Counted from the whole stretch's first letter, positions 1 through 63,859 are shown. The stretch: DNA of 63,859 bases, filler included, from Folioceros fuciformis (GCA_049999805.1; 3 parts of 2 records of this genome joined end to end with filler, not necessarily neighbours in it), one strand, 5' to 3'. Made by a program: numbers and translations. The notes: generated by a model from the letters alone, not told the origin.

Positions 1-1189
1 CTTAGCAGCTTGTAGCTGCCATGGTGCAAGGGTGCGCTCTCTGAGTATCATGCTTGTGTATTGGAGACGAAGTCAGCATTCCCCTCTCTCATGGTGCTCA
101 TACCCTGTACATATGCAAGCAGGGGGTCCCCCTTTGTATTGTAAGTGGAAGATTCCTTCCATCAACTTAATCATAATCCTTTTCCTCGCGAAAAAAGCTC
201 TCGACCACCCTTAGGAGCTTCTCGCACACACTACCCACCCAGACCAGACGTCTCCAATCCAGCCACAGGCAATGGGGGGATCTCATCCGGGAAGTTGTCT
301 AATTAGAGAGGCACCAACAGGCCTCTTTATACAAAGTTTGCATAGTGGGTGTCACAAACCGCCATAAAGTCTGCGTCTAAAAACAGTCAACTTGAAAGGT
401 GCCCTTAATTACGGGCGGCATTAGGTCTAAGATAGCATGCAATCAAATCTTATCTAAATTGTATTTTTAAGATGCAATAACTCCTAGCCTACCTTAGCAC
501 CACGCTCTCCTCCTATCCGTTCTTTTGGCCCTTTTTCCTCTGCCTCCAAATTACCGGGCTCTCCTTCCATGCTGCTAATCAGGAAAATTCTCCCATAAAA
601 TTTTCACCTCACTTCTGCTGTTGGCTAACTTATCTTGGCTGGGCAAGGATAGGGCCTGCCTTGGGGTCCTCTCCTCCTCTACTAGCCTAAATTTAGAACC
701 AAAGGCTGCTGACTTTAGAAGGGCGCCATGGTAGAATAGTTGTCTTTTTTAGACTTTGAAAGGCTGCAAAAGTAATGGTGCTACAAGTCTCGATGTATAG
801 GAGACCTTGTTGTGTCTCTCTCATTAGACAATTTCAAGTGTGAGCTTCTGTGTGTTGAATTTGTGCTTTATGGGTTGGAGTCATCCGATCGATGAAGGCC
901 TAATTCGGTGTGTTGTCCTCTCGTCACAAGAGGACCAAGAAGATTTGTGGGTGGTCGAGAGCTGTGTGACCAAGTTCCGTGAATGGGGTGACTAGTGGAG
1001 AAGGGTGCTCTACACCAGTGAGGAAGAGAAAGTTTTGCAGAAGCTCAGGGTGGGAACACGGTTTTGCGAAACCTATGGAAAGTCGGGAGGGAGCGTGATT
1101 TTGCAAAACTCCTATGGACCCGTTTGGCTGCCATTTTTTTTCCTTTCTCACTCCGTTGTCTAACCACGCCATGTTTAATCTAAGGAGAG

Positions 1190-1330
1190 GCATGTGTGGC
1201 CTGCGAGGGGACTGTGTGTCTTAAGGAGAAGCCTGTGAAGGGACTGTGTGTCCCAAGGAGAGGCCTGTGTGGCCTGTGAGGGGAATCTATGTCCCGAGGA
1301 GTGGCCTATGAGGGGACTTTGTGTCCCAAG
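1190..1330. repeat. Short degenerate tandem repeat (~30-40 bp unit, ~4 copies) in probable decayed TE sequence
   Basis: Recurrent GGCCTGTGAGGGGACTGTGTGTCCCAAGGAG-like units at ~1197, 1231, 1271 and 1303. Confidence 0.6.
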
Positions 1331-4300
1331 GAAAGAAATTTGGTGCATGTTGAAGTGTGAGTGTCTGGGATTGTGCAGTGCTAAGAAAGATTGGTCATAG
1401 ATTGTGTGGAGAATCAGTGAGAATCAGTGACAAAGTGAAGTGCCTTGGCATGTAAGATCTTAGGGTGCATCCACTAGAGAGATCTAAGTGAAAAATCATG
1501 TGAGTGTGGCTTGCTGTGCATGGGAATCAGTATGGACAGGCCATAGCTCCCTAACATGTGTGACAGGAAGACCTGCGTCATCTAGACACCATGGCATGCG
1601 CGTGCGCCGAATGGCTGGGTCCCACGACGATGACTGAATCCACTACCACAATGGCGGAGCCTATTGCAGTGGTAGAACCTGCTACGGTGGCGGAGCTAGG
1701 AACGATGGTGGAGGATTCGAGTACGGTGGTGGAGTATGTTTGGGTAGGGCTGACTGTAGGAAGTCTAGAAGTCATAGAATTAGAGCAACTGGACACAAAC
1801 CATTCCCTTGGGATCGAATCCTAGGACTACAATGATGTGGAGGATGAATGTGGACCTCCTTGTGTCCTTAGACAGAGAGTTTCACTCCACTATATGCCAT
1901 ATTCATATCTCTTGCAGCGATTGCTCCTGAACTGAGAAAGGCCCGTGAAAAAGTAGAATCGTGAATGATGTGAAAGGAACAAGTGAAAGGGAGGCATCCA
2001 GGTTTGAGAACGTTTTTCTCCCTTACATGATGGAGGATGTCTGTTGTGGGATTTTCCTTTAAACAACAATCTATTCATCTTATGCGCCACGCCACGGCGA
2101 CTATGAGTGGTGTACTCCGAATGAATTTTAACACCTTTCCTCCGTCCTATGTGTTATGCCATACATCACCCACATACATGTAATGTCATAGTGTCTGTAC
2201 TATGCCTCTGCATATGAACTTACTACACACACCATACTGAACACATCAACTTACTTCACCCTACGGCACAGAATTTGGCAAGGAATACGTGTTGTCAGAG
2301 ACTCCCAACGACATTCCTTCCACATCGGGGGACAGGTCCAAAATGCGTTACGGACGACCAGTTCCATGCTTTTATTACAGTCACATGTGTCATGTCGGAG
2401 CCTACAAGCCAGGTACTGGCCAGAGTGTGCTTGGTTCCGACCAGCAGCGATCTACTTCTTGGTCTTCACGGTGTTTGGACAGTTCGCCTATCATACTGCT
2501 CTACAAGCCTCTTCGATGGTGCGCCAGGTTTCAAGGTAAGGTAGCAGCTGGAACGACTGGGTGGTCAGAGCAGCCGCAGCAGCTGGAGACAAGCCAGCAG
2601 CCAGCTTGGCCCACCATGGTTCTATCCCATGCTCGGAGAAAACAGCGCGATCCACTTGCAGTATCGCCGGTGAGTGCAATTCGATCCCGGGGAAGGGTGC
2701 AGAAAGAAACACGATCACGTTGAACTTCATCCCCTCCAGTGGGTGGGACAACAGAACGGCTGCGATGTCTGGCCGGAAACCACCAATACTATCACCAGCT
2801 TGTAGTCTGCTTCGAACTCCGCGGCTGGTAGCCTTCTTGGAGCTCTGATTAGCCGATGCTCCATCTCGCTTAGCTAGAACATACACATTGCGGACTCACT
2901 ATGAAGTGAATTCTGGGGAATCGCATGTGCTTCAACGCGGAGGGCACCTCCGTGATGGCTGGAAATGTCCGAAGAACAGCGGCTCCTGAGCAAAACCTCC
3001 AAACCTCTAGCTGACTCACTACTTCAGCACGTGAACTATGCAAAATTTGGAAACTTAAAGGTATTGAGTGACAAAGGTAGGACAGAAAGTGTACAAAACT
3101 GATCGTCCTGGGTCCCCACGTCAAGAAGAATTGAGTTGTTTGAGGTCAGCTTAACGTACAACTCCCAGAAGATGACATGATCGAGGGCAACCTCTCAACG
3201 GCTGTACGGCTGTAGGCTCTATTCTTTTGACATAGGAACAGATCATGGTAGAAGTAGTGTCACTGTGTCTGAAGATGGTCATTGAAGACTATGAACAGGT
3301 ATGAAACATCAGCAGAAACAAACACGAGCAACAAACTAACCGCCGGTCCCATTCCTTCTACGTTTCAGCAATCTGCCATTTGGACTGGCAGCAGGGCATG
3401 GTCATGACTTTTATGGTGTCTGCCTCGTCACGTCGGCATATTGAAGACGGGAGACTCTCGGTTACTTGCAGCTTTTACTGCGACCTGGGTGACAATTGTG
3501 GTAGCCTACAGGACTTCCACTTCATTGTGTGACATTTGTGGGTGTCTTGCATGTGTGTTGACATCCTGAGACTGCCCCCCATATAGGACAATGTAGTAGC
3601 AGCCTCCAGGCACTTGTATACGAGTAGTCATCTGCTTCGGAACGAAGAGTGTGCTTCTGGACACTTGGTTTGGACAGTGAGTGCCTCGACTTAGCACGTT
3701 GAATCAACGAAGTGTCACACCCACAGCGAAGGATCACCCAGGTCGGTGGTTGTTTGTTATACATGTTCATGACTCCAGGGGCAAATCCATAAAAGTTGGA
3801 TAGAACTGCACACATGCTCAGGTCTCAGCAAGCCGAAGAAGTGAAACTGCTGTTTTGAGTGACCAGACCTGCCGAGGCTCCTAGATGTTGGCTGTAGCGT
3901 GGGACTCACCGTTTGGCCCTCCTCGTCTTCCCAGAGGATATGCTGTGTAGACTCTGGCCTTCGCTTTGGAAGCTCGGTTTCCTCCTCATTCTGTTGTCAC
4001 AGTGCCCTTTTGCTGAATACCAAGGGCGTGTGTTTGTCTGCTGGAACAAACTACTTTACACCTCCGACTATGGTACTTCAGCTCCAGAAAGCTACGATCC
4101 AAAAACGAAAAGCTCTATACAATCTCGTACTTCATTACAAGAAGGCATGACTAGGAAACGTAAATGAAGCCTCAGATTGAAGCTGGCGTCTGAACTAGGA
4201 GGGAATAGTGTAAAAGTAGTTAGGAAGAGCGCAGAAACTTTGTCCGAGACGAGAAATAAGCTGACAATGAACTGCCATGATGAATGTGCCCAACTGGTGA

Positions 4301-6499
4301 CCGGTGATGGGGAGAGAAGTCTTCCCTGTCTGTACGGCACCAGTTAAGAAAAAGCGTGATTCTATCCTGTTCAGGAACGGGAAAGTTGCTAGTACGTTCA
4401 CGCAGGCAAGGGAACGAAGAGGACATGAAAGGAGCTTTCTTTGCAGACGGGAGAACGACGACATAAAGGTGACTGGAAGACAATACTTGCAACTTTGACG
4501 ACTTCCTTGGGACACAGGCGTACGCCAAATCAATGCGCGAAATGCTGTCGATCGACCAAAGAGACGACGCGGTGATACAGCTAGTGCCTGGAAAGGCACA
4601 ATTGGCGCTCTTTCCAGAAGAACCTGGTCGTCACCTTCGAAAGGGAAGATGGATGGCAATTCTGGATGCAGTTGCACCCGGTTGGAGGGCTACATACGAG
4701 ATGCAGTTTCACCTCCGTTTGCTTATCACAGAACAAAAGTTGTTAGTGCCTCCTCTGCCGTTTTCCAGCTCGCCGTCTGACCAGCATAGTGTGCACCACC
4801 ACGGATGGTAACCAGAGTGGGAGGACTGGTGTGATGACAACTAACGGTGAAGAACTCCGACACACAAGGCTTGTGCTCACTCCACAACGTACTCGATGAA
4901 GTGAAGCTTGCACCACCATAGACAGACCATTCCCGCAACCATGTGTGCTTCTGCTGAGATGAAGGAGGGGCTGTGGAACACAGTAGGAGTACATATCGAG
5001 AAAGCCTTCAACCTGGCGAGATCATCCAATTCCTTACCACGCAAGTCTGCGCCCATACAACAAAAACTTTCCGCGACATGATGGTGGAGTGGCATGGGAA
5101 GGAATCCACCAGCAGTTACCACGTAGTATTGCGGGCACGGACAACTCCCTTCCATACATCGTCAGAAATGGCGGCGGTCGGAGATGGCACTCGTGAGAAT
5201 TTGGGTAGAAGCGGAGAGAAGGGCGAGGATAGAGGAGCAAGGCGGTGCCCTCCTTGTCTCGGTTCCTGAATCGCAACACAAACTTGCATGTCCATCCCAT
5301 CACCGCCACTGGAGCCATTGACTCTCTCTCTTGTCATTATTATCGTCTTATATAAATAAAAATAATGTATCAATTATAATTTATAAGCATTCGTACCGAG
5401 TCGCGTGCAACAATCCTGCCTGGTTGAAGACGAATCTCGGCCCAGATCTGAAGACCAGATTTCCCTGTTAAGAGTTTGAGTCATTAGTCTTGTGTTGCGG
5501 CACAAAACAGCACAAGTTGCGGAACCGCACTCAAAGAGGCACCATCTCTACGTCCTCCTGATGCCGGTTCCGGAGCATGACAGGGTCCTCCAGCCAGCAT
5601 AGCATTGTACACATCCTGTACACCTATGCAAAGGAAAATTGAACGTGAAGGGAGCAGAAGCTGAGCCCCACTTCACGACGGCTAATGTAACAGGGCCCTG
5701 CCACCAACACCAGAGCAATTCAGCTCCCTGATCCCAAGCAGAAGATGGAAGCAAGCAGGGTTATGAGTTCTCACCTTGGCCCCGACTCCACGACCTGGAA
5801 AGCGGTCCCCACAGCTTCAGCAAACCGGCCGAACTTGACCGCGTACCACAATCCATTCAGAGCCTTGGTGGAGCAGCTAAGATGGCTGAGAGCAGCCCGT
5901 AGTGAGGCGCAGGAGCTGCTAGAGGATCTGCGGTGCCGTTCCCCAGAGCAAAATCCTCAGAATTGAACGGCAAGGGCGACGCAGGGATGGCCGGCCAAAG
6001 TTCCCAAGATTTAGCCATGCCTACAGCGGATACTGAACTGTTGCGTCCAGTTCAGGAACAAAAGCATGCTCCCGTCGCAGCTCCTCCACTTCCAGGAGCC
6101 CGGCCAAGTTCGTAGCCCAAACTCCAAATCCTAATTCCATGTGCATGAAAGGACCGAGCTCGATTGAGAGAGGAAGGCGCAGTCTGTGATCGGAGCCCGA
6201 GGCTCCCGTAACCTGCTAGGCGTGAGGTTGATGACACTGTCGGGTTAGAGAAGAGAACAGTGATCGGGATGACATCTAGTAGCGTCTCATATTAACACAC
6301 ATGTTGAAACCTCAATTCCTCCAAGCTATAATTTTATTTTTCAGTTTTATTTGCTATCCTACTCTTCACTTCTTTTTTTTACACAAGTCTAAATAACTGT
6401 TCAGATGGCATTTTCAACATTCCTTAGGTTTTTCCAACACATGTTCATACGATATTTTCTAGCATATTTGGCATTTCATTGGTAAGTTTTATTTCAATG

Positions 6500-9400
6500 T
6501 GGATATTTTTTATGATTGAAAAAGAGATGGAAAGTCCCATCTACTCCAAAGATTGGAGGAATAATCCCATTAGGGCCAAAGGCAAAAAGAGGTACTCTCC
6601 CCTACAAATATCGTTTTCAAAAACTACCTACTACTCCCAAAATGTCATGATGTGGAATAACAAAAGNNNNNNNNNNAAAACTACCTACTACTCCCAAAAT
6701 GTCATGATGTGGAATAACAAAAGGCCTATCTACCACCGGTGCTGAAGAAGCTGCTTGACCTGTGCTTGTTGCTATTCTAAAAACTGCATTGTCCAACGCT
6801 CGTTGCAAAGCAATGGATACACGTTGTCGAAAGAAGGCCACCACAGAAGAAAGAGGGAGAACACCATTCCTATTGCTATAATAAACCTTGGCGCACTCCT
6901 TGATAAACCTTGAAAAGTCCTTGCCCATTGCTCTATGAGTCACAAGAGCAAGGGGGATGAAAGTATGCCCGTCTTGCAAGGGAGAATACTTATGAACTTT
7001 GGCACTTGCACAACCCTCTGCTGCCCAACCAGGGGGGTTGATGATCACGTGCTCACAAATCGAATCCATAGTAGGATCCGTAACAACCACATCAGCAACA
7101 CAAACCTGTTCTCCCCTATTGAAGAAAAGGTCGGCTCTAAGTGAAACCCCATTGTGCAAAGTATATGGACGCTCCCTATACGGAAGAAACCCACACTCCC
7201 TAGCCATTGAGAACATGACATCTCGAACTGTATCATGAGTGGCAATGCGATGCCCCCCGACGGGACAACGTGCCAAATGGGACCTTGCATCAACAATGGC
7301 AACCCCACAACTGCATGTAGAGAGAGAAAAAGCCAAGGGGTGGGCCAAACCTAAGCGAAATCTCATCGCGGTGGCGAAAGTTGCTGGTGCAATTCGAAAC
7401 ACCTAGATGCAAGGTCGAGCTAAAAGCCAATAGCCCGCTCCTTTACCTGAACAAGATCGAATACGAGCTCAAGAAGACCTAGGAATGGATGAGTCTAAAA
7501 GAAGGGCTCTTAGTGCTTGGCCATATTGCTTTTCTAAGAGGGAGGCTTGGAGACCCTTCAACCCTTCCCTAGAAAAGGAGGTGAAAGGAGGTAGAGTCTC
7601 ACGAGCCTCCATAGGTAGAGAATCCCTCGCTTGCCTAAGAGATACCTGTAAAGGGAAAACGCCCTCCTCAAGACTTGAAATAAAACTTTCAAGAACAGGG
7701 GAATCTTGTAGCAAAAAACGAGAGGCCAAAATTGAAGCTGAGAGAGCCCAGCTGCCGAGAAAGGCAACTGGGGCAGAGGACTCCATGGCCAAAAGACCAA
7801 CCCCTCCAAAGGCAACTGGCAAAGAAGCTTGCTTCCGAGCCAAATCACCGACAGCACACTTGAAGGCGCCCGAACCTATGATGTTCCCAATAGCCTGCAT
7901 AACTTGATGGTCAAACTTCCTAAGACTTGATAAGAAAAATGGAGAAGGCACAACAGTTCTAGTGAGGTAACCTGGTCACCGTGCAAAACAAGAAGAAAGG
8001 ATACCAAACGCAATCTGAGAATCACCGATTTTTGAGAGGTTCATGATATGAGCCAGACCTTCATCCAATGCTTTATCCACAAACCTATGAACAAAATCAG
8101 GAGGTCCCACAGGCACACCCAAGACTTGAAGTCCCTGCGAGGGGGTGATATCTCCCCCCAAATATTAAAGGGGAGGAGTGATGCTTGAAGGGGACCAAAC
8201 CCTGCATTTAGATAGCTTGACCCGCAACCCCACCTTGGAGAGCTCTCATGAGAAGAAATCAAATGTTGCTTTGACTATGACTCCTTGCCCAAGAATATGA
8301 GTGTCATTAGCCACGGAAGGGAAAAGGCATTCCCGAAATGCTAAGGCAGTAGAGGACAACACACGAAAATGCGCCATTGCAAAAAGAGCACCCCCCAGCG
8401 GATCCCCTTACCTTGTGCCTATTGCTGAATCAAAAACTGAGACCCCTTAATAGTCGGGCCGTGTTGGTAGGAGAGCTTGGATGGCAAGCCATAGAAGGAG
8501 CGAACAAAAGGGATAAGACTTGTCAATTGACCTCCTGCACTCTTGAGCTCCGAGAAGATGGCAACCCTAGAGACAGTGTTGAAAGCATTCTCAATATCAA
8601 TCTGCAAAGCTACCCAGTGAGGATGTAACTCACGGGCCGCCTGGATGCCGAGAGCGGCAGATTCACACCCACCTGGGGTAGCAATCCCAAATTGGTGGGG
8701 TGGAAGATGCGCTTGGAAGTAATCCCAAAGTTGAATTGCGATACTTTGGCTGATAAGGCATAAAAATACCTCCCCCACAACACACTCCTGAGGTGGGCTT
8801 TTCCAATACAAGTAGCCTACTAGCCACCAAAACTTAAGAGATTCCATTGGGAACTTCGCCCCTGGCCACAGCAGCTGCTACTGTATAAAGCTCCGAAAAA
8901 CCACTTGAGGGATCCTCAGGAGAAAAATATTCTCGAAAATGGTCATAAACTATGCCAGACAAACCCCCTGCAGAAAGTCGCGGCGCAGAAGAGAGTGCAT
9001 GCCCAAAAACAACCCTATCCAAGCAAAAAGGCTCCTCGACCTTGTGGTCAAGAAGATCTTGCGGTATACTGTCATGAGGTTCTGGATGAAGGGCACGAAG
9101 TAGAGCAATGGTGTCCTCAATTGTAGATGCAGCCGGCTCTGGGCGCAATGCTCTAGCAACCCGAGCATATTCACCAATCCCTGCCCAACATGAGAAACCG
9201 CTTGAGACGTGCTTTAAATGGGTCATGGCATACCTTGTCAACCTTAGCTGACTCCAATCGAGATTTTGCTACTAGTAAATCCTCCTCCTGAAGAGCTTGC
9301 CAATCTCTGGATCGAAAACGGTGTAGTTGAGAGACCACCTCCCTATGACCTGACGGACCACCCCGAGAGCGCCGAAGGCACCATCTAGGCAGGAAAAGGA

Positions 9401-9800
9401 ACAAAATCCAAGCACCCTCATCCCTCGGGTCCTGACCAAGGCAATCCAAGGGAAGACGATAAGCAAGGCGAATATCATCATGTAGGCGCCTAGGAAGACA
9501 TCGGAAGAGGCGAGGACAAGAAAAACGAGCATGGAAAAGAGCCAACAAGTGATCAGATTGCCCTCGAAGCCACAACCAAGCCTCCAGGGACGGCCACAGA
9601 GGATCTGTTAGAAGAGGATTGGCAGCTGGTTCGGAGGAAGAAGCAAGTCGCACTTGTGCCACCCAAGTGGTCCTATCAAAGTCCTTATGCTTGTGACCAA
9701 TATGGCACTTCACCCCCTTGACCCCAGAGCAAAGTTGATAAGACATTGGGCAAGGGTGTCCTTGACATGTAAAGGCCGGGTGTCACGTGCCATGTGATAG
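6500..9800 (-). mobile_element. Degenerate CRE-clade non-LTR retrotransposon (C2H2 finger, reverse transcriptase, CCHC and restriction-like endonuclease), broken by stops and frameshifts
   Basis: Collinear minus-strand fragments. N-terminal CPMSYQLC..KCHIGHKH (~9690-9755). RT motifs QFGIATPGGCE, LQIDIENAFNTVSR, GTR*GDPLGGALF (~8400), PSVANDTHILG (YADD position, ~8310) and GLQVLGVPVG. QASLPVAFGGVG. C-terminal RFRLG..CSCG..HLARC, HDTVRD, RADL..ADVVV..K.HKY and FFRQRVSIALQR. A-rich 3' end near 6500-6520. Confidence 0.9.
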
Positions 9801-9859
9801 AGGCATGTAGAAAGTCTTGTAAAATGATCAAAACCAAACAATTGTACTCCTCATTATAA

Positions 9860-10360
9860 CCCATAACCCTATAATGCCCTCCATATGCTCCACTCTAAGC
9901 TGCTCAACCCTAGACCCATTTTGCTCCACAATGTTTATAAAACCCTAAACCCACTTTTCTCCATTGTGTCACTAAACCCTAAACCTATTCAGTTATGCTA
10001 TGTCACTAAACCCTAAACCCATTTTTTCTCCATAATGCTGATAAAACCCTAATCCATTTTTCTCCACCATGTCACTACACCCTAAACCCACTCCACTCTG
10101 CCATGCGGCTAAACCCTAAACCTATTTTGCTCCATCATGTCGCTAAACCCTAAACCTATTTTTCTTCGCAATGCCCCTAAACCCTACATCCATTCTCCTC
10201 CGCCATGCCCTAAATCCATTTTGCTGCTGCCATGCTTGTAAATTGTAAACCTTGTTGCTCTGCCATGCCAATAAACCCTAATCTCATTCTGCTATGTCAT
10301 TTTACTAAACACCAAACTCATTCCGCTTTGCCTTGCCGCTAAACCCTAAACCTTACTTGA
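9860..10360. repeat. ~34-bp degenerate tandem array, most units carrying plant telomeric CTAAACCCTAAACC
   Basis: AACCCTAAAC-type motif at ~9941, 9975, 10009, 10045, 10078, 10112, 10146 and further copies to ~10345. Confidence 0.85.
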
Positions 10361-11384
10361 TTGCTCCACGATATCGGTATACCATTCCTACAAGCAATTC
10401 TACACCACTCATACTGTTTTTATATTGCTCCTCTAATATACCATCACATGGCCCTCTCCCCTCTGGTTGTCTTGGGCCATTCTCTATAACACTCTTGGGT
10501 ATATGGCCACACCCTTCCACCATGGTGCACCACACCATACTACTCCACCGTTCCGCCCTACGCCACACCATTCCACCCTATATTGCTCCATCATTCTGCC
10601 TTAGGCCACCACGCCGCTTCACAGTAGTGCATCATTCCCCCCTCAGTTTTATTTCACACATATTGATTTAACATTGATCATTACATGTTCTATCAATTAA
10701 ATATCTTTGTGACTTAAAAAAAAAATGATGGTAAACATTTTTTTGCAACATAGACTTTTGGGCATATATTGAAACAATGCAACAAAAGCCATTGATTTTT
10801 ACTATTGAATGTGCCTTGTGGTCATCACCTAAGGGGGTGTGACTCTTGGTGTGTTTAGCCTATACTAACCAACTTAGAATGATGTTCTAATACTCCTCAT
10901 CAACCTAAACTTGTTAATGGTAGTTTACTATGATAATGTGAAAGGCTACAAACACCTTGAAGAGCTATACAAGCTAGATGTGTTAGATCACAAGACAAAC
11001 TCTTAGTTAATATATTTGCTCCCATGAGGTTTGTTGGGCTGAACTAAAGGCAATGACCTTAAATGAGCACTTTCCATACACATAATCATATTGAAGATCA
11101 ATATGCTTGGACCTAGTACTAAATTTTGGGTTTACAAAAACCCAAAATTTTGAGTATACAAAACAAATACACATATAGCCAGTCTTTCAAAACTTAACAA
11201 TTTTTTAGAACTATTTATAAAAAAACATATTTAAATAAACATTGAACAATATTGAACAGGGGTAATTTTTTTCACAAATTTTACTTGTCTCCAAAAAGTA
11301 GAGAATGTCTTATATGAAGAATGTCTCTAAGAAGTTCCTATAGCTAGTCATGATGCAAGTTCCCATTCATCGTCCCTCCTTCCA

Positions 11385-12060
11385 CTATCATCTAAATCTT
11401 CCCCAAGGGAAAGGTCTTTGCACTATCATCAAAATCTTCCCAAGGGAAGGGTCTTTGCACCATCATCAAAATCTTCCCTAAGGGAAGGCTCCTTGCACAT
11501 CATCAAAATCTTCCCTAAGAGAAGGCTCCTTGCACATCATCAAAACCTTCCTTCATAGAAGGCTCCNNNNNNNNNNCTCCTTGCACATCATCAAAACCTT
11601 CCTTCATAGAAGGCTCCTTGCACCATCATCAAAATCTTCCTTAAGGGAAGGCTCCTTGCACATCATTAAAATCTACCCTAAGGGAAGGCTCCTTGCACAT
11701 CATCAAAATCTTCCTTCATAGAAGGTTCCTTGCACCATCATCAAAATCTTCCCCGGGAAGGCTCCTTGCACCATCGTCAAAATCTTCCCTGATGGAAGGC
11801 TCCTTACACCATCATCAAAATCTTCCCTCATGGAAGGCTCCTTACACCATCATCAAAATCTTCCCTAAAGGAAGGCTCCTCGCACCATCACCAAAATCTT
11901 CCCCCATGGAAGGCTCCTTGTAGCATCATCAAAGGCTCCTTGCACCATCATCAAAATTTTCCCTCATGGAAGGCTCCTTGCTCCATCATCAAAATCTTCC
12001 CTAAGGGAAGGCTCCTTGCACTATTGTCAAAATCTTCCTTCATGGAAGGCTCCTTGTAGC
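11385..12060. repeat. ~36-39-bp minisatellite with internal palindrome (CTTCCCTAAGGGAAG)
   Basis: Head-to-tail GAAGGCTCCTTGCACCATCATCAAAATCTTCCCTAAGG-like units, roughly 17 copies, with a 10-N gap inside. Confidence 0.9.
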
Positions 12061-12104
12061 CGACGATGAAGCCTCTCTCATATGCATGATTATGATCTTA
12101 CACT

Positions 12105-12390
12105 ATTTGTTGCCTATGACATGTAGTGGTACTTGTTGATTCTTTGTACAAGATTCAAAGGTGCTTCTGTGTATTTGTTGCCTATGACATGTAGTGGTGC
12201 TTGTTGATTCTTTGTACAAGATTCAATGATGCTTGTGCGCATTTGTTGCCTATGACATGTAGTGGTACTTGTTGATTCTTTGTACAAGATTCAATGGTGC
12301 CTGTGTGCATGATTATGATCCTACATTGTTTGTTGCCTATGACATGTAGGGATGCTTGTTGATTCCTTTAAATTAGCTTTGTTGCCTATA
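12105..12390. repeat. ~68-69-bp tandem repeat (~4 copies)
   Basis: TTGTTGCCTATGACATGTAG at ~12107, 12175, 12243 and 12330. Confidence 0.85.
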
Positions 12391-12709
12391 ACATTCAGTG
12401 ATTAATTCTTTAGCTCCATGGATGGATGTATGTACCTTTTGGCTAGATTACAAGTACAAGTTAGGATTAATAGAGATTTGTCTACTTAAATCTCGAAGTA
12501 CCTATACAGCTATTAGGGTATGCTTTTTAGGTATAGCACAAGTTAGAGTTAACAAGGGTTGGAGTTGTAGGAGGTGGAGATGGAGGAGGAGTAATACAAG
12601 AGTAAGAGGACAATCACTTTTGTGATTCCCCTCTTTCTCATATCACAAAGCTGAAAAAGGTGTTTTAGCCAAGAAGGTCTCCAAGAAAACCAAAAGGAAG
12701 CTTTCGGGT

Positions 12710-12907
12710 GCTGGGATCGACAAGATAGTTGAATCAATCAATAATTTTGCAAAGGTATGAGCAAGAGAACATGCGAAGTATGGAGAAAGCCAGTTGGAGA
12801 GTCTTTAAAACATGGAGAAAGCAAGGCTAGAGCAAAGCATGAAGGTGGTTGAACTCTAGCAATTCATGCAAATAGAGCTGGCCAAGCTTGTCGTGCAAGG
12901 CACATAG
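12710..12907 (+). pseudogene. Fragment of a trihelix/Myb-SANT-like C-terminal coiled coil, probably the second gene of the PIF/Harbinger element
   Basis: One frame with stops: AGIDKIVESINNFAKV*AREH..NMEKARLEQSMKVVEL*QFMQIELAKL. Convergent with the Harbinger transposase. Confidence 0.45.
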
Positions 12908-13729
12908 TAGATGGGCAAAACTAGTGATCAGTGTGGTAGCCCTCCAACCATGAGTATCGACTAATCAACACAGCACATACCCTAAGGATAAACGTAAGGA
13001 GGTTAGCAGCACACAATATGCTGAGCACTGGGAAAATGTGGAACTCTCATCTGCATGAAATCTGCTCACTTGTAGGTTTCTTGCAATCGTGGGAACAACT
13101 TGGTTGTTGACAGGCTACCTATGCCAGGTAGCTTGGAGTCGGGTAAGTCACACTGGGCGCTGTGGTGAGACACAGAAACATCAATTCTTGCAACCCTTGA
13201 GCCCAAATCTAGCTGGAGCAACAAAAGCACTAGAGTCTCTAAGATAGCGGCAGACACTCTCCCTTGGCGCAACTTTGACGACTAACTGCCTCCGTCTCTA
13301 TCTCCAGGGTTTAGCGTGGTGGCCATGGCTAGCGTTGGCGATTTTCTGGTGCAAGGCTTGCCGCTCTGAGTCATGATCGTTCGGTTGGGCTCACACTCTT
13401 GATGTGAGCCAACGGGCTTCAACAAGGCAGCTGCAAGCGTGCCCTGATTCGCGTCCTCGAGTTGTCATTTGGTGTGTATTAATTACCGTCCAGCGCTCAC
13501 TAATTGCCAGCATTTAAACGACATTATCCTAAACTAGTCCTTCTTTAAAGGATAATTGTTTCTCGTGGCTTACTCAGCCTTAAGCTCACTTTCGGTATTG
13601 TGACAACTGTCATGTGAGCATCCAAGTGCACAAGGCAAGAAGAGGAGTAATACACGAAAGGGTTTTCGCTAGCTCAACCCCAAACCCTTTTGGTTGATGC
13701 TAGCTATGATATTGTTAGGTTTTTCCACA

Positions 13730-14280
13730 AGTTCAAGTGTCATTCAGCCCCAACATATGTCATATCCCCACAAGTGATACACACCACTAGAATCAGCTGG
13801 TTTAGTTGTTTAAGCCTATGTTTTCATTTTTTAGTTTCAATGAATGATGGCTTCTCAAACAGTGCCGGAAGTTCAGCCTTCCAAGTAGTTTGCTAAAGTT
13901 TCTACACATCTTTAAGTGTCATTCAGTCCCCAACTTCGACTTCACTTTACAATTACTACACGCCATTACAATCAGCTTGCAGAGCTCTACAAGCTTGTGT
14001 TTTAAATGTTTTATTCCAACAAAAAATGGCTTCTCAAACAGTGCCGAAAGTTCAGCCTTCCAAGTCATTTGCTAAATTTTCCACACATTTTCAAGTACCA
14101 TTTAGTCCCCAACTACGAATTGACTTCACAAGTGCTATACACCACTAGAATCAACTTTCCACACTCTACAAACTTGCACTTTGAGATATCCATTCCAATG
14201 AACAATGGCTTCTCAAAAAATGCCGAAAGTTCAGCCTTCCACGTAATTTGCTAAATTTTCCACATATCTTCAAGTACATT
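13730..14280. repeat. Three diverged ~179-bp tandem units abutting the transposase 3' end
   Basis: AGTGCCG(G/A)AAGTTCAGCCTTCCA-like motif at 13861, 14040 and 14219. Confidence 0.8.
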
Positions 14281-14289
14281 GAGGTTCTT

Positions 14290-15200
14290 CAATATTCTCC
14301 AACTATTCTTCAATAAGGAGAAAGTACTCTATGACAACTTGCCCAAAAGAAAACCACGAGTTGGATGCTCTTTGCCCTACATTCACAAGCATTTTGAAGC
14401 CTTTCATAAGAAAAGGTCTTAAAGATACGTAAAGTCACTAATGACGTAAGGTGGTATTGGAACTCCCTACACTTCAATGATCGTCCTGCAAATATCCGTC
14501 TTGTGATAAGGCTTTGCCATAAGCTACTATTCCTAAGAATACCAACGTCGTCGTTTGAACCTCCTAGACTATTTGCATATATATCTATGAACATCTTTTG
14601 GTTGTCACATATTCCTTGCACAACCATGTAATGCACATGGTATCGTTTGCAGTGATAGACTGCTAGAGTGTATTGCTTAGCTGGTTTGGTGGCAAACTTG
14701 ATAATAGATCCATCTATAGCACCATCAATATTAGGCAATAAGATCCACTATTCAAATCCTTTTGATATGTTAACTTGTTGATGAACTGACGGAATGGTAA
14801 TAAATGAAGAATATAGCTTGGTAGGGTCACTTAAGATATAGAAACAATAAGCTTAGTATATTGAACAATTGTTGCATCACCAACACCATATCTCGAAGCA
14901 ACATTAAGCAAAGGAAGGCCTTGCCCAATCCTATACAACACCAAGCCAATAGCTTTATCACATGGTATTGGTGTTCTATGTAAGGTTTGTATTAGGAAAG
15001 GCTGTAGTTTTTGAACAAAAACCATGAAAGCTGGATATGAAATTTAGTATTCTCTCCGCCAATGTTCATCTCTTCTTTTAGAAGCTTCCAAGTGCCAAGT
15101 TTGTATGTGTAGCTCTTCCTAAAGCTATGTAGAGGATGGAGCCTTCCACCAAATACGACTTCTATGCATTTTGCAAGTCTCCACAAGAGCACCACTTGGA
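14290..15200 (-). mobile_element. PIF/Harbinger transposase pseudogene (DDE_Tnp_4-like)
   Basis: HTH-like IPCDKAIGLVLYRIGQG..VASRYGVGDATI, then PNIDGAIDGSII, VVQGICDNQKMFIDI and GGSNDDVGILRNSSL. Multiple frameshifts. Confidence 0.88.
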
Positions 15201-15719
15201 GCTACCAAAAGTAGTGTGAATAAGACATGCATCACACTGTCATCGAAGAATCATATATAGTGTACATCATCTTCTAAATACAAAGAATGTGAATACGACC
15301 TCTGAAGCATATAGTACAACGTTGAATCCATAACTAAAAATAATAAAATTAATAAAAAAAAGCAAAGAAAAAAAAGGCTATCGAGTGCAACTCGATCCAT
15401 GTCCCCTCTATCCGTGTGTTGCGAGACAAGATAGGAATGAAGAGACAAGATAGGAATGAAGAATAGGATTGAGTAAAAGGGTGAAGGAAAGAGGGCAAAC
15501 TCGGGATTATGAAGAACAAGTTCATCATAACTATAACTCGATTCCCGCACATAATAACTATGGCATGTCAAAGGGAACACGTTGTCTCTCTAGGTTTTTT
15601 TTACAAATAGAGGCTATACGCGTGCCCTTTAGGGCGTACGCGAGTTTTTGGGTCCAAATAGGACATTTGTGCACATTGAAAGCAAACCTTTGGGTGCCCA
15701 TGCTTGCCTTTTGGCAAAC

Positions 15720-15905
15720 GGGGTTACTTGGTGGTGTTTAGGCTTTTTGCCTTGAGGCTGCCCAGCATCTAGCCCGTTTGGGGCTGGAACCTGCTTCTAC
15801 ATCATTCTGATTATTGAGCCATGTCCATAGTTACTGGGCGGTGTTTAGACTTTCTGCCTTCAGGCTGCCCAGCATCCAGCCCCAAACGGGCTGGCACCTA
15901 CTTGG
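15720..15905. repeat. Pair of ~70-bp direct repeats containing a CCAGCCC..GGGCTGG-type hairpin, possibly a Harbinger subterminal region
   Basis: GGTGTTTAG..TGCCTT(G/C)AGGCTGCCCAGCATC(T/C)AGCCC at ~15733 and ~15840. Confidence 0.65.
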
Positions 15906-16299
15906 ACATCGTTTTGATTGTTGAGTCATTTGGTAGGTTTGCCGTGGGAAATGAGAAACCTGGGCGTCGAAGAGAATATTCGCGAAGAAGCCATAAACGG
16001 CACATAATATACTTGCCGGCACGTAATATACTTGCTTTTTCAGGATGCCCGCGCACGGTGCGCGACACTCCGAGCCGTGCCCGATATACGCGGGCTGCCG
16101 CTGATGCATTGTAAGTAGGCCCTCAGGGAATCGATGGTTAGCTTCAGGGTTTGGAATTTCTCCTCCTCATTGCATTCGAGTAGACAACGAGGATGTCGCT
16201 GCAGGCCGGTATCTTAGGCAGGAAAAGAGTCATCGTGAATAGGTTGTCCGTGTGGCAGATGTGAGGGATTTCGATCACAAATCTGTTTCCAGAGAAGCG

Positions 16300-16806
16300 C
16301 ACTTGAAATGCTGATGCTGGTGTCCCAAAGCCGGGTCGAGCACTCAACAATGTGCATCTTCTCCGGGGATTGCTCAACCTGCACGTTCTCCACCCACGGG
16401 AGGTTGGTGCTGTCATCCGGGATGCGGGTAAGCCAGAGCGATGATGCCGGGCGTCGGGTCCTGTTCTTCTCCTTGAGCGGGACCAGGAACCTGCCTCCAC
16501 ACTAGGCTTGGAGCCGCTTCATCAGATCCAGCGGCACGCCGTGGTCCACCACGTTCAAGAAGCCCCAATCCGTGCTGCTTCTAGCACCTGCAGCCGCAAG
16601 CTGGGCCTAGAATCGCGTTCAGCATCGCTCTTCTGGAACTCGGAGAAAGTGATGGTCAGTCTGTCAATAGCATCGCCCTTGAAATCGTTGCATGCAAGGG
16701 AGGCCAATCCGTCGGGCCTGAAGAGCTGAGTCCTTCACTTGATTTCTCGAAAAAAGTACATATGGAGAAAGGCGTTCCGTTATCAGCCAATGGTGCCGCC
16801 ATCCAT
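16300..16806 (-). pseudogene. 2-oxoglutarate/Fe(II) dioxygenase pseudogene (DIOX_N portion only)
   Basis: Reverse strand reads QVLEAA(frameshift)DWGFLNVVDHGVPLDLMKRLQA*CGGRFLVPLKEK..NLPWVEN. No downstream HxD/H exons were recognised. Confidence 0.8.
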
Positions 16807-17447
16807 GAACCTCTCTTCGGATCATTCTGCCTTGAACGTTTTATGCTTTGTCAGACACATCCACTAATTAGCTGGCCGATCCCAGGATACTCTCGTAATC
16901 CACCCACAGCACGAAGGGCTTTAGTGCTGATGCCTTTCCTGCCTCGGTACATACAGTACATACCTACACCAGCAGACTACACAATTCTCTGGGATTCCTG
17001 ATTCTGTCTTATCCCTGAATGCGAAAGCACAGCTTACGGCACAGCTCAAGCCACCTCATTACTGGCACCTCGGAACCTGGTGGTTTACCTCTTGGGGATG
17101 CGATTACAGAAAAACCAATCCGGTTGAAATATCGATGCACATTGATCCACAGTTGCTCGGACACATTGACGTGAACTCCGAAACGAACTTGATCCAGCAC
17201 TTCCATCGGTTATGGTGTTTAAGGTTCTGACCTAGGACTTCAAGAAACAACTGCAAAAGTGAGAGCTGTTCCCCGGCGGAATTTAAATGGATGGAGCATT
17301 TTTTTTTCTTGTTTGTGTCCGAGACACAACCCAAGAGGGAGTTCTATCTGCCTACGAAATTGAGTACAGGCTGGGAAGCGATTGCCTTCCTGGCTCCTTG
17401 CACACAGCTTGAACGATGGGCGGCTCATCCAGGCAGCACACCCGTAC

Positions 17448-18539
17448 TCAGGCAGCACATCGTCTTCGGAAAAGCAAGTGGGAAACCATCCACTCCTGTC
17501 CATCGTTATAGCCGAACAGTTCAGCAACTGCCATAAAGAATGTCCGCCAGTAAGCTACCCACTTCTTGACGTTGGCCTTTCCGTAGGCCTCAGCGAATAT
17601 AGACTCCACAACCCTCGAGTTCTGGTCCATTCTCTTGAGCCACTCCTCGCTTGTCCTAGCATAGTGTTTGCCATTCACCCGCCAGTGGTTCACCACCGAC
17701 ACATCATCCTGGAAGTAGAGCAGCAGTCCATCGGCAGGCATGGTTCCGCCGGTGAAGAAGTTCCGTGCCATCCAGTCATCCTCTCCCCCATCCTCAAAAT
17801 GGTAGGCAAACAGCTTATGTGAGAAAATGTGCACGAACAGCAACCCGTCAGGCTTCATCCAAGAGGCAACGTTCCGCAACAGCTTCTGATAGTTCTTCAT
17901 GTGCTCGAACATCTCGATGGACAGCACGCGGTCGAAAGTTTCCCGTGCATCGAAGGAGTTGATGTCGCAGCAGAGGACGGTCACGTTGTCCAGCCCCCGT
18001 GCCCGACACTGGTCCTGAATGAAAGCCTGTTGGGTTCTGGAGTTGGAAACCCCCGTCACCCGGCTGTTAGGGTACCTGTCTGCGATGAAGAGCGTGAGAG
18101 ATCCCCAGCCACAGCCCAGGTCCAACACGGATTGCCCATCCTCCAGCTGCGCCCGCTGGCAGTAGATTTGCAGCATGGCCTCTTCGGCTTCGTCCAGGGT
18201 GGAGTGCTTGCTGGGGAAGAAGGCGGAGCTGTACTTCAAATGCTTGCCCAGAACAAGTTGATAAAATTCCGTGGGCACTTCGTAATGCTGCGAGTTGGCG
18301 TCCACCGTGTGGATTGCGATGGGCATCTGCTTCAGCGACTCCACGAAGCTCATGAGCTGTTGCAGCTGCTCTTCCGCCGAGGGCTTGTAGCACACGCTGA
18401 GGCGCGTGGCTAGCAGAAATCTGGAAGCTCTCCGAAGTACAAAATCTGGCAAAACATTAGCTTCCAGGGCCTGCAGCCCCATCCTCACTGCCAGGTTGTA
18501 GGCCGAAGTGGCCGACATGGACAACATGCTTGCCGCCAT
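17448..18539 (-). CDS. SAM-dependent methyltransferase, coclaurine N-methyltransferase-like / CFA-synthase family, intronless
   Basis: Single ~363-aa ORF (ATG 18539) with ANSQHYEVPTEFY, LKYSSAFF, VLDLGCGWG, FDRVLSIEMFEHMKNY, WMARNFFTGGTMP and ELFGYNDGQEWMVSH. Confidence 0.93.
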   Translation of the reverse strand: MAASMLSMSATSAYNLAVRMGLQALEANVLPDFVLRRASRFLLATRLSVCYKPSAEEQLQQLMSFVESLKQMPIAIHTVDANSQHYEVPTEFYQLVLGKHLKYSSAFFPSKHSTLDEAEEAMLQIYCQRAQLEDGQSVLDLGCGWGSLTLFIADRYPNSRVTGVSNSRTQQAFIQDQCRARGLDNVTVLCCDINSFDARETFDRVLSIEMFEHMKNYQKLLRNVASWMKPDGLLFVHIFSHKLFAYHFEDGGEDDWMARNFFTGGTMPADGLLLYFQDDVSVVNHWRVNGKHYARTSEEWLKRMDQNSRVVESIFAEAYGKANVKKWVAYWRTFFMAVAELFGYNDGQEWMVSHLLFRRRCAA

Positions 18540-19254
18540 GGCCACCTTGACCTAGAAATGTAGTAAACAATAAGGTAACTGCCGTCGCACAACTTTGAAG
18601 AACCTGGCCCTTCTTAGAGCACCCCTCGTTGAAAGGTCTCGTCACCGCCTCGAAGTTCTACCAGACCTACAACCCAGTGTCTTCTCTTTCTGAACTCACT
18701 AGTGTTACTTGGGAACACCCCTTCATTGGACTCAGCTACGGCTTGCATCTCTCCACAGCCATGGTGGGCACGAATGACATACCCAAGCCACTGAACATGC
18801 AACTCACCACAGCAACCGTGACAAACCCGAGCCAATGACCGTGCAACTCTCCTTAGCCGCGGAGGACATGAATGACCATAAAACTCAATTTTTTTCTACC
18901 TCATCAATTTGATGACACATGGGATGTATAGGCTTAGTCATGTTTTGAAAATTGAAACACAAAAATATTCTACCCACAAATTGGTGTGGATAACAAAGTT
19001 AGCTTCACAACAAACACATCTTGTAAAACTCACAAAGCATTGCAACATGGAGTTAGATTTGTCTTATTGTTGAGTTCTTGGTTAATAAAACAATATGGCA
19101 TGGCATTTTATAGTCCCTTGCATACATATATATGATATAAAACTTTACAAATAATGAGGGAGGCTCACCCATGTACTTTTTTTCTTACTTTCACTAGCAT
19201 TGTTATAAAGTTTTTTATAAGGTGTCCTATGCTTAACTTAGTTGCAAGAAGGTC

Positions 19255-19410
19255 TTGGTTGGATTAGGTTGTTGGGATCAAACATGTAGGCTCTTGGATT
19301 AGGCAATTGGGATCGAACATGTAGGCTNNNNNNNNNNCTTGGATTAAGCTGTTGGGATTGAACATGTAGGCTCTTGGATTAGGCTGTTGCGATCAAACAT
19401 GTAGGCTCTA
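19255..19410. repeat. ~35-bp minisatellite
   Basis: TTGGATTAGGCTGTTGGGATCAAACATGTAGGCTC-like units, with an internal 10-N gap. Confidence 0.8.
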
Positions 19411-19569
19411 ATACCGTTTAAGAACATGATGCCATTTGGTTAGGAAAGAAATTGATTGTTTGCTGGATAGGACTTGGGTACGAGATGTTTTATAGTCTTT
19501 TCTCAATACAACTTTGTGAGTAGGCAAGACAACTGCATTTGTGTAGACTCAATAACATATTGAGGCAGC

Positions 19570-19762
19570 AACTAACTTCATTCATCTAGACTCAAAAGTA
19601 GCTTGAGGTGGCAGCTATTGTCCATAGCAACTTCATTTGTCTAGACTCAAAAGTAGCTTGAGGTGGCAGCTACCATCCATAGCAACTTCATTTGTCTAGA
19701 CTCAAAAGTAGCTTGAGGTGGCAGCTACCATCCATAGCAACTTCATTTGTCTAGACTCAAAA
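19570..19762. repeat. 55-bp tandem repeat (~3.5 copies)
   Basis: CTAGACTCAAAA at 19586, 19641, 19696 and 19751. Confidence 0.9.
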
Positions 19763-20394
19763 ATCTTTGTATATCATGGAATAGTTTTCTTGCTCTTCCG
19801 GTGCACATCCAAAAGCTTGACTAAAATAACAACATAATCTTTTTATATGCGTCAATATAAATCTTTTTTAGTTTGGATACTCTTCTATCCACCTCTTCCA
19901 ATGCACATTAAAGAACAGAATAGAATACCTGCGCAGCCGGTGGAGTGTGTGCTTCACATATAAGTACATACTATCCTTATACTACATGCCAGTCCAGTCC
20001 ATCGTCTCTCTCTCTACACACACTCTCTCTCTGTGTTGGAGAACAGGAGATATTGGTCGCTGCACAAAATATCCAAGGAAGCGGGAAGAAAAATCTGGGA
20101 GAAAAATATGCTTTGTGTTGGCGAGGTAGGACCCAAGAGCCCCTCTTTAGAGGAGAGCGTTACACATTGGCGACTACAACATTTTCCTTCAACTTATCAA
20201 ATAAAAAGCGCACGCTCCCAGTGGTGGACGGGAATGAAAGCTGCCAAGTTTGGATTGCTCCTGACACACAGCAGAAGCAGAGAAGCCCGGTAGGGAGATG
20301 TGGGGCATTGGTAAGGCCCACGTGGTACCCCACGGCCCGTAACTTGCGCAACAAGTTTAGGGCTGGGCTGTGACCTCCGGCCATGTCATCCCGA

Positions 20395-21010
20395 CACATA
20401 CATACATACATACATACATACATACATACATGCTTATGTACATACATATTCCATTCTTTCATTCTTTCCCGTGTATGGCTGCACGTAGCTGTCACCCACG
20501 TTCCTTGACTCGGTCGTGGATGGACCTTGGAATCGCCCTGCCCTGCCCTGCCCTGCCCTGGGCAGCAGCAGGAGGAGTCGCATTCGCATTCGAAATAGCA
20601 CGAGGCTAAAGCAGTACCCGAGCTCCAGCCACGCTTGCGCGAAAAAATCTGGCTTGACCAAGTCGTCGAGACAGAGAAGCATGGAGCCTGATTCATGGGC
20701 CGGGCATCTGAGATCGCCATGGACTGGAATTAGAGTACTGTCTGTATGGAGGGAGTGTAATTTCTGTTGTGCTTTGTCGTTTCAAAAAACGACAAGCTCG
20801 TCAAAAGCCTTCCCAGCCGCGAAAGTTCCTTGTGGTCCAATCGTTACAGGATGGTTTGAGGATTTTGTGGTGCACAGGGAGGGAGCAGACTCCGCAGAGT
20901 CGAATCCACGATGGCCGTCCAATCTGGGCTGCTGTGCCGCCCAATAGGAATCACCGACTCCGGCTACTCCCCCTCCGTTCTGTTCTCTTCTGTTCTGTTC
21001 TGTTCTCTTC
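20395..21010. repeat. Cluster of microsatellites (TACA)n, (GCCCT)n and (TTCTG)n upstream of the UMAMIT gene
   Basis: (CATA)n at 20397-20430, (GCCCT)5 at 20535-20560, (TTCTG)-type run at 20978-21008. Confidence 0.8.
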
Positions 21011-21873
21011 CTCCTCCTCTCGCCGGCGTCGTGTGTGGTTCTCGATCCTGGCAGCAGGCCAGTTAAACACAGTCACCGTGACAGACGTGCGGCCGTGGAG
21101 GCTGTCGGGCGCTTGAACAGGATTAAATTTTAAACACGGTAACCGGAAGCCAGTATCCGGTATCCGGTAGCAGGCAAGGCTAAGTCTAACAGGCAGGAAG
21201 GGGTTACTGGACTGCTGATGATGAACTGGACTGTGTGCGCCGGCCAGCAGTCGCCCAGTTCCCCGGTCCGATGCGCTTGGGTCGTCGCTGCACTGTATGC
21301 GCCCGTGGATGTGAGAGGCAAGGAAGCTCCAGGTGTCCTTCGCGACGAAGCTTGTTGAAATGCCTCCCACTGTGGCCTTGTGGTGCACATTGCGAGACGA
21401 GGCCATCGCCATCGACGCCAACCGAGAGCCCGAGTCCGAGCCCGTGCTCGCGCCCTCGTCCCTGTCCGCGCCCGTGCCCGTGCCGAGGGTCCGCCTGGTC
21501 CCTGCCTTGCCCGTCGATCTTCGCCCCCGCCTCGCCCCGCACGGCCACGGATCCAGATCCGCCTCCGTCGCCCTCTCCGTCTCCGCCTCCGCCTCGGCTC
21601 GGGACCAGGAGGAGGGTCTGGACAGGCTCGGTTCTCCCGCTCCCCGCACCATCACCCGCCCCCGCTGGCGTTTACCCTGGAGTCAGCCTCGGATCGCGGC
21701 TCCCTACCGTCCCGCGGAGCTCGCGTTGTAGCAATCGTGTGTGGAGGATGAGGTAGCGCTGTGCTGGCACGGCTCCTCTTTGGCCGGGTCCCAGGTTGTG
21801 AGGTGTCGTCTCCTGTGGGATTTCTGTGAGAAATAAGACTTGTGTGTGTGTGAGTCCCGCGGGCCTGACCGCC

Positions 21874-23880
21874 ATGGACAAGACACCGCTTTGGAAGGTG
21901 CACTTGGCGCAAGTCATCGTGCAGTTTGGAGGGGCTGGGTACTATGTCCTGGCCAAATCCGCGCTCACCAACGGGGTGAACAGCAACGTGTTTCCCGTCT
22001 ACCAAAAGCTCATTTCCACTTGCGTGCTCACCTTCTTCGCCTTCTTCACCAGGAAGTAAAAGCCTTACGTTTGTGCGTTTGAATGCCTTGCGCTTGTGCG
22101 GCGCGGGACATGGTGGATTCATGACTTATTGTTCTCTGCTGTGCAGAATGGCGGGAGGGAAGAGACTGACTTTGCATACATTTTTCCTCATTTTTTTGGC
22201 GGCCCTGAGCGGGTTAGTGCACTGGGGGCGGGGGTTTAGGGAAAGGNNNNNNNNNNNNNNNNNNNNNNNNNNNNNNNNNNNNNNNNNNNNNNNNNNNNNN
22301 NNNNNNNNNNNNNNNNNNNNNNNNNNNNNNNNNNNNNNNNNNNNNNATAGGATGGTGGGGTGGCCTGGACCGTGAGATTTTTGCTCCCTTGACTTGGCTG
22401 CTCTTCTCATGCTGCTACCCCTGTTTCTGCAGGGTATATGTGGCCCAGATTGCCTTCCTGGAAGGTCTTTCCCGCACGTCAGGATCATTTGCTGCGGCGA
22501 TGCAAAATGCCGTGCCCGTTTTTGCATTTTTGATCGCCGTCGTCTGCAGGTATGAGAGACTGTTCTGTAGTGATGGAAATCTGTTTAGTTTGTTTCGCGG
22601 GGGGTGCTCAGCTTTCTGTAGCTCTGAACGTCTGTAGGCTTGAAGAAGTGCATTGGACAAGACGTGATGGACAGGCCAAGTGCTTAGGTGTCTTGTTATC
22701 TGTGACGGGTGCCCTCTTCATGTCTTTCTATCAAGGGCCCGTGGTCATCGGGTCTATCAAAGTTGTGGAGATGGAGGCGGCTGCGGCCAATGACGCTGTC
22801 GCTACGTACTCTGGAAAGCTGCTCCGACTGGGTGCCGAAATGTGGGGCTTGACTTCTTGGCAAATTGGGTCTGTGTGCATCCTCATCTACGATTTGTGTG
22901 CAGCCATCTTCATAAACCTGCAGGTACAGACACCTGCTTGGCCCCTTGCGATTCGGATTTTGTGCGTGTGGAATGGCCTTTTGTCTTCTCACTTACCCCC
23001 CACTACAATCTGCCTTTGCAGGCTGCCATTGTCGCTCGGTACCCTTCACCTGTGTCTGTCGTCGCCATGGTTACTGGCTTGGGAGTCATGATGCTAGGCA
23101 TCTCTGGGCTCTTTACCGTTCGCAACCCTGCCGATTGGATTGTATCCAAGCCAGGGGATATCATTTCCCTTTTCTACTGTGTAAGTGTGGGAGCCCCTCG
23201 TCTGGGGTTCTCGTGGACTAGCCCTCGTTTCCCTCTCAGTAACCGGACAAGCACAGCATTGGAGGTTCTGACGAAATTCTCGGTTTGGTCTCTCAGGGTG
23301 CCTTGACGTCTGCGTTGGGATTCGCTTTGTCCACATGGTGTGTTCAACGTGGAGGCCCGTTTCTGGCTACAGCCTACATTCCGTCTCAAGCTGTGTTTTC
23401 GGGTGTNNNNNNNNNNNNNNNNNNNNNNNNNNNNNNNNNNNNNNNNNNNNNNNNNNNNNNNNNNNNNNNNNNNNNNNNNNNNNNNNNNNNNNNNNNNNNN
23501 NNNNNNGTGTTCGGGCTCATCTTCTTGGGAGAAGTTATTTACTTGGGCAGGTTTGTTCGACCATTCTCTGCGCTAGTCCATCATAATCCCATGCGGTGGT
23601 CGTGAGTTTCCATGGATTCTACGAGGTCCCCAAGACTTACCTTTTTTTTTTTGGTGCTGGCTTTTGTAGTATCCTGGGTGCGTGTTTCATCCTTATGGGT
23701 CTGTTCGCTGTAACATGGGGGCAACACCGTCAAAGGCAACTTGCTTGCTTAGCTGCACCAGTGAGCACGGTTGCAAGCACAGATGATCCGACGATACTGC
23801 ATGTGAAAGGGGAAGACAACTTACGAAAGCCACTGCTAAGGTATAGTCTGCATCTCGCAGGACAAGACCGTTTGTCTTGA
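21874..23880 (+). CDS. UMAMIT / WAT1-related EamA (MtN21) transporter, multi-exon
   Basis: Spliced translation MDKTPLWKVHLAQVIVQ..ALTNGVNSNVFPVYQ, GLSRTSGSFAAAMQNAVPVFAF, RLEEVHWTRRDGQAK, INLQ|AAIVARYPSP, WCVQRGGPFLATAYIP and IYLG|SILGACFILMGLFAVTWG. Two N gaps fall inside the gene. Confidence 0.9.
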
Positions 23881-25294
23881 GCCGTGTCATTAGCCATGTT
23901 GGACATCTTCGTTCAGTATTCACTTCTCGTGGGCCAAGTGATTTATTCCTTCGTACTCGTCTGATGCATCGTTCTGTCCTTCCCTGTGCAGTTAGTGAGC
24001 ATCGTGACGGGTTTTCACACCCCCTGATCCCATTATAACTGAACATACTGTCAAATCCAACCTCCGTCTATGAAGTGTCAAGCGGCAAGCTCCCAAGTTA
24101 ACAAGTGGGTGTATGAAGATTCTAGTGAGCTGGTGTGGCCTTTCCTGTGACTGCCGCCTCGCAGGACGACTTGCCCAAATGCTTCAACTTGTCGCAGACA
24201 TTCTCAGGTTGCAGTTGACTGATCCGCTTCGCTGCAAACCTTCGCGCAAGCAGAGAATGACCTGTTTGTAATCTACCGTCGCTTTCTTGCTAAGCAGCTG
24301 CAACGGACCTGCCGAAGTATCATTTCACCACAAATACTTTGGGCCTTCATGTATTGTATACCCTCCTCTAAGTATCAACACCCGTGACACGAAGCTTTTT
24401 TCACGGGCAACACTTGTTTTGCTCCTACTCTCCAAGCCTCCACATGCTTTCGAAAGACCTTTCTCCTGTCACCAACCGAAAAACCAGTCACGATGTCTCT
24501 CTCTTGTGGTAGTGGAATCCCCTTTCCTGTTTCTCACCACGTACTGGATCCTTTCCTCCTGGTCCACCACGAATCAGGTCACCTTGTCCATGCGCAGTGC
24601 TAGACCCCTGAAGGCGATGGCAGAACTGACGATGACGTGGCCGCCTACACTACACTATTACCAGGGAGAAGGGTAGACTCTACCTAGCCCATATTGCAGG
24701 TCATGTGAAGCCTACGCGGGAACAAAAGGCAACCGTGACCTTCGTCACGACACAGCGTAACAACTGGGCAGCATGAACCCAGTGCCTGACAGGCAACATA
24801 TCGGGTGTATGTGTGCAAATATCTCTGAAGATGCCGGTACACCCACGAAGAGCGAACATGTCATAGTGTCGTGTGCAGGCCTTGGCGCTTTCTACGACGC
24901 ATCACGTCCCTCGTCTCGTCTCGTCTCGTCTCCAAGCAAAAGTATGCGCACCAATATCTGCATCAGATGCCGTTACTTTCATTTGAGCGTGGCGTAGCGC
25001 CATATCCCGTGAACTCGATGTTCTGTTTGTGTAAGTACGCGGCCGTGAATTCCACGGCCAGGCGTCTGGGTCACGGGCTAACCGGCTGGCTGCTTTCCAG
25101 TACCGCCCGCCTTTGACTACCGATGTTGCCTCCCCATGTGTACCGAAGTTGCCTCTCCATGTGCACGTCTACCTTTTGGGGAAGACCTGCACATTTGAAC
25201 AAATTGTACAATTATATCATACCAGATATTCATATTATTTATAAACTGTAAATTATGTCAACCCAGGATTGAAGCAGCATATCACATAGCCAAG

Positions 25295-26170
25295 AATTTA
25301 TTTATTTTTATTATTAAAAAAGAGATGAAAGTCTCATCTACTCCAAAACAATAAGGAGGAGGAAGTAGGGCAAGAGACCAAAAGGTACTAGCCCCTTAGA
25401 ACATCATTCTCAAAACTATCTATTGCTCGTGAAGCCAATGTGACCGTGACCTGCACTTGTTCCTATTCGAAGAAGCCGTGTGATTTGTTTGAAGAAGTTC
25501 TGTGACTTGCACTTGTTGTTCGAAGAAGGCATGTAACCTACAATTGCCATCATGTGATTTGTTTGAAGAAGTTTTGTGACTTGCATTTGTTGATGTTCAA
25601 AGAAGGCATGTAACCTACAGTTGCGTGTAACCTACAATTGCCGCATGACCTGCACTTGTTGTTCGAAGAAGCCGTGTGACTTGCACTTGTTGCTGCTTGT
25701 TNNNNNNNNNNCTTGTTGTTCGAAGAAGCCGTGTGACTTGCACTTGTTGCTGCTTGTTGTTCGAAGAAGCCGTGTGACTTGCACTTGTTGCTGTTTGAAG
25801 AAGTGGTGTGATCTGTACATGTTGTTCTTTCAAGAAGCTGTATGATCTGCACTTATTGCTGTTTGAAGAAGTGGTGTGATCTATACTTGTTGTTTCAAGA
25901 AGCTGATGATCTATAGTTGTTGCTGTTTGAAGAAGTGGTGTGATCTGTACTTAATGTTTCAAGAAGCTGTATGATCTGTTCTTGTTGCTATTCTAAAGAC
26001 CGTATAAGTGCTATACCGTTGAGGAAAAAAAAAGTAGGCAGGCGACTGAGGACTAGTGATTTGTTGTAGAGGAGATGAAAAGAGCCATCTTATGCAAATA
26101 AAACCGTCTTGCAAAAAGACATGACCTGGAAGACGTCCAATAATGAGAATCATAGAGAGAGAGAGCAAAT
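25295..26170 (-). mobile_element. 5'-truncated, diverged 3' fragment of a CRE-like element with an internally amplified ~30-40-bp minisatellite (25440-26000)
   Basis: 25318-25425 resembles the CRE 3' end at 6520-6640 (AGAGATG..CATCTACTCCAAA..AGGTACT..CAAAA.CTA). ORF 25959-26168 FFPQRYS..VFRIATRTDHTAS matches CRE FFRQRVS..VFRIATSTGQAAS. A-rich tail near 25295-25320. Confidence 0.75.
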
Positions 26171-26603
26171 ATGTTTCATCCTTGAAGTCAGATGCTGTTT
26201 CAACAATTTCCCCAACAATGTCACATGAAACATTTTTTGATTACAACCTATAAAAGTGGCGGCACTGGTGGTATCTTCCTCGTAGGAGTGTTTGGTTACG
26301 TTTCATGCAGACGAAAGAAAGAGACCGGCAGAACCGTCCGTTCGACAGCGAATTCCATCTTCTCATTTTCAAATCCCGCTGCCTGTGCCACTGCTGAGGA
26401 TGGTTATGGTCGTTGTCGTCTTTTTGTTTGTTGTTCATGTGCTTACTATACGAATTGTCGCTATTCAACTTCGTAGGATCTACAAGCCGGTTGTAGATGT
26501 GTGCTGGCGGGCTTGATTTCGGAGTTATCGAGGTCAGCGTTCAGAAGACCGTCATATTGAAGATGGCATTGTCTCACCGTCAGTCCGTCGCCGCAAAGCC
26601 GTG

Positions 26604-28209
26604 ATGGCGGGGGTATGTGCTACTGCTGCACCGGGTGATAGCAGTGACAATGGCCACGGGATACCACACGTTGAGCTTTCGCCAACGCTGGCGGACCTCA
26701 TGAAGCAGGAAAACTTGGACAACATGGCTGCGTCGGCGGCTGGGCCAGCCATTCAGAGCCACTGGAAGAAGCTTCATGAATCCCGGCCGGGTGTTGAATA
26801 CGCTCAACCGGCATTCGTAGGCTTTGATGATTACAGCGAGGAGGATCTTCCCGTAGTCGACTTGTCATTGCTCGTTGTGGGAGATGATGCTGCCACTGCC
26901 AAAGTTGTGGATGCTGTTGCTTCCAGCTGCAGAGACTGGGGATTCTTCCAGGTGCATATGTATTAGAACCGTTCTCAGGCAAGAAAGAAGGTCGATGTCT
27001 GGAATGCTACTGAGTCATTGCTCTCTAGACTGCAGGTTATCAATCACGGCGTTCGGAAGAAGCTTATAAAGGAAGCAAGATTGCAGGCACGGAGGCTGTT
27101 CAACCTTCCCCTTAGACAGAAATGCAAGGCTCAGTCCGTCGGAGGCGATTCTGGCTATACATCTAGTGTTCTTCCACAGCAATCCGGACTCCCCTGGTCC
27201 GAAGGATTCGTCATACATCTCAGGCCCGATCCGCAGGAAAAGAATTTGGCTGACAGGCTTGGCCTGCATGATTCCGAGCATTTCTGGTAGGCCTGCCTTC
27301 GCCTGACGTCTGAACGTCAATCCCTCAGGTTATGTGACAGTCTAAGTCTGAACGGGAACATCACAGTGCACTCGTAAGCAGCTGAGACCACAATTGTGCG
27401 ATGCAGTGACGTGATCCGCAACTTCAATGAAGCCATGCACAGGCTGGGGATGGGGATTCTTGACTTGATCATACGAGGCTTGCCAGGAGACAACATCCGA
27501 GCTCACTTCGACGAGGCTTCCGGCAATGGAAACCACAAAGAGATGATGAGGATGGTCTTGTACCCTACCTGCCCTAACCCAGAGCTCACTCAGGGGCTGG
27601 GCTCTCACACCGATCCCAACTATCTCACAATACTTCACCAGGGCAACATCGGCGGCCTTCAAATTTTCAGAGACGGCAGGTGGATGGCAATTCGCCCAGT
27701 GCACAATGCCTTCTGCGTCAACGTTGGAGACATGATGCAGGTAGCGTTGCTGACCGCTAACCCGAGCACATTCAGCGTACCTCGATAACCTCATCCAGCT
27801 GTTCATCCGATACTGAATGCTACTTTCTGTCCTCCAGGTCATCACCAACGGGAGGTACAAGAGTGTGGTCCATCGATGCGTGGTGAACAGGCTACACGAA
27901 AGCGTGTCTATCGCCTTCATGATGTCGCCATGGGCGGACGAGGTGGAAGTTAAACCAGCGCCGGGTCTAGACAAAATCGGTAGAGAACGGGCTCAACAAC
28001 CAATCAGATGGGGGCAATACCGACAAGCGGCTCGAATGAAGCGCCCTTCCGTTGATTTCGACGTACCGGCAAGCGTCCGACCTTTAACAACCGCGAGTGA
28101 CTGGCACAAGGCACAGGCAGACGGCAATCGGCCCCCATATGAAGCCAACAGTGCTAGCTCCAATTCCCAACACTCGCAGACTTCGTCAGACTACAGAGCA
28201 GCTGTCTAG
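26604..28209 (+). CDS. 2-oxoglutarate/Fe(II)-dependent dioxygenase (DOXC, GA20ox/GA3ox-like motifs), 4 exons
   Basis: LPVVDLS..CRDWGFFQ|VINHGV, LPWSEG, YPTCPNP, GLGSHTDPNYLTILHQ, GGLQI and VNVGDMMQ|VITNGRYKSVVHR. Canonical GT-AG introns. Confidence 0.9.
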
Positions 28210-28891
28210 TTCTCATGTCAACAGTACAGTAAATAAAAAACCGAAAACTTCACAGTTCATTCCCATTGAGGCTGGCAGGAATGAAGAACGTGACGGATGT
28301 GAATCATTACCCCGCAATTCCCGGGCGAGGAAATTCTGTGCTACCCACCGACTAGCCAGGCAGGACCTCACCTTCCGTTCTGGACTAAAAAACTCACCCC
28401 TCCACATGGCGACGATGGGAACCACCTTCCATAAAAAAGGGCAAGTTCAGATTTTTCCTGCATCCAGCGTGATCGGTTTCAGAGTCAGGGGAACATTTTT
28501 CGGAGATGGTGACGATACTCAGCATACGAGCCTGGAACATGCTTGTCATGGACCATTAGCTACCTATCGTCTCGATCACACTCCGTTAGCTTTCAAGTGA
28601 GGAGAACAAGACACTACGGGTACAGCCAGCCTCATATACTAGGCACTGAAAGAAGGTAAGACAGATGGCAATACATGTCAAGCAAATTAGACGAGTCGGC
28701 AACAAGAAAAATAAAACCACGAAAGGAAAGCAGACACATCAGACAATTAGAGACACACAGGTTAGAGGACCACGAGTTCAACTTCGTGAAACAGAAAGAG
28801 CTACATAGAGGACTTGAATCCGCACAGCCAGATTCCATAATGTTCAGCAATACCGGAGATATTGACAGCATATACCTTTACCTGTTCTGGA

Positions 28892-28991
28892 NNNNNNNNN
28901 NNNNNNNNNNNNNNNNNNNNNNNNNNNNNNNNNNNTTAATTAATTAANNNNNNNNNNNNNNNNNNNNNNNNNNNNNNNNNNNNNNNNNNNN
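28892..28991. other. Artificial scaffold/contig linker (N-TTAATTAATTAA-N)
   Basis: Six-frame stop spacer centred in a 100-base N gap. Confidence 0.9.
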
Positions 28992-30385
28992 CTCCACAGA
29001 CTACTACTTAATCTCCAGTTAAGTTCCTGTTACGAATTCTTTTTTTTTGTTTCGAACACCATGTTAATAACACCACCTCTCGTCCGTCAATAAGAATCAT
29101 CCATTTATACCTTACCGTCAATGCATTTTGCATACCACCATGTGGGCTAAGATGTGGATTTGGAACTCCTAGTTCGATGGGTGCTGTAGATAGTTTTAAA
29201 CTCGGTTACCTCGTACCTGAATCCATAGATTTTATAATGTTCAATAATACTAAAAATATTGACAATGCATAATGTTACTCATTCTCGACTTATCTTACAC
29301 ATCATTCTATAAAAAAAAATTGTACCGACCAAAATTAACAAAATTGCTATGAGTCTTTGTGCAAATTAATCCACTTCCTTCTCTTTAAAATATGATATTA
29401 TATATATATAATAATTTATGCATTATTATAGTTAAGTAATTTTTTCTAAAATTAAAAAACTTTATTTTCATAGAAAGATACTTCAAGCTTTGTAGAGATG
29501 TAGGATTATTAAAACCCAGTATGCTTATTTAGTCTAAGATTAATGTATAGTTAAAAGATCCTTTAAGAGGAAGAGGTAAATAATATAGTACAAAGTATTT
29601 ATTTTTTTATTGAAGATTTTATTCATTACTTCATGTCGTACTTTGTATGAAAAAAAAAAGAAAAAAAAAATTTATGAATGAGACAAAACAACAAGGAAGA
29701 GGATTTTATTCTTAAAGGCTTATGTTTGCCAACCTTTCCACCTGTCAATGAGCCATAAACAGAGTTTAATATTTTGAAAAAATAAAATAATTTTTATTAA
29801 TTTAAACTTGATTAAAGTTCTTCTCCCTTTACTAAACCTTGAGAGGAAGACATCTTATGACCCAAGTTGGAATAACTCATCAAAACATGTCTTAGTAGTA
29901 GTAGTACGGGGGCAACAATAACCATGGACTTAACACTAAACTAAACTATGCAGTTAGCTTTAAGAAGCGAAGGCTCGTAGGCCTGTTACAGTTTAGGGCC
30001 ATGCTCCTTGCGGAGTTAATTAAGGCAAGAAGAGCGGCCCATGGAAAAGCCGCCGCGATGGGAAACTCACCTGGAGAAGAAACCTACCTTGATATGGAGA
30101 CTAGGCGCATGATGTACCAATGTACCTGGGTGTTGAGCGGGTTTGCAGTGCACCGAGTTTAAACGCAGAAATGTGGAAATGGATATTTTGGAGAGGGTAG
30201 AAGTAAGCGGAGGGCGTGGCGTAACGTAACCCGCCATCTATCGACTGCCGAATATTTGGTGGAGTGGTGGTATCAGTGGTAAACGATAGTGGGTGCAGTT
30301 GAGTAGTGGTGGGTGCAGCAGTGGTATTTGTGTGTGCGCCTGGTTGTGTTTTGCATCCGGCGATCTCGCGGCCTGAAGTACGTCC

Positions 30386-31117
30386 ATGGACCCCGATTCT
30401 TTGTCCAAGGCCTTTGTGGAGCACTACTACAGCACGTTTGATGTCAACAGGGGGGGCCTCGTAGGTCTGTACCAGGATAATTCTATGCTCACCTTCGAGG
30501 GTGAGAAGATCATGGGGGCCCAGAACATCGCGGCCAAGCTCAACAGTTTGCCCTTTCCTCAGTGCAAGCACACCATCACCACCGTGGACTGCCAGCCCTC
30601 GGGCCCCGTCAACGGCATGCTCGTCTTCGTCAGCGGCTCTTTGATTCTCCCGGGAGAGAGCCACCAGCTTAAATTCAGCCAGGTAATCAGCTCATCCACA
30701 CGCGGCCTGCGTTTCTGTCGCTATGGAGCTCCAATCTTCCTGCGCCGTTGCGTCTTGCCTGCCTTTTCTTGTCTCATCTTTGGCTCTTGGCAAGCTGATC
30801 GGTCCTCCGTGTTAGGGCATCCCGAATGAGAGTGGATGTATTGCTCGATTGCGGAGGCGGTGATCGCGTCCCTCACCAGCTGCTTAGGGTTTGCGAGAAC
30901 AGTCGTGAAAGCCTTCTGTTGGGGTTTGTGGTGGACTGCTCTTGGAAGCCTATGTTTTTGGTCTGCTATTGCTGTTGCTCGTATCGGCACTCCACTGTCT
31001 CCGCTCTTAGGGTTCCGTCTTTGACTCTGCTCTGTTTTGCAGATGTTCCACTTGTTACCTTCTAGCGGAGGAAGTTTGTACGTCCTCAACGACATCTTCC
31101 GGCTGAATCTGACGTAG
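30386..31117 (+). CDS. NTF2: Nuclear transport factor 2 (exons 30386-30682, 31043-31117)
   Basis: MDPDSLSKAFVEHYYSTFD..SMLTFEGEKIMG..ITTVDCQPSGP..LKFSQ|MFHL..YVLNDIFRLN. Confidence 0.93.
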
Positions 31118-32268
31118 AAATGCAGCGTTCCTGCAGAGTACACTACGTAGAGGGTTGTGCATTTGATGATTTTTTTTTTGCAGTGGCACATCAAGTCAGT
31201 GGATTATCCAGATGAAGCTGTTTTGGAATAAGGACCTCTCAAGGCGTGCGGTTTAGAAGTGTGCCCTTGGGTCTAGCTATGGGAATGGTATTCACATGCC
31301 AATCTTCAGTCACCACCAGCTGAACTCCCTGTTTCAAATGTGGTTGAAATAAGGATCTATGTACCGGATTCCATACTTGATGTCTGACTATTCGACAGAA
31401 ACGCATATTTCCACGCCATTGTCTTCCATCTTTTTTCCAGGCGATCAGCCTGCCCCTAGCTGGGAGTGTGCGCATGCCCGTCAGCCATCACGTGGTATTA
31501 AAGAGCTCTGATAAGTCGGTGGGTGTCTCAAGGATGAGGATTCTGGGTCTTTTGTCCTTCAAAGACCAACTCCCCACCTCATTGATGCGATCCACCTATA
31601 ACCCCTCGTCCGGAGGCAACGTCTTTATGGCGTCCGCTTCCAGTTAGCTGCCACTAAAGAACACACAAAATGGGCAAGATACTCAGCATTTGAACATTGG
31701 AGTGGGATTGACGTACGTCGACGCGCACATGGCAGACTCAGCTGGGCCCCCTCCTCCGTATGGTCCACTCATCACGCAGGCTCTGTCTCTCTCTCTTTGG
31801 AAGCTTGCCCTGTAAGACACCAGGGTAGTGTTCCATCACTCTCACCAAAGCTGCTGCCTGCATGGACGGTACTTCCATTATCCTCCTCTGTACCGTCCTT
31901 CTCGGACAGCACGAGGCGAAGCCAAGCAACTTGCAAGTGTACATCCGCAGCGGCAGAAAGGCAATTCAATTATCTCCTCCAAGTGCAGTACACAGCACGA
32001 GCACCAGTTGACAGCATCCTTTGGATCCCATTCTTTGCTTTCACACACTCCGAATCCTACACAAAGCTCGTTTCCACAGTCTAGAGAGCCTTGAATTGAC
32101 GGTACTCACGGGAATCCACATGTCTGATCAACAAATGACATTTTACGTACAAATCGATGTCTTCGGAGGGACTCAGCCTACAAATCACTTGCTAGGTAAA
32201 TTAGCAGAAAAGTGGCTTGACAGGTTATACTAGGATGGGAAAAGCTTTGAGGGTCCCCAGGATTGTGA

Positions 32269-34209
32269 TCAAAGCAAGGCTGGGTTCTGTGACTCCAGTT
32301 TACTGGGTGACTCATTCTCAGGGATCTCAACAAGCTCGCCATCGGATGAATTGTCACTAGCTTCCCTCGGAATATTTTGAAGCTTGTCTGCGGTTTTGGA
32401 TGGGTGCCCTGGATTGACTGTATCATCTTCACCATCACTGTCAAGGGCCTGAAAGGCAGGTATAAAACTTGCAATGTAAGGAGAAATACCCTGAGCCACT
32501 ACTCAGGTCTGTCAACTCCCATGTTAGTGAAGGTATATTCATTCTGATGACGACGGCTGTTAGTCTCAACTTACTTTGTCAAAGTCATCATCAAAATCGG
32601 GATCATCGTCTGCATCTGTGAAGAAAAAACAAAACACGCAATCATCAAAATCACTTTCCATCAACAACCTGACTTTTCATACTACAACAGCATTCCTCAT
32701 CCGATAGCCACTCACAAGATCAACAAGTCCATGATGGGCTAACCTACCATGCCCTTCGTCACCACTGTCCGCACCAAGAAGATAAGCATCCAGCTCTTGG
32801 TCTGCACTTCTTTCCCCAACACCTTTGGTGACCACTGCCTTGTCAACCACCACACTTGTGGAAGTTTCCTGTACAGGTGCAGTGTCTGAAAGTCCTTTGT
32901 TTGCAACTGCGAGAGCCTTCTCTGCGTTCCTCTCCTCCTCTTCTTTGATGAGTTTTGCGGCAGCTGTACGCTCCAGGTATTTTGACTCATACCTTGTATA
33001 AGGCCAAAATGTCAGCAAAGCCAGTAGCCAAGGTAGAAATCTGCGCGACCAACAGCTCCAGGATAACAAGGAAATCTTCATTGAGAAAAATCATCTTACG
33101 GTGCCACGAGGTTTTTCACCAAAATGAAGTAAATTCTCCAGAAACGGCTCTCCTTCATTCGACGTGGACAGAGCACATACCGAAAATCAGACATTTCCTG
33201 ACACAACATCCCGCCATTAGCAGGTCTCAGCTGAACTAAGAAAGCTGAAAGGAATTAGACGATATACTGCACATGGGGGATGGCGGGGGGGGTGGGGAGA
33301 TTATATACTGGGACACTGGCGAGAACCAGCACTGCATGCCGTTCCTGCCACTCCGGGAGATCCTGCCTTATCGTAGTTGCAACGTCCACTCCCTCACTCT
33401 GCTGCTTGGCTATCATACAGAGCCAGTCAACCATGAGCATTGCTGTAACCACACACGAATGTCCAGATTGCCAACAAGAAGGTCTACTTCTGCAGCTCTT
33501 TACGCAAGTGTTTTTTTTTTACATCCTGCTGTGTACTAACGTCTGTATCCTTCTACAGAAACCATTCCATTGAACAACGGCACACGTTAACTTTCCCAGA
33601 ATATCACTGATCAAGCGTATTGGCCAGTGTACCCAACATGGTCAGTGCATTCACGGCGCGTAACAATCCACCAGGTTTGCCTTAACCTGCGTAGACCAAA
33701 GCATCCCCAACCTAATCGCTCTGGAGAACACATGAGACCTGTCAACCGACTCTCCTACACTACACTACACTAAATGTACAGGCTCCATTCGAGAAAACCT
33801 GTTCCTCGTAATCAAAACAGAGAGGCAAAGCCTTGGACTCACCATCGTACTCAGCAAGAGGAAATTCCTTGAACGTGTTGATGGTAAGACCCCGTACAAA
33901 CTCACGGAGATCAGAAGTTATTCCAAACTCTTCAAGCTCGGCATCCGTGGGAGGCGAGGCAGGCGAGGGTGAAGACGACAGCTCGCCTGCCATTTTGGAA
34001 GCAGCAGAAGCAATAGAAGGAGGCAACTCGCCTGCCATCTTCTTCAGCTCATCTGCTTTCTTGGTAGCCTCCACAGCAATTTCCCTCGATCGCTTGGCAG
34101 TCTCCAGGGCAATCTCCTGCGAGAACTTGGCTGCTTCCAACGCAATCTCTTGAGACTTTTTGGCCGTCTCCTGGGCAAAGACTTTTGCTTTCTGGAATAA
34201 GATATCCAT
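32269..34209 (-). CDS. BSD-domain-containing protein, multi-exon
   Basis: MDILFQKAKVFAQETAKKSQE..FGITSDLREFVRGLTINTFKEFP, QDLPEWQERHAVLVL, KESRFWRIYFILV (~33110-33155), DQELDAYLLG and an acidic DDDPDFDDDFDK stretch. Confidence 0.85.
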
Positions 34210-34670
34210 GGCGCTGCAACGAATCACCAAGCTTCGCTCCTTCCGCTAATCCGATTCCAATATGCGCTACAATTCACCCCCTTGCATGGATCTACTGCTC
34301 AGACAGCACGACACGCCCACGTGCTGCCTGAGCAGGCAGCATCAAACCGTCTGCAGCACGACCGGCAGCAGCAAACTTCTCAGAGTCAGCACAATCTCCA
34401 AGGCGCAGGACGTGCATCAAATGCTCAGCAAAGCCACCGTGCTCACCGTAGCTAATCCGAGCGCAAAGAGGCTACCCAGATGATGCCCAGGGCGGAATTA
34501 TGCTGCTACGATAGCGCAAACTTGGGAAACGGGACCATCCATATGACGATTTTAGGACCTAAGAAGTGGCCGGACACACTGAAGTTTATCTCACGTGCAG
34601 TCGTAAAATTTCTTGCTTCCCCACTCGGAATGGAGAAATCGGAGCCCGCCTGACTGGCCCCTGCCGAGCC

Positions 34671-37600
34671 ATGGAGGAGGATAGCGATGCAGCAGAGTTG
34701 CTGCAGCGGATTCAGCAGGCGCTGGTGGGCGGGGGCTACTACCGCGCAGGCATTTCCTCGCTCTCTGCCTTTGACAAGCTCACGGGGGGCCTGGCCTGGT
34801 GCATCACTGCCTCCAACGTGGATGTGGACTTCGACGTCTTCTTTGACGACGACGCCACCCTTGGTGAAAAGATGTGTGTGCTATCTCTCGGCGTGTGGGT
34901 TGATTGTCCGAGGTTTAAGGGGGTTCGTTTAGGCAGTGGTTGTGGATGTCCAGCTTATGCGGCCATGAGATTGAGTAATTTGTAGGTCAGGAAGTGTGTC
35001 CCGGGATTATGGGTGCATACTGTAGTGATTGCAAAGTGAAACTGAGAATTCAAGTCTTTGTCGACTCAGAAAAGTGGGAGAAGCCATCGAATCAGCGTTG
35101 CAGAGAATGGGATGTCCTTTTCCTCTGCAAGCTCATCAGATCCAGGGTCTGGATTTTAAGGCAGTCTACCCGGTTGTGCAATGGCTTGTCAAGCGTGTTC
35201 AGGCTACAAGGGAGGAACGAGGTGATCAGGTTGGTGTGCAGATGAGTCAGATTTAAGCTAGCTTGATTGATTGGACCCCACTCTAGAATTTATTGTTTAA
35301 TTTCCTGACATTCCTCACCAGGAAGCTTCACTGACCTTCTTGTTTGTTGGCAGCTTCGGAGATATGCTCTCTTCTGGTTTCGTGAGCATTATGACCTGCC
35401 TGAGGAAGTATGTTCCCATTCTTTCTGCTTGTTCTTGGTGCAGAGCTTTCAAGGCTGATCGGCTTCTGGCTTGTTGCCTTACGTCCTGCTGGATGTTTCC
35501 CCATCATAATTTTCTTGTTCCCATGTCAACCAGGCGAGGTTTAAAACTGCACCTTCTCAGAGGATACGTCGCCTCTACCGTCGTGCCAAGTATGTTGTGT
35601 CTCTCCCTTTCTGCCGATTCTATTGTGACATTGTAGTCTTTAGTGTGTTCGTTGTTTTCAAAGTTGCAGCTTTTTGTTTCTGATTGCTGCTGATGGTTTA
35701 CTGTCCCAGAAGTATACCACCTCCAGCTAATCGCATGGACCGTGTCCGCTCCACTTTGCTGGAGTATGGTCATCAGATACCTAGGTAGTTCTGCTGTTTT
35801 GTTGCTCAGGTGGCAGTGGATGGTCTCTGTCCATTCTCTCACGGATATCTTGTAATGTGTGGTTTGGAATGTGCCTGTGATTCAGAATTGACATGGCTGA
35901 CGTAGAGCATCCTGTGCTAGAAGAGTGGACAGAAGCAGAAGACCTGCAGTTGTCAACACATGGAGCCCTTGGCAGTGTGAGCCAACTGTACTGCGGCTGC
36001 ACCTTTGACTGATGTGTTCCCTTTATGTCCGCTTGAACTTTTGTTCTACTTGCAGGCCGTTCATCTTGCTGATTTCCGACAGCTACTGGGAACCCTATCA
36101 AAGGCTAATGATGGAATGTTGTCTGGTCGAACAGTGTAAGCTACTCCGATTACTGTATGTATGTGCGTTTTGCAGGGTTTCTTGAGTTTTCATACATCGG
36201 AAGAACGTTGTTTGTTTTGCACTGACATCCTTTCTTCCGTCATTCTGGCAGGCGCCGTATTGTGGAACTAGGGTCAGAGGACATTCAGGCTGCATCATCA
36301 AAGTACTCTCAACCAACTGCAGGGAGCAATGTACACCAGCACCAGGCATGTGCTCAGTGAATTTTTGCGTTTCTCGTGTGGTGACTAGGTGACGAACTCA
36401 AGAAATGGAATTCAGTAGTATGAAGGAGGGGTGTACAATTCTGATCATTTTTTTGTTTTGATGGACAGCAAATCACAGCACTCAATAGACAGATAGATTT
36501 GCAGAGAGAACGCATTGAGCGTCTCCAGGCTGAGCAGGAGTCATGGGGTCAGAAATTTGAGGGTGCGGCACAATCATTGAGAAAGCAGGTGTGTTGGGGA
36601 CCAGGAACGTTGAGGTGAATTTCTGTACTGCTATTGGATGTTGCGGTAGCATGAGTTTACGGGCATTTCCTCCTGTGCAAGTTCTGCAGTATTGAGCAGC
36701 CATGTGCCTGCTGCTGTACTGCTTAGGGCGGCAGGATGAGCGCAATACTCAGTTGCAGGAAACGATGGAAAAATTACAAGCAGAAGTGGATGCTGCACAA
36801 GCTGGTGGAATTGTGGGGAAGCTGAAGTCTCAGTTGCAGCAGTTAGCGGTCTGCATCCTCCGACCTGTACTGATGACCTGCATTCCATTATGTTACGTGA
36901 CTTTTCTGGGGAACTGAATGTGATGAGCAGCCCACTGATCTATCAGCTTGGCCTACAGATGCTGGAAAAACAAGAGAACCAGTTTCGTGTTGACTGTCGG
37001 AAGCATCGAGCTAACCTCTTATCTACCATACGACAGTTGCGGGAGCAGGCCGCAAACTCTGCTGAAGACACTGACCGTTCTGAAGAAATTGATGCCACAC
37101 TCAAGGCGGATTTGGAAAAGCTGAGCTTATTGCGAGTCGTACGTAGAATGACCCAAGCATTTTATGTACTTGTGTGGGAAACGTTTAGTCTCAGTGACCA
37201 AGTGGAAGGTGTGCAGGAGTTGGCGAGCAAGAGTCGGGCAGTGGCCCTACTTCAAAGACGAGTGGATGATCTTCCCACACAGTCTGAGCTTATTCAGTAT
37301 GCCTAGCTTACAACCGTTATATGCCTATCATATGGCCTTATAGAAGTCTCCCATGTGACGGATGCTTTCTTGACCCGGTCTTCATCTCCGACTATCTGCA
37401 GATATGAGAGGCGTTTTGTAGAGCTGTTCGTGCACATACAGGTAAGGTGGCACGTGGCTGTTTTTTCATGGCAACATTGGAGATCAACCTCGTGACTGCT
37501 GTTGCTAACGGTACGAAGTGGGGTGGAATGGATCAGGGAAAATTGCGGGAGACAAGAAAATATTTTGGAACGTACAACGCCCTGGCTGAAGCTCACGAAA

Positions 37601-38166
37601 TGACCGTGAAAGAGATTTCGCTTTTGAATTCCATACATTCCCAGGTATTAAACGCTGTAATCAGCTTCCACAAGCATGCTGGGACCGTCTGTTCTGCATC
37701 TGACCTCGGATTTCTAGTGCAGTTTGATGCTGCGATGTTGACAGCAGGAGGCCGTGCCAAGTTCCTTGAGTCTATGGAGGGAATCGCAAAGGGCGTTCAT
37801 CAGGTTCATGCCTTTCTCTTCTGTCGAACTGCTGCAGTTGGGCCCATTTGAAGGACATGTCCTCCTTCCTAACTTGTGATGCATGTGCAGAAACTGGACA
37901 AGATAGTCAAACGGTTTCAGGCAGAGCAAGCTACGTATGCAAGCCTGAAAGAGAAGCATGCCGCACTTATCGCTGAACAGCGGCAATATGTAGCACTGAT
38001 CAAAGCCTTTCAGGTAAATTGTTGCATGAAAGCGTGTGCTTGGACACTTTCTCTGCACGGAGATAAGGCATATTTATGTTTCTGTGGAACACAGGAAGAA
38101 TGTGCTCGGAACGAGAAGCTACACGCGCTTATGGAGCAACAAGGCCACCCTCCGAGTGAGATCTAG
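34671..38166 (+). CDS. CCDC93: Coiled-coil domain-containing protein 93 (CCC/Commander subunit), many exons
   Basis: LVGGGYYRAGISSLSAFDKLTGGLAWCI, MGCPFPLQAHQIQGLDFKAVYPVVQWLVKRV, DDLPTQSELIQ|YERRFVEL, KLRETRKYFGTYNAL..KEISLLNSI and FQ|EECARNE. Confidence 0.92.
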
Positions 38167-39198
38167 TGCTGCGCGCTAAAGTACAGACGTGCGACTGTGG
38201 CTGGGCACGTAACAAGTAGCTTACGTTCAAAGATCTGACAAGGGACTCGCGCCAATAGTGTAGTCCGGCTTTTTGTGGAGCCCATCGTCAACTTCCAACC
38301 TCATGAGGAGGACGGGACACGTCGGGCACTGGGCTTAAAACACGTACAGATTTGGAGTGGCCGAAACTGTTGTTGGGATTGGGGACTCCAGGACTGTTCA
38401 TGTCATTTGTCACTGTGACCTACTGCTGTGTGCGAGTCCCCAGGACTGGGACAGTCCGTTGCCTTCCCGAGGTGTGACTCACCGCCCCCAACGCTTCACA
38501 CTGTCTGTGCCCTGGCTATCCCTGTGTGAAGGTTAAACACACAGATCTCATGGGTTTAGCTTTATACCGAATGCTGATCCAAGCGCAAGGCTGCCCGCCT
38601 CAGTCCAGAACTGCCAGCTGGAATGTGAAATGCTAGCTGTTTTCAGGATGTTTATACTGTACTGGGAAAGCTCTGGTTCTAAGGAACAGCGACCATACTG
38701 CCGTCCCTGAGCACTCCCGATCACGACAGCTCCTGCCACGTTATCTCAGTGTACTGTTTCGATGTTTAAATCAAGCCGCCTCGAAAATGCGCGAGACGCA
38801 GTGGAACTCCAGGAACCCCGGCCCACCATCCCTTTGCATTGAATCGAGGAGTTGTAGACACTCCACGGTAGCGGTGCAGCCTCAGGCAGACGCAGCCGTG
38901 TTGGGGGAACGTTGAGCAGTCGACGTCTCGCAGGTACGGCCTCGTGCCCTCCTTGCTACCCGAGGATGTGGCACTTGCGATCTTCCCCGCTGCCTCGCAA
39001 GTTGGCCTTCAGCTCTCCAACCTCTGCAGCTCCTGATCCCTTTCCTGGAAACTACGCGTTGTGATTGCTGCCTGGACGTCAAGGGTGCACACTGTACAGA
39101 ACGAAGAGACTGCATGAGAACTATACAAGTGGAATCTGGTGACCAGCAATGGTCAAGTCGTACAGCGATTGCTGTGCGCGTGGACTGCTGAGCTTGGG

Positions 39199-41618
39199 AT
39201 GTCCAAAATTCGAACATCCTGCTTCGCTCTAACCAGGCTGGAGGGCTCCTTCCTCACATGGGCTGGGTTAGTAGTTCTGGCAACGTGGGAAGCATACTTC
39301 TAGTGTCACCCTTCCTACTCCAGCTCTGCCGGCAACCCGGTACCAAGTAGTACAGGCCCAAGGTGGAATGCTAGTCTTTAGCTGAAGGAGACGGAGGCAT
39401 GGGCTGCCAGCATCAAGCTTGTGCCCAACGACACCGTCTACTTCGAGTACAGTCCCTCCGAGTGCAACGTGCTTCAGGTGAAGCGTTCGCAACATCAGAC
39501 GTGCAACAGCAGGGCTCCTGTCGCTGCGTGTGCTTCAGGGGCTAATGTCGTTCAGCTGGCAAATCTTGGGCCGCACCGATTCATCTGTGGGCTCAAAAGC
39601 TACTGTGCTGAAGGAGTGAAGGTAGCCGTAGAGGTGCGCGTTTCCAGCCAGAACGAGCCTCAACCCCCAGCATCCTCCAAGAGACGCAAGCCCCTCCCCA
39701 AAAAAGGCACTGATTGCAGGTGTTATCATCGCTGGAGTTTTGGGTCTGCTGGTCGCAACAGGGATCATGTTCTTTTGCTTGGGGTGCAAATGTGTGCGAA
39801 ATGATATTCGGCCCAAACCTCTCGCGACCGACACACAAAGCAGTGGAACATGTAAGCAAGCAAGCTCTAGCTTTAAGCTGGCCCGCATGACTGCAGTCCT
39901 GCTTGCCGAGCGTGATGTGCTTGGCCCTCAGCTATCTTGTGTGGAATGCAGATGGCCATAGCAGTGGCTCGAGTGGGGCATCGAAAGGCGACTCCGTCGC
40001 TTCCAGCCATCCCAAACCTGTCCTGGATACTTTGTATGTGAAGCCCTACACTCTTTCCGAGGTGAAGGAGATCACTGTAAATTTTGAGACGAAGATCGGT
40101 CGAGGTGGTTTCGGCCCCGTGTTCTACGGGAAGCTGAAAGATGGGAAAGAAGTTGCCGTTAAAGTCTACTCGAAGGATTCCCAACAAGGGGAGGGGGAGT
40201 TCATCAACGAGGTGCCCACGGTCTTCCCTTCTGTGATCACCATGCTCTGCAGGTACTGGGACAACCTGGCTTACGTGGAACGTGTTGGTCTATACGTGCT
40301 GCAGGTGAAACTTTTGTCACTGGTTCACCATAAGAACATCGTTCCTCTGGTTGGTTATTGCCAAGAGAACGAGGAGCAGATTTTGATGTACGAGTTCATG
40401 CACGGTGGTGATCTGCAAAAACGGCTGCAGGGTACAAATGTTTTCAGATTCTTACAGGGCTTAAAACTAGTATCCTGAATACAAAGTTACGAACTTGCTT
40501 TGACTCTGAATGTTTGAAGCTGACCAATGAAGCAAACCTTTGCTTGTTGATGTTCAGGCCCGTCTGCAATAAGCAATCCTTTAGCTTGGCGAGAGAGACT
40601 GGGCATAGCTCTAGATGCCGCTAGAGGTATGTTGCACACTAGGCGTTCAGGACAGAAGCAAAACTTGTCCTTATCCTACCCACTCCCAGTGACGTGCTAC
40701 TGTTGTTGCAGGTATGGAATACCTGCACACTGGCCTTGAACAGCCTATTATCCACCGAGACATAAAAAGTAGCAACATCCTGCTCTCTCGCAATCAAGCA
40801 GCCAAGGTGGCAGACTTCGGTCTCTCGAGATTGGCTTCGTTGGATCGTTTCTCGACTATCACAACCCATGTCAAAGGAACTGCTGGATATCTGGACCCTG
40901 AGTACGCCTACCTTGTTGGCTCTGTGTCTTTTCACCTAGAGTTCAGCAACACTGTGCGTCGCCCAGGGTGGCGATCTTTGCTCTCATGACTTGGCATGGG
41001 ACTTACCCTCCATATGATTTGTGGTGGCAGTTACTTTCTCTCTACGCATCTGACAGAACGAAGCGACGTTTATAGCTTCGGGGTGCTTCTGCTGGAGCTC
41101 ATATCTGGCCGTCCTCCGATATTCCAAGTGACTCGAGGAACCAACATCGGCATTGTCCAGTGGGTAAGACCGGTTTGCTCAGTTCCTGCACTGTCCAGTG
41201 GTTAACAGCGGTTTGCTCGGTTTTCTGTGATCCTTACCAAGATCAGTTTCACGGCCCCTCTTTTGCTCACAAATGAACTGCAACAGGTGAAGCAGGGTTT
41301 GCAAAATGGGAACATCGAAGAAATTGTGGACCCACTGTTGCAAGGGGACTTCGACGTCGAGTCTGTGTGGAAGCTCACGGAAACAGCTCTGCAGTGTGTG
41401 GATATCGAGCGCAACAGCAGACCCAGCATGAGTGCCGTTGTGANNNNNNNNNNNNNNNNNNNNNNNNNNNNNNNNNNNNNNNNNNNNNNNNNNNNNNNNN
41501 NNNNNNNNNNNNNNNNNNNNNNNNNNNNNNNNNNNNNNNNNNNTCCTTGCCCATGGGATCACCGGATGAAACCATGTCTAGTGAGTCTCAGGCAATGGCT
41601 GAACCCAGGGCGAGATGA
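39199..41618 (+). pseudogene. Phytocyanin (plastocyanin-like) ectodomain-TM-Ser/Thr kinase receptor gene. The ectodomain exon is disrupted; the LRR-I-type kinase exons are open.
   Basis: ATRYQV(fs)TGPRWNASL*..WAASIKLVPNDTVYFEY..CNVLQV..CN..HRFICGLKSYCAEGVKVAVEV, then a frameshift in the A run at ~39700, then TM ALIAGVIIAGVLGLLVATGIMFFCL. A phase-1 intron (39852-39950) joins this in frame to [53 protein letters not shown] and a C-terminal EPRAR*. The start codon is uncertain. Confidence 0.8.
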
Positions 41619-42754
41619 AACCGGAGATGGAGAGCGAATGGTACAAGCCGCTACTTGCCTTTCCAGCCAAAATTATTTCCTTCCTTGTAGCCACGAAATG
41701 GGCCAGGGACCCGACCCACCAGCTTCAACCAGCTATGCCATGATTTGGTGGACAGTGCTGTCAGATGCTGCCCGTTGTTTCCGTTGTGTCCTGCATTCCT
41801 CGCGGTGAGTGTGCAATAGTCATTTGCTTTCATAAAGCAGATTGAAAGGACTGCCATTGCTGGACTCGGCAATCCGTTTTCTTCCCTCCTTGATCAGAAG
41901 ACCTACAACCACACCACTTATGAGGGTTTCAGTAGCACCATCATTGGCAAATTCAGTGATGCAATGAAACCTGTAGTCATGAACGATAACGGTTGTAGAG
42001 AAAGTGGGTTTTGGATGGTAATGAGAAGGTAGGGGTCAGAGCATGTAGGACAACGAGGAACCAGACAGAGCGACATTAATGTTGACACGGTCAACTGTTC
42101 AATTTTAGAAGGCGCATTTTCTGACATTCCCTGCCGGCAGCCATGGCTTACTGGTTGCACTAATCTCGGCGCGGATTCGTCTGCTTTCTCAAAAGCAGAC
42201 CGAGATGAGAAAGATGTTAGTAAAATCACAGCGCTCCATATCCATGGATTTTACATGCATACTGTATGTGTAGCAGCTGTGTGTTGACTCGGATCCTGGA
42301 GCTCGAATGTGCAAGGGCTCCCTTGAGGCGATCCGGGGCCCACGGCCAGAGCCGCCGCACGTCCCTACCTTCATTCCAGAATTGTTAAATGAAATCGCCT
42401 TCTCTGCTGCGCGGATTCCTCACTGCACAGCCAGTGCCCACCAGCCCGATTTGTCATGAGATCCATCCCCGAGGGTATTATTGCCCTCACGGATGCCCCC
42501 TTCACTTTCGTTCAGGGCTCCCTCCCGATATTAAAGCCTGCTCCCCTTCCAGACTTGTCGGCCTCGGATTCCTGAACGAATCTGGCCCACTCAGATTACA
42601 GGAAAGCCCCATCCTCCTTCTGGGCCTTTTCTCGTGCTTCCGCTCTCTATGTCTGCATCATATTCAGGACCGCAACATGATCTGGACGTCTTGCCGCTAT
42701 CCCACCGCGTTGCCGACAGTTAGGCAGCTAGGAGCAAGACTCCAGTGTGCTCAC

Positions 42755-42910
42755 GAGATCACAGCCTGTGGGCGGCCCCCGGATGGCTCGCCTCCTACAG
42801 CCCACCAATGGCCCGTGCTCCTGGTGAGCAAAGTGTGCTCATGAGATCACAGCCTGTGGGCGCCCCCCGGATGGCTCCCCTTTCATAGCCCACCAATGGC
42901 CGGTGCCCAG
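42755..42910 (+). repeat. ~88-bp tandem duplication spanning the 5' UTR and start codon of the malectin-LRR gene
   Basis: GAGATCACAGCCTGTGGGCG..GGATGGCTC..AGCCCACCAATGGCC at 42755 and 42843. Confidence 0.8.
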
Positions 42911-45524
42911 CAACTCAGGGTAGCCCTTGTCTGCCTATCAATCATCGTGGCCGTCCTAGTCTGTGCAGCCATTGCAGGTACGAACGAAATCCGAATGCGA
43001 CTGTTGTGTGTGAAGGCCATTGCATGAATGTTCTCCCTTTTTAACACCTTCCAGTGCACGGAATGCCACGATATTTTTCCTCCAGGATTCACAAGCCTGG
43101 ACTGCGGTGGCGCCCAGAGCTTCAACAGCACGACCGGGATCCAGTGGGAACCCGACAGCAGCTTCATTGCCACGGGCATCCCTGTCGATCTCTCCTCCGC
43201 CCTGCCTGCTGCCAGGCTGCAGGGCCTGCCTGTGGAGCTCCGCACTCTGCGAAGCTTCCCTCCTTCTTCCGCGCCCCGGAAGAATTGCTTCATCCTGCCT
43301 ACGGATTCCGGCAAGGTGTACCTCGTGAGATCCGGTTTCTTCCACGGGCCGACGCCGGCACCGGCCTTCGCCCTCTCCATCGGCGCCACTGCATGGACCA
43401 CTGTCTCCGCTTCCGGGAGCTTCCAGACAAGCGCGGCCTACCACGAGGCAATGTACTATGCAGCCACCGAGAGCGTGGCCGTCTGCCTCCTGCGCCTCAA
43501 AGACCAGGACACCCCCTTTATCAATTCGCTGGAGCTCCGAAGCATGCTGCCCGGAGCCTACGAGCTGGCAGCAGTGGCTGGCGTGAATCTCAACCTCATC
43601 CTGCGGACCAATTTCGGGGGACTCTTCACAAGGTATGCCTGCCATGGCCGATGCAAGGGCGGAGCTTGCTCGAGGCTGGACGCTCGTCAATCCTTGTCTT
43701 CATCTTCGTCTGACTCCTGCTGCAGGTATCCAGGTGACCCACGGGACCGATTCTGGGCGGACTACCTTGAGGATTTCTCCTACATGGGGAACTACACGGT
43801 GATCAAGGCACGTCGCAAGCGCAACGTGAGCGACCCGCAAGGCACGGACCAACCGCCGGATGCCGTGATGAGGACGGCGGTCTCCAGCCCGGTGGTAACC
43901 GTCAGCATTGCGCCTTCGCTCTTTCCCGACCGGCAGATTCAGGCATACGCTTGGCTGTATTTCGCCGAGATCGACAAACTGCGGAAGGGAGAGAGGCGGA
44001 TCATCGACTGGCTGTGCGACGGAGATAAGCAAACCATCGACCTGGCGTCTTCCTTTCCCCCCTTCACCACAATCCAATTCGGGTACCTGAATCGGACCTT
44101 GGAAGGGAGCTTCGACTGCGTTCTGTCTCGGGACGCGGCTTCCGGGCGAGATCCGCTGCTGAATGCTATGGAGGTTTACGCCGTGCAGAGGAAGTCGGCG
44201 GGGACATTGGCAACAAACGGTACCTTTTTTTCCGTTTGTTTGTTTTTCTGCTTCGGTGATGTTGGGGAGAAGGCGATGCTCATCTTGAGCCTGAAAATTT
44301 TTGCAGGTCAAGCCCTGCAAGCCCTGAAGGACGGTTTCAGGTTGAGAGGATGGTCGGGAGACCCTTGCCTTCCTGTACCCTGGGACCAGCTGAAGTGCAG
44401 TGAGGATGTTCCTAGCCGGGTTACCAGCTTGTGAGTCCTCGCCTGCCAGAGCTTGCCTGCAGCTACCCCCGGTTGTGTGTGCTGTTGGAGCTGATTTCAA
44501 CCATGTGAGGTGTGGCAGATGAAGAGGCTGCACACAGCAACACAGTTTTTCATCTCCTACCACGTCTCATATGATCTTTTTGAGTGTCGCTGTTCCTTCC
44601 TCCAGAAACCTAACCTCCATGAACCTGACGGGGTTCATCCCGGATAGCATCTCCAAGTTGACGTCCTTGACGATTCTGTGAGTGGATCCGTATCTCTACT
44701 CGTCCCTCATTTTGCATGCGTGCGGTGTCCGGAGCCCTGGTTCCCCAGAGCTCTCGCGGAACCGACATTTTCAAGTGCTCCACATTTGTGCTGGCAGGGA
44801 CCTGAGTGGCAACCGTTTCACAGGGCCGATCCCGTCATCCTTCGCGGCACTGAAATCTTTGCAAATTTTGTGCGTGCACGTCCTTTTCAAGTTTCGTCCT
44901 GCTCTATTCCGCGTCCCAGCTGCCTGCCCTGCTGTCATAGTCAGAGCGTGGTGCTCATGTCTGTGTTCCCGAGTGATGCAGAGACTTAGGCAACAACGAC
45001 CTGAGTGGAGCTTTCCCCGGCTGGCTCACGCTGAAAGCATTCCCCGGTCTGCAACTCCTGTAAGCTCCGTACTCCGTGAACCCTTGCCAGTCTGCCCATG
45101 CCATAAAGTCTCCGTTTCCTAAACCCGTTTTGTCTGCCACGATAGCAGATCCGTGAAGAACAACAGATTGAACGGCACGTTCCCTGCCAATTTCATCACC
45201 ACGAAGGGCTTCTCCTTCGAGTAGGTCCCTCCATTTGCCTCGTCTCTTTCATCACTTCCGTCACCGATTGCTTTTGCTGATCCCTCACTGGTTTTGCTCA
45301 TGCTTCTCAGATACTCAGGCAACGTAGACCTTTGCAGCTCCCAAGGATGCCCTAGGGCAACATCTCCTGCTCCTGCTCCTGCCCCCGTTCCCATACCGCC
45401 TCCCACTGCTCTACCTACGAGTTATCCAGCAAGTGGGCAGACTTCCAAGGCCTTCGCCCCAAACCAGATTCAGTGTGCCCTTCTTGTCCCGCTCCTCACC
45501 TCGGTTCTCGCCTACATGCCATAA
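42896..45524 (+). CDS. Malectin-like + LRR receptor-like protein with no kinase, ending in a Pro/Ala-rich linker and predicted GPI-anchor signal
   Basis: Signal peptide MAGAQQLRVALVCLSIIVAVLVCAAIA, then GFTSLDCG, TLRSFP, YLVRSGFFHG, PFINSLELR, RYPGDPRDRFW, YFAEI, PLLNAMEVY and WSGDPCLP. Four one-LRR exons (NLTSMNLTGFIP, DLSGNRFTGPIP, DLGNNDLSGAFP, SVKNNRLNGTFP). Ends YSGNVDLC..SPAPAPAPVPIPPP..ASGQTS..CALLVPLLTSVLAYMP*. Confidence 0.88.
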
Positions 45525-46366
45525 GGGACAAAATTCCAACCCTCACAATATTCGAGGCACCTTCCATTTCCCTGGTACCCTTTCAAACCTCACATGCGTA
45601 GTCGACGTCGGTTAGCCACGGGGTTCCATCTGTCCCCATCGGAGTGGATCGAGCATACTGTGATCAGATATGACCTGCGAGGGGACATGTTGCAGGGATT
45701 TGGAGGCAGCAAATCTCGTCGCTGTTCGCATCAAGTCGGAAGCAGATCATCGTCGTATCGGCACAACCTACCCTGACACGCAACGAGGTGGGCGGTGACA
45801 AGGGCCCAGTGTGAGACACGGATAGTCGAGTGGTATATCCTTTCTCATGTAATTCAATGGTAATTTGCTTGATGGGTGTCGCATTGAATTTCACGATTCA
45901 ATTATTAATTGTAAACCTTCCTTTTAAATAAATGGATGTGCAGGACCTTGGTATGGAGTGTGCGTAACAGTATATGATATACAAAGAGTATTCTAATAGT
46001 TCGTACCAAGTACATTATGCATTAGTATGGGTCATCAAGAGTGTATTTTCTACTAGTCCGTACTAACGGATTCCATCGTGAAGAGCGCTCCAGGAGAACA
46101 CACATCGGAGATCCAGGGCCGGGGCTGAAGCCTCAGAATACAGCCTAAACCTGACATAGAAAATTCATTTAAAAGGAAGAACTTGTGCAATACGGAAATA
46201 AATGCCAGAGTGGATTTGGTTAAGGGCCGCGTGATTCCGAAACTTCCTGCCACACAGGCTGAATCGGTCACGGCCGCCTTGGTAGGCGAATTCGCAGGCC
46301 CGGGACGTTCAATTCATTGGGCCACGAACTCAAAGGCCTGTGTGCTGGGCCTCGGACCGCGTAGTG

Positions 46367-49353
46367 ATGGCCTCGTTGCTGCGGCCTGAGGACCGACTGG
46401 AATTCGGTAACCTCGCCATGGACCACAGCGACGCCTCTCGGGAGGACCTGCACCCGCTGCAAGTTCACGATGCACCAACTGTGAGTCCTGAATTCGAAGC
46501 TTGCAGTCCTGGAACTCCAGATTGAGCGAAACTGAGCTCGCTTTTGTATGGAATTGCGTGCAAGAGAGGGTTTCAACAGGATCCTCCATGCAAACTGCTT
46601 CCCTTGTTGCCAAGTTTCATGGTTTGTTTGGATCTGAAATGCAGTGGAAGCAGTCCGTGTCGGTGGAAGAGCCGGATGTTGAGCCAAGGATTACAGTTGA
46701 AGATGCGCTGGAGGCTATTGGTAAAATTTTGTGGTTTGTTATTGCTGGAAGGTGACGCGGAGGCAGATAGTGTGGATCAGTTAGTGTGTATTGAAACTCT
46801 GTGTCGTGGTTCAGGATATGGCCGGTTTCAATTAGGAATGATAACTTATGCTGGCCTTGCGTGGCTGGCTGATGCAGCAGAGATGATTTTGCTCTCCTTT
46901 ATTGGCCCTGCGGTATGACTTGTCCTTGCTACAGCTTGACTAAAGGCTTTGGAGCTTGAGTGTTGCCTTCTGACGTTGGCATCATGTATTCTTGCAGGCG
47001 AAATGTGAATGGAAACTGACATCAACCCAAGAAGGGGCCATTTCCAGTGTTGTCTTCGTTGGCATATTCTGGTACGCCGCGTCATGTGCAAGTGGGTGAG
47101 GGGAAATTGAACATGTGTCTGAAATGGATTTTGTTGGTTGGGATCTGCAGTGGCTCGTACCTTTGGGGCCTGATAGCTGATCTAAAGGGCCGGAAGATGG
47201 GTTTCTTAGCAACCGTTGTCTTCACGCTGCTGTTTGGGTTGCTCAGGTACGACATGCTGATGTTTACCCCATGGTCTCTCGCCAAGCTGCCGTCCAATAC
47301 CCGTCGTAGCCTGTGTTCCTCTTTAGTATTGACGTGGATGACCTTGTCATACATTGTGTAGTGCGTGGTCCCCTACATTTCTGTGGTTGCTGGTAGCTCG
47401 AGGTTTGGTTGGCTTTGGGCTCGGAGGCTCCGCTGTGAGTTAACATGGCCCCCTTCTTCACCATAGGCTTGTGAGCACACCGTTTCTCGTCCTACTTACC
47501 GCAGAACTCCTTGGATTCAGGTTGTTTTCAATTTGTGTTTGGAATTTCTTCCACCATCAGAAAGGGGATTTTGGCTTGTCGCTCTCGAATTCTTCTGGAC
47601 TGTAAGTCCAAATTTCTGAGCACTGCACATCGCTTATGATTCTTGTTTGTTCCTAGTCTCAGGGTCTGTGCCTTGCCATTTTGTTCTGCACAGGCTGGAT
47701 CCGTAGCTGAAGCACTGCTTGCGTGGCTAATTCTGCCAACGTTCAATTGGAGGTGAAAGACGTGTCTTCTTCACATCTCCCAGAAGCCCTTTAAGAGAGC
47801 TAGTATTTGACCTTAGTATCTCTGCAGACTACTGGTGGCCTTGTCGTCTCTGCCATTTTTGTTGTTGGTTATTTTTTACCACGCTCTGCCCGAATCGCCT
47901 CGATATTTAATGGTAAGGCCTCCTCTTCTTCCACACTTACGACCAACCTCCCTCCTCTGGTTTTATGAGCTTGTGGATGGTTTAACCACTGATGGCCTAG
48001 TTTTTAGCGAAATCTTGCAGGTCCTGTGGCCATCTGATTCATAGCTGCTTTGCTTTGGCTTGGGCATTCAGATGAAAGGTCGCCATGTCTCCTTTCTATC
48101 TATTTGCGATATGTAGAGCAGATACAACATTCCGTGTCTTTAGGGATGAGCGCAAGTAATCTGAATCTCAATACAAGAGAGAGTAAAGGAGGCTTCGTGT
48201 GGAGTAGTGCAGTTTAACTGACAGTTTTGCTACAACAGGTGAAAGGTGATACAGAAGGGGCTCTTGCAGTCCTCAGACGCGTGGCACAAGTGAACGGACG
48301 AGAGATGCCCACTGGCTCTCTCATCCTTGCCAGGACTGATCCGTCAACAATAAGTACGTCAGCAGTTACATGTGCCTTCAGCATCCCAACGTGTCTCAGT
48401 GCTAAGTGGGAGTGGTAAATTTTGCAGACAGGGATAGTCTTCCCCAAGTTGCAGAGAATCGCCAGCTCATCACGAAGGAGAGTCCTAAATCAGCACGGCT
48501 AGGGGCATGGGATACTTACAAGGCTATGTTCAGTCCACAGCTGAGAAAGACTACTATACTCCTGTGGCTGAATTATTTTGGCAATGCCTTTGCGTATTAT
48601 GGACTGGTCCTCTTGACAACTCAACTATCAAGTGGTGACCAGCAATGTCAGGGAGACGCAAAAGTCAGCCAATTCTGTTCGGCCGATGGGAGGACGAACA
48701 TTGACAGTTGGACTTACAAGGAAGTGCTCCTGTCATCATTTGCTGAACTTCCAGGTCTAGTTATAGCCTGTCTGGCTATTGAAAGGCTTGGGAGGAAAAG
48801 AACCCTGGTTGCCTTGCTGATTGGTTGTGCGGCATTCTTGAGTCCTCTGCTCACCACAACGTCAACCATCAGCACAATGGTGTTACTTTTCGGTGCCAGA
48901 GCGTGCATAATGGGAGCTTTCTCAGTTCTGTGGGTGTTTGCACCAGAGCTGTATCCAACAAACATCAGGGCGTCAGCTCTTGGCTTTGCCAACGCAGGAT
49001 CAAGAATTGGGGGCTTTCTTTGCCCCTTCGCGGCTGTGGGCCTTGTTGAGAACTGTCACAAGGTGCGTGCCGTTCGCGATCTTGGTTTCGTTTGCTTCAT
49101 TCTATCCTGGTGACGCATATCCTAACAGTCCCGTTTACTTTGCCGTGCGACAGGCCTTGGCTGTTGGTCTGTTCTCAGGAGTGTCACTCCTCTCCGGTGT
49201 TGTTTCACTCTTCTTCCCGGTCGAAACAAAGGTGAAAACAGCTCCTGCTATGGCTGCTGACGCTTAGATTTCAAAGGATCTCAGATGAGTCAAACCTGAA
49301 AACGCGTTGTTGGTCATATGCAGGGATTGGGGCTATCGGACGACTTCAGATGA
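46367..49353 (+). CDS. MFS transporter, organic cation/carnitine transporter 7 / SV2-related, many exons
   Basis: TVEDALEAIG|YGRFQ..GLAWLADAAEMILLSFIGP, WGLIADLKGRK, LPESPRYL, NAFAYYGLVLLTT, AELPG, ERLGRK, APELYPTNIRA..RIGGFLCP and FPVETKG. The start codon (46367 or 46418) is uncertain. Confidence 0.88.
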
Positions 49354-50199
49354 GGGAGTCCACGACGACTCCTGAAGTTCCCTACCTACATAAACATGAC
49401 GCAAGTTCTATCATACTCGCGATGTACCTTTCTTGGGCTCAAACTTGAGCTTGAGCGTCTATTAGGTACTGCAGCTATTTTTCCTTTACAAGGTATTCCC
49501 GAAAAAAGGTGGCCTGTATAGAATATGTGGATCTCATGTATCCTAGAGCTTGTGGTACAGAACTGTTCACCGTAAACAATAATACATCCCTGGGTATGGA
49601 AGGGGTAGACGAAGTGTGGCGCCGTTTGTCACAAGAAGCGCGGGAAGCTGTTGGGGCCACCAAATTTGATCCCAGCACCGCACGCCCGAAATGGCCGAAA
49701 CGCAAAATAATCGCGGGAAGGGACTGTGTCGTCCTCGCTCCCGCCAGGCTTCGCTCTTGCTCGCCTCAGGTAGCCGCCGTCCTCGTCCCCTTCTCCTCGG
49801 GAAGGGATCAGCGCATCTTGCTCGCATGTCCCATCCACCTGTGAGCGTCACGTGAAAGGCATGTGCTTGGCGGTCTCGGAGCCAGGTCCTCTGAGCTGCC
49901 GTGCTCGTGCGAGCTGATCTGTGTAGGAGCTCTTGGATCTCGCACCAAGGGCAGCTCCGGGTCCTTTCAATTGGTGCTGGGGTTAGGGAGACGGGCAGAT
50001 GCGTTTGCTACCAGGCTGGAAGCTTTGGCTGGAATGCCCAATCACGGGAGCAAGAATTCAGCGGACAGACACCGCAGAATGCTTTCAAACTCCAAGTGCT
50101 CGTGAGTGCCAGGGGGAAAATGGCCTCCGGTTGCTTGCGTCGTGTCTGCTGCAGTTGTTCCCTCTGCTGAAGTTGCTTTCTATCCCGTTTCCTGAGCAG

Positions 50200-53100
50200 A
50201 TGGGGTTTGACAACATTTTTCAGCCAATTGATTATCTGTGCAACCATACGAAGCGCAGGAGTGATTCCAATGATGAGTGCGCGTGCAGCCAGCCTGTAGA
50301 CGTTGTTGCGCCAGATTCCGTCTCCATACGAGCCTACGATGATGGGAATGGGAGAAGGGGCGTGAACTGGACGCTTCTTGCTGGTGGAGCATTCGCAACA
50401 GCAGTTTCTGTTGCTTTTTGTGGAAAGCGCCGGCGGAGTTGTGTCTCTGGAGGAGATAGCCAGCCCGTAAAATCGGCAAAGGCCATGGCTGTTCCTGATA
50501 CCGGTACCTGGTCCTCCTTCTGCCTGTGCCTGCCTCACTGTTGCGTCCCTTACGTTTAGTGACGTTGCCGCTGTATTTTTGCTCCAGTTACGGATGGTGA
50601 CAACGGCGGAGATGGAGTGTTGCAAGACACCTATGTTCGCCGAAGGCAGTTTCCTGCTTCCTCACCCTCAGGTTGATAATCAACGAAATATCGCAAAGTG
50701 TCCTTTGTTTGCTGTGGGATTTGTCAAGGCAGCATTCCAATGTTTACCGTGGCTGTGCATTTTGTGGTCGCTTCTATTTCTCTGATTTTCCCTTTCCGCC
50801 AGCGGCTGTTGAAGGATACGCAAGAATGTATCAGCGTCATGGAGCTGGTGGGTGCGTCAGGACGGGGTACTCAGTGACTCCGCCGGGAAAGGACCCCGTA
50901 TGTTTTACGTCGGCCGCAAAGCAGCTTGTGGCTTTGCCTTGCTCTTCAACTCCGCCACTCCTTCTTTCCGAAGGTCAATCAAATTATGCTACTCCCATTA
51001 CCACTCAACAGGGGGAGAAGCCAAATTCAAATCCGTCATCGCGAGCACACGTCTCAGCACGACATGACATGCTGCACAGGCTAAGACAACAGGTTAAGAG
51101 CCGGGATGAGTTGATATTAGACGTCCATACTCAGCTCAGGGACCAGGAACGGACCATCAGATTGCATGAAGCAAATCGGGGGGAACTGGAAGAACGGTTG
51201 CAACTAGCGAACAGGTCGCTTTATGAAGCACAGGCTGAAAATCAGAAGCTGCGCAGAGCCCTTGCAGACAGAGATGCACAACGAACTGCGAGCTCGGTTG
51301 AAGCGAACAACCAATGCAGGGACTATCGAGCAGAGTCTCAACGGCTTCCGTCTGGCAGGTTTGACATATCACCCCAGACATCTCAACAAGCTTGCCAAGA
51401 ACAATTGCTTCAGCAGCAGCACGACTTGCAGTTATTGTCTGCGGAAGTCAAGAGACTTGCAGATGAGCTAAGGGATGCTGAACAGGTCAGGAAAGAGCGC
51501 GAAATCTCCGTATCAAAAGAACATGAGTTCCTCATAGATAGGTTGAAGCACGTAGAAGCTCAATTGGAGGGAGCAAGGAGGTCGAACATAGAGAAGGACC
51601 AGTTGCTGGAAACGTACAGAGCACAGTTTGTCAGCGCCTCTGGGGCTGCGCAGCTTTCTCGAAAGGTGGGCCGTGACGTGTGGGTAGACCCAGTTTTGTA
51701 TCCGAGCTGTCCTAAGCACTGGAATTTGATCAGCTACTTTTTTTTGCTGGTCAGGTTGAGAGCCGACCTGGTGACATTGGAAGAGGGCGTGAAGATGCGT
51801 GTCCACTTGACAAAGTGAGTCCATTGCAAGTGCAAAGTTCTGGTGCGCAGACTGGCACTGGTGGATATGATAACAGTCCTATAGCAGAGAGTTTCAGCCA
51901 TCATGGGTAAGCTGAGCTTGCTTGTATGTGTAGATGTGCACGTTGCCAGTTGTTTCCTCTCGTGATTCAGGATTTAGGCGATCTGACATTGTGTCGGTGG
52001 CCCAGGGATGTTGTGAGATCTTACAATGCGTTGTTTGAAATTACACCTGAACCTTCAAGTCGTGGTGCAAGCACGTCCAACACCCTTTCCGTGGAACGGG
52101 ACACTGATCTAGCAGCAGATGGAGAAATTATTGAGAGCCTACTTGTCGCGTTGCAGGAAGAGGTTGACCAGCTGTCGACTGCCCTTGGCGATAGCTCAAG
52201 GGTGGTAATTGGACTGTCCAGCCCGCTTTGTCTGTTTTTGACCACCTGTCGCTGTGAACGGATTCTCTTTCGTTTTGGTTGACTGTGTTGGTATCGTACT
52301 TTTCACAGCAGGTTATGGACAACAAAGCAGAGTCAATTCAGTTAGTCGACAAGCTACAGGTATCAGATGTCATTCCCGCATCTGGCAGTTCAAGTAGCCT
52401 CCATGGCCGTGGCCAAATAGAGTTCTACCTAGAGTTTAGCTGTTCAGGTCCTTTGTAGAATGATAAGCATGTCCTCTTCGACTCACATTTTCAGAGAACT
52501 CTGGACGAATTCGGAGTCGCTGCACCTGATAGTGTTGAGGATCGGGAGGAGCTCACTCACTTCTTAACTTTTTCTAAAGGCATTACGTCTGCTGTACAGG
52601 TTAGATCATTGCTTGGCAGGTTTACAAGCAACGAGAGGCTTTTTGCTGCCTACGCTAATGCATCTGTTTGTGGACAAGATCAGGTTCAGGAGCTCAGTCA
52701 CAAGCTAGAGCAAGTGGCAAGGCAACAGATAGTTGAAGAAGAGATACTGGAACTCGGGAAACATCAATCCAGAATCGCGGAACTGAAGGAGAGGGTTGAA
52801 CGACTAAGTATGAGGCTTAGCTGTTCCCAGGAAGAAACTCCTGAAGAGTGTCAATCAACCGAGAAACAGTCAGCCAGATTGGCTTCGTTGGCCGTAGACC
52901 TTGCCAAAAAATTGACTATGCAGGTTTCACAGTCAAACCCTTCGCTTTTTTGTACTTGGTCTCATGATATCTTTCTCCTGTCCGTTCAAGCAACGTAATC
53001 TGCTGGATTTTCTTTGCAATGTAAATGAAGCTGTCTTGGACTTCATGCAAAACACTTGTACCTACTATTACAGGAAGAGCAGGCAAGGCGAACATGTTGG

Positions 53101-54236
53101 GAAGCTCAACGTATAACAGCCTCCTCCGAGCTTGCATCTCCATGTNNNNNNNNNNNNNNNNNNNNNNNNNNNNNNNNNNNNNNNNNNNNNNNNNNNNNNN
53201 NNNNNNNNNNNNNNNNNNNNNNNNNNNNNNNNNNNNNNNNNNNNNCACTATGTTCTGTGTTCAAATTATATTCGCTGATCGCGGTGCAAAGTTGGTTGTC
53301 ATGTGAAGCTCTTTCCTGACAAGGTCTTGCGTTGTTTAGCTCGAAAAAGTATTTCGGGGATGTCATGACACTGATATGTTTCCGTTCTTTGCTTTCAGAA
53401 ACAGGAGGTCAGAAAGATTCTACATGACAGCCGGATTGAATCGTTGACACTTTCTGACAGTTGGCACGAACATGCATCCACCTCGGACAGTCGTAGTGCT
53501 AGAGCAAGGTACTTCCAGATTTGTCGTACGCTGAGTTCACTTCGGATTTAACAGCCTCGAAAGTCTTACGGTTTGTCTAACATTTCTTTGCAGATACTTA
53601 ACCGAGTCGGAGGAAGCAAGGCAGTTTAGTGGCGAGGGTTTGTTTGACCAAAAGATGTCCATTGCAGAGCCATGTTCATTCCAGAGCCCAGACAGTGACA
53701 GAACGTTTGCAAGCATCCACCATGTTGAGGATTCTCCTGCCATGAGGATTGGCAGTCCGACAATCTTGGGAGATATTAGGACTCCCACTGCTAAGGAGGG
53801 CGGTGAAGTACGCACAAGGGCATCTGATACTGTAGTACGAGACATTAACAAATTCCATGGGTCACATGTTATGAGCGGCGGACAGGCACGAGACATGGCA
53901 ATGGATGCTGCAAGGGACGCATCTACAGCAATGTCGCCTTTCTCGAAAATGATGGCTAGACTCGAACTGAATCAGGCGGAGAAGCTGTCTGGGTTGACAG
54001 CTAAGGATTTGGAGGACTATGGCAGGCAAATGTTAGAGTCCTACAATGATCCCAACTCAGACGTGGGGATCGAAGGTATCGTCGCAGAGAAGTTCGGGAA
54101 GCATTCTGAATCAGGCTCTCTAGATTCTTCGTTCGATGACATGCTGGATAATACTTTAGAAGACTTCGTAAGAGTCTGCTCTGAAGCAACGACTCCGGCC
54201 ACGAGTCCGGCTTCGAGCATAGTGTCGATGGAATGA
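50200..54236 (+). CDS. Uncharacterised N-terminal TM + long coiled-coil protein, multi-exon
   Basis: GVNWTLLAGGAFATAVSVAFCGKRRR anchor, LHRLRQQVKSRDELIL..LQLANRSLYEAQAENQKLRRALAD coiled coil, further heptad-rich exons and an acidic last exon ending at 54236. Exon structure and start were only partly traced. Confidence 0.65.
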
Positions 54237-56084
54237 AATCGGTGGCATTCGAAGCCCATCGCGAAACTTGTGATCAGGCTGTACTGCTTTGAAATGTATA
54301 ATTTAATGCGGTTTGGGTATGCGCCATCATTCTCTAAGTTTTGTCCTGTTGTCAACGCATGTACATATTTTGTGTATGTTTCAGTTAATTGTTCGAAAAA
54401 TGCAGATTTTATTTAAGTGAAAAGAGATCCATGAAAGAGAATTATTCTTTGTATCTTTGAATATATTTTATCATTTAAGAGAATATTTTCATAGAATATC
54501 CATACAGTCATAAGGTCCATGATTAGTTTTTTTTAACCGTATATTTTTAATCGCGAATATTCCACAGCATCTCCAACATACATGAGGATTTTAGGGCTCC
54601 AACGTCACATTACAAGCTGCCATATGGTATGGACTTTTCTTCTTGTATCGTTGCCACTTCAGTGGATAGATAGAAGAGAAATGAATCTTCTTTCATCCGT
54701 AACTTTGTTTCATCTCTGTATACAATCTTTTCTAATCCATATCTTTCTTTCTTCTCAAGGGTTTGATGTTTGCAAAGGGAGAGATGTTTGCAAAGGGAGA
54801 CTTACAGATGGCCTTCCAAATTTCCTAAGGAACCCTACACCTTGAGCATGCATTGTGTTGAATGCAATCTCAAATTGCCCTGAAGGTGTTGAGTCTAAAT
54901 TGCATGGCAGCTGGTGTTGCATGTTATACAAGCAAGTAAGGAGTGTAGGGGGTATTTGAGGATGGTGAGGTAGTTGCATTGGAGGTTGTAGGCACCCTAA
55001 AGCCTTAGAGGTTGAGATTGCACCCATTGCAAACTACGTTGCTCTCGTAGATTAACCTTGCACTTGCAGATTGGCCCAATAAAATGCGTTGAACATTGAA
55101 TTGGCAGATTGTCCTTGTAGACTGTGGTGACCTTGCATATTGTCCTTGCCTGCATAGTGGGTTGCACTTTACATTGCACATGGCACATGCGGAGTGCTTT
55201 GTCATTGGTCCATGTGCACTTCATTATATAGTGCCCATGTAGAATTGCCATGCCACTTGCCCCCTAGATTGCCACTGCACATGACTACTGGTGTCACTTT
55301 ATTCATACACCCTAGGGTGAGCAGCTTCAAGGAGGGATTGGAGGATTTGATTTCAGCTAAGGGTACTATGCAGTTGGGGTTGCAAGAGTAGTGTGCAAGT
55401 GCTAACTCTAGTTGTAGACGTCTTGCAGATGGCCTTGCACTATGTAGTACTAACTAACAAAGCAACTTCTATGTGAGGATTGAATATGCAAGTTGCCTCG
55501 AAGGGTGTGGTTACAGTTTGCCTTGTTATGTGAATTGCAGATTCTATAAGTGTAGGTTGCGGATTCCCTTGGTACAGGGCTTGCAAAACCTTTGGACATT
55601 GCATTGCACATGATGAGATCCAATGTAGTTGCAGAAGCCCTTGCAGAATGCCTCCCACCTTGTCTTTCATATGCCCTTGTAACTTACAAGTGCCTTCCAA
55701 ATTGCATGCATATGTATAATAATTGCATCCCCTTAGCCTTCCACAACGTTGCATGTGTTGCACAGGCCTTGTAGGTTGCCCATGACAATGCGTATGCAAA
55801 GGGATTGCAGGGCATGAACTTCCTCCCTAACATGTATTGACTTCACTTGGCATTAACGATGTTGTGTAGAGAGTGTAGGAGCAGGATGGAGCCATTGGAG
55901 GTGTACTTGCAACCATGGATGGAGGAGTCCATGGAGTGGCATTTGCCTTTTGCCATCTTTGTAGCAGTGTGAAGTGTTTTTATAAAGGTCCATGGAGTTT
56001 GTGATTTTGCCCATAATCCATTGTTGGACCATATAGTCCTCATAGGCTTGGATTAAAGACTACATGCTTCCATTCTCCCTGTTG

Positions 56085-56170
56085 TATGGTTCCATACCCC
56101 CTACCTTTCTATAGCCAAAGCTGTTGCTATGGTTCCATACCCCCTACCTTTCTATAGCCAAAGCTGTTGC
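56085..56170. repeat. 43-bp direct tandem duplication
   Basis: TATGGTTCCATACCCCCTACCTTTCTATAGCCAAAGCTGTTGC occurs twice. Confidence 0.85.
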
Positions 56171-56425
56171 AAGACTGACCGTTGCATGGAGGGAGATGGG
56201 CTTGGCTAGCCATTATGCTTCCATGTGCCCTCGAACCCTAAAACCCATCACCACATCGTATGAAAAAAGAAATGTGATGTTCTCTGCAGTGGGTGAGAAA
56301 GAAAAAAAAAAGTCTTGTGTATAATGTGACGGCCAGATCAGGATGGCCAAAAACAAGTCTTGTATGTAGGCTGATAGTTAGATCAAGATGGCCAAATCAG
56401 GCTTGATAGCCGTTCAGTATTGACA

Positions 56426-56525
56426 NNNNNNNNNNNNNNNNNNNNNNNNNNNNNNNNNNNNNNNNNNNNTTAATTAATTAANNNNNNNNNNNNNNNNNNN
56501 NNNNNNNNNNNNNNNNNNNNNNNNN
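56426..56525. other. Artificial scaffold/contig linker (N-TTAATTAATTAA-N)
   Basis: Same spacer as at 28892. Confidence 0.9.
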
Positions 56526-59169
56526 TTTCGTAGCGTCGTAGCCAATGGCGGTTAAGGGTCACGCCTTGTGAACAGCCGCGACACTTCACGCGCACGCGAC
56601 CCAAAAGGGTCTCACGGCCACAAATTAATCATTCCATGTTTCTTTACAAGAACTGTCCTCAATCCTACTTTGCACAGATCTCTATGGTATCAGAGTCGGC
56701 AAGCGCTCATGACCACTAGTAATTGCCCAACATGTAATTGCAGTGAGTGCACCAGGTTTCTTCCATTGGAGCACTTCAGATGTCTCATTGCTGAAATGGA
56801 ATGGGCGTTAGTTGGTCTCGGCATTATGAAGGAAGCAATTCTTGTAGAAATTGGCTGGCACTACTTCTCATTCTCATAGACACGAGAAATGCCTAGATAC
56901 AGGAGGCGTTCAGCATACTAGGCTATTGATCCGTTTTCTGCATATCCTGGTCAGTCCGTCCAGGAGCAACATCGTAATCTCAATAAGTTCTTCTCAAAGC
57001 ACGTGAAATCAGTGTTCACACATGACCAGGCTCTGCCTGCTAGACCGTGTACCCTGTCTCATGTAGAAGAACAAATTAGAAACGATAGAGAAAATTCAGA
57101 AATTCTTCAGGCTAGGAAATTGCGTGCATTTCTCGAACCTGATCAAAAATACTGCAGTAAACGCACGAACTCATCCTATGCCAATCCCTCTCTCACTGAC
57201 CATTTGCTAGCAGATGTTTACCTGCTAATCAAATCGGTTGATCGCAAGATCCAGGGCAGGCATCAGGAATTGACTTTCAGACTTGATTCTCTTTCACAAG
57301 AAGTCCGGTCTCTGTCTAGGGCTGTAACCACGCTCAGTATTGCTGAACCTCCTGCAGTAGTTGAGTTTGCACCAGACACTACACGATTTAAGCATTCAGC
57401 AGTTCAGCAAAGACTCAATCAGCCAAGGAAGCCACACTTGGTGTAATGAAAGGGTGGTGTGCATACTTAGTTGTCTCACATGTCCCACTCTGGCCGAGGT
57501 CGAATTACTAGAAATGCTAGAGGTAGAGGTAGAGGTCGTGGCACCAGTAAAGGCAGACCTCCGAATTTGAATGCACAAAATCCCTTTCCAATTGACCCCT
57601 TGGATTTTAATCAGCAGCCTTCCTCTTCAAAAGAGTCTAGTACAACCTTTAATCCTTCCCAGCTTCTCAATTAGCACAAGCCTATACACTAGCACAAGCC
57701 GGGGCATCCCTAGCTTCACAAGTCATAGGCACAATGGCCCATCAGCAACCCAACACTGTAACTAACTACACTACAGTAAATAATATGAAGATTGAGTTCA
57801 AGGAGCGAGACCGCTTCAGTGGTGCCCAGTTCGATATCTGGGCACTCAGGGTGCAAACCATCCTCAAAGAGAACGATCTGTGGGGAGTGGTTACTGGACA
57901 AGTCCCAAAGCCACCTCAGGGTGGAGCACAAGCTGATATAAACGCCTGGACCAAGCTGGACCTGCGGGCTCTAGGCATAATTCAGTCAGCACTTCATGGA
58001 TCGATGATGCATCACACACAAGATGCTAACACCACCAAGGACGTGTGGGACTCTCTCAATCAAATCTACAGAGTTACAAATGGGTCATCCATGGTCAGTG
58101 CCNNNNNNNNNNTGATGCCGACTGGGCGTCGGACACTGACACAAGGAAGTCCACATCTGCAAACTGCTTACTGCTGGGGGCAAACGAATATGATGCAACT
58201 GTCATATCATGGTATAGCAAGAAGCAACAGGTGGTTGCTCTGTCCTCCACTGAGGCCGAGTATGCAGCTACAGCCACTGTGGCTCAGGATATTGTATATG
58301 CTAGGGAGCTTCTTGCCTCATTGGGTGAACCTCAGCATGCATCAACCCTGCTTTTGTGTGACAATCAATCAGCCATAGCGTTAACATAGAACCTAGTTAT
58401 GCACGCCCGCACAAAGCATATTGAAATAAAACACCATTTCATACGTCAAGTTGTTAGAAAAGGGCAGGCTAACCTGCAATACGTCCCGACTAATGAAAAT
58501 GTGTCTGACATCCTCACAAAACCGCTAGCTAAAGACAAGCATGAAAGATTTTGTAGGGCTATGGGCCTGACTGTCAGGTCCTAAGCTAGCAAGAAATACT
58601 TCCACAGGCAACATAGCACAAGCATAATAACTCGTGCAGGTCTTCAGGACTTCAGCTAGGCCTGAACTGGCATCTCGGCATGGTGGTGGAACACCTGTAC
58701 CACGGCTCTGTGCACAACCAAGAAAGTGTGAGCAGTAACAAGCATGGACAATACCCGCAGTGGGAGCGCAGTTGAGTGCTCACCATAGCGCACAATCTGT
58801 GCGCATAACGAGCATCGCCCATGACGGCGACAGCTGGAAGCTGAAGTAACTTGCGCGAGGACTGAAGCAAAACTCGAAATTCAATGAACGTATGCCTGCC
58901 TAAGTGGGAGTAGTGAAAATACCTAATATTCTAGGGTTAGCTATTTAAATAGTCAGGCATTTGTTAATTATTAATTTAACGAACGGTCGTAGGTATGAAA
59001 TGCCATAGCGTTTCGTAGCGTCATAGCCAATGGCGGTTAAGGGTCACGCCTTGTGAACAGCCGCGACACTTCACGCGCACGCGACCCAAAAGGGTCTCAC
59101 GGCCACAAATTAATCATTCCATGTTTCTTTACAAGAATTGTCGTTGATCCTACTTTGCACAGATCTCTA
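56526..59169 (+). mobile_element. Ty1/Copia LTR retrotransposon A (5' LTR partial 56526-56684; 3' LTR 58911-59169; most of pol lost in the gap at 58103-58112)
   Basis: Near-identical LTR copies. PBS TGGTATCAGAG at 56685 and PPT AAGTGGGAG before 58911. Gag FDIWALRVQTILKENDLWGVVTG. RNase H DADWASDTDTRKSTS, SWYSKKQ..LSSTEAEY, CDNQSAI, RTKHIEIKHHFIR and DILTKPL. Confidence 0.93.
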
Positions 59170-61200
59170 GTGCCATCGTGCTTACCAAGGTTTTAGCCAA
59201 CAGCGGCACGTGCAAGGTATTCTCTAGCCTAAGAGTTCCTCCACTAGTCAGGGCAACTTCTACTGTTCCCACTCCTTTGATGGGGATTTCTGAATTGTCT
59301 CCTAATGACACTGTTGATTTGTGACAAGTTGGTGCAGGCAAGTAAGTCACAAACTACTTCCGTTGTGCACGCATATGGTTAGACGCTCAATTGTCGAGAA
59401 ACCAATCATGTGTAGCACGAGCAGCAGAATATAGACACGCCACCAATAGCCCCGGTGTGGAGGCTCTTACTACATGCCCTTCCGCCTGCTTTCCCTTCGT
59501 AGCCTCTTCGGCTTTTCTCTTCCTACAGTCCTTGGTCTAGTGGTCTGGTATGTTACAATAGTTGCACCGTCCAGGCTTCTTCCCACCATGACAGCTAGAG
59601 TTGTTTCCATGATTGGAAGACTGATTTGAAGACTGGCCACCACGACCACGTCCGAATCCTCCACGCCCTCGACTCCTGCCTCTTCCTCTTCTACGACCTG
59701 AATAAAGAGCAGTGTCGGATTGTTTGTGAGATGAGCCCCCTCCATTGGATCCTGCTTTCATATGTTTTCTATTAGCTTCTGCTTGTAATAGAGCTCCTAC
59801 TAACCTCTGAACTGTCAAATTCGTGGTTGCAAGAGTAGTCATTGTGGCTACTTGGCTCGAGCTCCATTGCTCGTAGCTAGGTGGCAGAGATGCCAACAAC
59901 TGAACTGCAGCTCTAGACTCAGAGAGAAGAACTCCGCAAGATGCGAGTTTGGCACGAGCAGCTTGAAACTTGGCCACATGAGATTCAACGGAATCACTGT
60001 CTTTGATCCTCAAATTTTGAAAATGAAGAGTTGCCGCAACTTCTATTATCATATCCTTTGCTTCATGTCTCAGCAAATAAGGACCAGAATTCACTGGAAT
60101 GTTTTGTTAACTTGACATGCGGAATCATCTCTTGAGAAATTGATGAAATCAGAATTGATTTGGCCTTCCGGTCTAACTTGTGCCATGTTTGGTCTTCCTT
60201 TTGCGTCCAGAGAACAATTGTACCACCAGGTATGGTTGAGCCCGAAGGCTGTCCAGCCAATCTTTCACGGATTGTTCCATCAACAACATCCATTAATTGC
60301 TTCTCCTCTACGATAGTTCTTATCCTATAACTCCAGACATCATAATTGGCAGACGTGAGACGATCTCTCTTGTAATCTGTCGTTGTCCGCTATGATGTCG
60401 GATAGCAATTCTCAAGAAATAGGAGCAGAAGCAGTTAGAGCAGACATCTGCTCCTTTACCTTCTAAATTTATTTAATCTGCTTATGTAATTGTAATTCAT
60501 TCTTGACTATTGAAGTGGAATTGCATTCTTATAATTTATCGTATCTATGAGACAATATTTCTACTTTACAAGAAATTTCCAAGCCAAGACTTTTCAAATT
60601 CACTACTGAATTGATCAAAGCGTTAGAATTATTTTCTATAGAAGCAAAAAAATGATAAGGTTTTGAGGAAGGTGAATTACAATCTAAATCTAAACCAGAT
60701 CTATCCTTAGAACATAAACAATGAATATCTCATCTGGTCTGGTCTGGTCTAGTCATCTGGTCTATAAGATGAAACAAAAGATTTTAGAAATTGTAACCTA
60801 TCTTCTTGTTGAGAAGAAGTTAAAGATTGCTTAAAATACAATCTCTCAAATTCTTCTTAAAAACTTGACTCTATAGGTAGAGAAATTTTCTTGTTCTCTA
60901 CAACCCTATCATCAGCTAGCAGTGATTGCCTGTACAAATTTCTACGAGGCATCATGCCATGCATCAGAATAAAAAGAAATACATATTCTTTAAGCAGAAT
61001 CAAGACAGTTCATATAATTCAATAAAACAGCAGAATTTTAGTAGAGCAAAATGAGCAGATTAAACTTTGCTCTGATACCATGATAATTTATGGAGTTAAC
61101 ATGTGAACAATCAGAAAGGAACATACGGAATAACTTGTGCATTAGATTTGAAAAGGAAGAACACATTGTATATATCCTAAAACTAAAAGTAACTGCCATA
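59170..61200 (-). mobile_element. Ty1/Copia element B (5' part: LTR end, PBS, gag, protease), interrupted by element A
   Basis: PBS reverse complement GCTCTGATACCA at 61069-61080. Gag NYDVWSYRIRTIVEEK..DRKAKSILISSI, LLASLPPSYE and knuckle CNYCNIPDH*TKDC. Protease WFLDN*ASNHM, then LGDNSEIPIKGVG..LHVPLLAKTLVS. The outer LTR boundary was not determined. Confidence 0.88.
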
Positions 61201-61239
61201 ACTGTCACTAACCCTAAATGGTAGTAATGTAACCAAAAC

Positions 61240-63859
61240 TAAAGTAGTCCTTTTAACAATGTGGGAGGAGGAGAAAAGAGCATAGGAATTCCCCCACCGG
61301 GGGAGGTTGAGGGAGTGTAAAGAAGACAAGCGACAAGCATGGAGAGATGGGTAGTAGAGTTGGAGTGGAGGAGCCCAACATGGGGAAATGGAGTTACCTC
61401 CCCTAGTCTAGACCCAGAGAAGACTTCGAGACAGGTGTGGGGCAATAGGGCAATTCGGCGCAGTGATGAAGATAATAAGCAAGGGGGGGGGAGAAGAAAA
61501 GGATGCGGGTTGAGCATGTCAAATTGTTGTAGTCTAGGGGATACAAAAGGGTCCATCGCGCGAATGTCTTCCAGTCTCATGCACTTTGGCTCAGGTTGGT
61601 CTCGGGGCGAGAGTGTTGGTTCACCTCCACTCATAGATTCCTACTCTGGTTGCAATAGGGTCACAAAGAAAGTGTGGGAGAAATGAACACTCTGAGTATT
61701 GGCAAGGGGGGAGCTTGGAAGGAAACCACAAAGTGGAGATGTGGCCCCCTTTCTGCACTAAAGTGACAGGTCCTTATGCAGGTCACAAACGCTTGATCTG
61801 GGCAATGGTATTAAGGCAAAATCTACCTAGGATGACCTGTCAGCAACCTAAAACTCTAGTGGTCCGTCCAATTGGGCAAGGTGTTAATGATAGGCCAACT
61901 TGGGTACCTCTGTCGACGGTGCCAAAGGTGGGCTCGTCATGACTGGTGGTCAAAATGTGGGTCTCGACGATGATCCTTCTCTACCTGTTATAACATGTGG
62001 GGTCATGATCGGCTCTGGTGCATAATCTGCAGAGGAGGAGACCTCCAGCCCACAAGTGGGCTAAGCCTGAGATGGGTTGGTCGGACTGGTTGATGTCGTG
62101 GAGGGTCCGTGAGAAAATGTGGTTGGCCCTTTGCGGGTAGTCAAGATCGCCTGAGCGATCTCCTTGAGCGCTCAAAGTACTTCCCCATGATAGAAGGTGA
62201 AGCCATCGTCAGTCTATTGGATGGCATCTATAACCATCCTCCGTAGGGTTTCCGTTCTCTGTTCGGAGTTTGTGCCCCCTCCATTAGCACCTTCCGCTCG
62301 CCATCCTACAATTGTCCATGGCTCTACATCTTATCCTGCATGAGAGCTACCTCTGTGTAGAGTGTTTGGACTTCATGCTAGGCCATTTTCTCCTTTGCTT
62401 GGATGTTTCGTAGTTTGCCCCGAAGGTCCTCTAGCTGCCGTAGCGCTTCGGCCTCTTTTCAGGTAAGCTCCTTCTCGGCATCTAGAGCCCTATTTTGCTT
62501 CCTTTGGTAGCTGTGGAGTGATTCTTACACCCAAGAACCACCAAGGGGCCACATTTTCTCTTATTGTTGTTGCAGTCTTATGATTCGCTCCCAAAAGAGT
62601 GAACTAGTGTTAAGGTTTCCTACAATTCCCTAATCGCATCCTATGTATCAGCCAATACCTAGTGCTACAACAATATGTCAGAATTCCCAGCCCTATCTTC
62701 AGCTTCTACCACAACATCAACCCCAGCCTCAACTAAATGAGAACTCCAGCATCGTCTTTAGCCCCCGTTTCCAGCTCCAAGTATCAATCACTTTAGTGCT
62801 AAAAGGAGACTCCAGCCCTAGGTCTGGCCTTCAACTCTCAACTCCAAGACGGCCCTCTCGTCGGTTGAGAAGAAGCTTTGGCTCCAACCTCGGCCTCCAC
62901 TCTCAACTCCAAGCTCTAGCCACCTCTACAGTTGAAAGGAGACTTCGACACCCGCCGACCTCCAACTCTTAGCACCTAGTGCTAGCTACATTAGCAGTTG
63001 AACAAGAACCCCAACTTTAGCCAGCTCCTCACTCCAGCTTCAGCACTCCACTCCACCACTTCAGCACTTCACTCCAGCATTTCAGTCCTTCACTCAAGCA
63101 CTTCACTTCACCCTCCAGCACCTCACTTCAGCTCAACTGCTCACTTCAACACTTCCAGTCCCAAAATCTAGAACTCAACCCTTCTCTCCTAGAATTTAGA
63201 ACACAACAGCCTTCCCCCTTGCAGCCTTCAAGGCTGAGGCGAGGCCTAGGGCTAGATAGCCTCCTTGGCTCACGGCCCTGCAACCTCACCTCAGCCAGCA
63301 TGTAAGGAGGTCAGCCATTGCGGATCCGGTCACACGGATCTTGCTAGTCTCAGGATCCACCACGTCCCCCTAATGGCAAAGAGTATCAAGCCCTTGGTTA
63401 ATCTCAAACCAGATCAGCCATTCTAATCCAGTAGCCTGCACACAAGGTGAAGGGGAATCACACCGTAAGACTACCCCCTCCTCAATGGCAGGTCTGGCCT
63501 CTTATACTACCTTGGCCCAAACCTCCATCTCTGTCTACTAGGGTTAGCCTCAGTCAACCACCTAGCAACCTCTCTCTGACCTAAGCTGCCCCTAATTCTA
63601 ACCTAAACTTAACTATGACCTAAACCTAGCTCTGACCTAATTCTACCCTAACTTTAATTAGACCTAATCCCAACCCGACCTAATAGGGGTTGTGTCCCTT
63701 GAACACCACTGGGTGCCCTAAACCCCTTACCAAAATTGACGCCCTAAACCCCTTACCAAAATTGACAAACCTCTGAAGACTACCAAATCTCTCAGATCAT
63801 TCCATCCCTTCCCTTCAGAGGATCCTGCAACCCTTCAGAGCCTCCACCTCTTCAGAGGA
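61240..63859 (-). mobile_element. Probable heavily decayed retroelement remnant with low-complexity repeats
   Basis: Broken knuckle-like and coiled-coil fragments on the minus strand (61700-62520), CTTCAGCAC-type repeats at 63000-63160 and a duplicated CCCTAAACCCCTTACCAAAATTGAC at 63716-63766. No diagnostic catalytic motif. Confidence 0.3.

Follow-up and report, generated by a model that had tools for sequence, protein, structure and literature searches.

Two adjacent genes of the hornwort Folioceros fuciformis (GCA_049999805.1) are best explained, judging from their sequences, as descendants of SymRK/SHRK-type malectin-LRR receptor kinases. Our preferred reading, which we consider probable, is that they are two separate transcribed genes of this derivation, gene 2 intact and gene 1 with a decayed ectodomain frame; the members of the pair may have been remodelled independently. 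Gene 1 joins a phytocyanin-type remnant to a SymRK-type kinase, and gene 2 encodes a malectin-LRR protein that ends in a short hydrophobic tail.

The locus and its transcripts

The window, that is, the whole stretch of 63,859 nucleotides (filler included) that was analysed, was subjected to a Pfam domain search, in which all the named domains were found on a single strand and in the order given by a first-pass annotation of this DNA. The spacing of about 1.3 kb which that annotation had estimated between the two same-strand genes was measured as 1277 nt, from the gene 1 stop codon (TGA, 41616-41618) to the gene 2 ATG at 42896. The pair is flanked by an unrelated CCDC93-like gene and by a gene for an MFS transporter. 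No further phytocyanin, malectin, LRR or kinase pieces were found in the window, where all 13 of its own pieces matched themselves only, and every match of 169 fetched proteins to the window fell inside 39000-45000; within the window, neither an intact parental gene nor leftover exons were found near the pair. The upstream copy of a tandem duplication at the start of gene 2 (Table 1) supplies an extra upstream ATG.

Table 1. Features of the gene pair, in coordinates of the window
Feature	Position	Strand	Basis or remark
Gene 1, decayed N-terminal part	39199..39381	+	signal-peptide-like and first-strand remnants across three frames (stop-to-stop ORFs, frameshift-aware P0044 alignment)
Gene 1, Cu_bind_like (phytocyanin) domain, early-nodulin-like type	39382..39636	+	PF02298 match 39382-39630
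Gene 1, linker with one-base frame change between Cu domain and TM helix	39637..39706	+	unspliced in RNA contig
Gene 1, TM helix	39707..39784	+	translation; aligned to P0044 TM; contains ATG 39767
Gene 1, kinase ORF, 409 codons (~45 hidden in N gap)	39767..41618	+	RNA joints, Pfam kinase matches
Gene 1, kinase exons	39767-39851, 39952-40211, 40305-40431, 40558-40626, 40712-40901, 41031-41163, 41287-41443, gap, 41544-41618 (TGA)	+	GT..AG joints
N gap in last coding part of gene 1	41444..41543	.	transcript has ~134 nt there, frame kept
88-bp tandem duplication, 89% identity	42744..42906	+	spans gene 2 start codon (repeat search, sequence)
Gene 2, 584 aa	42896..45524	+	open spliced frame, PF12819, RNA joints and record arithmetic
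Gene 2, signal peptide exon	42896-42977	+	
Gene 2, malectin-like exons	43086-43632, 43726-44219	+	
Gene 2, GDPC cap exon	44307-44430	+	
Gene 2, four LRRs, one per exon	44606-44677, 44798-44869, 44982-45059, 45149-45220	+	
Gene 2, last exon	45311-45524	+	Cys cap, Pro-rich linker, 16-aa hydrophobic end, TAA

Transcript contigs were taken from run X1, whose record only guesses that it is RNA, a nature which the GT..AG joints show. Both genes are transcribed: six introns of gene 1 are supported by spliced GT..AG contigs, as are at least six of the eight introns of gene 2 (five joints listed, one through record arithmetic), introns 44431-44605 and 44870-44981 having no match among the 15 joints listed out of 19. 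A contig of 4739 nt connects gene 1 with gene 2 across the 1.3-kb spacer; contigs can merge neighbouring genes, and a contig over two genes is not the same as one transcript. Contigs also drop rare isoforms, so that a minor spliced form of gene 1 could be missed. The joints past the gene 2 stop lead into the downstream MFS transporter gene, and a connection of gene 2 through them to a kinase was rejected; splicing of gene 2 to a TM/kinase elsewhere, a possibility raised in the first-pass annotation, is thus not what these joints represent. Runs X2 and X3 contain next to none of the locus words, run X3 yielding two matches only, of 32-36 nt, in conserved kinase exons.

Gene 1: a phytocyanin domain out of frame with its kinase

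Gene 1 had been described as a phytocyanin domain, a TM helix and an LRR-I-type kinase ending in PRAR before the stop. The domains, their order and the ...PRAR end followed by TGA stand, but one continuous ORF does not, in view of two TAG codons, a frame change and RNA that is unspliced across them. Cu_bind_like (PF02298) matches at 39382-39630 with an E-value of 2.1e-13 and a score of 50.5 bits (cut-off 20.8), covering profile positions 10-83 of 84. In the frame opened by ATG 39199, TAG codons at 39301-39303 and 39379-39381 (stop-to-stop ORFs, three-frame view) intervene between the signal peptide and the phytocyanin domain, which are therefore not in frame. Farther along, the Cu-domain ORF (39382-39804) and the TM ORF (39632-39961) overlap in frames one base apart, and a single frame from a start codon via Cu_bind_like into the TM helix is absent from the ORFs and the spliced mRNA of gene 1.

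Over 38782-39851 the RNA contig follows the genome base for base, with 0 other letters, 0 gaps and no splice; a single contig covers this stretch, and the bin depth there is the depth of that contig. The intron at about 39268-39381 that had been proposed earlier is rejected, since the sole covering contig retains the stretch and reads straight through with 0 differences. An 85-nt intron (39622-39706) that would join the Cu and TM frames was rejected because it too is retained in the RNA contig. Ribosomal frameshifting at the A-run near 39700 was also rejected: a +1 shift would be needed and, on our own reading, there is no standard slippery heptamer.

The complete plan is present in one ORF of P0044, a 598-aa protein from the Nothoceros aenigmaticus transcriptome, with a signal peptide, Cu_bind_like (E 2.4e-17), a TM helix and a kinase (E 2.4e-51). 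Its alignment with gene 1 extends over the phytocyanin domain and on to the end of the kinase, with 45 of 107 aligned residues identical in the Cu domain and 61.8% identity over 343 residues in the kinase. Because the plan is intact in another hornwort, phytocyanin-TM-kinase is an older hornwort gene family and not a product of the window locus alone. In alignment A1, gene 1 keeps one of the four copper ligands (His, Cys, His, Met/Gln), the Cys, and P0044 keeps only the first His; the incomplete ligand sets place both in the early-nodulin-like type. A word-based search with P0044 residues 40-262 returned P0044 alone among 1886 candidates, and one for longer proteins with the Cu domain gave 12 candidates, none at E <= 0.01, each being weak evidence of rarity. 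The 90% cluster of P0044 has one member, and an atlas look-up with its residues 40-330 reached at best 0.84, in generic kinase clusters and under the lead level of 0.9.

The Pfam kinase matches of gene 1 fall in the exons between 39951 and 41443, and the GxGxxG, VAVK, HRD and DFG motifs are readable in its translation. The N gap beginning at 41444 is a small sequence gap and not the misjoin that had been considered, as an RNA contig crosses 41444-41543 in frame; the length of its filling follows from a record of 684 bases, of which the known exons make up 550. The best ORF of gene 1 is without a full TM helix. ATG 39767, inside the former TM helix, opens the longest kinase ORF and is preceded in the spliced mRNA by seven short ATG ORFs. 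We regard it as an even question whether gene 1 now yields at most an N-terminally truncated, cytoplasmic-type kinase from this ATG, and the long leader with its many upstream ATGs would make translation from there inefficient. It is rather unlikely that gene 1 is a recent, fully dead transcribed pseudogene. The good conservation of the Cu domain (E 2e-13) suggests that the decay is recent, and the kinase may be intact merely for lack of time. By our own rough arithmetic, the chance that three lesions would be confined to some 510 nt when the coding sequence is about 1600 nt long is near 0.03; this clustering is a hint of continuing constraint on the kinase part.

Gene 2: a kinase-less malectin-LRR protein

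Gene 2 had been read as a malectin-like domain with four LRRs, a Pro-rich linker and a GPI-like tail, and an open frame of 584 codons with these parts, closed by a stop at 45522-45524, bears this out. Malectin_like (PF12819) matches at 43088-44434 with an E-value of 3.2e-51; searched against solved structures, the malectin region gave 0 matches at E <= 0.01. Hydropathy reveals only two strong hydrophobic stretches, at residues 4-35 and 566-584, and the terminal one, of 16 residues, is shorter than a usual TM helix. On our own reading, an Ala-Ser-Gly triplet lies 12 residues ahead of this tail. No kinase exons were found downstream of gene 2 in the window, and a database search found no hornwort relative of it. 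Its product is most likely GPI-anchored, or otherwise kept at the outer membrane face, as far as such a tail can predict, and would most likely depend on a kinase partner, serving as a receptor-like protein without a kinase (a co-receptor, a decoy or a sensor of the wall).

Family relationships

The MLD-LRR-RLKs of the SymRK/SHRK type are the LRR-I kinases of older naming. Among solved structures, SymRK is the best relative of the P0044 kinase (308 bits versus 254 for FERONIA) and of the gene 1 kinase pieces (88.8 versus 60 and 70.6 versus 63.4). The gene 1 kinase shares 51% identity over 250 residues with a soybean SHRK-like protein; across SHRK-like proteins, as a ranking by score only, three matches show 45-51% over 218-281 residues and four are partial, of 52-85 residues. 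Its ...PRAR C-terminus resembles that of the angiosperm matches, which end in ...P(T/A)AR. For the gene 2 ectodomain, the best database relatives include a protein named after At1g67720, and identity to five SHRK-like receptor kinases is 31-34% over about 510-540 residues. The kinase and malectin parts thus do not appear to be drawn from unrelated subfamilies, an outcome against which the first-pass annotation had cautioned: by scores and identity, the best relatives of both lie in the SymRK/SHRK family.

With that family gene 2 shares the signal peptide, the malectin-like domain, GDPC and a few LRRs, one per exon, and gene 1 shares the kinase type and the PRAR-like C-terminus. In the family, however, ectodomain, TM helix and kinase stand together, whereas here they are split over two genes, the one for the kinase lying upstream; gene 1 bears a phytocyanin-type remnant in place of the malectin-LRR part, and in gene 2 a hydrophobic tail takes the position of TM and kinase.

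Relation to described receptors

Both architectures have already been catalogued separately (PMC9603095, bioRxiv 10.1101/2023.12.21.572927, PMC8287233). Plastocyanin-like receptor kinases form 12 entries in Table 1 of PMC9603095, and Cu_bind_like is listed as a possible receptor-kinase ectodomain in bioRxiv 10.1101/2023.12.21.572927; neither source gives these kinases a function or, in the text available, a species, kinase clade or genomic context. P0044 has the same plan as the catalogued proteins, and gene 1 is homologous to P0044 over its whole length but differs in that the plan is split into frames with stops. ENODL phytocyanins and plastocyanin-like arabinogalactan proteins number on average 11.2 per hornwort genome (PMC12209756). 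Gene 1 shares with ENODL phytocyanins the Cu_bind_like domain of cupredoxin type, both disulfide cysteines and the lack of a full copper site (A1); it differs from them in having a TM helix and kinase after the domain, with no Pro/Ala/Ser/Thr (arabinogalactan-type) linker and GPI signal there, and a signal peptide and first strand that are out of frame.

Kinase-less malectin-like receptor-like proteins are known as the MLD-RLP clade, e.g. AtRLP4 (PMC8287233, PMC9603095). Like these, gene 2 has a signal peptide, a malectin-like domain, LRRs (as in AtRLP4) and no kinase; the AtRLP4 type, as described there, has a TM helix and a short cytoplasmic tail, whereas gene 2 has the Pro-rich linker and the 16-residue, GPI-signal-like hydrophobic tail. 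The best relatives of gene 2 are SHRK-like kinases, in a comparison containing no RLP4-clade sequence. Literature searches found no description of a phytocyanin-kinase paired with a malectin-LRR-tail gene; phytocyanin and hornwort terms occur 0 times in metaRLK 2.0, and "gpi" is absent from the text of the preprint on the SymRK family.

Evolutionary interpretation

Under the independent remodelling that we favour, gene 1 would represent, at this locus, a hornwort family whose SymRK-type kinase carries an early-nodulin-like phytocyanin ectodomain without a copper site. Its ectodomain frame would have decayed here, through two stops and one or more frame changes. The kinase part, with its six introns, is still spliced correctly and retains all its catalytic motifs. 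The adjacency may then, we infer, be a remnant of tandem SymRK-family genes, each remodelled on its own and not by one reciprocal swap; on this point, independent remodelling is no better supported than a single swap.

Such a single reciprocal rearrangement of a phytocyanin gene and a SymRK-type kinase gene, making both chimeras (for example, by excision and reinsertion of a segment from mid-kinase gene to mid-phytocyanin gene) and followed by decay of the gene 1 ectodomain, is improbable. The genes are complementary (Cu domain and TM-kinase versus malectin-LRR, Pro-rich linker and hydrophobic tail), they lie close together on the same strand, both receptor-kinase halves belong to the SymRK/SHRK family, and the surroundings hold no parent gene or leftover exons, all of which a swap would accommodate. 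Against it, by our own reasoning, a simple inversion, deletion or tandem duplication cannot give tandem same-strand reciprocal chimeras; the linker and hydrophobic end of gene 2 are of low complexity and not phytocyanin-specific, and could equally be the juxtamembrane region of a receptor kinase with a truncated TM helix; and the phytocyanin-kinase fusion already exists in Nothoceros.

In Arabidopsis, early-nodulin-like phytocyanins and LLG proteins have been reported to partner FERONIA, a malectin-like kinase. By analogy with FERONIA and such GPI-anchored partners, the pair might form a working split receptor, in which the GPI-anchored malectin-LRR protein would sense a ligand or the wall and signal via the neighbouring kinase. 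Both genes are transcribed and covered by one contig, gene 2 itself lacks a signalling domain and the gene 1 kinase keeps its catalytic motifs; yet the contig does not prove one transcript, adjacency by itself is weak evidence of partnership, and gene 1, lacking a translatable ectodomain or full TM helix, could not meet the gene 2 protein outside the cell, so that we give this little credence. A working phytocyanin-kinase partner at the Folioceros fuciformis locus is unlikely because the phytocyanin part is out of frame with the TM-kinase. Equally doubtful is a hornwort-specific receptor system in which a copper-less phytocyanin would have taken the place of the malectin-LRR part of a SymRK-type kinase and the displaced ectodomain, GPI-anchored, would have come to lie next door through one reciprocal rearrangement, the two acting as a co-receptor pair where intact, mirroring FERONIA-GPI-protein modules, with the window copy recently disabled.

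Least probable of all is a reading in which gene 1 would be intact, its stops and frame change being assembly or consensus errors or being eliminated in a minor isoform. In its favour, the draft assembly contains 13 N gaps, there are homopolymer runs close to one frame change, conservation of the Cu domain is good and rare isoforms stay hidden in contigs. Against it, the RNA contig equals the genome at every base of 38782-39851 and is unsplit there although all six kinase introns are spliced, and a minimum of three distinct lesions would have to be corrected one by one.

Significance

Receptors of the SymRK family play a central part in symbiosis and in accommodating microbes, and hornworts harbour both cyanobacteria and fungi. 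Gene 1 should be annotated as frame-disrupted (a pseudogene or a truncated kinase) and not as an intact phytocyanin receptor kinase. Gene 2, whose product is probably lipid-anchored, may represent a co-receptor version of the SymRK ectodomain. In hornworts, a SymRK-type kinase that carries a phytocyanin domain, backed by the intact Nothoceros transcript, would be a natural ectodomain replacement in this family, and gene 1 with P0044 offers a tangible example in which to ask what is sensed by copper-less phytocyanin domains.

Published counterparts and the origin of the phytocyanin-kinase architecture

Receptor proteins resembling each of the two genes have been catalogued. Earlier publications list 12 'Plastocyanin-like-RLK' among ~40,000 receptor kinases, together with malectin receptor-like proteins such as AtRLP4 (PMC9603095), name Cu_bind_like as a possible ectodomain new to receptor kinases (bioRxiv 10.1101/2023.12.21.572927), and count 11.2 plastocyanin-like arabinogalactan proteins in the average hornwort genome (PMC12209756). 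They also define a kinase-less malectin-like clade and place SymRK in the malectin-LRR kinases (PMC8287233), and divide the SymRK family into clades I-X, with lineage-specific clades in non-flowering plants (bioRxiv 10.64898/2026.05.08.723708); the latter preprint does not mention GPI. No description of the paired arrangement of gene 1 (phytocyanin, TM and kinase parts) and gene 2 (malectin-like with four LRRs) was found in the literature searched.

The Cu domain was compared by HMMER with 1.84 billion representatives, giving 606 matches at E <= 0.001, of which 150 were listed. Pfam was run on 20 of the listed matches, including all 12 with at least 400 residues: in 18, Cu_bind_like is the sole domain, present in 1-4 copies; another is an unrelated SprB-repeat protein from a bacterium; and one, P0044 (598 aa), combines Cu_bind_like with a full kinase. 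Among the matches listed, the proteins closest to the Cu domain (P0020, P0022, P0028, P0048 and others) have 2-4 tandem Cu_bind_like domains joined by Pro-rich linkers, in proteins of up to 891 aa. P0044 is a complete open reading frame from the transcriptome of Nothoceros aenigmaticus, so that among full-length relatives the one nearest to gene 1 is a hornwort protein, and the window is treated as hornwort-like on that basis. The two are identical at 45 of 107 positions of the phytocyanin domain and at 61.8% over 343 residues of the kinase, and the TM and juxtamembrane region between can be aligned. In A1, an alignment of Cu_bind_like domains including both, gene 1 retains one of the four copper-ligand positions and P0044 a different one; lacking a full copper site, both can be assigned to the early-nodulin-like type. 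The phytocyanin-kinase fusion belongs to an older gene family of hornworts rather than having arisen at the window locus.

Family relationships of the kinase and malectin-LRR regions

Among solved structures, the P0044 kinase scores best against SymRK (308 bits, vs 254 for FERONIA), and the kinase pieces of gene 1 give the same ranking (88.8 vs 60 and 70.6 vs 63.4). A search with the malectin region of gene 2 returned 19 proteins of 246-784 aa, all malectin or malectin-LRR, many of them partial receptor kinases and one named after At1g67720. The spliced product of gene 2 is 31-34% identical over ~510-540 residues to five of the 19, and three of the same set share 45-51% identity with the gene 1 kinase; several of these proteins end in ...P(T/A)AR, and gene 1 likewise in ...PRAR. 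The scores against solved structures and the identities to common receptor proteins point to the SymRK/SHRK family for both the gene 1 kinase and the gene 2 ectodomain, a placement by score and identity. The first-pass annotation had allowed that the two parts might belong to unrelated subfamilies, and these comparisons argue otherwise.

Domains, transcripts and neighbouring genes

The domains of the two genes and their complementarity, as first described, are borne out by Pfam and the translations. Kinase matches were obtained for three of the four later exon stretches of gene 1 tested; the 52-aa piece at 41287-41443 had no Pfam match, and the TM piece, a 26-aa LRR piece and the tail matched no Pfam family above the cut-offs. 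The window, from a draft eukaryotic assembly, contains 13 N gaps and no further copies of parts of either gene (13/13 of their pieces match only themselves), and in a tblastn of 169 fetched proteins against it every match lay within 39000-45000.

X1, a public sequencing run whose contigs were aligned to the window, contains 0.80 of the sampled window words. Its record is silent on RNA, and its nature was read from the contig joints: the contigs are at least 99% identical to the window (15/15), and 14 of the 15 joints listed, of 19, skip GT..AG introns, the fifteenth being the N gap 41444-41543; X1 is therefore RNA-derived. The introns of both genes measure ~85-175 nt.

Coordinates of domains, introns and flanking genes in the window
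Feature	Position	Strand	Evidence
CCDC93-like gene, upstream flank	36740-38163	+	Pfam
Cu_bind_like	39382-39630	+	Pfam, E 2.1e-13, profile positions 10-83 of 84
Gene 1 intron	39852-39951	+	X1 contig, GT..AG
Gene 1 intron	40212-40304	+	X1 contig, GT..AG
Gene 1 intron	40432-40557	+	X1 contig, GT..AG
Gene 1 intron	40627-40711	+	X1 contig, GT..AG
Gene 1 intron	40902-41030	+	X1 contig, GT..AG
Gene 1 intron	41164-41286	+	X1 contig, GT..AG
Gene 2 intron	42978-43085	+	Listed X1 joint
Malectin_like	43088-44434	+	Pfam, E 3.2e-51
Gene 2 intron	43633-43725	+	Listed X1 joint
Gene 2 intron	44220-44306	+	Record arithmetic: leftover 125 record bases = 1 + 124 of next exon
Gene 2 intron	44431-44605	+	GT..AG ends, frame, homology only (among joints listed)
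Gene 2 intron	44678-44797	+	Listed X1 joint
Gene 2 intron	44870-44981	+	GT..AG ends, frame, homology only (among joints listed)
Gene 2 intron	45060-45148	+	Listed X1 joint
Gene 2 intron	45221-45310	+	Listed X1 joint
MFS/sugar-transporter-like gene, downstream flank	46380-49110	+	MFS_1 match 48406-49110, E 9.6e-10

The flanking genes are unrelated to the pair. The upstream CCDC93 coiled-coil matches fall in three exon-sized open reading frames (E 2.7e-12, 1.9e-10 and 9.9e-05), the leader of the downstream MFS gene contains an intron (45833-45943) and starts at most ~300 nt from the gene 2 stop codon, and a 405-codon stop-free stretch at 50601-51815 (+) has no Pfam match at E <= 0.01. A single 4739-nt RNA contig (38782-44430) starts upstream of gene 1, crosses the 1277-nt spacer and ends in exon 4 of gene 2, and another links the final exons of gene 2 with the MFS leader. 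Such contigs reflect either overlapping untranslated regions of tandem genes or read-through, between which contigs cannot discriminate.

Gene 1: a broken ectodomain frame and an intact visible kinase

The 4739-nt contig matches the genome colinearly over 38782-39851 with no differences, and since the bin depth there equals the contig's own, no other contig is present. An intron ending at 39381, proposed in the first-pass annotation, is thus not spliced in the assembled transcript, and neither is an 85-nt candidate intron at 39622-39706. Without these introns, no start codon was found whose frame stays open as far as the TM helix. The frame of the originally proposed ATG at 39199 is interrupted by TAG codons at 39301-39303 and 39379-39381, the second aligned to a P0044 residue position, and the Cu-domain frame (39382-39804) is offset by one base from the TM frame (39632-39961); with two stops and a frame offset, the original open-frame model does not hold in this genome. 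Comparison with P0044 suggests that the signal peptide and first strand originally lay in two further frames, which would make three frame changes and one stop. By either lesion count, gene 1 carries at least three disabling lesions within ~0.5 kb. The longest kinase-containing open reading frame of the spliced mRNA has 409 codons and begins within the former TM helix, at ATG 39767; seven ATG open reading frames of 25-48 codons precede it, assuming that the leader reaches as far as the contig.

No lesion interrupts the visible ~1.1 kb of the kinase part, in which the glycine loop and the VAVK, HRD and DFG motifs are retained. By rough arithmetic, chance alone would confine three lesions to the first third of the coding sequence with a probability of ~0.03, which hints at a kinase still under constraint; alternatively, gene 1 could be a young pseudogene. 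A 38-bp tandem duplication (86% identity; 41150-41184 and 41188-41222) covers the donor of the last intron tabulated for this gene, and its second copy has lost the donor GT.

A misjoin at 41444 had been raised as a possible artefact, but the N gap is not one: an X1 contig spans it in frame. This contig has 684 record bases between its anchored pieces vs 550 bases of known exon, so that ~134 nt of transcript lie inside the gap; together with a single base remaining upstream of it, these make 45 codons and keep the frame into the last 24 codons, up to the stop TGA 41616-41618. Beyond the conserved kinase end the tail has 69 residues, vs 67 in P0044.

Gene 2: a malectin-LRR protein without a kinase

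With introns removed, 584 codons of gene 2 form an uninterrupted frame that encodes a hydrophobic signal peptide, a malectin-like domain across two exons, a cap exon with the GDPC motif, four LRRs (one per 72-78-nt exon, in identical phase), a Cys cap, a ~40-residue Pro-rich linker and a hydrophobic end of 16 residues, with TAA as the next codon. Strongly hydrophobic stretches occur only at the two termini, and the tail falls short of the usual TM helix length, with no cytoplasmic part; judged from its sequence, it is most likely a GPI signal. Splicing to a TM or kinase region elsewhere had also been envisaged, and the X1 joints past the stop (45833-45943, 46481-46644, 46721-46814) lead instead to the coding exons of the MFS gene. 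An 88-bp tandem duplication (89% identity; 42744-42818 and 42832-42906) covers the start codon, and its upstream copy has an ATG of its own that opens a short upstream reading frame in the leader.

Origin of the pair

The first-pass annotation proposed a reciprocal exchange of ectodomains and tails between the two genes, or a split sensor and signalling module formed by their products. Of the objections foreseen to it, unrelated subfamilies, a misjoin at 41444 and splicing of gene 2 to a TM or kinase were checked and did not hold. For a single reciprocal exchange to leave the two chimeras as same-strand tandem neighbours, the rearrangement would have to be an unusual one, and the 'phytocyanin-like' tail of gene 2 is of low complexity and could also have come from a truncated receptor kinase. 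We consider this combined proposal very improbable. The gene 1/gene 2 pair is a variant on already known kinds of receptor protein.
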